Source: Lama glama (taxonomy: Eukaryota). From it: a DNA stretch of 64,000 nt. Location of the stretch: assembly GCA_028534125.1 (NCBI GenBank), contig CM052816.1, forward strand, positions 61,568,001 to 61,632,000, in the 5' to 3' direction. Positions 1 to 64,000 of the stretch are shown one piece after another; position 1 is the first letter of the stretch; the number at the start of each line of letters is the position of its first letter. Below the pieces are notes generated by a model. That model saw nothing but the letters and a program-made list of their open reading frames with translations. It made no database searches and was not told where the DNA came from. Position numbers and translations under genes: made by a program.

Positions 1-199
1 GATTTCAACATCAGGTAATATAGAGGTTTGGAGGTGCATAGGGAATGATTACCACAGAAATCAGGATAGTGGTTCTCAGAAGAGGAAGAATATAATTGTT
101 AAGGCAAATATAAGAGGCAAGGCTTTATTCTGAAAATGTTCTATTTCTTAAGTTGGTAGAGATAACAGTTTTTATTTCCTTCTAATTTTCTTATAGCAG

Positions 200-1600
200 T
201 TTTTGTAAGAATGATTCATACGGCCTCTATTTCTTGAGTTCTTGTTCAAATGATTTTATACTCAGTTTTGGCTGGATGCACAAATCTTCCTAGGCACTAC
301 TTCATGGTATGTTGGTATTAAATATCACCATAGAGAAATCTGAGGTTAATCCAATTGTTTTACTATTACAGGTAATTTGTTCTTTTGCCCTGATTCCCCA
401 GAATATATTTTATTTTTGATGTCCAGTAAGTTTACTAGGATTTGGCTCAGGGTGGATTCATCTGTGTCAGTCTTTCCTAGGACATAGAATAGTTCACATT
501 TCATAAGATTTTAGCAGTTTTTATTTCCTACTACTTTTCTTGTATTTTTTAAACCACTTTACTTTCTGTTTATTATTTTGATTCTTCTCTTTGGGGACAA
601 CAGTGATCCATATATTGGATTCCTTTGATCCTTTTAAACTCCTTGTCCAATTTCATTTTGCTTGCTCTTTTCATTTGTGAGGAATGTTTTTAGCAGTTAC
701 CCTTTTTTTTTCTTTCTTTTGCTACCTGAGCATGGCCTTTCTCCTGTGATGGTTTTATTCCCCCTTGCCTCCACCCTCCAAGGGATTTCCTCACAGTTCA
801 TGTTTTCATCTCTTCCCTGATTACTTGTATCTCTGCACTGAATTCTCATTTTTATAAAGTGATGGTTTCATCAAGTTTGTTCAACTTCATTTTTGTCCAA
901 TTATTATCTTTCCTGTAGCAACATTTTTTCCACTGAGTGCCCCTCATTCTAGTTGTATTTTCCTATTCTTTAAAAAAAAATCATTTAATACATTAATAGA
1001 TGCACCTCTTATTCCTTTTGAATCACATGTCTTTGAATGAGTTTGATTTTTCTAGGTGAACTGCTTGTTAGAAGGTTTATGTTGGGTAGGGGCCAGAACT
1101 ACTTTCTCAGCAGATATTTGTTAGTGATATACAGTATTGTATGTGATTCAAATTCAAATTCTTTAACACTACTGTATCTCTTTAAAAAGTACTGATAAGG
1201 TACAATCTCTCTTTCACCTTTCCTCACTGACAGACTGATTCCTACAAATATGGTTTGTATGGCTCCCCAGTTAGGCCAATCTACTCTTCTTCTGACAATT
1301 ATAATAAGAGTGTATATTTCAACAGTTTTTGCACCCTTACTCTGTAGGAAACTACTGTTGATTTTGTTCCTCAGATTGTTGCACTTAGCTTTGGAGAACA
1401 TGCTTGGCTTGTTTTAGCTTTAGATCAGTTACTGTTGTCCCCTCTGTGTCTTTCTGCATTCCTCTCTGAGTTTTCCGTATTCAGCCATCCTCCCACATAT
1501 ATTATGATATTGTGGTTTATAGTTTTAGAAGTTTCCTACCTTTCAGTAAATATAGATTTTGAATTTCTGTTTCTTATTTTTCTTACTGCTTTTTGGTGAT
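200..1600 (-). mobile_element. Ancient L1M-type LINE remnant (ORF1/5' region)
   Basis: T-rich degenerate sequence with reverse-strand L1 ORF1-like motifs (ttttggctggat..., gagaaatctgaggttaat...caggtaatttgttctttt). Boundaries approximate. Confidence 0.5.
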
Positions 1601-1984
1601 GTCTTAGAGCAAAAAGGGGGAGAACTTTTTACTGAATAACATAGAAATAAGAATATCCTTTAAACTTTTGAGATAGAATCAGAAATACTAAGATATGAGA
1701 AAGGAATCTCTGGTCTTTTACTTGTATCCACTGTGAGGTTCAGTTGAAAATCTTCAACTTACAATTTATCTTCCAGGAAAGAAACAAAACAAAAAGCTTA
1801 CTTTGTTTTAATAGTTATTTATTTTTGAAATTTTGGGCTTCATTTCCTGAAAAATTAAGACTAATTTTGAAGCCTTTAGGATTACTTAGCTTTCCATAAT
1901 TCGGTATGAAATCCTAATCAACTACAAACTTCTCACTGGATTTGAGATTTGATTTTACACTACTTTTAAGCTAACAAGTTAGCC

Positions 1985-2380
1985 TATTACTTTTGCATGG
2001 ATGCTAACAAAAGACATGAGATTCCTGGGTCAGAGACAAAGGACTTCATTAATTCAGCACAGCAAGCAGCATGAGCATCAGCATATTTATTTTGGTTCCT
2101 TTTGGCCCCAAATCTCATGTAGGCAATACAATACGGTTTGGATAAATGCCACACATGCAGTGGGTTTGCATCAAAGCTGAGAAACACTGAGCTTGGGCAA
2201 TCTACTACTTTCATAGCAAGTAGTAAGTAAATCTGCTCTTGTCCAGGAGGAGATGTTACCTCATTTCTCAGAGTTATCTGGAGGAATGGCCTGGGTTAAC
2301 AGCAGAGCTTGCAGGACTTGGCATGCTCAGCAAAACGTGGGGAAATCACAAGAGGCCTAAGGAAGACTGTCTCTCCCAAT
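1985..2380 (-). mobile_element. Degenerate solo LTR (ERVL-like)
   Basis: GC-richer block containing cctgggtcagagacaaaggacttcatta..., a motif typical of old eutherian LTRs read on the reverse strand. Subfamily not determined. Confidence 0.45.
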
Positions 2381-2879
2381 CTCCCTCTCTCTCTTAAGTC
2401 CTCCACAAGTGAGAATCATTACCTGATCTGAAATGTTTTCTTAAATACATAAAACGAACCATGGAAGTATTCTCTTGTTACCACTGTTCACTTATCAGGG
2501 TGGACCCCAGGTTTACCAAACTCTCTTTTATTCTTTTTTTTTTAATTATTATTTTTGAAACTCAAGAGTAGAGACTTAGGAGTTTATATTACATTTAGCA
2601 TCTATCTATTTATGTATCTATCAGACATCTTTATCTTCATCTATCTATCCATCCTTTGTTCTTGGTGCAACGTCACTATCAGTCCCAGCAAGGAACCTTC
2701 TTGTTTAACATGTGTGTGTGTATATATTTTATTTTTTCATTTATTTAATTTCTATATTCCCATTCCCTACTTCCATGTCTTCCCTCCCAGATAGTTCATT
2801 TAATAAATATGATATTTATATTTGAATTCATATGTATCCTTGCAAAAAATTGCAGGTTGTTTGTATATATATGTGTTTA

Positions 2880-3830
2880 TTTGTTCACTTTTTAAGTTTT
2901 GAGACTTACGGAAAATTTGGCATAGTAGACAGATTTCCTATGTGCACTTGACTCAGATTAAAAAATTGTTACTATTTTGCAACATTTCTTTGTCTCTTTT
3001 AGTATGTGTACATGTATTTTTTTCCTGAACTATTTGAAATTTGTAGACATACCTCTTATCCCTTATTTTCAGCATCTGTTTCCTAAGAAGAGAAGATAAT
3101 CTCTTACATAACCTCGGTACTATTATCAAATTAGAAAATTTAACATTGATATACTACTATTATCCAATATACAGGCCATCTTTACATTTCCTAAGTTGTC
3201 CTAGCAATGTTCTTTTTAACCTCCCTCCCCCTCAATTCCAGTTCCCATTGTATTTGGTTATAGCCCTTCAGTCTTTAATCTGGAACAATTCCTTGGCCTT
3301 TCTTTGTTGTTAATGTGTATGTAATTTTTGTTTACATGTGTGATCTACTGCTATAAATCTTGTTCCTTTTCTTAATTTTTTGTTCACAGTTTTTAAGATC
3401 TAACTGTATTTATACATGGACATACATCTTGTCTGCTGCTTCCAACTTCTGCTTAGTATTTCATAATAACACATCTGCCAAAGTTTTCTTACCTATTCCC
3501 CGGTGTCAAACACCTAGATTGTCTTCAACTCTTTGCTATCATAAACAATCCTGTCATGAACATCCCCATACATGTTCCCTCTGGGAATGTTACTGGGATA
3601 TCTCTCCAAGAATAGGATTGCTGGGTCATGGTGTATCTCCCATTTAATTTAACCAAATACTGCTGAATTGTGCTCTGAAACAGCTGCCTGACCACACTAG
3701 AACTGTTGTGTACTAAGATTACAGTTTCTCTACACCACTGCCAACACCTAGTCTTAGGTAGCATTGTAATTTTTCAGTATGATGGTTTTAAAGTGGACTC
3801 TTGTTTATTTTCTCTGACCACTAGTAAGTT
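2880..3830 (-). mobile_element. Old L1 (L1MC/ME-like) 3' fragments
   Basis: Reverse-strand L1 3' motifs: tttaacattgatatactactattatccaatatacag, and aataggattgctgggtcatgg...aaatactgc...ccactgccaacac. Confidence 0.6.
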
Positions 3831-4189
3831 TCACTTTTTTTGCCAAACTCTTCACTGATTGAGTTATCTGAGGAAGGAACTTATCTTTAAAATATATGTA
3901 TATATATACTCCAACCTAGTTGGCCTACTATAGGGATCTTTTGAAGCTGATGTCGTGAATGGTAGTTGTAAACTCCCATTTCACTATGTGTTACTGTCAG
4001 TGAACTAATTGACATTGGTTAGGTTATTTCTTGGATTTCTTATGTTTTATATATAAGCTGCAAATGTATACATTCTTTTAGACAGCTGAAACCTAAATCC
4101 TTATGACAGCTATCTGCATCTGACACCTAAACTATAAAGATTACAAGTATAAATAGAATTTAAGATTTCCTCCTTCAAATACTTGAGTT

Positions 4190-5380
4190 CATTAGTTTTC
4201 AAATCTTTTCTCTCATGTACTTCTGAAAGAATTTTTAAAAACTATATACCCTATTATTTATTTTCCAGTTGAGGTCCAAAATTTTTTATCTTATGCCTAA
4301 GTAATTTCAAAGGCTGGAACTTTGCAAAAGTTTGTATGTAAATAAAAACCTCCTTTAAGTATGCCTGAGCAAATCTAATTGCCATAGCAATTTGGTAACT
4401 GTCATCATGCATTTAAAAATTACACAAACAGGTTCTTCTTTTATAGTTAAAATTTACATCTTTTTCCTCCTTCTTTAATTCAATATGTATGTACCTCTTT
4501 CCCTCCAAGAATATTAATCTTAATGTATATTTTAATATTTCTTAATATATTTTAAATGTTTTATGCTTAAAATTATTTTAATTATATCAAATATCACTAT
4601 AACAAAAATATTTAAATTGCAGTTGCATTTTTAAAATTTCCTGTGATCATAAAAAATTTTTTTTCTGGATCATATGTTCATTACATTATAATCATTAGTT
4701 AATGAATGATCAGAAGAGCATGTAATATTACAAATTTTAATACACAATTAAAGTTTTTGTTAGAACATGTATATTTAGATGTATGTTTTCAATTTTTGCA
4801 GTTATCTCTGTATTGCTAGAATGAGGCAGAATTTTAGCACCAATTTGATTTATTTTGTTCCTATAGATGTGAATGCTAAGAAAATTTATTCACATAAATA
4901 AATAGATAGATGGAAGAAGTTTATTATAGAAATATCGCTCAGTTCTTTGAACTCCTTTTGAATTATTTGTCCAAATATAACCATTATGATCTTCCATCAG
5001 AATTTTTAACAACTTATTGGTTATTAATTTGACTATGCCCTCTTGTAAACTTGGTGAAAGCAAGAAACTACATTTGTTATTCAATCATTAAAGCCATTCT
5101 TTTTCTCATCCTGACTCCAAATGTTTCCAATTGCTTTTTTCCTTAACACCCATATTCTTATATCCCAAGGCAATGAACTATTATAAAATTATGGATGGGG
5201 GAAAAATAAGTTTTTCTTTTGTAAGATGGGAGAAATATGATTTCAAAAAGAAAAGCTTTTCTTTTTTTAGAAAAGAATACATAAGGAAGTTGAGGATCTC
5301 AAAAATGATTTTCTTAAAGCCATCTGTGCCTGCGTACACCTATCTTAACATGCCTCAGGGATATGTATGAGACCGCTGAT
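4190..5380. mobile_element. Possible ancient hAT-Charlie-like DNA transposon remnant
   Basis: Right end ...gtatgagaccgctg and left ttttcaaatctttt...tctgaaagaatttt resemble Charlie termini. The interior is highly degenerate. Confidence 0.3.
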
Positions 5381-5719
5381 AAAAGGAAATAATATTCTTA
5401 AAACTATCATCATTTGAAAAGAATCATAGCAGTATTCATACAGTAACATTAACTTTTGAGAGAAATATAGAATATTGTTTATTGAATTATAAATTTACAG
5501 TAAGGAGCTTTTTCTGTAAATATGTAGCTGATTGTTTTGACAGAATATGGGTCTAATTCAGCAAACAGTGAACTCCACCACTGTGTTCCTAGAAGACCCT
5601 TCAGAGATGTTGATTTTAGTATGTTTATGTCAAACAGGAGAAGACTTAAGTATTGATGTTCTTGGGAAGTTATTTGGTATTTTAATCTAGGAGGTCTCAT
5701 ATACTTCTCTTCCTTTGCT

Positions 5720-6230
5720 TATATTAGTTCCCACACCTGAATTACTAGTTCCTTCTCCCTGCTCCCCATATATGGATATATCATGTATCTTTTTTATAGC
5801 TCTTTAGTATTGTATTTATGAAGGCCAATTCATTCAGTTTCCTGAACATGTCTCAAATCTAATCCCACTTCTCTATCTAGTGTCCTAGTCCAGACTTACA
5901 TCATTTCACAATTGGTTATCATCTTCTATCTGTGCTCCCTGGCTCCATTCTCTTTCCACTCCAGTGTCTCCAACACAGAATTACTATAATGACCTGTCTA
6001 AAATACAGATCAGTTCCATGTAAGTCAGGTACTCTTACTCTTGCTGAAAAATCATCGAAGTCTGTACACTGCCAAAAGTATTAGTATTTATTTGCATTTA
6101 TTATCTTGTACTTATCTGTTCTCAACTATCCTTCCAAATTTTCCTCCAGCAACTATCCTTATCTATTTTATCCTCATGTCACATAAATTACTTATTTCTC
6201 TGAGCACCTATCATGGTGCATTTATTAGAA
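5720..6230 (+). mobile_element. L2 LINE fragment
   Basis: Pyrimidine-rich L2-like sequence (tctcaaatctaatcccacttctcta...tagtccagac...tctaaaatacagatcag). Confidence 0.5.
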
Positions 6231-6669
6231 TGACACAGTGGAGACAATAGTGATGTTTTTAAAGTGATTTTCAACCTAAACTTTGGCTTCTTGTGAAGGA
6301 AAGCTATAATTTATTCATATGCAGTAGGTGTATCCTTTACAGAAAAATTTTGTAATTTGTCATTGAGATATGTTTTCAGATCACATTGATAGTACTAAGC
6401 ACAGCTACAGGACACAGGAAAAAAATTACAAAGAAAAGCTTTGAAAAACCAAGGGAGACTGTGGTAGAGAAAGGGATTGTGTGATACATAATTCTTAAAT
6501 GTATCAAGATTTTTTTCAAAAGGTGTTTTGTAAAACATATATACACACAAACATAAATTACATATGTATTTAATTCTTCTTTACCCATATTAATAAAAGA
6601 ACTGTGTTTGCCCTTTAACTTAGAACTCTGTGAATCGTAACTATCTTTTCATTATTCCCTTTTGGAGTC

Positions 6670-6910
6670 AGCATAGGGAGGTAGCTTGAACTCTAGCATG
6701 TTAAAGGTAGATTCTACTAAGAATTTCAGCACTTACTAGCTATATCATCTTGGACAGGTCAATTGTCTTTACTAAATCCCAGTTTTTCTCATCTGTAAGT
6801 TGAGAATTAATGTGAATCCCCTGTCTGTTCAAGGAGAGATTGTATCATATGAGATAATATGTGAGAGTATATGATACATTTAAAGAGAGTTAGAAATATA
6901 TTGCATCATT
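6670..6910 (+). mobile_element. MIR SINE
   Basis: MIR core: cacttactagctat...cttggacaggtc...cagtttttctcatctgtaagttgagaatta. Confidence 0.7.
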
Positions 6911-7101
6911 AAATTATTCCTTAGTCTCTTTAACTTTAATCCTATATTTCCTTAGAGGATCTGGTCCATCCTGATGGAAGCCATATGTTGATAAGGCTAA
7001 TAAATGATCAAATAAGAAAATAAAGGATGTATTGAGGGTTTATTTGTTTTACTTTTTTCTAATTTTTTTCTTTTATGTTTCTTATGTTTATTCCTTGTTA
7101 A

Positions 7102-7254
<153 letters not shown>

Positions 7255-7889
7255 TAAGTAATCTCTGGAGAGTGATGATGAATTGCTCCAGAAGCAAGCC
7301 ACTGATAGAAGCCTAGTATGTAGTGCTTTAAACTTTGCATAATGAGTAAGTTTTATAGGGCCCAGTGATATTTCAGGCTGTTCCCAAAATACTTTAATAT
7401 ATCATTGTGGCAAAGGTTTTCCTTCATACTCAAACAGAACACAAACTTAACAGATTAGAGGAACTGGAGCTAGGTTATAAGAGGGGTTGATGATGTGAGT
7501 GTTAGAAATGTTCAATAAATGGGAAGCAATGTCATAAGAATTTAGATTTACATAATTTAATAAATAGAGCATAAGCCAAACTTTAATTCAGTGATTGCAT
7601 ATTTCATTTTGTTGTTAAAAAACTGAGTTCTATAGGAAGGCCAAAGTATCTAATAGTAACAAACAACAACAACAAAAAAATCAAACACCCAGGAAATGAA
7701 CATGAGAAAATGAAAATTTGTCTTTGAAAATTTATTAAGTGACTAATCTTTTCTACAGTTTGGGAACTTCTTTGCTGGTCCCATAATCTATATTCCAAGC
7801 ATCTGGTTGTTTAAATATGAAGAATATAAATTAGCTCAGATATAACTATGTTTAGGAAAGCAGATGTTCTTCCACTTCTCACCTGCATA

Positions 7890-8115
7890 GCATAGGGCTT
7901 CAGGATTGAACTTCAGAAACTGATCGACTTATGTCACACTTTCTAACTGTGTGACATATAACTTTACCTTTCTAATCATCAGTGACTCCATTTGTTAAAT
8001 GAGTTTAGGTAATAATACACACATTATCTGGTTGTTATATAACTAATTATGTGTAATGCTATAATTTATAAAAAACACTTAATAGACATTTCATTAAATG
8101 GTAAATATTATTATT
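7890..8115 (+). mobile_element. MIR SINE (degenerate)
   Basis: ctaactgtgtgac...tcagtgactccatttgttaaatgag...cacttaatagacatttcattaaatggta. Confidence 0.55.
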
Positions 8116-9986
8116 TTAAATAGTATCAAGGTTTCAAGCTTTATTACTCTATCATTACCTTCAGCTGTTTTGTGCCATTTTTTTCTTGGGGAGAAGAGAT
8201 GAAATACTCTGTGAAAAAGTGAGTTATATATAAACAGGTGAGCAACAGAAGTTCTCTTTAAAAATTGTCTTTGTTCAAGTTCACCTTAACATGATTGTAA
8301 TGTAAAATTTTAAAAATTCAGATAGGTTATATAGTATAACATTATTCACTAAAATTCTGGTTTATATCTGCTAATAGCCAGATCGTATTCTGAAAACTTA
8401 TAATTACATATTTTTAAAAGCCCCAAGCAAGAGATTTTAAATTACCTAGCACAAATGCTTTGCTCAAAGATCAAAAGATAAATGTTTAAAATGGGCTCGT
8501 TTGAATTAATTACTGTATTAGTGAAACTGAAGGAATTTGAAATTTATTTTAGGATGTAACTCTTCTGAATAACCATACTATAACCAACAACTTTTGATCT
8601 TAGTAATAGATAAATTATAACACTGTACTTGATTAGTGCCAAAACTGAGTGAAGGGCTGTTAAGATAGATAGACCGCAGAGAATTTGTTTGACATCTTTT
8701 GGTAGTTTTTAACACAAAGCACTAGCAATATCATTTTCTAATATGTTTTTAACATGATCATATTACTTAAATTTTAAACATTGTTGAAGATCTGCTCTCC
8801 CCAGAAGTCAAGCCAGATCTGGAATTTCTCCCTTGACTTGGCTCATGTTTTTATAATGGAATCTTAGTGTCCATCATATGCATGCTCAGTACTTCTGCGC
8901 ATTTTCAAAGGCTTTCCTCCTTTTTTTTTTTTTTTCCAAGTACCATTTCTCTCTCCTCTGTCCTATTTGTTAGGACTGTCTCTGTATACTGTGTACTAGG
9001 ACAAACTGTGATCTCTTGCCAGACCCTGCCTAGTTGAAACAGTATTATTAAGACCATTAAAACACTCCAAAGGGGAATCCCTAAATTGCTGATAAAATAC
9101 AGTTAAGAAATCACCACTGGTTTGGTGAGAGATGTAAAATTATTACTAGTTGCAATAAACTGTTCCGTTGAATTAATTGAAAGAATTAATCCAAAAAGCA
9201 TTATGTAAGCCTTATTGCCTCTTTGCATTTTCTACGTGTAAGCATGATTAGTGTTGACAGGGTTCTAATGGGCTTATTTATCCGGTATTTTATCAAAATG
9301 TTTCTCTTGTGTGTCCTCCTGGGAATGCTCATAAAGTTAAAACAATTAGTAAAAGATAGATGTGAAAGACAATGGGTAGAGATTTGGGAGAAGATTGGGT
9401 ATTTTTCCCCCCTCTCTAATAGAAAACTAAACAACTTTGATTATAATCTGACCAAGCAATAAAAGTTTTTTAAACACAAGGCCCTTTAAAAAGGTCAGTT
9501 CACTGGAGCACAAAGACATAAGAGTAATTTTCTTGTATTTCTTTGTTCCTTTTTCTTAATGCAGTGGACTTAATTGCTTTAACAGCTATGTGTGATATTT
9601 TTAAAAACCCTGTGATATTTTGATCAGGATTGAGGTTACATTTATGTTTTATAGTTGGCTCAAAAAGACTCATAACATTTTATTCTAGTTTCTCTTCTCA
9701 AGAAAAAAGAAATCTTGAAAGATTAATTGTTTAGGAACTGCAGCCCAGCCAACAAAATGCATACTTTTCTCTACTTAGTGACTGTATACGCCAAAGATGA
9801 TGGTGGATTTTAACAATGAGTTTCCTATGATTTATAGAGATTCACTATTCACTATGTTCAACTGAAAACAATTCCATGGCCTTTAAATGCCAATAGAGTA
9901 AAAAGTCTCTCATGTCATTCTGAAACACTAGGTGCTATTGATCAGTCAGGAGATGGTGTTTACCAACTCCCAATATTTTTTTTCAG

Positions 9987-10122
9987 ATTTCTTAAACTCG
10001 GTGATTCAATAAGTGGTTCATGAATCGCCCCGAAGCCGTCCTGATTAAATAATAAAGAACCCATTTCCGTTTAAATGGACGTGTTATGCCAGCTTCTGAT
10101 GTTTTCGACGACGGCTTTGCAG
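9987..10122 (+). other. ADAMTS6: Candidate alternative (poison cassette or terminal) exon of ADAMTS6 with in-frame stop
   Basis: Strong acceptor atattttttttcag| and possible donor cag|gtagtg. Splicing from 7253 gives (E)FLKLGDSISGS* with TGA at 10021-10023. AATAAA at 10051-10056. Local CpG enrichment in non-repeat sequence. Confidence 0.55.
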
Positions 10123-12029
10123 GTAGTGTCCTTCCTATCTGCCTGCGGGACTTACTTATTTATTATTTATTTATTTAGAAATTATAGAAAGATGAACCTG
10201 GTATGATGGCTCACACTCACTGATGTCTATGGGCTAATTTACCAGGCAGTGGAAGGCAGCCAGAAGTAATGTAGGCCAGTTTTTCATACATTTTCCACCA
10301 CTTAGTGGTAGTACAGAGTAATTTCATATAGTCTTCAAAAATTCTGGGGCCTCTGTGAATCAACTCTTGTTCTATTTAAATTAAAGTCTGTTAAATTGTT
10401 TGAACTGTCAGAGATCTATAGCAAAATTTCCTGCAGTTCCAAATTAAATACAGATTAGCTATTTTCACAGATAGAATGGATGCTAAAAAGAGACAGTTAT
10501 AGTTGATGATGAACTAGGAAGAAAGGTGAGCGTAGAATTCAAAAGAAGTGATAAAAGATGAACAGGATTACCAAGACACTAACAGATCCTCTGTAGCAAT
10601 TACCTTTGAAGATCAATATCGATAATCTATTAGAAAACATTTTATAGATGAGGTTGCCTTTTTTATGGGGAACCCAAGAAACAGCTTAGCAGAACAGATT
10701 TCTCCTCCTTCTATTATGTGATATGTTTTGGGGACTTCACTCTAACCATAAATATTTTTGGTAGGTTGTAATTACATATGGAGAAAAAGAGCATAACTTA
10801 GTAAACATTATCAGTATAGTGTTTGTGTATTGAAAGCCTCAAGTTGAATTGTATTCAGGTACACAGAGGGCAAGAGAGAAAGGTCTGACTTAGAATGACT
10901 CATTTTAGAAGGTAATATATTATTAGTTTTGTAAAGATTGATGGAGCAGTTTATGAGAATGTAGACACTTGATTTGCCATAGATAATACAACATAGTTCA
11001 TTTTTACTTAATTTAGATATATTAGCACAATTTTGTGGGAAAAAGTAGGAGATAGTATTATCTATTAACTTTTTGTTGTTGTTGTTAAGAGACTGTTAAG
11101 ATATGTACAAGGTTATATAGAAAGATTTATTTCTTAAATTGACCTACTGTGTTGTAGACTAAAAGTCTGTACTTTATAGTATAATTGTTTAAGTGAAAAA
11201 TAAATCTTAAATTACAATTAGGAGTACATCTGTATGTATTCTGGAAACAAAGCCAAGAGAGCATATTTTACATAGAGATCTGTAAATTTTAGTTGAAGAC
11301 TCAATTCTGGCGCATGTTCCTATTTTCAAGGCTAATTTTTGAGCTATGTAAATAAGAATTTTCTAAATTAGAAGTAGAATACATAAAATATGACTTTGCT
11401 ATCATGCTGCAAAGATTTCTGGAAATGTAAATATACTTTGATTTACTAAGAATATAATCGAGGGAAACACATATTCTTAAACTAATATACATCTTTTTGC
11501 CTTGTCTTAGAAGTGTAAACAAAAGTAGAGTGTATTAATTCAGTAATTATCTATATTGCTGTAGGTATTAACTAGGATTGGGCTTTTAGTTGTGAAACAT
11601 ATGCTGCCAAGGAAATAATCATACTTCCGCTTTTTGTATATACAGTTTTCCACAGGACAAGTATATCTATGCCTAACAATAGTAAGTTGTAATAGCATCT
11701 CATAGATGGAAACTACAGTGTTTCTCATTTCATTTATTAATGAGTGAGGTTTATGATTTCTGAGTGAAAAAATTCACATATTATACAAACCAGCTATGCT
11801 TAAAAGTGGCATTTAATGAGAAAATTCAAGAAGACCTATATATAATATTACCCCAATTATTTTTAAAATAGTAGCATAAATAACACTAGGCTCAGCATCA
11901 TAAGAATTGTATACTTATATTGATTGACTAGAAACCTAGATTAAATAAAAATTACCCATAGATTCCATTTTGTTAAAAGAAAACAATTGTAAAATAAAAG
12001 ACAATACCTTATATCTAATATTTTTGAGA

Positions 12030-12530
12030 AAAGAAAAGCATTTGTACCAGAAGACTATACAAAAATGTTTATATCAGCATAATTTGCAATTTCCAGAAAT
12101 TAGAAATAATTTGCATGTTCATTAATAGAAGAATGAATAAATAACTGTGGCACAGTCTTAAATGGAATATCAAAGGACAGTATAAATAAACAGCTAACAG
12201 TTATTCTCATTAACATGGGTATATCTCACACTCATAGTAGTGAGCAAAATAATGTCAAAAAAAAAAAAAACCTTTCAGCATGTCTCCTTTATATAGAGTC
12301 CAAAAACAAGCAGATAATTACTAAGAAGACCAAGGGAATTATTATTTAAAAAATCATAATATTAGTTACTTCTTGAAGAGATAGAAAGGGATGTGATTGG
12401 GGTATGCACTTAGAAATTTTCTAAGGGGAAAAAAACAAAGAAAAGCACTTCGAGGGTTAAATATATATTTCTTGGATTCATGTCCTCAACCTTCTATACG
12501 TATATCTGTGATATTTCATAATGGTAAATA
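12030..12530 (+). mobile_element. Old L1 (L1ME-like) 3' end
   Basis: aaaaatgtttatatcagcataatttgcaat...aatagaagaatgaataaataactgtgg...acatgggtatatctcaca. Confidence 0.6.
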
Positions 12531-15341
12531 ATGATGCAGAGGCATGAGAATATCTGGAATTATCTTCTAAGAGTTAATTAATAGTTGTGATCTATAGATC
12601 TAACTTACATGAAAGTAGCAGGAAAGTAGCAAATTTAATAACATTATGGGGAAAGTATTTTTGTAGCTTAACCCTCAGTTAAGAATTAAAGTATGAAAAT
12701 TGCCTCACTCCTCCACCCCAAACACTTTAATCAAAGTTTTTACTGTACATAATGTATATGGTTACTGGGAGGAAATAGGTAGTACATTTTCTACCCAAAA
12801 TGTAGAACCAATTTACATCAGCCTTGCAAATATCCCATACTTGCTTTCCCAGAGCCAATACTAGTAGGTAAGTCACTTGCAAACATTGGTAATTTGTACA
12901 AATACAACCAAATCCATTTTAAAAGGTCTTTGTTGATGCCATATTCCTAAATATGTATTCATTATTTAAAGATCTATATGATTTTTCACTTACATTGTGT
13001 TTCATGTAGTGTTTTATTCTATAAAAATATACTGGAAAAGAGAATGAGACGTTTCTAGATATTTAATTAGACCACATTAATACAAAGCAATAGGTACTTC
13101 CAAAGAATTGAGACACAAATCACTTTTGAGATAAACTTTCTTAGAAAAATTTGTCCACAGGTGACCACAGTGCATGGCATTCTTTGTTGTCTGAAGTTTC
13201 CTGCAATGGTCATCTGATTTGATATTTTTTAAGGATCATGAACCATGACTTGAAGACCACTAATGCCTGGAAACAAGAACTTTAAATGAAGTAATTATTG
13301 TTGCTTCCTCCTAAGTTAAGCCAATTTTCAGTTTGCTACAAGAAAGAACTTTTGCCTCAGTGTATCTGTTCTTAAACTCTTTTTTGAGGTCCACATATTT
13401 CTAAATTTTTAGGTTAATTTTCTGTATTCCTAAAAGTAATTGTGTCTAATAATTTTTAATCGACTTTGAGTTGGTGCCACTTAGTTGAATATATCTTATA
13501 CTTTCTTTTGTTACTCTTTGGACAGATATTCTGCCTATAGGATTCTGTGCTTAAGTAATTCAGGAAATTTAAAATTCTCCCATTGATTTATAGTAGTGCT
13601 TAGCTTTATATTTTTTTGTTATATACTTAGCTCCCTTCATAGAAACTTTTATCATTTTTTTGTAGATAGAGGTAAAACTAATATTTCAGAAGGGAAATTA
13701 GGAAAGTAAACTACTAATGCAATGATCTCATAAATTCTTTTTTCATTATACTTTTCACATTGCCCTCTTTATCATTAACCTTAATATAGAATTTTGAATT
13801 TACTAGTAGAATTGCACTTGCCTAAAATTTGTATACCCATATGAAGATATTTTACATAATAAAATAGAACTTTCTAATTTAAAAATTCAACTAAAATAAT
13901 TTTTCTTATTGAGTTACACATCAATTTCTAAAAGTACAGTAAGCAAAATAAAAAGCATTCTGTCATGAAATCTAGATAGCTGGGTAAAATAAAGTTGTTC
14001 TCTATTAGTTAGACACCTTGAGCAGGGACAAGTGAAATGATAATAGTCAATATAACATCTATCTATTCAGTACATTTAATATTCCATCTGATTATTTTTA
14101 TTGATTAAAAAATTAATCAAGAGGGACATAAATGAAAGAAAAAGGGCATAAATATTTTGTCCCTTGGGTCTTTGAATCTATCACCTTATTAATAGTATGG
14201 TTCAATTTTTAAAAGGTATGAATTTGCTACTGTGTAAATATATATTTTCATGTAACAAATTAACTTTTGCATTTTAAGGATATGATAAAATTTTAACTGC
14301 ATATGAAACTCATTATTATGCATGGTTCTTTCTTACTTATCTATAAATGAAAATTTGTACTGTCCTAAATAATAGTTGAGGAACTTCTACTTGTGAAATT
14401 ATTTTGCTTTGGCAAAGTGGATGGAAAAGATTTGGAAAAAAAAACACAAGTGCTGGCACAATTGACAGGAATGTTGGAAAAAATTTTTAAATGTTGGCAT
14501 AGGAATTCTTTAAAAATTCTAACTTACTCACATGTGAAATGAAAGTAAAAAAGCATCTGTCCTATTTTATGCACACTGGCTAAATAAAAATGAACAATTA
14601 TATTTAGCAAAGTATAAAGCTCTTTAAACTAAGGTATTCTGTCTGGCTTTTGGCGATCTTTATGTTATTTGTTCCACTGAATTAAAATATTATGTTTGAG
14701 TGCAAGCATACTTTGAAAAGCAGAAATTATAAAGAGAAGAGAACATTCTCTTTTCCAACTCTGATGACCCTAGATGAAATATGAAATATTTGAGAGACTA
14801 AACACTTCTAATATACTGGAGAGGAGAACTTTGGATCTTGGCCTCATCTATCATTCAGCCCATTTGTTATTGAAATATTTCAAGAACCTTTGGACATGTC
14901 TTACCAGAGTATCTATTGTTCTGCCCAAGATGGAAGTATATAGATTAGGTCTTTAAGGATTACAACCACAAATTTTTTTTCACATTTTGTGTTTTTGATT
15001 CTACTACCAGATGTGGTTATATTTTCACTGAAAACAAACAAGAAGCTGAGAGCAATATGAAAATGTTTTGATTCTTTAAGAAATTAGTTTAAATCAGTGT
15101 TTAAAGGCCAACATGACATTTTTAGGTTGTTTTGTGAGATTCTTTTATTGTGTCTTGGTGCTGGAAAAAACTATTGGAGCTCTTATTTAAATTTTAGTAA
15201 AGCAATTCTGTTTTGCCATATGTGTTTTTTTTTTTTGTAGAAAGTATTGTTTTTCATGCATCAATTATTAAAACAAAGAGCTTAACACATGGTTTCATAA
15301 TTGTGATTGAAACAGTGCATAGTGTACCTAATTTCCTTTGA

Positions 15342-15524
<183 letters not shown>

Positions 15525-17896
15525 TAATTATTTATATGTGTGGTTATGACACAGCTTTCAAGATGCAATTTTGATGAATGTACTCTGGTAACATCATTAA
15601 CACAAATACGGCCTTTGACACTGCTCTTTTTCTGGTATCATTTATATAAAATTTATTATACAAATATTTACTTCTAAATGTTTGAGTAATCAAGTAAAAC
15701 AAGTTTCAAATGTCTTGTGAAGGATGCAGGTAGAATTTTTAATGTTTCTAATTATTTCTTTTTTAAGTTCTGATTTTCTGATGCCAACTTTTTGTTTGTC
15801 TTAGAAATGTTATAATTTTGAAACCTCCCCCTACTCCCCGCCTTTTCTGGTACTCTAATAATTGGATTAAGGGCATTTTTAACATTGGCTAGGAGCCTTT
15901 AATTTATACTTTTAGTATTGAGTAATTTCAAGTTACTTTATCCACTGACCACATTCTAACGTAATAACTGAGTGGGGATAAGGTGACATTAACCCAAATA
16001 CAGAAACAAGGAAAAGTGCTATGGAAAAAAAATGAAGGTATTATAACTGACTCTTCTCATCTGCCTAAAAAAGTCTCAGTGTCTATCTCAGAAAATGTAA
16101 AAAAAGAAAAAAACAGTTCCATAGAGAAAGATTTCAGAGTCTAGTATAGAGAGATGTTCATAGTAGGTACACAGTATAAGCATGTTGAATGAAAGAGTCA
16201 CATTTTAAAATGACAAGTTGTTTGTCAAAATAATTCAGATTTTAAAAAGTAAATTTAAGGCTTAGTTTCTATTTTTATGTAAATAGTGTGTTTAAGATCC
16301 CTTTTTAAAAATAATAACAATAAAAAGAATAAAGTTTTAAGGTAGTTAAGACCAAACAATATATACATTGTACTGTACCAGTTATTCCTCTTGGGTGCAG
16401 TACAAAGGAAAGTGATGTTTTAAATAGCCCTTAGTGACAAGTATATTATTATTCCTGGTAGGGTTTGGCAGCACATTTTGTGCACTAGATTTAAAGATTG
16501 TGTGCAACCATCTGAAAATCTAGAGCTTTGAGTAAAACTTTGGCATTTCTTGTCTCTCTGTAAAGAGTCTTTACTTCTATTCTTGTTTCTGTATAGTTTT
16601 AGTTTCTTTTTTACCTTGGGTTGCTTTTTGCCTCAGAAAAAGTCAGTCAAACTTTAACCACAGTCTTTGATATACTTATAGCTTACTGAGTTGAAATTCA
16701 TGATCAACTGAGTTTACAGATTTTCTGTTAGATTTATTCTTACCTATGGTCTCTCATTTCTTTGTTAGCAAGTAAAAAAGTTCATCTACATTTCAGTTTT
16801 TCTATGGGGAATTGGGTTTAACTCCACCGGTACATTTCCCTATTAGATAGTTTATACTATCAGTTTTGCAGGATCTCTGGATGTTTTTTTTCCTTCAGTA
16901 AATTAATTAAAAATTTGACCTGATTTTTCTGTCTCAATATCTGTATATCTCACTCATTTCAAACTAGCTGGTTTGAAGTGCAATAAATAATTGATAAACT
17001 GTACATTTTCATTCTATGATCCTTATGTGCAGTTTTTAGATTCTATTTTTGTGTTATGTTTATAAAGATTTTTATAATAGTTGTAAAATGAAATTAGAAA
17101 ACTTGGGGAAAGATTTTAGCATCTTACAACCCTATACAATTTCATATATTTTATTATGAATTTTTTTGCATCTACAATCCTATATAATTTCATATTCTTT
17201 CTGGTGAATATTTTTCACTTTGATTTGTAACAAAATGGTTTCCTTAAACTTATGTACTATATGAAAATGCTTTTGCTACTTTTTTATAAAGTGCTATACA
17301 TTACTAACAGTTTCTTGGGTCATAACAGATTCTTTATAACCACTCCCACCTCTTACGCTTGTGCCTGAAGAGTTGAGTTTACACAATTGATAGCGCACAC
17401 CAAAACTCGTGGGCTTTATCTGGATTATCCCTAAGGTTATAAATTATTCTAAATGGTACTTGAGAAAACAATAGTGGCTTTGGAGGTGAAAGTTCAGTCA
17501 GGTAAACAAATCATGCTTCAGATCATAGTTGAAGGGAAAAACAAACCAGTACTGATTTAGATAGCTACCTGAGTGTAGCATCCTGAGATGAACACTAAAA
17601 TATAAGTAGTGGAGTTTTAAAAGAGCACGTAGCCTTTTATGGAGGAGATACTTCTGATGTTAAAGCATCATGAAATGATCCTCTTTCAACTATCAGGGAA
17701 GATTTTAAACAGTGATCTACAGGATGACCCATAACTGCAGCAGTGATCAGCTTTCCATCTCTTCTACTTTGGTCCCCATGTGGTCATTGTGGGGATTAAC
17801 AGTGATTACATCTGTAGTTATGAAAAATCTTGCCTTAATTCTTTGTAAGTACGTTCAGTAATATACATTTTAGATACATTTGGAAATTTAATTTAC

Positions 17897-19320
17897 CAAT
17901 GGAACAGAATAGAGACCCAGAAATGAACCCATGCATAAATGATCTGATTTTCAACCAGGGTGCCAGGAATACAGAATGGAGAAAGGATAGTCTCTTTAGT
18001 AAATGGTGTTGGAAAAACTAGACCCTTATCTTACATCATATGCAAAAATTAACTCAAAGTGGATTAAAGACATAAATGTAAGACTCCAAACTAAAATACT
18101 CCTAGAAGAAAATGTAGGGGAAAGGCTTTTTGATTTTAGTCATGGCAGTGATTTTTCAGATATGACTCTAAAAGCACAGGCAACAAAAGCAATTATAGAC
18201 AAGTGGGACTACATCAAACTAAAAAGCTCTACACAGCAAAGAAGTAGTCAACAAAATGAAAGGGCAATTTATGGAATTTTGAAGAAATATTTGCAAACCA
18301 TATACCTGATAAAAGGTTAATGTCCAAAATATATAAGGAACTTAGTAACAAAACCCTAGAAAACCCAATTTAAAAATGGACAAAGGAACTTAATAGACAT
18401 TTCTCAAAAAAAGGCATACAAATGACCAACAAGTATATGTAAAGGTGCTAAATATCACTAATGGAAACAAAAAATAGCCAGTGTTGACAACAATGTGGAG
18501 AAAAGAGAACCCTTGTACACTTTTGGTAGGAATGTAAATTTGTGCAGCCACGGTGGAAAATAATATGGAGCTTTCTCCAGAAATTAAAAACAGAACTAGC
18601 ATGTGATCCAGGAATCCTACTTCTGTGTATATGTTCAAAGGAATTGAAATCAGGATCTCCAAGAGTCATGTGTACTCTCATATTCATTGCAACATTATTC
18701 ACGATAGTTAAGACATGGAAGCAACCTAAATGTTCAATGGCAGACAAATGAATAAGGGAAGTGTGGTATATACTTACAGTGGGATATTATTCAACCTTAA
18801 AAAAGGAAATCCTGCCATTTATTACAACATGGATGAACCTGAAGGACATTATGCTAAGTAAAATAAGGTAGACACAGAAGAACAAATACTACATGATACC
18901 ATTTATATGAGGATGTTAAAAGAAGAGATTAGAGAAGTAGAGTGGTGGTTGCCAGGGTCTGGGCAAATGGGGAAATGAAGAGGTATTAGTCAAAATGTAC
19001 AAAGTTCAGCTATGCAAGATGGTTAAATCCTGGACATCTATTGTACAGCACAGTGCCTATAGTAGACAAAACCATACTGCATATGTAAAAATTTGCTAAG
19101 AGAGTAGATCTTAAGTTAAATGTTCTCATCACACACTCAGAAATAATAATAATCAATAAAGAGGATGAGAGGAAACTTTTTGGAGGCGATGGATATGTTT
19201 ATTGCATAGTTTGTGGTAATGGTTTCATATACATATCTCCAGACTCATCAAGTTGTATACATTAAATATGTGCAGCTTTTAGTATGTCAATCATACCTCA
19301 AGAAAGTTATTTTTAAAAGA
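17897..19320 (+). mobile_element. L1MA-type LINE, 5'-truncated: ORF2 C-terminus and 3' UTR
   Basis: ORF track 18003-18320 ([22 protein letters not shown]...WDYIKLKS) and 18542-18751 are frameshifted ORF2p C-terminal sequence. L1MA-style 3' UTR includes gctaagagagtagatcttaag...gtcaatcatacctcaa. Confidence 0.9.
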
Positions 19321-19899
19321 AAGAGAGAGATGATTGTTCATCCACAGGTAGATTTAAGCCCCAGGACAAAACCAGAGAAATTTTTCAGACATGGCTTTGT
19401 TTGGCTTATGGGGAATTTTTATTATCTATGAAATTTGTCACTTTTCTGTTTACATAGACTTGAGTTAGCACATAATTGCTAGTATTTTGTACAATAGTTA
19501 TTACTTAATCCAGTGTAGAATTGAGCAATGTTTCATCCATGGACCTTATATTCTGAACCATAAAGGGGAACACATGATCTAAGATGTGGTTCCATGGTAA
19601 AATGGAATGTCTCTTAACAGAATACTTTGAATAAAAGTCTGCTTGCCACTAATTATTACCTATGACCTCAAATTTACCACCAATAGATTTTACTCAGCCA
19701 CTTTTTTTCAGTGGATAGCAGCTAACTTGTTCTTGTAAACTTCAGATAGCTAAAGAATATGACAAGCATGCAAAGTACCTGGCACATGGCAGACATTCAA
19801 TAAATGTTTCCTTTTCCTCTATGAATATCTATGTCATCCATGATAGCATTCCTACATAGCTGATATGCTAGTCATGCTTTAGAAGCAGCTGAGCCATCT

Positions 19900-20575
19900 G
19901 CACTTTGGGGAGCATATTAAGATACTCTAATGGTCACATTTTGACTCATTCTCATCCTTTAATTTCAGCTCAAATGCATTTCTCTTCAGACAGGCTTTCT
20001 GTCTGATCCGTCTGCAAAGGCTTCTCTCGGTTACTTACCTTTATGCTTTCAGTTAAAACATAAAGGGAATTATGCCTTTTATTTCTTCGTAACACTTATT
20101 GCAATCCATATCATTTCACTTGTTTGACTACTCGTCTAGTTAAGGCCTTCCCTAACAACCTTACCTAAAATTGTGCATGCTTGTGTGCACATAGGCACAC
20201 ACACACGCTCACTTTCTGTCATTTTTCCTTGCTTTATTTTTTTGTTACCATTATTACTTTGTAACATACTATATATTTTACTTGTTCATCTTGCTTACTG
20301 CCTGCTTTCCCGACTAGAATCAGTTTTCCTTAGGGGCAGAGATTTTTGCCTATTTCATTCACTGCTCTATCCTTAACACTTAGAACAGTGCCTGGCTCAT
20401 AATAGGTGCTCAGTAAATATTTGTTGAGTGAATGAACTGATAATTATGAGAATGTAAGTTCCATGAGAGCAGGAATTCTACCTATTTGTTCATGGTTATT
20501 TATAAAGTAAGTAGCATAATACCTACCTCATAATAGGAGCTCAGAAAATATTTGGTGAATAAATGAGTGAGAAGA
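19900..20575 (+). mobile_element. L2 3'-end fragments (nested)
   Basis: Two L2 termini: cagtgcctggctcataataggtgctcagtaaatatttgttgagtgaatgaa and ...aataggagctcagaaaatatttggtgaataaatga. Confidence 0.75.
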
Positions 20576-20597
20576 ATTATCTGGTAAAGGGATAGTG

Positions 20598-20763
20598 GAG
20601 GGGTTAGGGTATAGCTCAGTGGTAGAGTGGGTGCCTAGCATGCACAAGGTCCTGGGTTCAATCCCCAGTACCACCATAAACAAACAACAAACCTGATTAC
20701 CTTCCCCCACCAAGTAAAAAGAACCCTGACAAGAAAATATTGAAAGAAAAGAAAAGAAAAAAA
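20598..20763 (+). mobile_element. tRNA-Ala-derived SINE (camelid vic-1 type)
   Basis: Head gggtatagctcagtggtagag...ctagcatgcacaaggtcctgggttcaatccccagtacc. A box at 20612-20622, B box at 20655-20664, A-rich tail, flanking direct repeat gatagtg (20591-20597 and 20764-20770). Confidence 0.88.
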
Positions 20764-20774
20764 GATAGTGAAGC

Positions 20775-20960
20775 AAGGACCTTTGTGAAGACCCTGAGGC
20801 TGTGTATTTGAAGAGCTGAGACTCTGAAAGCAAGCATCATATACATGATGCAAGAAAACACTAGGAGCCAAATCAGACTGCACTTTATAGGCCATGTGAA
20901 GAATTCTAGGTTTTTATCTTAAGAGCAGTGGGGAACTATGGAAGGATTTTTAATGAATGA
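20775..20960 (-). mobile_element. L2 fragment
   Basis: tttataggccatgtgaagaatt...ttttatcttaagagcagtggggaactatggaaggattttta is a typical reverse-strand L2 motif. Confidence 0.6.
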
Positions 20961-22129
20961 GACCAAGAGAATTTATTGATGTGTGATCACAGAATTTTGA
21001 AGACACATTATCTTAAGAAACAAATATGATTTTATAATCTAGGAAAATCGTATTGGGAAATTGGAGATTTTTGTAAAGTGATCTGTGTCCTCTTACCTCC
21101 CCTGTTCCCTTCCTCTCCAAACACACCCTACACAGAGTACTAAAGCATCTCTGCTCTGCCACTGATGATACTTCCTTGTGCGATGCCCTTGCTTTCCTGT
21201 ATAAATTCAAATGTACTTTTTGTACTGGAGGGTACAGCTTCATAATTCTGAGATGAAATGAATGGAAGTGTTTATGTGTAGAAGTGTGTGGGCTTAATAA
21301 TTTTGACTTTAAGATTGCAGAATTCCAGTATATTTTGGTGGAAATAGAACTTACAAAAAGAAAATATGACATAACTTTGGAGACTTTAAGACTTCTCATT
21401 CATTCTTAATCTTTCCAGGAGAAATGTATTTGTGGCAAGGTCTGTATTTTACTTACAGATCATTAAACTTTTTAATGTTTCTCTTCTGCATACCTCAATT
21501 AAGTGATTAATGATAGAATAATCTATAAATGGCTAAATGTACCATATTTGCAAGACACTTTGTTATAAGAGACTTTTAGAATCTAATATTAGATATGAAA
21601 GGTCAAAGGGAATATATATTTCTATATAAAATTAGATTTATTAATTTATAGTAAGAAATATAGCCTCTCAGTTTATATTCAGTCAACTATACTAAAATTT
21701 GAACATTTTATTACCTAAGGAAATCTACTCAGTAGATCAGTTTATTATCAAAAGTTAATTTGGTAAACATAGAATTAAAATACAGGACAGCATAAATTAT
21801 TTTTATTCACATGTTAATTAATGACTATAATAAGTATGCCATCAAGCTATGTCTGCCTGAAGTACAGCTCTTTGCATTCAGGGTAACTGACTTGAGATAA
21901 GATAAATTTGAGTTCTCTAATCAGGGTATTATCCCCTTAGAGAGTACTTAATAAAGACTGACCTATTTTTGTCTCTTAGACTCTAGTTTTTAATGTTTTT
22001 TGTGCTCACTCAGTTTTGTTTATTATTTTATCATTACCAATTAGATAAGATTCAAGTCATCATTCCAGTAAAAATATTTTATTAGTCTTCTTAGGGTACT
22101 GTTGGCTATCTATTTTTTTTAAGAGATGC

Positions 22130-22500
22130 AGATAACTTGGGAGAGGATAATAATGAAATACTTAGAAGTACATATAAGGGAAGTTTAAAGAAATTGAGTA
22201 TGAGTAGCCTGTGAAAAAGAAAGCTAAATGTTGGCTTCAAAATCACTTTCAGACTTTGGAACATTTATTATGGTTTGACTGCTGGTAACAAATTGTTCTC
22301 CTTACCCACCAAAAGCATAAAAAAACACAATTGCCTTAATTTTTACAGCTGGAAGGCAGACTGTAGATTAGGTAGTAGAAAGAATTTCAAGTTGTTAAAT
22401 ATTGGAAGTTTGTACTCAGGGAGGTTGTAGAATCATTTTCCTTGAAGATTTTAAGATGGTGTAAATATTCTACAGTATGGTTTAACATGGGTTTAGGGAA
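22130..22500 (+). mobile_element. L3/CR1 LINE fragment
   Basis: gtttaaagaaattgagtatgagtagcctg...tagattagg...gaaagaatttc...cagggaggttgtagaatcattttccttgaagatttta matches the CR1 3' region pattern. Confidence 0.55.
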
Positions 22501-23765
22501 TAAAAGGCATGGGATTATTTTAACACATCAGTATACTTTTGGAGTCCAGACATATATATTTATCAGGCATATACTCGACAAGAAGTTGATTTGACTTTTT
22601 TTCCTTAAATTTCAAGCCAAAATCTTAAGTTCATAATCATTTATATTCTTAGAGATCAGTAGTTTTTACTCTGGGTTTGCTTCTTAGAAGTATTTTTTAA
22701 AAACCTTTTAATAATTTTTAACCCCTTCAAATTGATGATTAGTTATTTAATCTGAATTTCTAGATTAGTTTTTATTTATATATGTATTATATCTGTGTAT
22801 ATATAATACATATATAACAAAAATATGTATAAAACTTTTTTTTTTGCCTTTCTAGGATCTCTTATACTTAAATTACCCACATAACAGGATTAACCTATTT
22901 AAAGCTGAAATAAGGGTACATTATTCTCTTTCTTCAGATGGCTACCCAACACCTGGAGCCAGGCCACAGGGTCACCATATGTTGGTTTTCAATTTTCCTT
23001 TGTGTGATACAATGATAAGTAACCTTTCTAATCACTGATGCTCCTTCTTGACCTCTTCAGTGCTCCGCTCTCCCCCTTGGCTGTCACGATCCTTTATTGC
23101 AAACAGCTGTTGAAAGATGTTACTGATAGGATAATGAGGATGAAGAGAATGTTTCATATCCACAACCAAGGACCCAAGATGGCATAGGGTTTAGGGTTTC
23201 CCAAGGGCAGAAAATCTGTGTGAATCTCTATTGATCTTTACAATTGTTTAAAAAAATTAAAAAACAAAAACCATCTAGCAATAAAGATGCCATTTTCCCT
23301 TCATATACTGTTTTATTTCCTTAATATAGCAATTATAAAGTGGTTTTGTACTTTTATGATATCACTTTCCCCCTTATGTAAACTGCTAATTTTAATTTTT
23401 TCAGGTAAATCTAAGAGCTTGTCTTCCCAGTTTTCAGTATCATTTAACAGCTACAGTTACTTTAAAAAGGATGGAAACATTAGAAAAAATAGTTCCAATT
23501 TCTTTTATTTTCTTGAAAGGGTCTTTTACTGTAATCAATTATTTTATTCTGATCAAAGGAGCCCTAGTTCAATTCTTTACAATGTTATTTTCTTAATATA
23601 AGTTTTATACTAATTACTTTTATTTTATACTAGATAATTAATTTAAAACTCCACTCTCTCTGTATATTTTTATTATGATTCATACTTGCTAATATTTTTT
23701 ATTGCTGTTAATGTTTGAAAGTTAAATAGACTAGAAATCTGGGAGTTGATATTAATTTTAAATAA

Positions 23766-23808
23766 TTTTAAACTATTCCTACTTTAAATAAGTAGGAATA
23801 GTTTAAAA
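23766..23808. repeat. Perfect 19-bp inverted repeat with 5-nt spacer
   Basis: ttttaaactattcctactt-taaat-aagtaggaatagtttaaaa; the arms are exact reverse complements. Confidence 0.95.
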
Positions 23809-24129
23809 GTCTTGTATTTTGGAAAACCATGTAATACTTTTGAGGAGTATATTAACACTATTTTTATGTGGTGTTGTTACATTCAGAAGTTCCAATAATG
23901 TATGAGTTGATGCCTAAGCTCATACATTGAATGAATATGTTATGAATTAGTACGTAATAGTCTTAATTTTGAGATATCGTCCTTTAAAATACAGGTAAAG
24001 GGTAAGAAGATATTAAGAACATTTAGTGGGATTTTGTATTATATTAGAATGCAAGTAAACCTTTACTAATCAGCCTTAATTGGCCAGTGACTTTATTCAA
24101 TTCTGATACATTTAAGAAAAATGGAAAAG

Positions 24130-24340
24130 TAGCTTAACTGTGTGGAGATATTTTGGACATTGCTATCAGACAGCTGATTCAAATCTAGATTTAGTTAGGA
24201 TTAAAGCAAATTGCTAAGTCTTTCTGAACCTAAATTTTCTCACACTTTCTAAGAGGATTGTCATGATGATTAAATGAAAAATAAAGGTGAATATGCCTGG
24301 CACAGTAGTTGACAGTATACCCTGAAAAAATGTTAGTTCC
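24130..24340 (+). mobile_element. MIR SINE
   Basis: agcaaattgctaagtctttctgaacctaaattttctca...gattgtcatgatgattaaatga...gcctggcacagtag. Confidence 0.6.
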
Positions 24341-24511
24341 TTTCTTTTTCTTTTCTGCCTAAAACATTGCTGCTAAGAAGTCATTTAAGTGTATGCTGGA
24401 GTATCTCCAGTGATGGGAGATTCAGTTTTATTTTATCATTATTCAGCTCTGACTTCTGGAAGATTTTTCTATACATTGAACGGAAATCTGCAGACTCCTC
24501 AGCATTTAAAA

Positions 24512-24730
24512 ATTTTTTTTCAGTTTTATTGAGAAATAGTTAACATACATCACTGTATAAGTTTAAGGTGTGCAGCATGATGGTTCAATTTACACATGTT
24601 GTGAAATGATTACCACAGGTAATAGGTTTAGTTAACATCTATCATACTGTATAAACACAATAAAAAGAAAAGAAAAAAATTTCTCCTTGAGATGAGAACT
24701 CTTAAGATGTACTCTTTTTAGAACTTTTCT
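24512..24730 (-). mobile_element. L1MA-type 3' end fragment
   Basis: T-run followed by cagttttattgagaaatagttaacatacatcactgtataagtttaaggtg...gtgaaatgattaccaca...gatgagaactcttaagat. Confidence 0.8.
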
Positions 24731-25964
24731 GTGTTTCTCTTAGCTTTTACCCATTGGTTGAACTGAATTCTAAATTCTAAATTTTGTCTCCAATCCTTTA
24801 TATAATTGGCTTTTTAAAGTCTTGGGGAAAAGTTTCAGTTTAAAAAACATGACAGAGTAAACACAATCACTTCTTTAGGTATGAAAACAGAATATGCTAG
24901 ATAAATAAAACTAACAACATACAATTGAATATAATTTATTTAGCTACAACATGTATTTCTGTGATGAGAAGATACATAGGTAAAATAAACAAATTGTGGA
25001 TTGATTCCAGTGTAATACATAAGTCTTATTTGTTCATTTATGATTGTTCCCTAGTGCATTAATGATGTGAAACTATCAGCAGGTTCTCCCAAAGAGAAAA
25101 ACTATAGCAGTATATAAAGACCTATAGAATGGTCTTTCTTTGCTGGACATAATGGATAGCTTAGTGCTTTCCTCTCCAAAACACTAAGCTATTGAAGTCA
25201 TGAGGGCAGGTTAAGAATCTGTGATGATGCATCTGTTTGTGTTATTTTTTAAAAGTTGATTGATAACGAAGCTGTACCCTGAAGCCACTTCTTAATTTTT
25301 ATGAAAGTGGTCTCTGTTAGAGGCAGATACTCTCAAAGACCTACATCTCTAAAAAGGAAGCATCACAAGCCACAGAGTTTAAGCCTACAAAGGATTGACT
25401 GATTGGCATGCTGGGAACAAATGCCAGTCAAGATTTAACAGTATAAATGTTTAGTACTGTTGGTGTTTTTCTTTGTTTTCTGGCTACAAGTTTACATAGG
25501 TTTTGAGTGGTCTTTTTTTTTTCATAAATCCTATTTTTTTCATAAGTGGTATAATATTGATTCATGTATCATTTTTCAGTAGAAAGCTTGTATATATCAA
25601 AACCAAAAGATGGAGAGGTAGGGATGTGCCAGAAATGAAGGGGAGTTTTAGTTCAGGTGGTAAACTAGTGAGCTGATACTGTTCATGTTGGGATAGGAGA
25701 TATCACCTTGGGCACGAACTAAGAAATTGGAAAGGAGACCCTTTCATACAGCCAGAACTTGAGAAGAGTCAACTTTCTGTGAAGAAAGAGCTAAACGAAA
25801 ATGATAAGTAAGCTTGTCTGCCCTTTGCTCTGGATAGGGAATAATAGTTCTCATGAGAAATTGAAGCCCTAGGCTTGTGGCTCACATAAGAACAGGGTAA
25901 GACTTTATACAGTCTACGTACATGGTGTGACCAAATAAATCGACAATAAAACCGTGAAACCTTG

Positions 25965-26845
25965 AAATTGAAGATGACACAAAAAGGTGGAAAGATATAC
26001 CATTTCTTGAATTAGAAGAATCAATATTGTGTTAAAATGACCATACTAGCCAAGACAATCTACAGATTCAATCCCTATCAAATTACCAATGGTATTTTTC
26101 ACAGAACTAGAACCAAAGAATTTTAACTTTACATGGAAACACAAAAGACCTTGAATAAAACAGTCTTGAAGAAGATGAACAGAACTGGGAGAATTATGCT
26201 CCCTGACTTCAGGCTGTACTACAAAGCTACAGTAATCAGAACAGTATGATACTGGCACACAAACAGACATACAGATCAAAGGAACAGTATAGAAGCACAG
26301 AAGTAAACCCCCACACTTATGGTCAATTAATCTATGACAAAGGAGTCAAGAATATATAATGGAGAAAAGACAGTCTCTTAAATAAGTGGTGCTGGGAAAA
26401 CTGGACAGCTACATGTAAATGAATGAAATTAGAACATTCTCTAACATCGTATACAAAAATAAACTTAAAATGGATTAAAGACCTAAATTTAAGACTGGAT
26501 ACTATTAAATTCCTAGAAGAAAACATAGGCAGAACACTCTTAAGATAAATCACAGCAATATTTTTTTGGATTCATCTCTTAAAGTAATGGAAATAAAAGC
26601 AAAAACCAGAAGAGGGGACCTAATTAAACTTAAAAGCTTTGCACAGCAAAAGAAACCATAAACAAAACAAAAAGACATCCTGTGGAATGGGAGAAAATAT
26701 TTGCAAGGGACTAATTTCCAAAATATACAAACATCTATATATAGCTGAATTACTTTGCTCCACACCTGAAACTAACACAACATTGTAAATTAACTACACT
26801 TCAGTTGTTTAAAAAAGGGAATAAAATGGAAAGAAAAAAAAACCT
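25965..26845 (+). mobile_element. Lineage-specific L1, 5'-truncated and internally deleted, with TSD
   Basis: ORF2 sequence (gaaattgaagatgacaca...atctacagattcaat...ggtgctgggaaaactggacagc) joins directly to the terminal 3' UTR (gctgaattactttgc...acctgaaactaacacaacattgtaaa) and an A-rich tail. Direct repeat gtgaaaccttg at 25954-25964 and 26846-26856. Confidence 0.9.
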
Positions 26846-26859
26846 GTGAAACCTTGGAA

Positions 26860-27540
26860 TGTATGATAGAAACAAATGCATGAGGATATAACTCTCCAAC
26901 TCAGGAGATACAGGATGCTCAAAGAAAAAACAATATTCACTGAGGATAAGCTCAAATACAAAATAACAAATAGTATGAGGGAACAATACACCATGAAGTC
27001 AACAAGCAGAAAGATTAGCACTCCGTGAGAAAAAGATACGGAAAATATGAAGAGAGGTTAAGAGACATGGTGGTTAGAATTAGAAGGTTCAATACAAGTT
27101 GAGTAGGAGTTCAGAAGAAAGAATGGGGAAGAAGTATATTAAAAGAAATAATGACTAATAATTTTTCAGAATCAAAGAAAGATACGAATCCTCAAGGTAT
27201 GGATCCCAAATAGAGAAATAAAAAGAACACCCAGGTGCAGTGGTCAGACTGAACTAAAAGAAAGACAAAAAGAACTCTTGAAAGCAACTAGAAAGACTTT
27301 ATCACAAAGAAACAACAATTAGACTGGCAGGTTACTTTTCCTCTGCTCTCTAAAGTCCAAATGTCAAGGGACTTAATACCTTCAAGTACTGAAGTAAAAT
27401 AAATAGATTAGAATTCTACATTCAACTAAAATAATATTTTTATAGTGAAAGTAAAATAAATATATTTTCAGACAAATAAGAACAAGAGTCCCTTGCTAAA
27501 TTAACTGCTAAATAATGTGTGTCAGGAACAAAGAAATTGA
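26860..27540 (+). mobile_element. Ancient L1M ORF1 remnant (host of the younger L1)
   Basis: A-rich ORF1-like sequence: gaggttaagagacatgg...ggagttcagaag...ataatgactaataatttttcagaa...acaattagactggcag...tagaattctacattcaactaaa. Confidence 0.65.
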
Positions 27541-29989
27541 ATTCAGAAGTTAGTGGTAAGATTTAAGAAGCAATTAGTTATTAAAGGCATTGAGTAACAC
27601 ATAACTACATCTAAATAGACAGTGATTATCAAGTTTTGGTCAATGAGTGGTTCATAAACTTTTAAATTTTTGTAAGCTATGAAAATTTCTCTCCAAAAAT
27701 TAATGCACCAACATAGGAATGCCAACTTTTACTTCTGCCAAATAGAAATATTTTGTAAAGACTGTGGTAAGCACACACATCTTGACTTCAGGAATCTTAG
27801 GCTTTTGTAAAACCTAAAAATTAAAAATAATAAAATGTAATGAACAAAGACAGTTCATTAAAATTTTGTTTCATGAAAAAAATTAATCACATAGACATCA
27901 TTCTTCTAATTTCATCACAGAATATATCACAGAGCATTACCAATCCACGGCATTTGGAAATATGTGTCAAATTATACACTGCCTTCTTTCTGGTTCTCAT
28001 AAATTCTAAGTGATAGTGTTATTTTTTCATAACACTAACATGTTGCCTGATGTATAGTAGATGCTCAACAGATATTCTTGGATCAATGGGAAATAATGCT
28101 ATTACTTTTGTTTTACTATGCAATCCTCCTAATTGGTTAGAAGTTGACCCCATGAAATAGGAGATTCTATTTCCAATGGCTTTGTGTCATGTAACAGAAA
28201 TTTTCCTTAATGGAGATTGTTGTTGATTTCTCTTTTCCTCCTTAAGTTTAAGGGCAAACATCAAGACCCAGATTTCTCCTAGAGAATCTCTAAAAAATGA
28301 ATTGTAGGCTTAAGAATGTAATTGATTGCCCTAACAAACAGGCCATGATTTATTAGTTCATAGAGGTCATGAGACTAATCTTAACCAATCTTAACTTCTC
28401 CTGTAAAGAATCGTGAGTATGTGAAAGGGAACTATGGTCTACTAGAGCTAAGATGGTGGGCAGTCAAAAAAATCATCAATCCCTCTCACTAATTATACTT
28501 CATCACTTTATATATTTTATTTAGGGAAATTAATCCACCTACTATGATGGTTATACAAATTCCCCAAGAGGCAAAAAATTTCAGCATACATTTAACTTAC
28601 TGAGAGATTGGGACCTACCTTAGGGTGCTTATTCAGCAACTGATACACATGTGCAATTAGAACTAATATTCCTTTGCAAATATATCAGCCATGTTCTAGG
28701 ACCCAGCAGTTTAGAGAAAAAGGAGTAATTCTGAAAGTGTGAAATTGTTCTCAAATCTTTCAGCAAGTGTATCTCTTGCTTTCCTGGCATAAAATAAAAT
28801 TTTCTTGGTTTTTATCTTCCAAGAGAGTATTTTTTTTATCTTGGGAGATCTTAATTGGAATATCAAGATCTTTCTTACTCAAGTTGATATTCTAGATGAG
28901 AAGTCTATCTGAGAACTCTTTAGAGCCTTCTCCAAGACTGCACTTGACAATACTTGAGAGTATTTCCCATTACATAGATTTCCAGGCTTATACTTTAAAC
29001 AGAAGTTAATGCCCTAGCAATTCAAATCCCAAGGAGCCTGGATAAAATCTTCTTAAAAGTGGGAATCAACCTTTCAAAATATGTCATTCCCTAAAGGAAA
29101 AGAGGGCTCTGTCAGAGGACTCTAATTGTGAATCTTGAGATTAAAGTTTCAGAAAGAGGATCTTGAGCACTTGCCATTTTGGTTAGAGATTTTCAAGGCA
29201 CTTTTGGAAAATAGTTTCTATGACTTGACTAAATAACTCTTTTTCCTAATAGATGCTATGAATATTGTCCTTTTCAATGATAGAATTTTCATTGTGTAGT
29301 TCTGTCTAAAATAAACCTTAGGCTCTTATTTTTCACTTCTGTCTAAAGTAAGATTTAGACCTAATAAAAATCATAGAAGATCAGGAGTATGATCCAGGAT
29401 TATGGATTTTTTTTTTTGGTAATTTCTTATACATTGTTCTAGCAATGCTTCTCTATTTTTGTGAACACATTTCTCTTTGACTATGGGTATTTTTGATACA
29501 TGGGATAATATTTTAAGAGCCTAAAATATTAGTCCTACTGCTTTTAAAATAAACTAGAATAATATATTTAGGAACATATAGTAAGAAACCATCTCCTATA
29601 GAAAAGGAAGAATAAAGTAGTATAAATATCCTTCTCTTTAAGCAGAAACTGAAGCTTTGAAAGAAAGTAGAAAGTTTTATCTTTGTATTAAAATCCACAG
29701 CACATGTTTTTCTTTTCTGATGTCTTTTAGCTTTCTTCTAGCTCAGTATTTCTCCACATGGAGTTTAAAGTAGACAAATAAATTAGATATAATACACAAA
29801 TTTTTTAAGTAGTTTAAAACATTAATTTTATATCTTTTTCTCTGGTGGAGGGGGGCACCCTAAAGAGGGGCCAAAGAGATACCTTCTTTTTGCTGTATTC
29901 TGTGGGGCATCTCCATTTGTAGCAACGGATAACCAGTGAATTAAATGTTATCACTATATTTCTGAATTGTGTTTATGTGACATAAATTA

Positions 29990-30125
29990 TTTTTTAAAAT
30001 CTTTATTAAGATATACTTGATATTTTATATTAGTTTCAGGTGTACAACATAATGGTTCAATATTTATATATATTGCAAAATGATCACCGCAGTAAATCTG
30101 TTTAATATTCATCACCATTCATAGT
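29990..30125 (-). mobile_element. L1 3'-end fragment
   Basis: ctttattaagatatacttgata...tagtttcaggtgtacaacataatg...gcaaaatgatcaccgcagtaaatc. Confidence 0.75.
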
Positions 30126-31082
30126 TTGTAATGATATGTGGCATAAGTTCTTACAATTATTTTGAGAGTGAAAGGGCAGTTGGGGAATAGTAACAATAGA
30201 ATTGAATGTCATATATAATGTTACATACAAACGTTATCTTTGCATTCCAGAATAGTATATTTTTATTGCAAATATGTATTTTATACTAAATGGTTCTAGT
30301 TTAAAAACTTTTACTATTAATAATGATGTTAGTTGGTGATCATATATATGAAAAGAAATGAAAAAATTTGGGTATTTCCTTCAAAGTAAGCTTGTTTTTT
30401 TGCTATTCAAACACTTAGGGAAATGTTGGACAGTTTATTTTAAAATTTGATAGATTAATATGTGTGAACAAAATGAGGTATTTTGTATTGCCAACATCAC
30501 AGTAAGTGTAGTAATTCTCCCATGCTGAGGTGGAATAATGAGAAATTATAATAAAGAAGACAGGGCACTCCAAACAACATCTGAAACATGTCAGTTATGA
30601 AAATGGCACATAAGTAGCAACATTTTTTGAAAACCAAATTTCCCTTTCATGAAAGTGTACTATATTAATAAACTGCAAATAACATTGCTAGATTTTTTCT
30701 TTAAGCATATATGAATTTTAGAAATTACTCCATGCACATTCCCATAGTCTCTCTTTTTTTAAAAAAAAAATCTTTATTTGAATATTACAATAGGTCTAGG
30801 AAGTCATCCACCTGTCAACATGCTATTAGTAATTGGAAAGTTTGTGCTATTGTGTACTTTGAGGAGTAGTAAACATGTATTTCCTTTCTACATATTCATT
30901 CATTCTCACTATTTTTTTCTATTAATGAAATTTCTGCCCGTTATTTTAAAGATTCTAATCAATCACCAGCAAGAGAGAAGTAATGCTGAGTACTGCTTAT
31001 CTACTGTGGATATATTTTATGGACTAGTAGACATGATTTTAGTTTCTACTTCTGATCAACTTGCTTTTGCCTTCTTTCCTAG

Positions 31083-31217
<135 letters not shown>

Positions 31218-33774
31218 TGATGTGTAGACTAACCTGATAAATTTCTGGTTTTGATATTCAACTACTAGGAAATCAAGCGTACTTATTAAAATGTACTTGA
31301 AACAGTAAATTCCTACGCTAGTGAATTTTCTTGATATCTGCAAATATATATTGTTTAGGAAATTATATTGAATGTTTTCTGGGTCAATTTCTCCTTCTAT
31401 ACATGTATGTTTGAATTGTATTGAACAAAAAAATCCAACAACAAACTTACGTAATAGACTCTGTTTAGTCATATGTCTGTTTTTTTCTGACAAATAATTT
31501 CCAGGAAAGTTATGTGATCCTCAATAGATTTTACAGCTATAATCTAATGAGTCATTTTTAAATTGCAGTATGAGAGAAAGAATTAATAGTAGAAGAAAAA
31601 AATTAAACAATATATTGAGCATAGAAATTGTTGCTAAATAATTTTAGTTTCATCAGCCTAGTTTTCAACAACTATAATTATTAAGAATTGTTCAAGCAGA
31701 TAAGAATAATTTATGCTATTCCTGAAATTCTTTAGGAATTGCTATATATGTGGATTCTAGTATTTATCGCCATGGACTAAATTTACAACAATAACTACTA
31801 CTATCATCTGTTCTCAGTTCTGACTTCTTCCATGTTAGTTGGGCTGGTTTCAACAGAGATTACACTGAATTTCAGCTTGCAATCTGATGTTTAAATAAAA
31901 AGAATGAAAGCTTTTGGGCAGCTGTCACAGTTTATTAATCCTTGCTGACGGCTTCATTCAGGACCCATGACCTAGTGCCGTGTTGATGGCTTTTCCATTC
32001 TGAGTTTGGAAATGTTGGTAAATTATGCTAAATGTATGAATTGATAGGGTCATTTTTAAAGGATTAAGGATCTTTTTTTGAAACTTTATAAGTAGCCAAT
32101 AAAAATACAGAGACCTTTACACACTACCAAAAAATTCCTTCTTTTTTTCACAAAGGTAATAGAAAATATTAGGAACCACATTCTTGAAACAACAGTCTGG
32201 GTTTCTTTTGGAACCAACAACTCTTGTCAATGACAAGTAGCAATTTACATCAATCTGTACTTAGAAGAAATACACAACTGTAAGGGGAAAGTCACAGTGT
32301 GAATCTCTCTCTTTGTTTACCGTTGATTGATTATTATTCTTGTGATCTACACCAATGGGCTACTGTTTCTAATTGTCTATAATAATACTATCATTAGGCC
32401 TGATGGCTTTTTTTATTTTACTTTATTTTTCAACCCAAAGCATAAAGAACTCATTCTTTTAAACACCTCAGAGCTCTCCTAAAAGCATTCTGTAAATTAT
32501 ATAATCACTCTAAGTTAACCACAAGTAGTGGCTATCTGAGAACATGTAATTCAACTCAGTCATCTGTCTGATAAATATATTTAATACCTTATCATTTGTG
32601 CTTAATAGCAAGACTCTCAAATGTCGTATCTTATAGCTTATGTGCATATATTTGATAAAGATCAAATTTTCTTTCAAATTATAGTTTGAAGGTTACTTAG
32701 AAAATACTCTAAATAATATCAAAACTAAGAGTATTGAATTTAAATTTAGATAAGCAAATAGAGGGAAATATAATTACATCCAAGCATAAATAAGAATAAG
32801 CACAGACAGGAGACAGTGAATAAAATGGGGCAAAAATATATTTGATTTCTAAAGATTTGCATTCTTAGTCTAGGTTAATGGATGTCAACTTTTTGATCCT
32901 TAAACTCTTCTTTAAATGAATCTACATAACTCTGATATATTACATTTGAAAAAAATGGGTATGGTCAAATTAAAAGAACCCCTTGCCTGCCTCCTTACCC
33001 TGTCCTTAGAGTCTTGTCAGCTTCCAGCATATCTCAGCAGAACATCTTGGGCTCCATGAAAATCTATTTAAAGAACTTGTACATGTAGCAAAGTTTGTCT
33101 ACCAAGAAGTCGTTGATATTCACATTAGAGTGTAGTTTCATAAAGTCAGTATGTTGGATTTCATTATCTAAAATTAACCTACAAAAAAACCCTTAGCCAT
33201 TCTTCCATAGACATGAAGGCCAATAGACAGCTTTAGGTATAGCACTAGGAAGTTTTTAAATGAATGAATGAATGAAAAAACATACACATGCAGACTCCTA
33301 GAAAGAAAAAGACAGAGTGCTAGGCAAAAAGCCTCAAAATATCCCTATCATTAATACCTCTATCACTATTAATTTATGAAGAGACTTTCAAAGAACTAGA
33401 TCACTCTACATTTTTTAAAGGAGAAGAGTACCAAAAACTACTCAGTGGGCTGAGCACTTCTTTAATTTATTTTTTTTACTAACTGCATTTGCCATGTTAT
33501 CTATTTATGGATTGTTGTTGATCATTTCAGTTATTTTCTCCTTTAGGGAGAAGCATGTTTACAGTTGCCAGATGCAGATTTTCCTCCTAAGGCTATACCT
33601 ATTTGGATATTAAACCAGAGTTAGAGTTCAGAAGTTTGACTCAAATCAAAACAACCATGCAAACACCTAGTGACAAAATTAAAGTGAAATTTTCAATTGG
33701 TGTAGTCAAATTTGTGTGGCCAGACTATATTCTTGCCATATAAAAATAGTTGACATTATCAGTAACAATGATGA

Positions 33775-33985
33775 TGATAGTAATGAATTGTTTTAAAATG
33801 TTTACACTGTGCCAGGAACATATTTGTTCTGTTTGCTATTGAGAAAAATCCTGGGAAATGGGGACTATTTTAATTGTTTTAGAGATGAACAAAGACTTGA
33901 AAGCCTAAGATTACACAGCAGTTTAATAGAGAGCTGAGATTCCAGCCCAAATTTTCCTGATTTCAGAGTGAAATCTCTTTGCTGC
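33775..33985 (-). mobile_element. MIR SINE
   Basis: tttacactgtgccagg...ttttagagatgaacaaagact...tagagagctgagattccagcccaaatttt cctgatttcagag. Confidence 0.6.
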
Positions 33986-36461
33986 TTCTGATCATACTTT
34001 ACTTTCAGATGGGAAATTTTGCAGAGAAAAAAGAAAATTTTCATTGTTACACTGAGCCTGAGATGGGTGGTAACAATGTATTTTACCCCTTTAATACTAA
34101 GTTGATTTTTCATTTATTTACGTGTAACAGTTTCTTATCTCAAGACTCACAGTAAAAAGGCATCTAGACAGAACATTGAGCCTAAGACTATATGATAGTG
34201 TTACAACTGGCAAAAATAATGAATCTCTACTTTAAAATGAGAGAAAATCTATATCTTTCATACAAGTATTGTGAGGATGGAATGAGAGAATATCTCAGTG
34301 ACTTTCTGTGGGCTTCCTCAGAGGTGCTAGTATATATTACTAGAGCATCATCATTACTTTTTATTATTATTTGCCAATCTTAGATGATGGTGGGCAGAAA
34401 ATTCTTTGGCAGACAGTCTTAACTGGCAGTAACGAGCATCACAGACTATAAACATGAATTTATGTGTCTCAGAATAATGAATGGAATATCCACGACCTCT
34501 GATCTTAACTCTGAATTTCAAAACTACTCGCATCTGAAGGAACAAGAAAGAACCTACATCCTGTCTAGCCAGCAGGATAAAACCAAAGCTGCTCTTAGTT
34601 TTTTTTTAATAAATCTTTTTTTAAAAGGTTGGAGGAGGGGAGAAATGTGGCTCAAATGATAGCTTAGACATATCCAGAGGACTGGATCCACAATGATCTC
34701 GTCAAACTCTGGCTGCAAAAGATATGGGATCTTTGCCCGGGGGCACAGTTCCACAAATGTTCCATGTAAGTATGGGAACTGTTCCATGCACATTTAGCAG
34801 ATGGAGTAAGAAATATGGCCAAAAAATTAAAAATTGATATTTGCATGAGTCCTGGGGGGTCTGACATCGCTATTACAGCCATTGGATGTTTGCCTGAATA
34901 AGCCATTCAAGGACTGAATAAGAACCATATGGTCTGAATGGATGTGCTCAGGGACAGTAGCATTAACCAAAGGAGGAAATTTGATGAGCCCAGACAGTGC
35001 TCTGGTACTGTGTGTCCATGGGTCAAACTCCTACAAATCAATCAATATAACTTTCAGCCAAAAGAACTTTCCTTAGTCGTGGCATCAGCAATAGCCCTTG
35101 GGACAGAAATCAGAGGTATACCATATTTGACAAGATAGTAAACAAAGATTTAGACTATAAAACTCTGATAGTAGCATTGGCATTTTTACTGCACAAGATA
35201 GTAAGGGTAATCAAAACCCAATCCTTGCAAGCCTGATGGTTACCACAAAGAAGGTTACAGATACTTGGTTTATTGCCAAAAGATTGATTTAATAATTCTA
35301 CAAGGCCAAATCAGAGACATAGCCCAGCATTTGGGCTTACATATACATGACATTGATTCCTAATATTTTTGCATGAGAAACATAGGACAGGATTAGAATA
35401 AGATTATTACATGCCCTTCTGAAAGCCCTGCATGTATAATTGGACATTTACAGCCTTAGATCTTAATTCATTTAGAGTAGAATGTAATATGTTTTGACTT
35501 GGTCCCAAACTATAAACACAGAAAGTGGAGAAGGAATAGCTCTTCCAATTGCTCTAGAAATTTAAATTGTACAAGATGACAATTTCTGATTTAGAATTTG
35601 GGCTGAAAGAAGCTTTAGTGTTCCTGCACCTGGACAGCAGAAAGATAAGGCTTTTAATAACACTGTGCTCGAACTCTCAGCTTTTCTGATTTGGGAAGGA
35701 TGTTCTATATTGCATCACCAAAATGACTTCCTTTAAAGTCTTAGCTTTCCTTAGAGGTATCTCATTCCAGATGCTGGCTAGACCCAGTTGCTGGCTATGG
35801 TGCAAGATCTACCATACACATCTGAAAATATCTCTAGATTAAAAAAATGTTGAAATACTCTGTGTATATGCATTTCAAAATTTTTCTTTGTAGAATTTTG
35901 ACAATTTTTCAAAGTTGGATTGTTTGATTTATAATATATCTTGCTTAAGCCAATTCCCATATGGAGATCATGAAATTCAGTGGTCTAATAGCAAGAGGTG
36001 TTGTTTAATGATGAGTAAGTGTTTCTTAAGAAATATTTTCAAACCTGACTGGAATATATCATCTTTCTAGATAGTTTTTAAAACATATTTCTTTTATTTA
36101 GAAGGAATGTGAAAAGCAAGAATGAACAACTTGGGATTTTATTTTTGGAATGTGATAGTTTCACTTCATTCACCTTTCTGAATCTGGTTAAATACACCTG
36201 AATTAGCAAAAAGATGAACAAATTTATCCAATTTATCTGGATAATTTAGGTTGAAGTAACATGACTGATATTTAGAATAGTTCAAAATCACTAGATTGGC
36301 TATTACCCTTGGGAATAAAGATTTAAACCTGGTTTTCATCTGAATATTTAACTTTTCTAGTTTAAGAAATGAAGTAAGATTCTACTCCTGTGGAAATAGA
36401 GCTTTTACAGTTTTGGCAACTTCAGGTTTAAAAAGATAAAAATAGAAAATACAACTCTAAA

Positions 36462-37528
36462 CAGATCAGTGAGCTAGAAGACAGATTAGTGGAAACCACT
36501 ATTGCAGAACAGAAAACAGAAAAAAGAATGAAAAGAAGATAGTTTAAGAGAACTCTGGGACAACATGAAACATGCTAACATTCGCATTATAGGGGTCCCA
36601 GAAAGAGAAGAGAGAGAGAAGAACCTGAGCAAATTTTTGGAGAGGTAATAACTGAAAACTTCCCCAACTTGGGAAAGGAAACAGTCACCCAAGTCCAAGA
36701 AGTGCAGAGAGTTCCATATAGGATCAACCCAAAGAGGAACATACCAAGGCACATAGTAATCAAACTGATAAAAATTGAGGATAAGGAGAAAATATTAACA
36801 TTAGCAAGAGAAAAGCAACACATAACATACAAGGAAACTCCCATAAGGTTATCAGCTGATTTTTCAGCAGAAACTCTACAGGCTAGAAGGGAGTGGCACG
36901 ATATATTTAAAGTGATGAAAGGGAAAAACTTACAACCAAGAATACTCTTTCCAGCAAGGCTCTCATTCATATTTGATGGAGAAATAAAAAGCTTCACAGA
37001 TAAATAAAATCTAAAAGAATTCAACACCACCAAACTAGCTTTACAACAAATGTTAAAGGAACTTCTTTAGTCATCAAATCATTAGAAAAGAGAACAAAAA
37101 GAAGAAGAGAAAAAAAAAACCTACAAAAGATTGCTTTGAAAATTTGGAATCTTTTATGGTTCCATATAAATTTTGGAATTGTTTGTTCTAGTCCTGTGAA
37201 AAATGTCATGGGTATTTTGACAGGGTTTGTGTTGGCTCTGTAGATTGCTTTGGGTAGTGTGGCCATTTTGATACTGTTGATTCTTTCAATCCAAGAGCAC
37301 AAGAACTCTTTCCATTTCTTTTTATCATCTTTAATTTCCTTCATCAATGTTTTACAGTTTTCAGAGTATAGGTAACCTCCTTGGTTAAGTTTATTTCTAG
37401 GCATTTTGCTCTTTTTGATGCAATGGAAATGGCTATTGCCAGTTATAAAATTCTGGTTTTTGAAGTGAAAAAAAAAGTGAATGAAGGGCCACAAATGGCA
37501 AAAAATTTAAAAAAAGAAAGAAAAAAAG
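36462..37528 (+). mobile_element. Composite L1 insertion: sense ORF1 3' half, inverted ORF2 fragment, non-L1 tail, single TSD
   Basis: ORF 36669-37007 (+) is ORF1p (RINPKRNIPRHIVIKL...IRLSADFSAETLQARREW). About 37129-37430 is ORF2p on the - strand ([10 protein letters not shown]...[11 protein letters not shown]...KFIWNHKR). Flanked by agaaaatacaac(t/a)ctaaa at 36444-36461 and 37529-37546. Confidence 0.88.
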
Positions 37529-39829
37529 AGAAAATACAACACTAAAAACTCTCACCTTTATTGTGCTTACTGGATTTATATACTTCAAGTTGCTTTATTT
37601 GGTATAGTCTAATTATATTATGACTTTTGCACATTAATATCTTAGTATATATTGACTAATATAATCCTCTAGAAATTAGCTCAAATAACTTGATCCACAT
37701 GAATTTCTCTATAGACTTCTTAAAGCACATATTATGAAGTTTCTTTAACTTACTTAACTTTATTTACCTTATAAATAAGTTTCTTCTCTTAAAACCATGT
37801 ACTACATCAAGATACTTCGTACTACTACTACTACTGCAGGAGAGAAGTAGAAAAATCCCAGAGAGATTCTTTTCTATAAATACAAGATAAGGGGAAACTA
37901 AATAAGCACAGAAGAACATTGTGCCAGAGAGAAGTTAAACAAGTCCTTTGATAGATTTTTAACTTCTTTGAAGGTATGTTTGCATAGAGCTAATTTCTTA
38001 AGTCATCCTAATCCAACTATATTATAATTGAAAACTAAAGGTAGTCCCCATTTTATAGTTAGAGAAACTAAAGAAAAGGAACAAATGACTTTCTTTGGAC
38101 CAAAAAAAGATATTGCTATAATGAGAACTCAAGTTTGTAACACAGACTACACACAGACTGAAGTTGTCCCTACACAGACTAAGTTGTTAATTAGTTGTTA
38201 AACTAGACGCTAATCTCTTGTCAGCTGCTAGATGGCTGATACTTATATTATCGTTATGAATTCTTCATTCTTTACCCATTAATCTGTGTTATTTAACTTT
38301 CTGATATAATTGTCTATTATGTTATAACTCCATGGAATAGATATAATCAGTATCATGAATTTATGCAGTAGAAGGTTTTAGCCAACCACTCATGAAATAT
38401 TATTGTCTTGTAGATGTTAATTAATTGTAAGAAATGAGCAACATTTAACAGACTGAATATTTGTATTTATCTTTTACCTTAAGAATAAGTTTTAAAAGGA
38501 AAACAAGAAAATTTGTGTAATTTCTTTCCCTGTTCTACATGTTGTGAGCATGCAGGAAACGTATAACAATATTATTAAATACTTTAGAATCTGTATCTTT
38601 CAATATTTTTGTGGCTTTCACAATTTCGTCCCCTGAAAAAATGCAGAAAGTGAAATTTTTTCTCTACCAATTATAAGAATACTTAAGGAAGTATGAAATA
38701 GCCCGTGGGTGTATATTTGCAGCTAAATGGGTTTAAAAAAAAAACCTCTAGTGTTATTTTGTACTTTATGTAGTAAATACAGTTCAGTAAAGTATATTAG
38801 AGTATTTTTTAATGTCTTCAAATGTATAATCCTACACCTCCAGTTGATGTTTTCCACTGATTTTTGTGTATGTTTGGACAGATAATCCTTTTCTGCCAGT
38901 GAGTGGCCCTGGGCAAGTCAACCTCCTTCAGGTTCTGGTTTCCTTATTTGAAAAAATGAAATGCTTAGATCCCATAAATACTAGAGTCCCTTTGACTTGA
39001 AGTGCTGCTCTGCGATGATATAAAATAAATGTTAAGTTAAATTTATTGTTATTTGAAATCAATAATGCTAAAAATTCTAACTTAAAAAAAAAACAGGCAG
39101 ATTTTAAGATTTGGAATTTTTAGTGTTAATTGTCACTAATTGAAACCAAAGAAAAAAAATCAGTAATTGCTGGTTAATACTACATTGCTCAGTTACTCTT
39201 ATAGGAAAATAGGTGCAGGCATAAATATTCTTATGCACAGCTATTTGTAATAATAAAAATGAAAATCAGGAGATTATTTGATCCACCACTGTGAGTTTAT
39301 ATAAGTGAAGGTCTGACACAATTAGCATATCATTATACAGATGGTTGGTCTTCAAGATCAATTCAAGGTAAATCATAAGCTGGCAACTGGAATGTTCTCT
39401 TCCTCTCACACGTGCACTATTAGCAACCCTACTCTCAGAGCTGATACTGTATTATCGGTTCAGCTAACTACCTCAGCTTTATCATCTTGGACAGCTGATT
39501 TTTTTTCTTAGTGGTAATTTTCATTGTCCAAAATTCATAAACTTTTTAAAAGTCCTACTTTAATATTTATTTTATTTAGGATCAAAATGTTTGGCTTTAT
39601 AGCCAGCCACATTTTGACTTCCTCTTGCCTGATTTTTTTATGGACAAATGTTAATTGCTCAGCACTTCTGTAAAAAAAGTCCTTTATACTGTTACAATTA
39701 CTGAAATAGTCACTGAATGCCAACCACCAGGAAAACAAAGATAAATTTGACTTTCTTTACCCTCTAGTATCTCCAGTTCCTTCCTGACATATAGTAACCA
39801 AAATAAGACACAGAATTCTATAATTTAAC

Positions 39830-40720
39830 TAATTATTCATTCATTCAATAAAGTTTTGTTGCATATTTATTATATTTTAGGCACTGTTCTAGACATTCAG
39901 CATTTCTAATTAGAACATTCTGTGATGATAGAAATGTTCTATATCTACTCTGTCCAATGTTGTGGCCACCAACCACATGTGGCCATGGAGCCATAGAAAT
40001 GTGGCTCGTGGGTCTGAGGAACTGAACTTTTAATTTTAATTAATTTAAATTTGAATAGCCATGTGTGCCTCTCAAGGCTTTTGCATACTAAGTAGAGGAG
40101 ACAATAAAAGTAATAAAGAAGTAATTTGAAAAATAAACAGAGTAAAGTAGTAGTAAGTAGTAAGAGGGGACCGAAACAGGAAGATGAATCTCTGTATATC
40201 CTGGAATGGGCAGGAAGGATAGTGCAGTACCATAGTTTCAGAATAAGGATGGTCAAGGAAAGACCTCTCTGATGAAGTGACACTTGACCTGAAACCAAAT
40301 GACGGGAAGACAACAATATGAGGAATCAGAAGAGGAGTCTTCCCAGGAGGACTAGCAAATGCAAATATCCTAAGGACAGAACAAGGTTAGTGTACTGAGG
40401 AAGAGAAAGGTCACTGTGTCTGGAGCATTCCATACAAGAGAGAATAAGTTCAGGGAAGGAGGTAGGCGCTAGATCACAAAGGCCACAGTTGAACATAGTT
40501 GAGGGAAGGAGGTAACCACCAGTCTTTTAAGCAAAACAGCAAAACAGTGACATGAAGCAATAGTATGTTTTTAAAAGAGCTCTCTGAGAGGTTACTGGAG
40601 AATAGACTGATTATAGGCAGAAGAAAGTGAGGCGGGAGGACCAGGTAAGAAGCTATTCCATTTGCCAGTTTAGTCTAGAGTGGTAGCAGTACAGACGGTG
40701 AAAGTGACAGAATTGTAGAT
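39830..40720 (-). mobile_element. L2 LINE 3' part, interrupted by MER3
   Basis: Starts attcattcattcaataaa...ttaggcactgttctagaca and continues with purine-rich ggatggtcaaggaaagacctctctgatgaagtgaca... Confidence 0.75.
39905..40070. mobile_element. MER3-like hAT-Charlie MITE
   Basis: tagaacattctgtgatgatagaaatgttctatatct...ccacatgtggcc...gaggaactgaacttttaattt...tttaaatttgaatagcca. Confidence 0.8.
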
Positions 40721-41736
40721 ACATATAATTAGTATAATAAACTGATACATAACATAGTATAGAGTAATAAACTTTCTAAAATCACATGGCATACTCCCTT
40801 CACATTTTAATATAAGGGTTGAAATTTTATTTAACAATCTGACATTGCTGACAGTTACTCAGCTCTAATAATGTTCCCTATTATTCATATAAAGAAATGA
40901 CTTTCATAGCATCAGTATGGTTCATCAAATTTTTATAGCTCAGAAAAATGCACCAATAAAAGCCTAGAAATGCTTGTTTTTTAAAAAAAAAGTTTCATTT
41001 TTACCATATTCTGCAAATAAGATTTATCATGTTAGAGTTATGAGCTGATTATGCGATGTCTGCGTCTCGATAAATTATTCCTGGCTTTCTACTTATGTGC
41101 AGTATGTGTGGTTTATTGCAGAGAGTAAAACTGAGAAGAATTCCAGTACACATGTTCATTCAGGGGCTATACACATGGCTAGTCATTGTATATAAGGGTT
41201 TTTTTGTACCCTGTCCCTAGTGTCTTGGCATTACTTTTATTATGTCTGCAGTACTCATGTAGATGAAATGCCACAACACATTCTTTTACTATTGTAGCCT
41301 CAACCAGGCTTTTTTTTTTTTTTTTAAGAAAAAGCAATTACCATCATAAAAATTCCTTACTGGGGAACTTTCCATATTGCGTTATCATTCCATGAGTCTA
41401 ATAATAGTGGGATATAAAGAAAAAAAATTTTTTTAATACTGAAATATCTAAAAAAGACTTTTGAGGTCTCTATAATGAGAAACACTAAAAGTCTGGAGGA
41501 GGAGAAATAAGAAAAAAAGAAGTAAAGTTTTTTAGACTCCTGGTACTTGTTACAGATTTATAAAGCATTGCCTAGCTAAAGATAATTTACAGATCACATG
41601 CACCTTTACCAATGTCTAAACACAGTTAAAGAACTCTCAGTCTGTCATCTGTTGGGAGATTGCTAATGCCTGTAATTGGTCATTGCCTGACCTTTATGTA
41701 TTTCTATCCTGATAGCTCTATCTGCCTAAAAGCTAA

Positions 41737-41910
<174 letters not shown>

Positions 41911-43967
41911 TAAGTAGCTAAAGTAAGCCGGAGCCAACAAAAAGACACAGTTGGAAATGATTCAGAGCTGTGGTTTCACATGTTATCTGTAAAAACGTTT
42001 CACTAGTGAGCCAAGTGCTTGTCTTCAGAACAAGTACTAGGCATAGGAAAGTGGAGGAGCCTTGTTAGACAGACTTTCTTTTTTTTTCCCTTTCACCTTA
42101 CTATGTAACCAAAAATAAAAGGAAAAGAGAAAAGCAAAGCATAGTGTATCTATCCCAGGTATAGCCAGACTTTCAATCTAGTAATAATCAGATAGATTTC
42201 CTCCTGCAAAGACTACTGAATTATGGATGGATCCAGGTCTGGTCTTAGCTACATTACCATTATTCCCAGGAAACCTAAGTTCTTTTCACATGTCACAGAA
42301 AATTATTACTGCTACATTAGTATCAAAAGGACCAATGAGAGCACTTCAAGGTTTGAAACGCCCTGATTCACATCACAAATCACAATGAGAAGAATACTGC
42401 CCATGTGTTAAAATAGTTTCCATTCACATGCCCCCATTAATCATCTTCCAGGGCTGCCGCCACTTTTCTCCCTGTGACTGTTTTATGTAGGTCAGACTGC
42501 TCCTCTCCCACCACTCCTTTTCGCCAGCCAGAGTCCCCCTGGCGTAAAGCCAGCCCCATCAGTATTCCTTGCTAGCTGTATTACTTCTCCCTCCCACCAG
42601 TGCCCACTGCAGGTGGACAATTCCTCTGGTTGGTCTTTCCTGTCCTCCCCGGGCCTGAACTGCTCCTTAGCTGCTACAGGTCAAGTGCTCTCATTTTTGT
42701 CTAGAGCTCAGGTCGAGGGCCTTCCTTCCTGACAAATATTTGGTACAGAATAATGTTACAATATCACTTCTTTTTTTCCCCTTTCTGGGGTAAAAGATGA
42801 TCTATTTCAATTTTTCACTTTTTCTCATTTTAACTCAGGATCCCTCCCTTTGGTTTCTCTCTCTAATGTCTCTTTTCTTCATTTTTACTCTTTTTAGCTT
42901 GAAATTGCTTCCCTTTATATTAGTTCTTTGTTTCCATTCTCCCACTTTCTATTCGATTATTACCCACCTGCTATATAGACCTCTCTGTCACTGACTCATG
43001 AACCAGCCTTGCCACCACCACCCCCCTACCTTGTTTTTATCTGACCAACCCATTTCTCCCATGCTGGTTCAAGCTGGGCCATTTTTTCCCCTTCCATAGA
43101 GTCAGCATTCACTGGCATTCAAAATATATTACAAGTGTAACTTTGATTTTCCCGCTGATACCAGTGAGCCAAAATTATAGTTTAGACAATCTTTTTTAAA
43201 CAGTTACAGAATAATTAACCTAAGTTCAACTGCAGGCATAAAAGCATAAAACCCTATGATAATAAATTATATACCCAGATACTTAAGAGAATGACCTAGA
43301 CCTCTCTAAGAGAACAAGTTATTTTTTTTCCATTCAAGAATAGCATGCCCAAGGAATAATACATGGCTTTTCCTAATGTTAAATACTTATAAATGAATTT
43401 ATGTAAAACAAATATTTGACATCCTAATCTAAGTGTAATATAAAGTATTATAATGCAGGCCCATCTCATGTTTAGATTTAATTTTTTAAAACTTCATATA
43501 ATGTTTGAAATGAGATATAAATTTATTTCTGAATTTTATACTTTAAACTGAAGCTATTCCCAATCTGGAAAAAAAGCACTTTCCATTTCCTACTTGGTGA
43601 ATATATAGCATCAGATTATGTGTTTTGTTGAATATGATTCAAATGGCTTTTTGTTATAAATGATTTTTAAACTCGTTGCATTGAACTGAGCACCTATTTA
43701 CTATGATAATTAGAAAATACATTGATTTAATTGTATTATCTTAAGAATGTAAATCATCACAATTAAAAGCCTTATAAAGTTACAATAAATTACCTTAATT
43801 TTTGTGCTCAACAACCGTAATCATTATTACTATCACCAGCATGATTATTACTTTAATAACTAATAAAGTGTCAAATTTTGTATTTTCTTAAAGTAAATGT
43901 TAATATGTTTTCATCAAGCAATTTATGTACTCTTCATGTGGTTAGATATATTATATTCACATGTTAA

Positions 43968-44120
<153 letters not shown>

Positions 44121-44439
44121 TAAGCTATTTGATCAGAAATCCATGTGTGTGAGGGTCACATGAATTTTTGAAATTGAATGGAACCAGCCTCAAATTCATC
44201 AATTCCATCAACAAGAGTCAAGAGGAAACTTCAGTACTAGAAGCAAATACACTCTCCTGCAACAGAGGCAAGAGAGAGACACACACACCCTGAACTTTCC
44301 TGACCCTCCAGCACTCACAACTTTGCCCCCATTATCTTTCTTGAGTTCAAGAAACAAGGATTAATCTTATTATGCCCTTTATTCCATTTTATGTTTGCTG
44401 TGGCAAGAAGTCCCAGACTCCCTCATCACTCCTCATCTC

Positions 44440-46130
44440 TTGCCATCCAAGCCCATAAATCTGCATATCCACACTTCTGTTTCCTAACCCTGCCGAACCA
44501 CTGAAACTCTTTTGTGCCCTCAGAAACTCACAACCCATCATCAGCAAAATCCCTCATATCCTGACATCTCTGAATTTTCCTTCCCTTCATCTTCTTGTTC
44601 TCATGGAAACTAGCTCTGTGATACTGCTTCCTCTGCAGCCCTCAAAAGTTGAGGACATGTATTTTCTCCCTTAGCTCTCGAATGACTGGGCCTGGAAGTG
44701 AATTGACTGTCTTCTCTATATCTCATTACTCTTTCTAGATAGTTTTTCCTTCCTTATATCTAAAAATTACAGCTTTTAATTTCATGTCATCAGAGTAATA
44801 CCCACACTTCCGTACTATTTCTCACTCTTATGCTCTCCAACCCTATACTTATCTTAATTCTTGATTATTCATAAATATGTACATGATTTTTCCAACATCT
44901 TCTCTTCTAGGTTTTTCTGTAAGCGTACAAACTTGCTGTTATTTGTATCTTGAAAAAACCTGCCATTTAGTTTTCCACTTCTTTGCTCCTTTTGAAAGAA
45001 AATTCCTCAAAAGACTATCTATACTTAGTATATCTAATTCCTCTTCTCATTTTACCCTGAAATTGTTCCTCTCAGGATTTCACCTCCATCATTCTATTGA
45101 AAATGTTTTTATCAAGTCACTGATGTCTTCCATGTTGTGAAACCCAATAGTCAATTCTGAGTATTTATCTTACTTGATCTTCACTAGGTTTCCATGACAC
45201 TATAACTTTTTGGTTGTCACTCTATATTGCTGTTTATTCTCTCTCATTCTTCTTTGCTGGTTCCTACTGTTTTCTCTGACCTCTTAATGTTTGGGTACCC
45301 AGGACTCACCCTTTGGCCTTTTTCTCTGCCTTATCAATACTGTTTTCTTAGTGTCCCATCCAGTTTCTTTGCTTTTGATACTATTCATCTATTATTGACC
45401 CCCAAATTTATATTTTCAGCCCAGACTTCTTCCATGGATTTCAGGCTCATATCTTACCATTTATTAGACTTTTAATGGACATGTAATATTTAACATGTCC
45501 AAATGTTATCTCCAAAACATTTCCGCAAACCTATTCTTCCAGCAGTTTTCCCATCTCAGATGTCAACTCCATCTGGCTCAAGCTAAAACCACTCTATCTT
45601 TCACTGGATTACTTTTAAGAACTTTTTCAGTGGATTTCCCAATACTACTCTTGCTCCCTGCAGTCCTCAGTATAAGAGGCAGAGTGATTCAGCTGGAGTA
45701 TAACCTTTACTCAAGACCTTTCAATGGCTCCCCGTTTTACTTAAATCCAAATTTCTTACAAAGGCTTGCAAGGACTACACAATCTGGTCTTCCATTACTT
45801 CTCTGAGCTTATCTTTTACTGTTTTCCTCCTTATTCACTCTGCTCCACACAGGCTGCCTTCCTTGTCTGTGCCAGGTGTACTCTCACCTTAAAGGCTTTT
45901 GCATTGGCTATTCCCTTTGCCCTGTATACTTTTCCACTGAAAATATCTTCATCACTAGCTCCCTCTCCTCACCTTTACTCAACTGCCATCTTCTCAATGA
46001 GGCCTAGCCCAAATGCCGCAGTTAAAATTGCAACCCACTCTACTCCTTATAACCCTGGAACTCCTAATCTTCCTTCCCCTTCTCTATTTCCCCTCATACT
46101 ACCTCTAACACACTCTATAGCTTATTTATC
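44440..46130 (+). mobile_element. Long L2 LINE fragment(s)
   Basis: Extended C/T-rich L2 ORF2 and 3' sequence (caggatttcacctccatcattctattgaaa...caagtcactgatg..., aaggcttttgcattggctattccctttgcctg). The overlapping ORFs have no coding hallmarks. Confidence 0.75.
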
Positions 46131-46209
46131 ATTTTTACTTCTATTAAATTTTCATGTTGAAGTAATTGCAGATAGCTTCAATTACAATGGTTATTTTAAG
46201 TTATCGGTA

Positions 46210-47200
46210 TTATTCATTCACTCAACAAATAATTGAGTGCCTACTTGGTATCAGACTGTGCTAGAGTGAAAAAGACAATCTCTGCTCTCAAGGATTTTAT
46301 AATTTCTTGGGAAATCTCAGAAAAATCACAATATAGCAAAATATGCTAAGTGATATGATATAGTATGATATGATAGGATAAGTATGGGGTGCTATAAAAC
46401 ACGTGGAATTGGCACAGCCTGATTAGGGATTTAAGGAATTCTTCCCATTGGAAGCTAAAGATCTGAAGGGCAAATTGGAGCTGAACAGAGAAGAAGAAAG
46501 TAACAATGAGAGCATTCTAGGCAGGAAGAAAATTAAGTGCAAAATGTGGTGGTTAAAAGATTCAGCCTCAGATTTATGCTTTAGATGAAAGTGGATTAGA
46601 GAAAGTGAGATTACGACAGAACAGAAAACAAATTAAGAAGAATTTGAGGATACTGGTGAGAATGATTGAAGTGCTGAGCCATGTGCTATGCACTAGGGAA
46701 TGATAGTAGAGTCTAAAGAGGGCTAACGGGGAGAAAATTAAGGATCTGATTTTGAAAAGTCCACAAAAATTAAAGAACCAGTGTTGTAGGAAAAACAGGG
46801 TATGAGAGACAGCAGTTGAGGGGATCAGAGAATGGAATGTAGTTGAATTTTAGATATGAGAAGTGAGGCCATTCTCGATGAGGACAAATCTGAAGTGTGG
46901 CCATGGCAGTGCTTGCCTAACCTCGAGTGGAGGTGAGGGGGTTCCGGGAACATTGAGGCTAGGGAGTTTGGGGAGTCTTCCATGTGGAAGCTGAATTCAT
47001 TCAGCATGTTATTAGGACTTGAAGTGTACAGTGAGACTGTTAAGAAGCAGGTATCAAGCTCTTTAACAAATGAGGGGAAGTGACCATCATGAGGTTAGTA
47101 GGAAGCAGTGATGAAGCCAGATAGTGATTTGGATAGATAATATGAATCTCAGAAAAATAGAAGTTTGTGCAAGGGTAGAAGAATTGAATACCTACTGTAT
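46210..47200 (-). mobile_element. L2 fragments, reverse strand
   Basis: attcattcactcaacaaataattgagtgcctact...ctgctctcaaggattttataat followed by purine-rich L2 body. Confidence 0.65.
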
Positions 47201-47727
47201 GTTAGACTGTGTTAGGTAGGAATGAGAAAGCCAAACCCACCTCTCAGTTCCTATCCATTTCCATTGTTACATAATTGTAGGGATGGGCACACATTTTGGC
47301 CCTAATAACACAGGTGGTATGTAATATGAATAATATGTGACAGGTAACAGAAAAAGAAAAAACCATGCCAGCCATTTCAGGCTAGTCACGTTTTACCCAT
47401 GATCTGTGCTTTAGATGCTCAGGTTGTAGAGCTTGCTATTGGTGGGTTGCATTTCTGTTACTATCTTTGTCTTCTGTTTCAGCTTTTAGCAAATGTTAAG
47501 GGGGTATATTTAACATATCTATATCATGGATATACAAATAATTATGTTTTTTCATTAATCTTGACTCTACTAGTTTAGAATTTGAGGCAATTCAGTTACC
47601 ACACTGAAATTTCTTTTCATGCTATCCAAGTTAATAAAGCTGTCTAAGCATTAGCTGTGTAACCTGGAGCCTTTTAAAATGTAATGTAATACATGAGAAT
47701 TTAAACTTTCAAAACACATAATCTAGC

Positions 47728-47927
47728 CCAATGCTGTCCAAGAGAACTTTCCTCACTGATGGAGATATTCTACATGTGCACTGTCCAGCCTGATGACCAA
47801 CAGCCAAATTAACTATTAACCACTTGAAATGTGTCTAGTGCAACTGAAGAACAGAATTTTTAAGTTTAGTTCATTTAAATTTGAACAGCCACGTGTGACT
47901 ATTGACAACCATATTGGGCAGCACAAA
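47728..47927. mobile_element. MER3-like hAT-Charlie MITE, near full length
   Basis: caatgctgtccaagagaactttcc...gatggagatattctaca...cacttgaaatgtgtctagtgcaactgaagaa...atattgggcagcac, with imperfect terminal inverted repeats. Confidence 0.8.
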
Positions 47928-48319
47928 GCTAGTCTAGCAATGCAGTAGAAAAATAATTATAAAGAAGATTGTAAATATTATATATAAAATCATTGAAACA
48001 AGTCAGTATTAATACTGATTTTAGAAACAAACGTGAGACTTCTATTTTTGGTAATGACATTATTCTGAATTTTAAGTTGCTGAATAAGATTTCACACGTT
48101 AAAATCAGCTAAGAGCTAACAGGTAGTGTGGGAAATGCCCTAAGGTCGTACTCTTTGAAGGTAAACTCAAAATATAAGTGGAGCATCAGAGCAAGTAAGG
48201 CACTTTTACCCTGACAATATTCAGAGGAAGAGAAGAGATAAAGATATCTCCTTAAAGACAGAGATAAAAATCTAGTGTCTCTTTTTAAGTATAAGGAAAG
48301 GTGTTTTTTTGTTTTTGTT

Positions 48320-48580
48320 TTTCCAGAGGTCCTCCCCTGCTACCTCAGCAGACTTCGTTCATGTTTTGTTGGCCAGAAAACCACATACCCACCCTTAACT
48401 CAGTCATAGGCAAAAGGAATGGTGTTACCATAATTGGTTTAGACTAATCCAGATATGCCCCCTAAAATGGGGTTAGAGTCACCTTCCCTGAGAGGTAGAT
48501 TCCTGAGCAAAAATCAGAATTCTGTTGGCAAGAACGTAGGGAGTAATAGATATTGAGTATGCTACAGATGTCTGCATCAG
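48320..48580 (-). mobile_element. MaLR LTR fragment (MLT1-like)
   Basis: cagcagacttc...ttggccagaa...ggcaaaaggaatgg...ccataattggtttagactaatc...aaaatcagaattctgttggcaag. Confidence 0.65.
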
Positions 48581-48804
48581 CGCTCTTTTACTTTCCATCT
48601 TTGCTAATAGAAGCAGCAACAGAAGGAGTAGTAGCTGCTGCTAACATTTATGGAGCACTTACTACATACCAGACCTACTGTTTTAACCATATTTTCTTTC
48701 CATACTGAGAGTTCTCCTCAGTTGTGAGTTGGCTTGCTAAGATATTTTTAATCTCTGTATGTTCAATATAAATCTAGAAAAAACAATGCTAATTTAAGGT
48801 TTTG

Positions 48805-49370
48805 ATATAATCTGTTCTATAACAACCTTGTTTCTGCAACACAGATTAGTTAATAAGTGATTGAGCGATTTTGTGCCACATTTGTGCCACTGAGTAATAT
48901 AGCAGTTGAAGTCAAACTGAATTTTGACTTTATACAGTTGAACAGGAGACAAAAATTGTACATGATGACCATTCACCCCACATTCTTCTTTTGGTTCAGT
49001 TTAGCCTCATGCTCTGTCATTTCTATGTATGTGTTATTGTGTGTTTCTGCCTGTTCTTTGCACATTGGCCTTTTGTCTCTGTAAGTCAGCAGTCTCAGCC
49101 CTTTCTCATTAACTTATTTCACTTTTTTTCTTTAAAGATAAAGTGTTATGTTTACTTCAATATTTCTTCATTAGGAATTTGCCATGTATTTTTTAAATTG
49201 TGCTGTTATTTTATTAGAATTATCACTGTTTGTGTTAGTTTTCTGTCTTTGAGTTGTCTGCTTCTAACACTGTTTTTCCTGTGTGCCAATTATTTTTAGT
49301 GTGCAATTTTTGCAGAAAGAGGTTTTTCAGCAATGTATGTATCATATTAGAGCAGAAATGCCTATACTGT
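48805..49370. mobile_element. Possible Tigger-type DNA transposon remnant
   Basis: The ends tctgttctataac and attagagcagaaatgcctatactg resemble degenerate Tigger TIRs. Confidence 0.4.
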
Positions 49371-51711
49371 AGTTTTAAAATCTGTTCTAAAAGTTTCTAT
49401 TACATAGACTACATTATGGGACAGATAATTTAATTATAAATCATGAAGGGTGAATTGAATAGAGTTAAGACTGACTAATCCAAATGCAAGCAGCATTTTA
49501 GTATTTTCCAGTTAGCATATAATGGGTGTTACTATAGGAGCATTATAAGGTTATTGTGTTTGTATCCTTTAAGTTAACCTTGGTCCTCTTTTCTAAATGT
49601 ATAATGGTTTAAATGTTCTTTTTCACTATAATGACTATATGTCTATTATGTACAAGCTAATTTAAGGGATTCAAAAGAGTATTATTTGTCTTTTATCATG
49701 TCAGCCTCCTGCCATAGTGCATGTTTTACTTAATTTAATCCTATGCACATCATATTTAGTGACCCTTTAAATAAGAACTTAGAGAAACCTTTCCAATTAG
49801 TTAGAATCACTTTGGCAGTCGAGAACTAGAAAAAAAGTCATAAGCATTTTTGGCTTGGTCATTTATGATTCAAGAGCTTTTCTTGACACTTAAATAGGAG
49901 TAATACAAAGGATAAATTCAAATGATCCTGGAAGAACTTTTAATGTCATGAATCTCTGAGGCTTGCTCTCTGCTTTCTAACTTAAGCTCAAAATGCACAT
50001 TACAGTAACAAATAGAAAATAGAAAACCTAGGAGATATCAGGCGGATTCACATATATTTAATAGGTCCTACTTGCATTCCTTTTAAAATCTTATGACTCA
50101 TTTCACCCATCCTATCAGTTTGCCATATACTATAGCAGCCTTGACCCTCTCTTTTCTGTGATTAACCAGCTGGTACTATGGATTATTGCATAGTTCTCTT
50201 GCTTTTACATACAATAATACTCATTATTAGTTGTAACTCTCTTATTAGAGTTGAATTAGCTTCATTAAAATAACAACAGAAAAATAGAATAAATCAGAAA
50301 ATCAGAGGAAAAGGAAAATGATATAAAGCTGGGATTAGTACCTAAAAAATGTACCTCAAGTTCCTTTCACTTACTAAAGGTGGGCCACAAATTTTGCTTT
50401 GAGTTTCCTAGTAACCTAAGTAAAGAGGCAAACACTATCAGTTCTAAGATTCATAATGTCTGGTAGCCATGACAAAAGGAGATATGTCCACAATGTAACA
50501 CTTCATTATTCTGAAGCTTTGATACTCCTCCTTTGTGGATCTCTACACTTGTGAATCAGATTGAAACATATAAGGTTGACAGTATTCTTCTTGCTGAGGT
50601 TTGAGGAGGAATTGGACCTAGAACCAATGTAGACCAATCTTAAAAAGTGGCAAGCACTAAAACAAGATAGCCACACTGTCTCCCTAATGCTGGTGTAATT
50701 CCCACCACGGACATTTGAAGGGTATAGGAGTGGTGCTCCATTAACTCCTTGTCCCACTTTCCCCAGTTTCAGAGAGAGATCTACAAGAATAGAAGAGACA
50801 ACTTATAAAGAGAGAATCTCAAATCTTTAAGATTTTCAAATAAATCAGAAAATAGCCAGCTGTAAAATTGGCCTGACCACTCTCAGCAGCAACATAATCA
50901 CTTCAAGGCCAGATAGTCACACGCTAGACCCTGAGGCTGATTATCTGTATCAGGATGTATTGGATGTGCAGTTTGTTCAATACATCACCATTGGTCACCC
51001 TTAGAAGCCTTCAAAAGCATCTAAACAAGGACTCCTTCTTTGACATCCATATGATGGTCTCCAGGACAGAATAGCAAGTAAAGATAATAGCTGTGGCAGG
51101 AACAAATGAATGTGCTTTTCACTTTGAAGTTGCTGAGAAATTGGGAGCACCTATTAAAGACAGGATAATTGGATGAAGTTTGGTCTCACCATTAAACCAG
51201 GAACTTCAATAGAATATTTGGGATCATAAACTAATCTAATAGATACCGTCTTGTGGAACTTGTGTTTGGAGAGCAGAATTTCATGCAAGTCATGAGGCCT
51301 GGGGTTCGTTGGTTGAGGACACAATTCCCCATTCTGGACATAAAAATAAATAATTGATAAGGTCCTGACAGTTTTTATAAATGTGAAAAGTTAGGAGCTA
51401 ACATGATTATCAGGTAGTGTCATTATGAGACATAAAAACCCCAGATCTGTGCCCAAATCTTCTAAAATGTGTTTGCTCAAGAGCTGCTCAAAAATACTTT
51501 ATTATGTATATGGAATCTCCTTTTAACTGGCATAAAAGAATTTTGACTATTAACAAGCATTTTGGCTTTCCTGAGCAATTTTTCACTGCAGTGACTTAAA
51601 ATTATCATGCAAAATGTTCTAAGAAGGTAAAAATTGTACATAGTGTAAGTATTTTAAGTAGCTGAATATGTAGGTCAGTGTTGTGAGTACTTTACTTGAA
51701 ACTTGATTTTT

Positions 51712-52158
51712 TTTTAATAGCACAGGGAACTATATTCAATATCTTGTAGTAACCTATAGTAAAAAAGAATTATGAAAACGAATATATCTGTGTGCACAGT
51801 TTTTCCTGGAAAGATAAAAAGCATCAATAAGTTTAACATAGGCTCACACAGGCACCTCTCGTCTGTGTGGCTGCTGCTATCTATGGCAGTGTACCCTGAT
51901 AAACTCCTTTTCTATTCTCAAAAAAAAAGAGGTTTAATATAGACTGAGAAGGTTGATTCTAAACCCTCTAATTACTGAACCATCTATATGTCTTCGGGTA
52001 GGAAAAAACATACACATTAATGGGATAATTGGAGATCACATTGATAAATGAAGGAAAATACGTGACTTTTTTTTTCTTTTAGACAATGTACGGTAAGTTT
52101 TCATGAAAAAATATTTTATTCTTTAATAAATATCCAGCAAAGTGGCTGAAACAAATGA
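51712..52158 (+). mobile_element. TSD-flanked insertion: short L1 3' UTR piece plus about 370 bp of non-L1 DNA
   Basis: tagcacagggaactatattcaatatcttgtagtaacctatagt...gaaaacgaatatat is L1 3' UTR, followed by unique sequence and AATAAA at 52125-52130. Direct repeat aaacttgattttt at 51699-51711 and 52159-52171. Confidence 0.7.
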
Positions 52159-52704
52159 AAACTTGATTTTTGTAAAGAGTAAAAATATGGCCATATTAAG
52201 GTTATAAACCAAATTTTATATCTAAAGCTAAGGAAGTATTAACTACCATGAAAAGGAATTTTCTACATTTCTAAAAAGACTGTCTGGGTGTTGCTTAGCT
52301 GTTTTCCAAAACCAAGAAAATCCTTGTGTTTTTCCTATTCCACATTATTTGCGATTTGTGTGTCTGCTTGATAATGTGACTAGGATAGAACTTCTGGTGA
52401 AAAGCCTAAGATCCACTTTGGCTGGGATGAAATCACATTATTCTTACATCTTAAACATCTCGTTTCCTCCTTTATTTTATTCATCAAGACTATAAAAAAT
52501 TGTGGAGACAAAGGGTTTTCCAGGTCATCTATAGTCTATTCTAAAATTTAAGCATAGACTGGGTAGTACCTGGGTATTTTTTCAGTCAGCTTTGCTAGAG
52601 GGGCATGCTATTCTGCAGTCTTTTTCTTCTTCAGTCCATTGCTTAAGGTCATTAAACAGTGTTATTGCCTTGATTGTGGTACACAGGAAAAGTATAGTCT
52701 ATAT

Positions 52705-52960
52705 TTGCGGTAGGATTGTACTGAAAAAAGTATAGACTTTGGATTTATATTGACTTAAATTTAATCCTGACTATAGTAGGATTGGTGTTAGCTGACTTTG
52801 GCAAGACACCTGGCTGCACTAAACTTCAGCTAACTCCTATATAAGTAGAGTATAATTATATCAAACTAGGAGGTTTATTTAAGAATTAAAAGAAGTAACA
52901 CATTAAAACATCCACTGCCCCTCCTAGTACTGAATCTATACTCAGTACAGTGTAGCTATC
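52705..52960 (+). mobile_element. MIR SINE (degenerate)
   Basis: tagactttgga...tgactttggcaagacacct...taaacttcag...gtttatttaagaattaaa. Confidence 0.5.
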
Positions 52961-55529
52961 ATTGTATCCATTGATGTTTTATAGATTACAAAGTACCTGT
53001 ATATATAACCTCATTAAATCTTCAAATCACTTTTATAAAAGGGAAGGGCAAGTTTTTTTTCAAGTATTTTAAAGCGAGAAACTGAAGTTCAGCAATAGGC
53101 CAGTACCATGGAGGGCACTCAGTAAGGCATGGGATTTCTGAGTAGCGCTCTAGTCCTCATATAACAGATGGAGCCTTTGGGAGGTGGGTGTTGCACAGTA
53201 ACCTTCTCTGAAAGAGATTGGTCACCTGGGACATTGTCTTACTTGTGGTCTAACCTTACCCTGCAGCAGAAACAGATAACTGAAAAAATTATGAAACTTA
53301 CAGACTTTGCCCCCAGGGTAAGGTGTGGGATAAGTGATGACAAGGTACAAAGGGGATCCATTAGCTAACAATGTTACAACTGTGCCCCAAGTTATAATTA
53401 GAAAACAAATATGTATCAACTGTGTTATTCTTGTAAATATACTTTAATATTAATTTATAAAATATATTTTCATATACATTATAAATGTATATATGTACAT
53501 GTATAATGGCAAAAGATAACAGGAGCAGTGCCATTATCTTTAGATTAGTATGAATTTTATAGTGTACATCTTGTTTTGAGGAAAAAAGACTAACTTTTAA
53601 GCACCTGATAGAGCTTGCTTATTTATTTTGTTTTTTAAAGAGACATTTAAAAAATCACAAAGTAAAAGTTTGTTTCTTAACACTTTTATAGGCTATGGGG
53701 AAAGGGTCCTCCTATGGATAGATGGCATTTTCATTAAATTTAGACTAACAAGGCATATAGAAATAGCTTTAATTTTGAAAACTTGCATAGAAGATTATGG
53801 TATCAGACATGACAGCTAGATTCAAGTTTGTTTAGACAATGTAGGTTTATCAAGCTTTTGTTTTCTTTTTCTTTAAAAGTAGATGTACAGTGAAACTACC
53901 CCCCCCCAAAAGCAGAAAGTATTTGAGGGAGAAAAGATGAAAGATTTGCTTCAAAACTGTGAGATGATTCACAACATGCACTGAACCTTGGAACTGCCCT
54001 TGTGAATTACTTCAAAGGGATGATAAGAAAGTACCTGATAATTAGGAAATCAGGAATTTTGTTTGCAACTTGTAAGAGAGAGTCTGGAAGCATGGCCTCT
54101 GTTAGCCTGTGTGGTATCTTTATGCAATTTTTAAAAAGACACCTGTCTGGGTGAACAAAAAGAAATATGTCCCTTCTTCACAGCCCCATGTCAAGTGCAT
54201 GACTTGCTAAGCATAGCAAGGTTTGGAGTCCAACCTCCACTTGTGTTCCCTCAACTAACAGGGTATATCTGGCTAAGAATATGTTGCTATCCTGGAGAGG
54301 AAGAACATTAAATTTGGGGAGTGTAGAAGGTTGGTCTAGTGTAACAGTGAAGAAGGAAAAGTCCATTGGGCATGGAAGTAAAAAAAGAAGAAGCAGAAGG
54401 TTGGAAAAAGAAAGAAAAGGAGTAGAAAAATAAAATGCCAGTTTTGCTCATTTTGCTGTTTCCCCCAAGCCCAGAGAAATCCTGGTATCTTCCCAGCCTG
54501 CCCATCTTTTCTAGGAGAAAGAGAGGAAAGGAAAAGGGGAAAAGAGTTTTCATTCTCCACCTGCTTCTCATTCTTTATTACCCATAAGACATAGTACAGT
54601 ATTTGGAGAATTTTCCTCATTTGCAAAACATTTTGAGATATGTTTCTCTTAACGATAAGGGCATATTTTGCAAATGAAAGAAAGAAGGCACAAAGCGATT
54701 CCAGCACTTTCCAAGGTCACCCTATTCTTTCAGACAAAACCAGGATTACAGCTCTGGTAATAGAAATGCCACTGCACAGTTTATCAGCGGAAACTGGGAT
54801 TTCTTTCTACAGCAGTTTTTATGCCCCAATAAATTATTCTTTTTTATTTTAGATTTATCCACCAATAACAAGCATTGAGTTTAGTCAAGAGGAGATTCTT
54901 TAAAGCTATCAGTATAATTGAAAGCATAAGGTAGCTTATAGAATGTGCTAACTTACACAAATCTCTGAAAAAAAAGTGGTGATAAAGGTGCCAATATTAA
55001 TTTTTTTTCTATCTTTGAAAATACTAAGATCAAAAGATGCTGAGACATGTAGTATTGCTCTCTGGATTTATGTGGGGCCCTGCTGGTTGCTTTTTAGAAG
55101 GAGAGGATGTTTGATTAGTTTAACACTAGGAGGCTGAAAACCTGTCAGGCTTTACATAAAAGTTTTGTTGCTTATGCCTACTGCTTTCTGTTAGGATTTC
55201 TGCATAGTGTCAGCATTTATTTTACTTAAGTAATTTAAAAAGCATTACTCCTTAAATTCTCCACTACTCTTAAACAAAACAGAAATATATTTCATGTAAT
55301 TTTTCCTTAAGAAATTCCTGTTTTCTTTGATCTCTCTCATTCTTTGGAACTAGAATATACAACTCCTACTGAATTTATTTCTAATCAACACAGATTCAGA
55401 GCATTCACTGAAGGAAATATTGAAATCAGAAGCATAAAGCCCTCACTGACATATTCTAGAAACAGGCATGGGATTGAGTCCCCAAGTCTACTATAATTTA
55501 CACTTTAGAAGACCTTCCATCCTCCATGC

Positions 55530-55865
55530 CACTCACTCCTGCCTCAGGGCTTTTGCATTTAATATTTCCTGGAACACTCTTTTCAAAGTTATGTACAGAA
55601 GTCACTCCCTCAGTTTCTTTTAACTCTTTGCCCAAGTACCACTTTATTGGAGAGAATTTCCCTTACCCTACCATTTAAGACAACTCTCCCGACCCCCACC
55701 ACCTTACTGTCAATTCCATACCTGCTCTATTTTTCTTCCTTCTCATTTTCAACTAGAGTGATCTCCGTGGAAGTAGGGACCTAATCTGTTTTGTTTATTG
55801 CATTACCTCCAGAGCCTAGATCATATGTGATATAATAAACATTTTATATTTATTTGCTGAATGTA
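55530..55865 (+). mobile_element. L2 3' fragment
   Basis: cctgcctcagggcttttgcat...tcctggaacactctt...gtagggacctaatctgttttgtttattgc...ctccagagcctaga...tatttgctgaatg. Confidence 0.65.
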
Positions 55866-56037
55866 AGAAAGACATTTAAAGCCAGTTCTTGGTGCCTGGT
55901 TTTAAGGGGACTAATGTCAAGTTATTATGTTCCCATAGGAAAGCCATCAATGCCTACTGCCTTTCAGTTAGAGATTAGATTTGTTTGGTGTGGGTCCAGA
56001 AGGGGCAAGACCACTGGGTTATGATTTGCGCTGAAAG

Positions 56038-56683
56038 TGACTAAGTTCTGGTGACTAAGTTCTTTTCTTGTCGCAGAAAGAATTCAGAGATGGGACATGG
56101 AGGTTAAGAAAGTAAAGTGGGGATTTATTATTTATTAAGGGATGGATCGTATATTCTCGAGGGGAGAGTGGGCAGGCTCAGGTGAGCAGCTGCCCTGAGT
56201 CTCTTTGGCAAGTTGGTTACCTACAGTGTGAAAATGAATGGGCCGAATATTCAATGGGAAGGGAAAGATATGAGATTATATTCCCTGATTTCCACCCCAA
56301 CTCCATCTTTCCAGAGGGAGGAGGGATTTTTGTCCTTATTTAGTCTGAATCAGAAGTGTCATGGCATCAGTGCATGATGGGTACTTCTAATCTACAAGGC
56401 TGATTTTATTGTAATAAGGGCATAATGAGCAAAAGGTTACGTTTGGAAATTGCCTTTTCCCACCTTTCTTTGTTGGCTTCCAGGCCACTTATCAGTCCAA
56501 AACGTATGACCACTTATCATCCCAGAGGTTCCTGCTTTTCTCTCTCTGCTGAGGGACTCCTGTTGTTTATATAGTATATGGTTTCCTGGATTTGGCCTGT
56601 GCCCCTCCTTTTTGCCCAATTCCTGCCATTTGGCTTGTGTCCCCCTTTCTCTGCTCACATCTAGCTATCTGCCTGCTCTAACA
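56038..56683 (-). mobile_element. Intact solo ERV1-class LTR (646 bp) with 4-bp TSD
   Basis: TG...CA termini; the - strand begins tgttagagcaggcagatagctagatgtgagcag. AAAG flanks both sides (56034-56037 and 56684-56687). Minus-strand AATAAA appears as tttatt near 56125-56137. Confidence 0.85.
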
Positions 56684-56930
56684 AAAGTGAGAAAGAACCT
56701 GATAATAATTTCAGCTGTCTGAAAAGTGACCTGTCTTTCTATAGATGTTTATACAGATTGTGTGACCACTTTAGAGAGAATTAAAGAAAAAATATAAGCA
56801 TCTTGTGCAAATTATATTCTGACATCAGTTCTTAGAAGTATATGATTCTGTACTGACTCAAAAATTAGCAATCGAGCTTGATTCTTCTACAAAATGCTGC
56901 CAGACAGTTGTATCTGTAACACCCTAAAAT

Positions 56931-57151
56931 CAAGGGGTGGCAAATCGCACCTCCTGGGTCAAATTTGGCCCATCGTCTCTCTTTGTAAATACGACTTTAG
57001 TGGAACACAGCCCTGAATGTTCATTTGCATATTGTCTGTGGCTTCTTTCACACTATAACGGACAGTTGAGTAGTTGTAACAGAGACTGTATGGTATCCAG
57101 TCTGAAATATTTACTATGAGGCCCTTTACAGAATAAGTTTGCCAACCTCTG
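56931..57151. mobile_element. MER58A-like hAT-Charlie MITE, full length
   Basis: TIRs caaggggtggcaaa and tttgccaacctctg; interior tttgtaaata...ggaacacagcc...agttgagtagttgtaacagagac...aaatatttacta. Confidence 0.85.
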
Positions 57152-57284
57152 CTCTTAACCAGTAAATTGTAAAACATAACAAGGAAATGTATCTCTATTC
57201 TCTAGTCTCCCAAGTACTACCACTATTACTTGTACTACCATTTTGTCGATCCTCCTCCTTCTTCTCCATCATCATCATCAACTG

Positions 57285-57765
57285 TTGTTACCTGAAAAGA
57301 TCCAACCATGATAATATAAGCCATTCTGAACATTTAAATAGAGGGGATTTAAAGCAAAGAATTGATTACATGGATAATGGAAGAGGCTGACAAGTCCGTA
57401 GATTGGCATCAGCAGAGAGATGCCACCACTCCTATGAGAAAAATGTAGGAAGGGAGTACTTTTATTTAAGCCTAGAGAATCTGGAAGCATAGGATTGAAA
57501 GTGGGTAGAAGTGGCTGTTGTCTGAAGTTGGAGCCACAAAAATATTCTGCTTCTACCTAAGATGCTGCCTGCGATAGAGAGGAAATGAGAGAAATACCCT
57601 GGCTTCTCCCACTAGTGCCTTTTATTGCCTGAACTCAACCTGAAGTCAACTGACGTAGAAACCTAGGAAATGGTCCCAGCAGTGTTGTTTCCCTGAAGTA
57701 AAAAGCAGAACAAGAGAGGGGTGAGGATTTAGTCTAAGGGTGTCTAGACCAAAGACCACACAGCT
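57285..57765 (-). mobile_element. Old ERVL/MaLR-type LTR (LTR33-like)
   Basis: agaggggatttaaagcaaagaattgattaca...agtgccttttattgcctgaactcaacctgaagtcaactgac. Subfamily uncertain. Confidence 0.5.
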
Positions 57766-58335
57766 GCTAATAGTTATTAAGTGCTGCCATGTACCAGGTA
57801 CAGAGCTAAACAGTTTATACAAATCCTCACCTACAGGGTAAAACTAGTGTTATCCCTAGTTCATAGATGAAACTTGGAAAATTAAGTACATTGCTCAAGG
57901 CTGTGAATTAAATAAATAACTAAATTAGAATTGAATCAAGGTGTGTCTTACTCCAAAATTCTTACTTTTAGCCCCTCTTATTTTGTAAATCAGAAAATAG
58001 TAGCTTGGAGCAGATAAGAAACTTGCAGCTGGTAATGGCAGGGCTAGGTCTAGAATGCAATTTGCTCTTACTAGGTTTTTGTACATTTTAACAAAGCTAA
58101 AAACCTATGCTGTTATTGTAGCATTTAAAGAGTCCAGAGGCGGCTCCCCCTCAGATGAAAGAAGTGTCTTGACCCTGAAACTACTACTAAGCAGCCTTTC
58201 TGTATCCAGTTTACTCAGCTGTAAAATGGGATTATTAATTATAATTACCTCTTAAGAGTGTTGAGAGTTAATAGATCTAGAGCCCTCTGAACAGTGTGCT
58301 GTGGAATAGGTACTTACTAAATGCTTAGAAAATGG
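57765..58335. mobile_element. Two MIR fragments in opposite orientations
   Basis: 57765-57970 is reverse (ttattaagtgctgccatgtaccagg...catagatgaaact...ttgctcaagg). 58150-58335 is forward (cagtttactcagctgtaaaatgggatta). Confidence 0.6.
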
Positions 58336-60636
58336 TAAGTAGGTTTTGTTATTGTTAATATTTTTACTATGCTAACCCTGGGAGTGGTTATCACAGGAAA
58401 AGAATAGATCAGAAATTTTATGAAGTGTTATCTAAGTATTCCATTAAACAGTATAATATCTTCCTGTTGGACCTTTTACATCCCTTGTATTTTGAAGACA
58501 GTCAAGAATAGGACTTTTGTTTGTTTTTAAGTGAGTGGTTCTCAAGATGCCTTAGTTTATTAATTCAGGGCTTTTTTTATTTACCAGTTATTATCTTATC
58601 TATGAAATGTTATCTCTTATACTTCCATACAGTTTCTTTCTTTTAGCCAGGATGGCCTTTATCCAGCTACCCCCAAAATATGACCTTTTCCTTCCTGTCT
58701 CCATGGCTTTACTTGGCTTCATTCTTAATAGTTTTTCCCCTTTAAAGTCATTTTTATTTCTTAATCAGCTCAATTCCTATAATGCTTTATAATAGTGTAA
58801 AGAATATTATGATACTTTTATTATAATTCTTATAATACTCTCAAGATTTTTTTCTCAACAAATACTTCCTTAACTAATCACATGACACATTGATCATTTA
58901 CCTATATACAGCACCTAGAGACAACCTGTAACATGCTGTCATAAACTTTATTGCCTGAAATAGAGCTATAATTTTTCTATTTTTATCTTGTTTCGCCAAA
59001 TAGATCAAAAGCCATGCTTGGGTGAACTTTTAGGTGGTTGGTGCTTTACAAATACGTAGGTATTATGAGAAAACTTGTAGCTAGAGTTCAGATTACTTGC
59101 ATTTTTTTAAAATTGATAATATTTGCTTAAAAACTAGTCTTGCTACATGGCAAAGCCACTGACCACCTTGGTCCTTGTGTGAGATTCCCTGAAAATGACT
59201 TGTAAAGGAAAGCATATACTTCCATCGAGATGTACTATGTAGCCTACAATAAATAGTTGTTTTCATTTTTTTAAAGGCAAGAAAGAAGGATAATTTGGCA
59301 AGAAGAATCTTTAGGTTTAGCATTGCAATGTCATATTTTAATGTGCAGAAAATATTTTAAAATGCAGGGTTCATAACAAAATGCTGACCTGCTGCCACTA
59401 TTTTAAGAATCTGAGACTTGGGACTTGATATGATAGAAATTTGAACCGTAGTATAAAAGAAGTAGTGATGACTATACAGATATTTGCACATTGTGGTCTA
59501 TTATTTTGCACATGCTTCAAGGGACCGTTTGCAATGTACTGACCTCAGGAAACTGTACAAAGTAAATGTAGAGATCCAAGGGAGGGCAGTAAAATGTCTT
59601 CAGAATGATCTCTGACAATGTCTGTAACATACTTGTCATTTATTCACAATTGAGTATTTTATCTAAAGACTTGTTCCATTCTGTCATATTTAAGAGGACT
59701 GTTTCCCCATGAGTGTTTCAAAAGCACTAAAAGATAAGTCAAATTAGGTCATATTGCTCAAACACTATGAGAAGTTACACTTTTAATTCTTTGTAAACTT
59801 AAAGATTGAATTTTGGATGACCCTGTGGTATTTGGAATCTAGGCCTAACTAGATTGGCAGAATTTTCTTCTTTAAAAAATTTAGGTAGGAGAAGCATTCC
59901 AAACTTTTAAAAACAAATAATCCTCTCTTCACCCTCTCCACATCCTTCTCTCCTCTGCCACTCGATTCACGTACATATTTTGAAATTTTGGTATTTTATT
60001 TCCTGTGATGTCAAGATTAAATGTAAATCTTAGTAAGTCCAAATTTCTTGAATTTTAAGGTGTTTAGACTTGAGGCCTAGCATTTTGCCCAGTTCATTCC
60101 ACATCTTAAAATATGTTTTTTGTCAGGGCTAGACAGTAAACAGCTATGGTAGTTTGGATCCAAACCACAATTAACAGTGCTGAATGTCATGTAACAAACC
60201 TGCCTCTTGATTTCTTAAAATAAAGAATTGGGAGTAGCTGTGGCAACTGGACCTCAAATACTGTTACCGAAAAGGATTTTGTGTTTTGGTTTCTTCACTA
60301 AGTTTTTATGTATGTTTATAAGGAGATACCTGATGGATTGATTGCAAAGTGGACTATGACATGCATCTGAGTGTAAATTTATATGGAAACTGTCTAACAT
60401 TTAACTTTGTTTAAATTACTTCAGTTATTTCTTCTGTGGCTAAGATTACAACTCAGACACGTCAGTCTGAATACTGGTTATAAAACAGTAAAGCAAATGC
60501 CAGAAAGATAGCCAGAGAGTAAGGAAGGGAGTGAGCTAATGTGATGGAGTTCAGGCACTTTTAACTTTAGGGACATTGTTCCTTGGTTTTGGTATTTTTC
60601 AACAATCACACCATTTATGATTTTATTTTATTTTAG

Positions 60637-60747
<111 letters not shown>

Positions 60748-62195
60748 TAATCTGGCAGAGCATTCATCATACTTGAGAGCTTTGCAAATATAAAAGAATA
60801 TGTAAATACATACAAACACACACATACATTCATATATATACTTGTAAAAATTAGTGTTTGCAAATCAAAGTAGGAAAGGACTTATAGTACTATAAAGGTC
60901 TCATGTTTTAGTTTCCCTATAATTAGTGCAAGTGATCAGAAATCATTTATTAAAACCTAACTCTATTTTACAAGGAATATATGTCTTAGAAAAGATACAA
61001 ATTCAAATAATATTTCTGAGTTCTTGAGACTTCCTTGGGGTCATATGGACATTATACTATAATAATAATTTATAATCATTGACTATTTGGAATTATCATC
61101 CAAAAAAACAAAATATAACGATGTAAATCAATTCAAAAGAGGCCAGGAAAATCTGTTATTTCTTGGTCAAAGGCCAAGAATCTTTCCATAGATGATTATT
61201 GTTTTTTTAGGGAAACATTTTTTGCTCTTTAATTTGGCCAAGTATCAAACACTAACTGCTCAGGAAGCACAAGTAGTTTTCTTATGCTCCCAAAATACAA
61301 ACTAAATCTTGTTAAAATTTTCTCTTGCAAAAATAGAATGTACTGTTTAAAAACTTGCTGTTTGGTTTTCCAACACAGCCAATAATGAAACAATTTTTCA
61401 GTAATAACTGTATACCCACCACTAAGATTCTATCATTAATATTTTAACATACTTTCTTCATTACATGTTTGCCCATCTCTCTATCCATTCATTAATTCAT
61501 TCTGTTTTTTACGTGTATAAACTGTAGTCATCAGTATACTTTCCTCTAAATACTTCAGTGTGTATAACATTAACCACAGTTTGATATTTATTTACCTTTT
61601 TGTTTTGAGGGAAGTTTATGTACAATGAAATGCACAAATCTTAACTGTACTTTCCCTGACTTTTGATAAATACATCCACCTATAAAACCTTATTGAAATA
61701 CAGATCATTATTATCATTACCTCCAAAATTCTCATAGTCCTCATAGTTCTTCCCAGTCAGTGGCTGCCTCTACCTACTTCTTCCAAGAGGCAATCAGTTC
61801 TGATTTTTCTTTCTTGACATGTGTTCCAGAATTTCATATAAATGAAATTATGCCATATTTACTCTTTTGTGCAAAATTTCTTTAAGCGTAATGTTTTTGA
61901 GATCCTTCCAGGTCATTGCACATGTAATTAGTTCATTCCTTTTTATTGCTGAGCAGTATTCCATTGTACTAATCAGTTTGTTTTTCCATTCTGCTTTTGA
62001 TGGAAACCTGGGTTGTTCCTAGTTTTCATCTGTTATGAATAAGCTGCTTTGAACATTTGTGTGTAAATCTTTTTGTGGGCATATGTTTTCATTTCTCTTG
62101 GGTAAATACTTAGGAGTGGAATTGCTGGGCAATAGGGTAGCTGTGAGTTTAGTTTTAAAAGAATCTGCCAGATGTTTTTCCAAAGTGATTTTACC

Positions 62196-62352
62196 GGAAA
62201 TATACACAAAATGTTATGATAACTCACAGAGAAAAAAAATTGTGACAATGAGTGTGTATATGTCCATGAATGACTGAAAAATTGTGCTGAACACTGGAAT
62301 TTGACACAACATTGTAAAATGATTATAAATCAATAAAAAATGTTAAAAAAAA
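62196..62352 (+). mobile_element. Young L1 3'-terminal fragment (157 bp) with perfect 14-bp TSD
   Basis: ...gaatgactgaaaaattgtgctgaacactggaatttgacacaacattgtaaaatgattataaatcaataaaaaatgtt plus poly(A). TSD aaagtgattttacc at 62182-62195 and 62353-62366. Confidence 0.9.
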
Positions 62353-62788
62353 AAAGTGATTTTACCAGTCACACTCCCACCAACAATGTACGAGAATTCT
62401 GCTTGCTCCACATCCTTGCCAACATTCAATGTTTTCAGTCTACTGGTGGGTGTATAACGTTGTCTCAGTGCAGTCTCAATTTGCATTTTCTGATATTGAT
62501 TATGTTGAGCACATTTTCATGTGCATATTGAGCATTTATATATCTTTTCATGTAAAGTGTTTGTTCAAATCCTTTGCCTATTTTTAAATTGGCTAATTAT
62601 CTTTTGATTCTCAATTCGTTCATTTATCAGTTTTCACAAATATTTTCTCATAATCTGTGGCTTTCTTATAACTTTTTTAGTGGTGTTTGGATGAGTATAA
62701 ACTTTCAATTTTGATGAATTCTAATTTTTCAATTTTTTAATATTTTGTGATCATTGTGTTCTGTCTCCTCTCTTAAAAATCTTTTGCC

Positions 62789-62815
62789 GATTATAAATCA
62801 ATAAAAAATGTTTAA
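62789..62815 (+). mobile_element. Minimal 27-bp L1 3'-end insertion with perfect 14-bp TSD
   Basis: gattataaatcaataaaaaatgtttaa flanked by aaaaatcttttgcc at 62775-62788 and 62816-62829. The left site reads tt|aaaaa. Confidence 0.85.
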
Positions 62816-64000
62816 AAAAATCTTTTGCCTACCTTAATTCAAGAAGGTATTTTATGTTTTCTTCTAAAAGCCTTATGGTTTTGGTCTTTATATTTAGATC
62901 TACAATCTAAAACTAATTTGAGGGTATGGTATATATTTGTAGTGTATTTGTGGACTCTATTTTTTTCATTGATCTATTTATCAATCCTATGCTAATTTTT
63001 AGGTTGATTTTAACTATATAGTTTTGGACATAGGTAATGTAAGCTCCCCCTACACTTTTGATCTCTTTTTTTTTGAGATTTATTTGAATATTCTAAGTGT
63101 TTTGCATTTACACATAAATTTTAGAATCAAGTGTTAATTTTTATGGAAAAACATCCTGGGCTTATGACTGCTGTCATGTTGAATCTATACTTCAATTCAG
63201 AAAGAACTAATATACTAATAATATTGAATTTTCCAATTTATGAACATGGTATATCTCTCCATATTTTTCTTAATTTCTCTCAGCTGTGCTTTGTAGTTTT
63301 AGATGAAGCTCTTGAAAAAATTTTTTAAACACTTTTATTGTGGTATTGAAAATCTTTTGTTCCATCTATTTCTAGCAATTTATGGCTTTGACACTATTAT
63401 AATACACGTTTAAAATTCTTCATTTTCAATTATTTGCTCTAATATATAAAAATAAAATTGATTTTTGCATATTAACTTTGTATTCTATAACCTTTCTAAA
63501 TTCCCTATGAGTTCTAATAGTTGTTTTGTAGATCGTTAAGAATTTTCTTGCTAAATAGTCATGTTATCTGGAAACAGATTATTTATTTCAATCTTTATGC
63601 CTTTTATTTTATTATCTTGCCTTAATTCCCTGCCTTGGCCTTTCAGTACAGTTTGTGCATGTGTTGACTGTATGTGTTTTTCTTCTTTATTCTATTACTA
63701 TAGTGACATAGTTGATAGTTTTATAATGTGAAACCAACATTTTATACCTGGGATAAACCCCATGTGGTGATGATTTATTATCTTTTTATGTGTTATTGGA
63801 TTTAGTTGCTAATATTTGATTAAGGATGTTTGCATCAATCTTCATAAGGAATACTGATTTGTAAATTTTTTTCTTGTTATATTTTTGACAAATTGTGGAA
63901 TCAGGGTTATTCTGGTTTCCAGAAATAGAATTTTTATTTATTTTGAAAGAGTTTGTAGGACTGATACTATTTCTTCCTTGGGATATATTTTAATAGTAAA

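What the first reader, a model, noticed from the sequence alone, without database searches (positions are those of the whole stretch)
9975..10130. Hidden stop-containing exon that would cut ADAMTS6 off at the end of its catalytic domain
Seen: 2.7 kb after the Met-turn exon there is a strong acceptor (T-tract + CAG, ending at 9986), a phase-compatible frame giving ...ITSFL-EFLKLGDSISGS-stop (TGA 10021-10023), ATTAAA at 10044 and AATAAA at 10051, and a possible donor CAG|GTAGTG at 10122/10123 (136-nt exon). About ten CpGs sit in roughly 160 bp of an otherwise CpG-poor intron, and the block does not resemble a repeat. Established: premature stops upstream of further exon junctions trigger NMD, and intronic poly(A) use yields truncated isoforms. 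Inference: a constrained dual-use exon that acts either as an NMD poison cassette or as a terminal exon. The terminal-exon product would lack all ancillary domains and the final catalytic-domain Cys (GTCLDN). It may already be annotated as a short isoform in other mammals; I cannot check that here.
Basis: partly seen in the sequence, partly recalled or inferred. Interest (0 to 1): 0.72.

Follow-up and report, generated by a model that had tools for sequence, protein, structure and literature searches.

The report
Known conserved ADAMTS6 stop-codon exon
This intron holds a real 136-base exon with an early stop codon, whose peptide ends a listed human and mouse short form of the protease ADAMTS6; it likely lowers protease output by sending the message for decay, so it is a known kind of brake and not a new find.

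Summary
In detail: acceptor at 9986, exon 9987-10122 (136 nt), in-frame TGA at 10021-10023 lying 99 nt before the donor, two poly(A) hexamers and 9 CpGs. It is not hidden. The predicted C-terminus ends human ADAMTS6 'Isoform 3' (468 aa) and mouse, bat and vole entries, and unnamed contig-derived proteins read across the upstream junction. Lim et al. 2020 (PMC7347940, Supplementary Data 2) list a 136-nt ADAMTS6 'EI_NMD' cassette at a collinear position in human RNA-seq. Best reading: a placental-conserved poison cassette that likely triggers NMD (0.75). Decay of this exon under UPF1 loss or cycloheximide was not seen in anything I read. Terminal-exon use is unproven: the hexamers are unusual for the GC content, but no 3'-end data were available. 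New here, and only predicted: four adjacent hairpins over the branch point, stop, hexamers and donor (z about -2.7 to -3.2; 7 of 348 control windows fold as well), with no covariation test. The scan's earlier notes held nothing on this exon. Verdict: already known, low interest.

The parts
7107..7253 (+). Upstream coding exon of ADAMTS6 (end of catalytic domain, Met-turn); donor GT at 7254
   Evidence: tblastn to ADAMTS6 proteins; donor position
9949..9970 (+). Predicted hairpin covering a candidate branch point (A at 9962, 24 nt before the acceptor; consensus recalled)
   Evidence: pair probabilities 0.87-1.0; prediction only
9976..9986 (+). Acceptor: eight T followed by CAG
   Evidence: sequence
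9987..10122 (+). 136-nt stop-containing cassette exon
   Evidence: same peptide in human isoform 3 and mouse; 136-nt human EI_NMD row
10021..10023 (+). In-frame TGA, 99 nt before the exon's donor
10000..10029 (+). Predicted 9-bp hairpin holding the stop codon in its 3' arm
   Evidence: pair probabilities 0.89-0.99; prediction only
10044..10056 (+). ATTAAA (10044) and AATAAA (10051), candidate poly(A) hexamers
   Evidence: both together in 0.5% of GC-matched 136-nt windows; use untested
10032..10118 (+). Predicted long imperfect stem (core 10032-10040 with 10110-10118) that encloses and partly pairs the hexamers
   Evidence: core pair probabilities 0.86-1.0, inner part 0.55-0.81; prediction only
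10119..10146 (+). Donor (GT at 10123) inside a predicted 8-bp hairpin
   Evidence: pair probabilities 0.83-0.86; prediction only
15359..15500 (+). Next coding exon (142 nt), carrying the last catalytic-domain Cys (SGRGTCLDN)

Best explanation
This is a 136-base cassette exon with an in-frame stop in the ADAMTS6 intron that follows the Met-turn exon, and its inclusion likely sends the message to nonsense-mediated decay and so would lower the amount of protease made. Shown: splice sites, frame, stop, the 99-nt distance to the next junction, the same peptide in several placental mammals, and a same-length human exon listed as NMD-inducing inclusion. Inferred: that the human row is this exon (length and spacing, no sequence alignment), that decay happens (50-nt rule), and that conservation reflects regulated inclusion. 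Predicted only: local hairpins over branch point and donor would keep the exon skipped by default, and their opening would raise inclusion.
For: Anatomy. 9 of 251 stored proteins end in the predicted tail: human 'Isoform 3' 468 aa, mouse A0A286YEC9, EDM10267 (rat by my recall of the accession series; the listing shows no species), Phyllostomus discolor KAF6122907 (one change, G to S), Myodes glareolus KAK7808913, and four unnamed contig-derived proteins, one seen on 22 contigs. The tail cannot be read off-frame from downstream coding sequence in any of 55 full-length proteins, while two control tails can (54 and 46 matches). Lim et al. 2020 Supplementary Data 2 row 314: ADAMTS6 chr5:65297108-65297244:- EI_NMD, 136 nt; three neighbouring distances are collinear with the window (5780 vs 5378, 17884 vs 15582, 2139 vs 2075). 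That list needed at least 3 junction read pairs, at least 3% PSI and an annotated NMD junction (passages). CpG observed/expected 1.5 against 0.13 for the window points to constraint.
Against: No exon-specific UPF1, SMG1 or cycloheximide result was found. The exon is absent from the supplements searched for Kovalak 2021 (PMC8091538, 2 files) and the factR2 paper (PMC11188260), and the only ADAMTS6 row in Mironov 2023 (PMC10123112) is a different event. No reads of this species were laid (one search returned no alignment). No DNA of another species was obtained (0 matches), so conservation of the non-coding 99 nt, donor, hexamers and stems is not shown. Bat and vole entries are genome annotations and may be projected from the human model.
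Confidence: 0.75

Rival explanations
1. Dual use: in some tissues the exon is cleaved and polyadenylated about 10-30 nt after the AATAAA, becomes terminal, escapes decay and yields the 468-aa propeptide-plus-catalytic-domain protein.
For: Two hexamers 7 nt apart after the stop; both occur together in 0.5% of 1246 GC-matched windows and 2.5% of 6387 windows overall. GU-rich sequence follows. The 12-residue tail is nearly invariant. NMD escape by intronic polyadenylation is documented for other poison exons (PMC13187750, abstract and section 17).
Against: The human exon is catalogued as a cassette with both junctions defined. ADAMTS is not named in the main text or the one supplementary file held of PMC13187750 (its 451-event list may not be in that file); 0 papers hold 'ADAMTS6' with 'intronic polyadenylation'. 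AATAAA alone is common here (15% of windows). The product would lose the Cys conserved in ADAMTS1, and solved catalytic-domain-only ADAMTS4/5 chains align to 12-18 residues beyond the junction; that this Cys closes a disulfide and flanks a calcium site is recalled, so the protein would likely misfold.
Confidence: 0.12
2. The block is constrained for another reason (an enhancer, a structured intronic RNA element or a decoy exon that governs retention of this intron), and the stop-containing isoform is a low-level by-product.
For: CpG retention fits an unmethylated regulatory DNA element as well as RNA stems. Contig-derived proteins ending ITSFLE-stop, the read-through into the intron, exist (P0139 on 5 contigs, P0147). 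An invariant peptide in a decayed transcript needs nucleotide-level constraint of some kind.
Against: The CpG-rich block begins and ends close to the two splice sites (9999-10146); folding is better on the sense strand (z -2.27) than antisense (z -0.66); inclusion reaches at least 3% in human tissue without NMD inhibition.
Confidence: 0.1
3. An exonised fragment of an ancient transposable element with no present function.
For: Hairpin-rich conserved intronic blocks are sometimes old repeat relics (recalled).
Against: One match in its own genome, itself; peptide nearly invariant between human, rodents, bat and this species, which neutral sequence would not keep.
Confidence: 0.03

Closest known systems
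Human ADAMTS6 'Isoform 3' (UniRef entry P0013, 468 aa) and mouse A0A286YEC9
   Same: Same junction residue and same 12-residue C-terminus, same position after ITSFL.
   Different: Nothing at protein level; this is the orthologous exon in another mammal. The entries do not show whether the transcript continues to the next exon.
ADAMTS6 EI_NMD event chr5:65297108-65297244 (hg38) in Lim et al. 2020, PMC7347940, Supplementary Data 2
   Same: 136 nt, same gene, collinear spacing; classed as NMD-inducing exon inclusion.
   Different: One catalogue row; no exon-specific validation, structure or poly(A) analysis seen in the passages read.
Poison exons with intronic poly(A) escape (VRK3, NFX1, TM2D3, DDX31; PMC13187750)
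   Same: Stop-containing cassette with poly(A) signals after the stop.
   Different: There the site lies in the downstream intron or extends the exon and has read support; here the hexamers are inside the cassette and no 3'-end data were seen.
Structure-controlled poison exons of BRD2/BRD3 (PMC10789245, search listing only; discussed in PMC11632617, passages)
   Same: RNA pairing proposed to set inclusion of a poison exon.
   Different: Those use conserved long-range intronic pairings that were tested; here the pairings are local, predicted from one sequence and untested.

Membership tests
Poison (NMD-inducing) cassette exon | Canonical AG and GT sites between two coding exons | tested here: met
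Poison (NMD-inducing) cassette exon | In-frame stop more than 50-55 nt before a downstream junction | tested here: met
   99 nt to its own donor, further exons follow
Poison (NMD-inducing) cassette exon | Inclusion seen in RNA | tested here: met
   Human catalogue row with read thresholds; contig-derived proteins across the upstream junction. Not shown for this species.
Poison (NMD-inducing) cassette exon | Included isoform stabilised by NMD inhibition | not testable with these tools
   No exon-specific result in searches or supplements 37, 41, 45, 66
Poison (NMD-inducing) cassette exon | Evolutionary conservation | tested here: met
   Peptide and stop kept in human, mouse, vole, bat entries; no non-mammal among the named proteins with the tail; DNA-level conservation not obtained
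Poison (NMD-inducing) cassette exon | Regulated inclusion (tissue or factor) | not testable with these tools
   No PSI values or regulator seen
Alternative terminal exon / NMD escape by intronic polyadenylation | Poly(A) hexamer downstream of the stop | tested here: met
Alternative terminal exon / NMD escape by intronic polyadenylation | 3'-end reads and excess of upstream over downstream junction reads | not testable with these tools
   No reads laid; no listing found
Conserved structured RNA element | Folding better than shuffles and than local background | tested here: inconclusive
   z -2.7 (2 of 300 shuffles); 7 of 348 other windows reach its z and 3 of 348 its energy; borders chosen after seeing the fold
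Conserved structured RNA element | Covariation across species | not testable with these tools
   No homologous DNA obtained
Rfam family | Match to a covariance model | tested here: not met
   0 matches at E<=5 in 9500-10600
Ultraconserved element (200 bp or more identical in human, mouse, rat; definition recalled) | Perfect DNA identity over 200 bp | not testable with these tools
   0 papers hold ADAMTS6 with 'ultraconserved'; no DNA alignment
Interspersed repeat | Multiple genomic copies | tested here: not met
   1 match in own genome, itself; very old diverged copies could be missed

The most novel reading that the evidence does not exclude
The exon is a structure-gated three-way switch: four adjacent hairpins hide the branch point, stop, poly(A) hexamers and donor, and opening them selects between skipping (full protease), inclusion (decay) and internal cleavage (a 468-aa propeptide-catalytic form that could act as an inhibitor), giving a matrix protease the kind of RNA-level control known mostly from RNA-binding proteins.
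Probability: 0.1. Interest if true: 0.55.

Novelty: already known. Interest (0 to 1): 0.18.

Why it matters
The exon and its isoform are already in protein databases and an NMD catalogue, so its existence is not news. It has modest practical value: ADAMTS6 loss causes heart defects in mice and rare variants are linked to prolonged QRS (PMC9627330, PMC7226509; passages), so a conserved unproductive exon is a candidate antisense target to raise ADAMTS6 and a place where deep-intronic variants could matter. I found no paper in the library that studies its regulation, structure or poly(A) use (subscription papers, including Bevitt et al. 2005, are not held).

Tried and rejected
Fish homologue: a fish-like contig protein (P0141) ends in a superficially similar short tail, but that tail is an off-frame reading of the canonical next exon (compatible in 54 of 55 full-length proteins), so it was rejected. 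Huntington-model Adamts6 skipped exons (PMC10617732; 2 of 3 rows of file 1 and 6 of 6 rows of file 2 seen) are 103, 124 and 146 nt, not this exon. Run index: 21 of 24 listed rows hold part of 9900-10250 and many sit at a share of 0.34, about what the exon alone would give, but none was laid on the sequence (one search returned no alignment), so I do not count this as evidence; junction use and 3' ends in this species stay open. Two metagenome scans gave 0 loci. Rfam gave 0. None of the 25 longest of 206 inverted repeats in 7300-15358 has an arm in the exon. Bevitt et al. 2005 (PMID 16129570), which likely first described these variants, is not held; I saw only its citation. No structure prediction of the truncated protein was run, as it would not separate the rivals. 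Earlier scan notes returned only poison exons of other genes.

Full report
Observation. The window carries the middle of a mammalian ADAMTS6 gene on the + strand: tblastn places coding exons near 7107-7253, 15359-15500, 31083-31190, 41764-41910, 43986-44048 and 60637-60739. In the intron after the first of these, an acceptor (eight T, then CAG) ends at 9986 and a GT donor starts at 10123, defining a 136-nt exon. Joined to the upstream exon it reads ...ITSFL-E-FLKLGDSISGS-stop, with TGA at 10021-10023, 99 nt before the donor. ATTAAA is at 10044 and AATAAA at 10051. Nine CpGs lie in 9975-10130 and a tenth at 10146, against 0.57 expected (P about 1e-8 uncorrected; CpG observed/expected 1.5 against 0.13 for the window); no other 160-nt window has more than 5. 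The block matches only itself in its own genome and no Rfam family.

What it is. A protein search with the upstream exon returned an entry named 'Isoform 3' of human ADAMTS6, 468 aa, which ends in exactly the predicted tail. Its cluster (91 members, 40 read, 15 listed) and a second cluster (16 members, 15 listed) add mouse A0A286YEC9, EDM10267 (rat by my recall of the accession series), the bat Phyllostomus discolor (one G-to-S change), the vole Myodes glareolus, and four unnamed contig-derived proteins, one seen on 22 contigs. In all, 9 of 251 stored proteins carry the tail. An open frame across this junction can only be read on spliced sequence, so the contig-derived ones are evidence that the upstream junction is used, in species not named. 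The tail is not an off-frame reading of downstream coding sequence (0 of 55 full-length proteins compatible; two control tails gave 54 and 46 matches). No named non-mammalian protein carries it, but NMD isoforms are often left out of protein sets, so depth beyond placental mammals is untested.

Prior record. Lim et al. 2020 (PMC7347940; I read passages and all 4 ADAMTS6 rows of Supplementary Data 2) list chr5:65297108-65297244:- as EI_NMD. It is 136 nt long, and with the paper's neighbouring ADAMTS6 rows it is collinear with the window: 5780 against 5378 nt to the next donor, 17884 against 15582 for the following intron, 10641 against 10826 and 2139 against 2075 further on. The identification rests on length and spacing, not on an alignment. 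Events in that list needed an annotated NMD junction (GENCODE 28 or RefSeq NR), at least 3 read pairs and at least 3% PSI in human tissue RNA-seq; 1985 of 2831 events assayed were validated with cycloheximide, and whether this one was among them is not stated in what I read. Against a prominent role: ADAMTS6 is absent from the supplements searched for PMC8091538 (2 files) and PMC11188260, and PMC10123112 lists only a different ADAMTS6 event. Reviews mention ADAMTS6 splice variants without function (PMC7226509, PMC8275829, PMC9627330; passages). Bevitt et al. 2005 is not held; 'ADAMTS6 variant 4' (AAW47399.1) appears in the same cluster, and that the 468-aa form is variant 3 of that series is my inference.

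How it most likely works. Skipping gives the full protease. Inclusion puts a stop 99 nt before a junction with many more junctions downstream, which by the established 50-nt rule marks the message for decay. Conservation of the peptide and retention of CpGs argue for selection at the nucleotide level. I put this poison-cassette reading at 0.75. Shown: anatomy, conservation of the coding part, inclusion in human RNA. Inferred: decay and regulated use. No reads were laid on this species' sequence (one search returned no alignment), so both junctions are untested here.

Structure. The sense strand folds better than shuffles (z -2.27, 7 of 200; antisense z -0.66). In context the prediction gives four adjacent hairpins: over a candidate branch point (9949-9970), over the stop (10000-10029), a long stem enclosing the hexamers (10032-10118) and over the donor (10119-10146), with pair probabilities of 0.83-1.0 in the cores. 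All ten CpGs touch a predicted pair, and two pairs of CpGs face each other, though this is partly circular because CpGs drive folding. As a control, 7 of 348 other 154-nt windows reach the element's z (-3.17 with 20 shuffles) and 3 of 348 its energy; 349 of 412 planned windows were finished. The borders were chosen after seeing the fold. The structure is thus a lead in the top 2-3% of the window, not a result; no homologous DNA was obtained for covariation (0 loci). One paper holds 'ADAMTS6', 'RNA secondary structure' and 'exon', and its listing is unrelated.

Terminal-exon rival. Both hexamers together occur in 0.5% of 1246 GC-matched and 2.5% of 6387 136-nt windows; AATAAA alone in 5% and 15%. 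NMD escape by intronic polyadenylation is real for other genes (PMC13187750; abstract, section 17 and passages), but ADAMTS is not named in its text or in the one supplementary file held, and no paper pairs ADAMTS6 with 'intronic polyadenylation'. The product would stop before the Cys that aligns with ADAMTS1 GECLMD, and solved catalytic-domain-only ADAMTS4/5 chains align to query residues 175-181, beyond the junction at 163. That this Cys forms a disulfide and borders a calcium site is recalled. A stable active enzyme is therefore unlikely. I give this rival 0.12, a by-product of another constraint 0.10, and a neutral repeat relic 0.03.

Verdict. A real, placental-conserved, already annotated stop-codon exon of ADAMTS6, most likely a poison cassette. 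Novelty: already known. Interest 0.18. The structure-gated three-way switch remains possible (0.1) and would deserve about 0.55.

Noticed in passing
window 60637-60739: This 103-nt exon, preceded by a 64-nt exon, matches in length and order the mouse Adamts6 exon whose skipping changes in Huntington knock-in striatum and neural progenitors (PMC10617732 supplements). Skipping it would shift the frame.
   Followed up: partly
upstream of the window (proteins P0121, P0123, P0131, P0134): A second truncated form of 292 aa ('ADAMTS6 variant 4') is shared by human, mouse (70 contigs), muntjac and green monkey entries; it likely corresponds to the alternative 3' splice-site NMD rows in PMC7347940 and PMC10123112. 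ADAMTS6 seems to have several conserved unproductive splicing routes.
   Followed up: partly
window 15359-15500: Two contig-derived proteins (P0141, P0149) end in short tails explained by alternative acceptors inside this exon, read off-frame.
   Followed up: yes
window 7253 to 41763 (proteins with EKCVES after ITSFL): 29 of 149 stored proteins from mammals, birds and reptiles continue EKCVES after ITSFL, which looks like models that skip the 142-nt and 108-nt exons; not checked further.
   Followed up: no
window 10300-10470: An AT-rich stretch 180 nt after the exon folds unusually well (z -3.41, 1 of 200 shuffles; lowest z of the window scan). Unexplained; could be a repeat relic.
   Followed up: partly
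window 17697-17850, 23703-24010, 39565-40026: Other intronic windows with low folding z (-3.6 to -5.3, 20 shuffles each), probably inverted-repeat elements.
   Followed up: no
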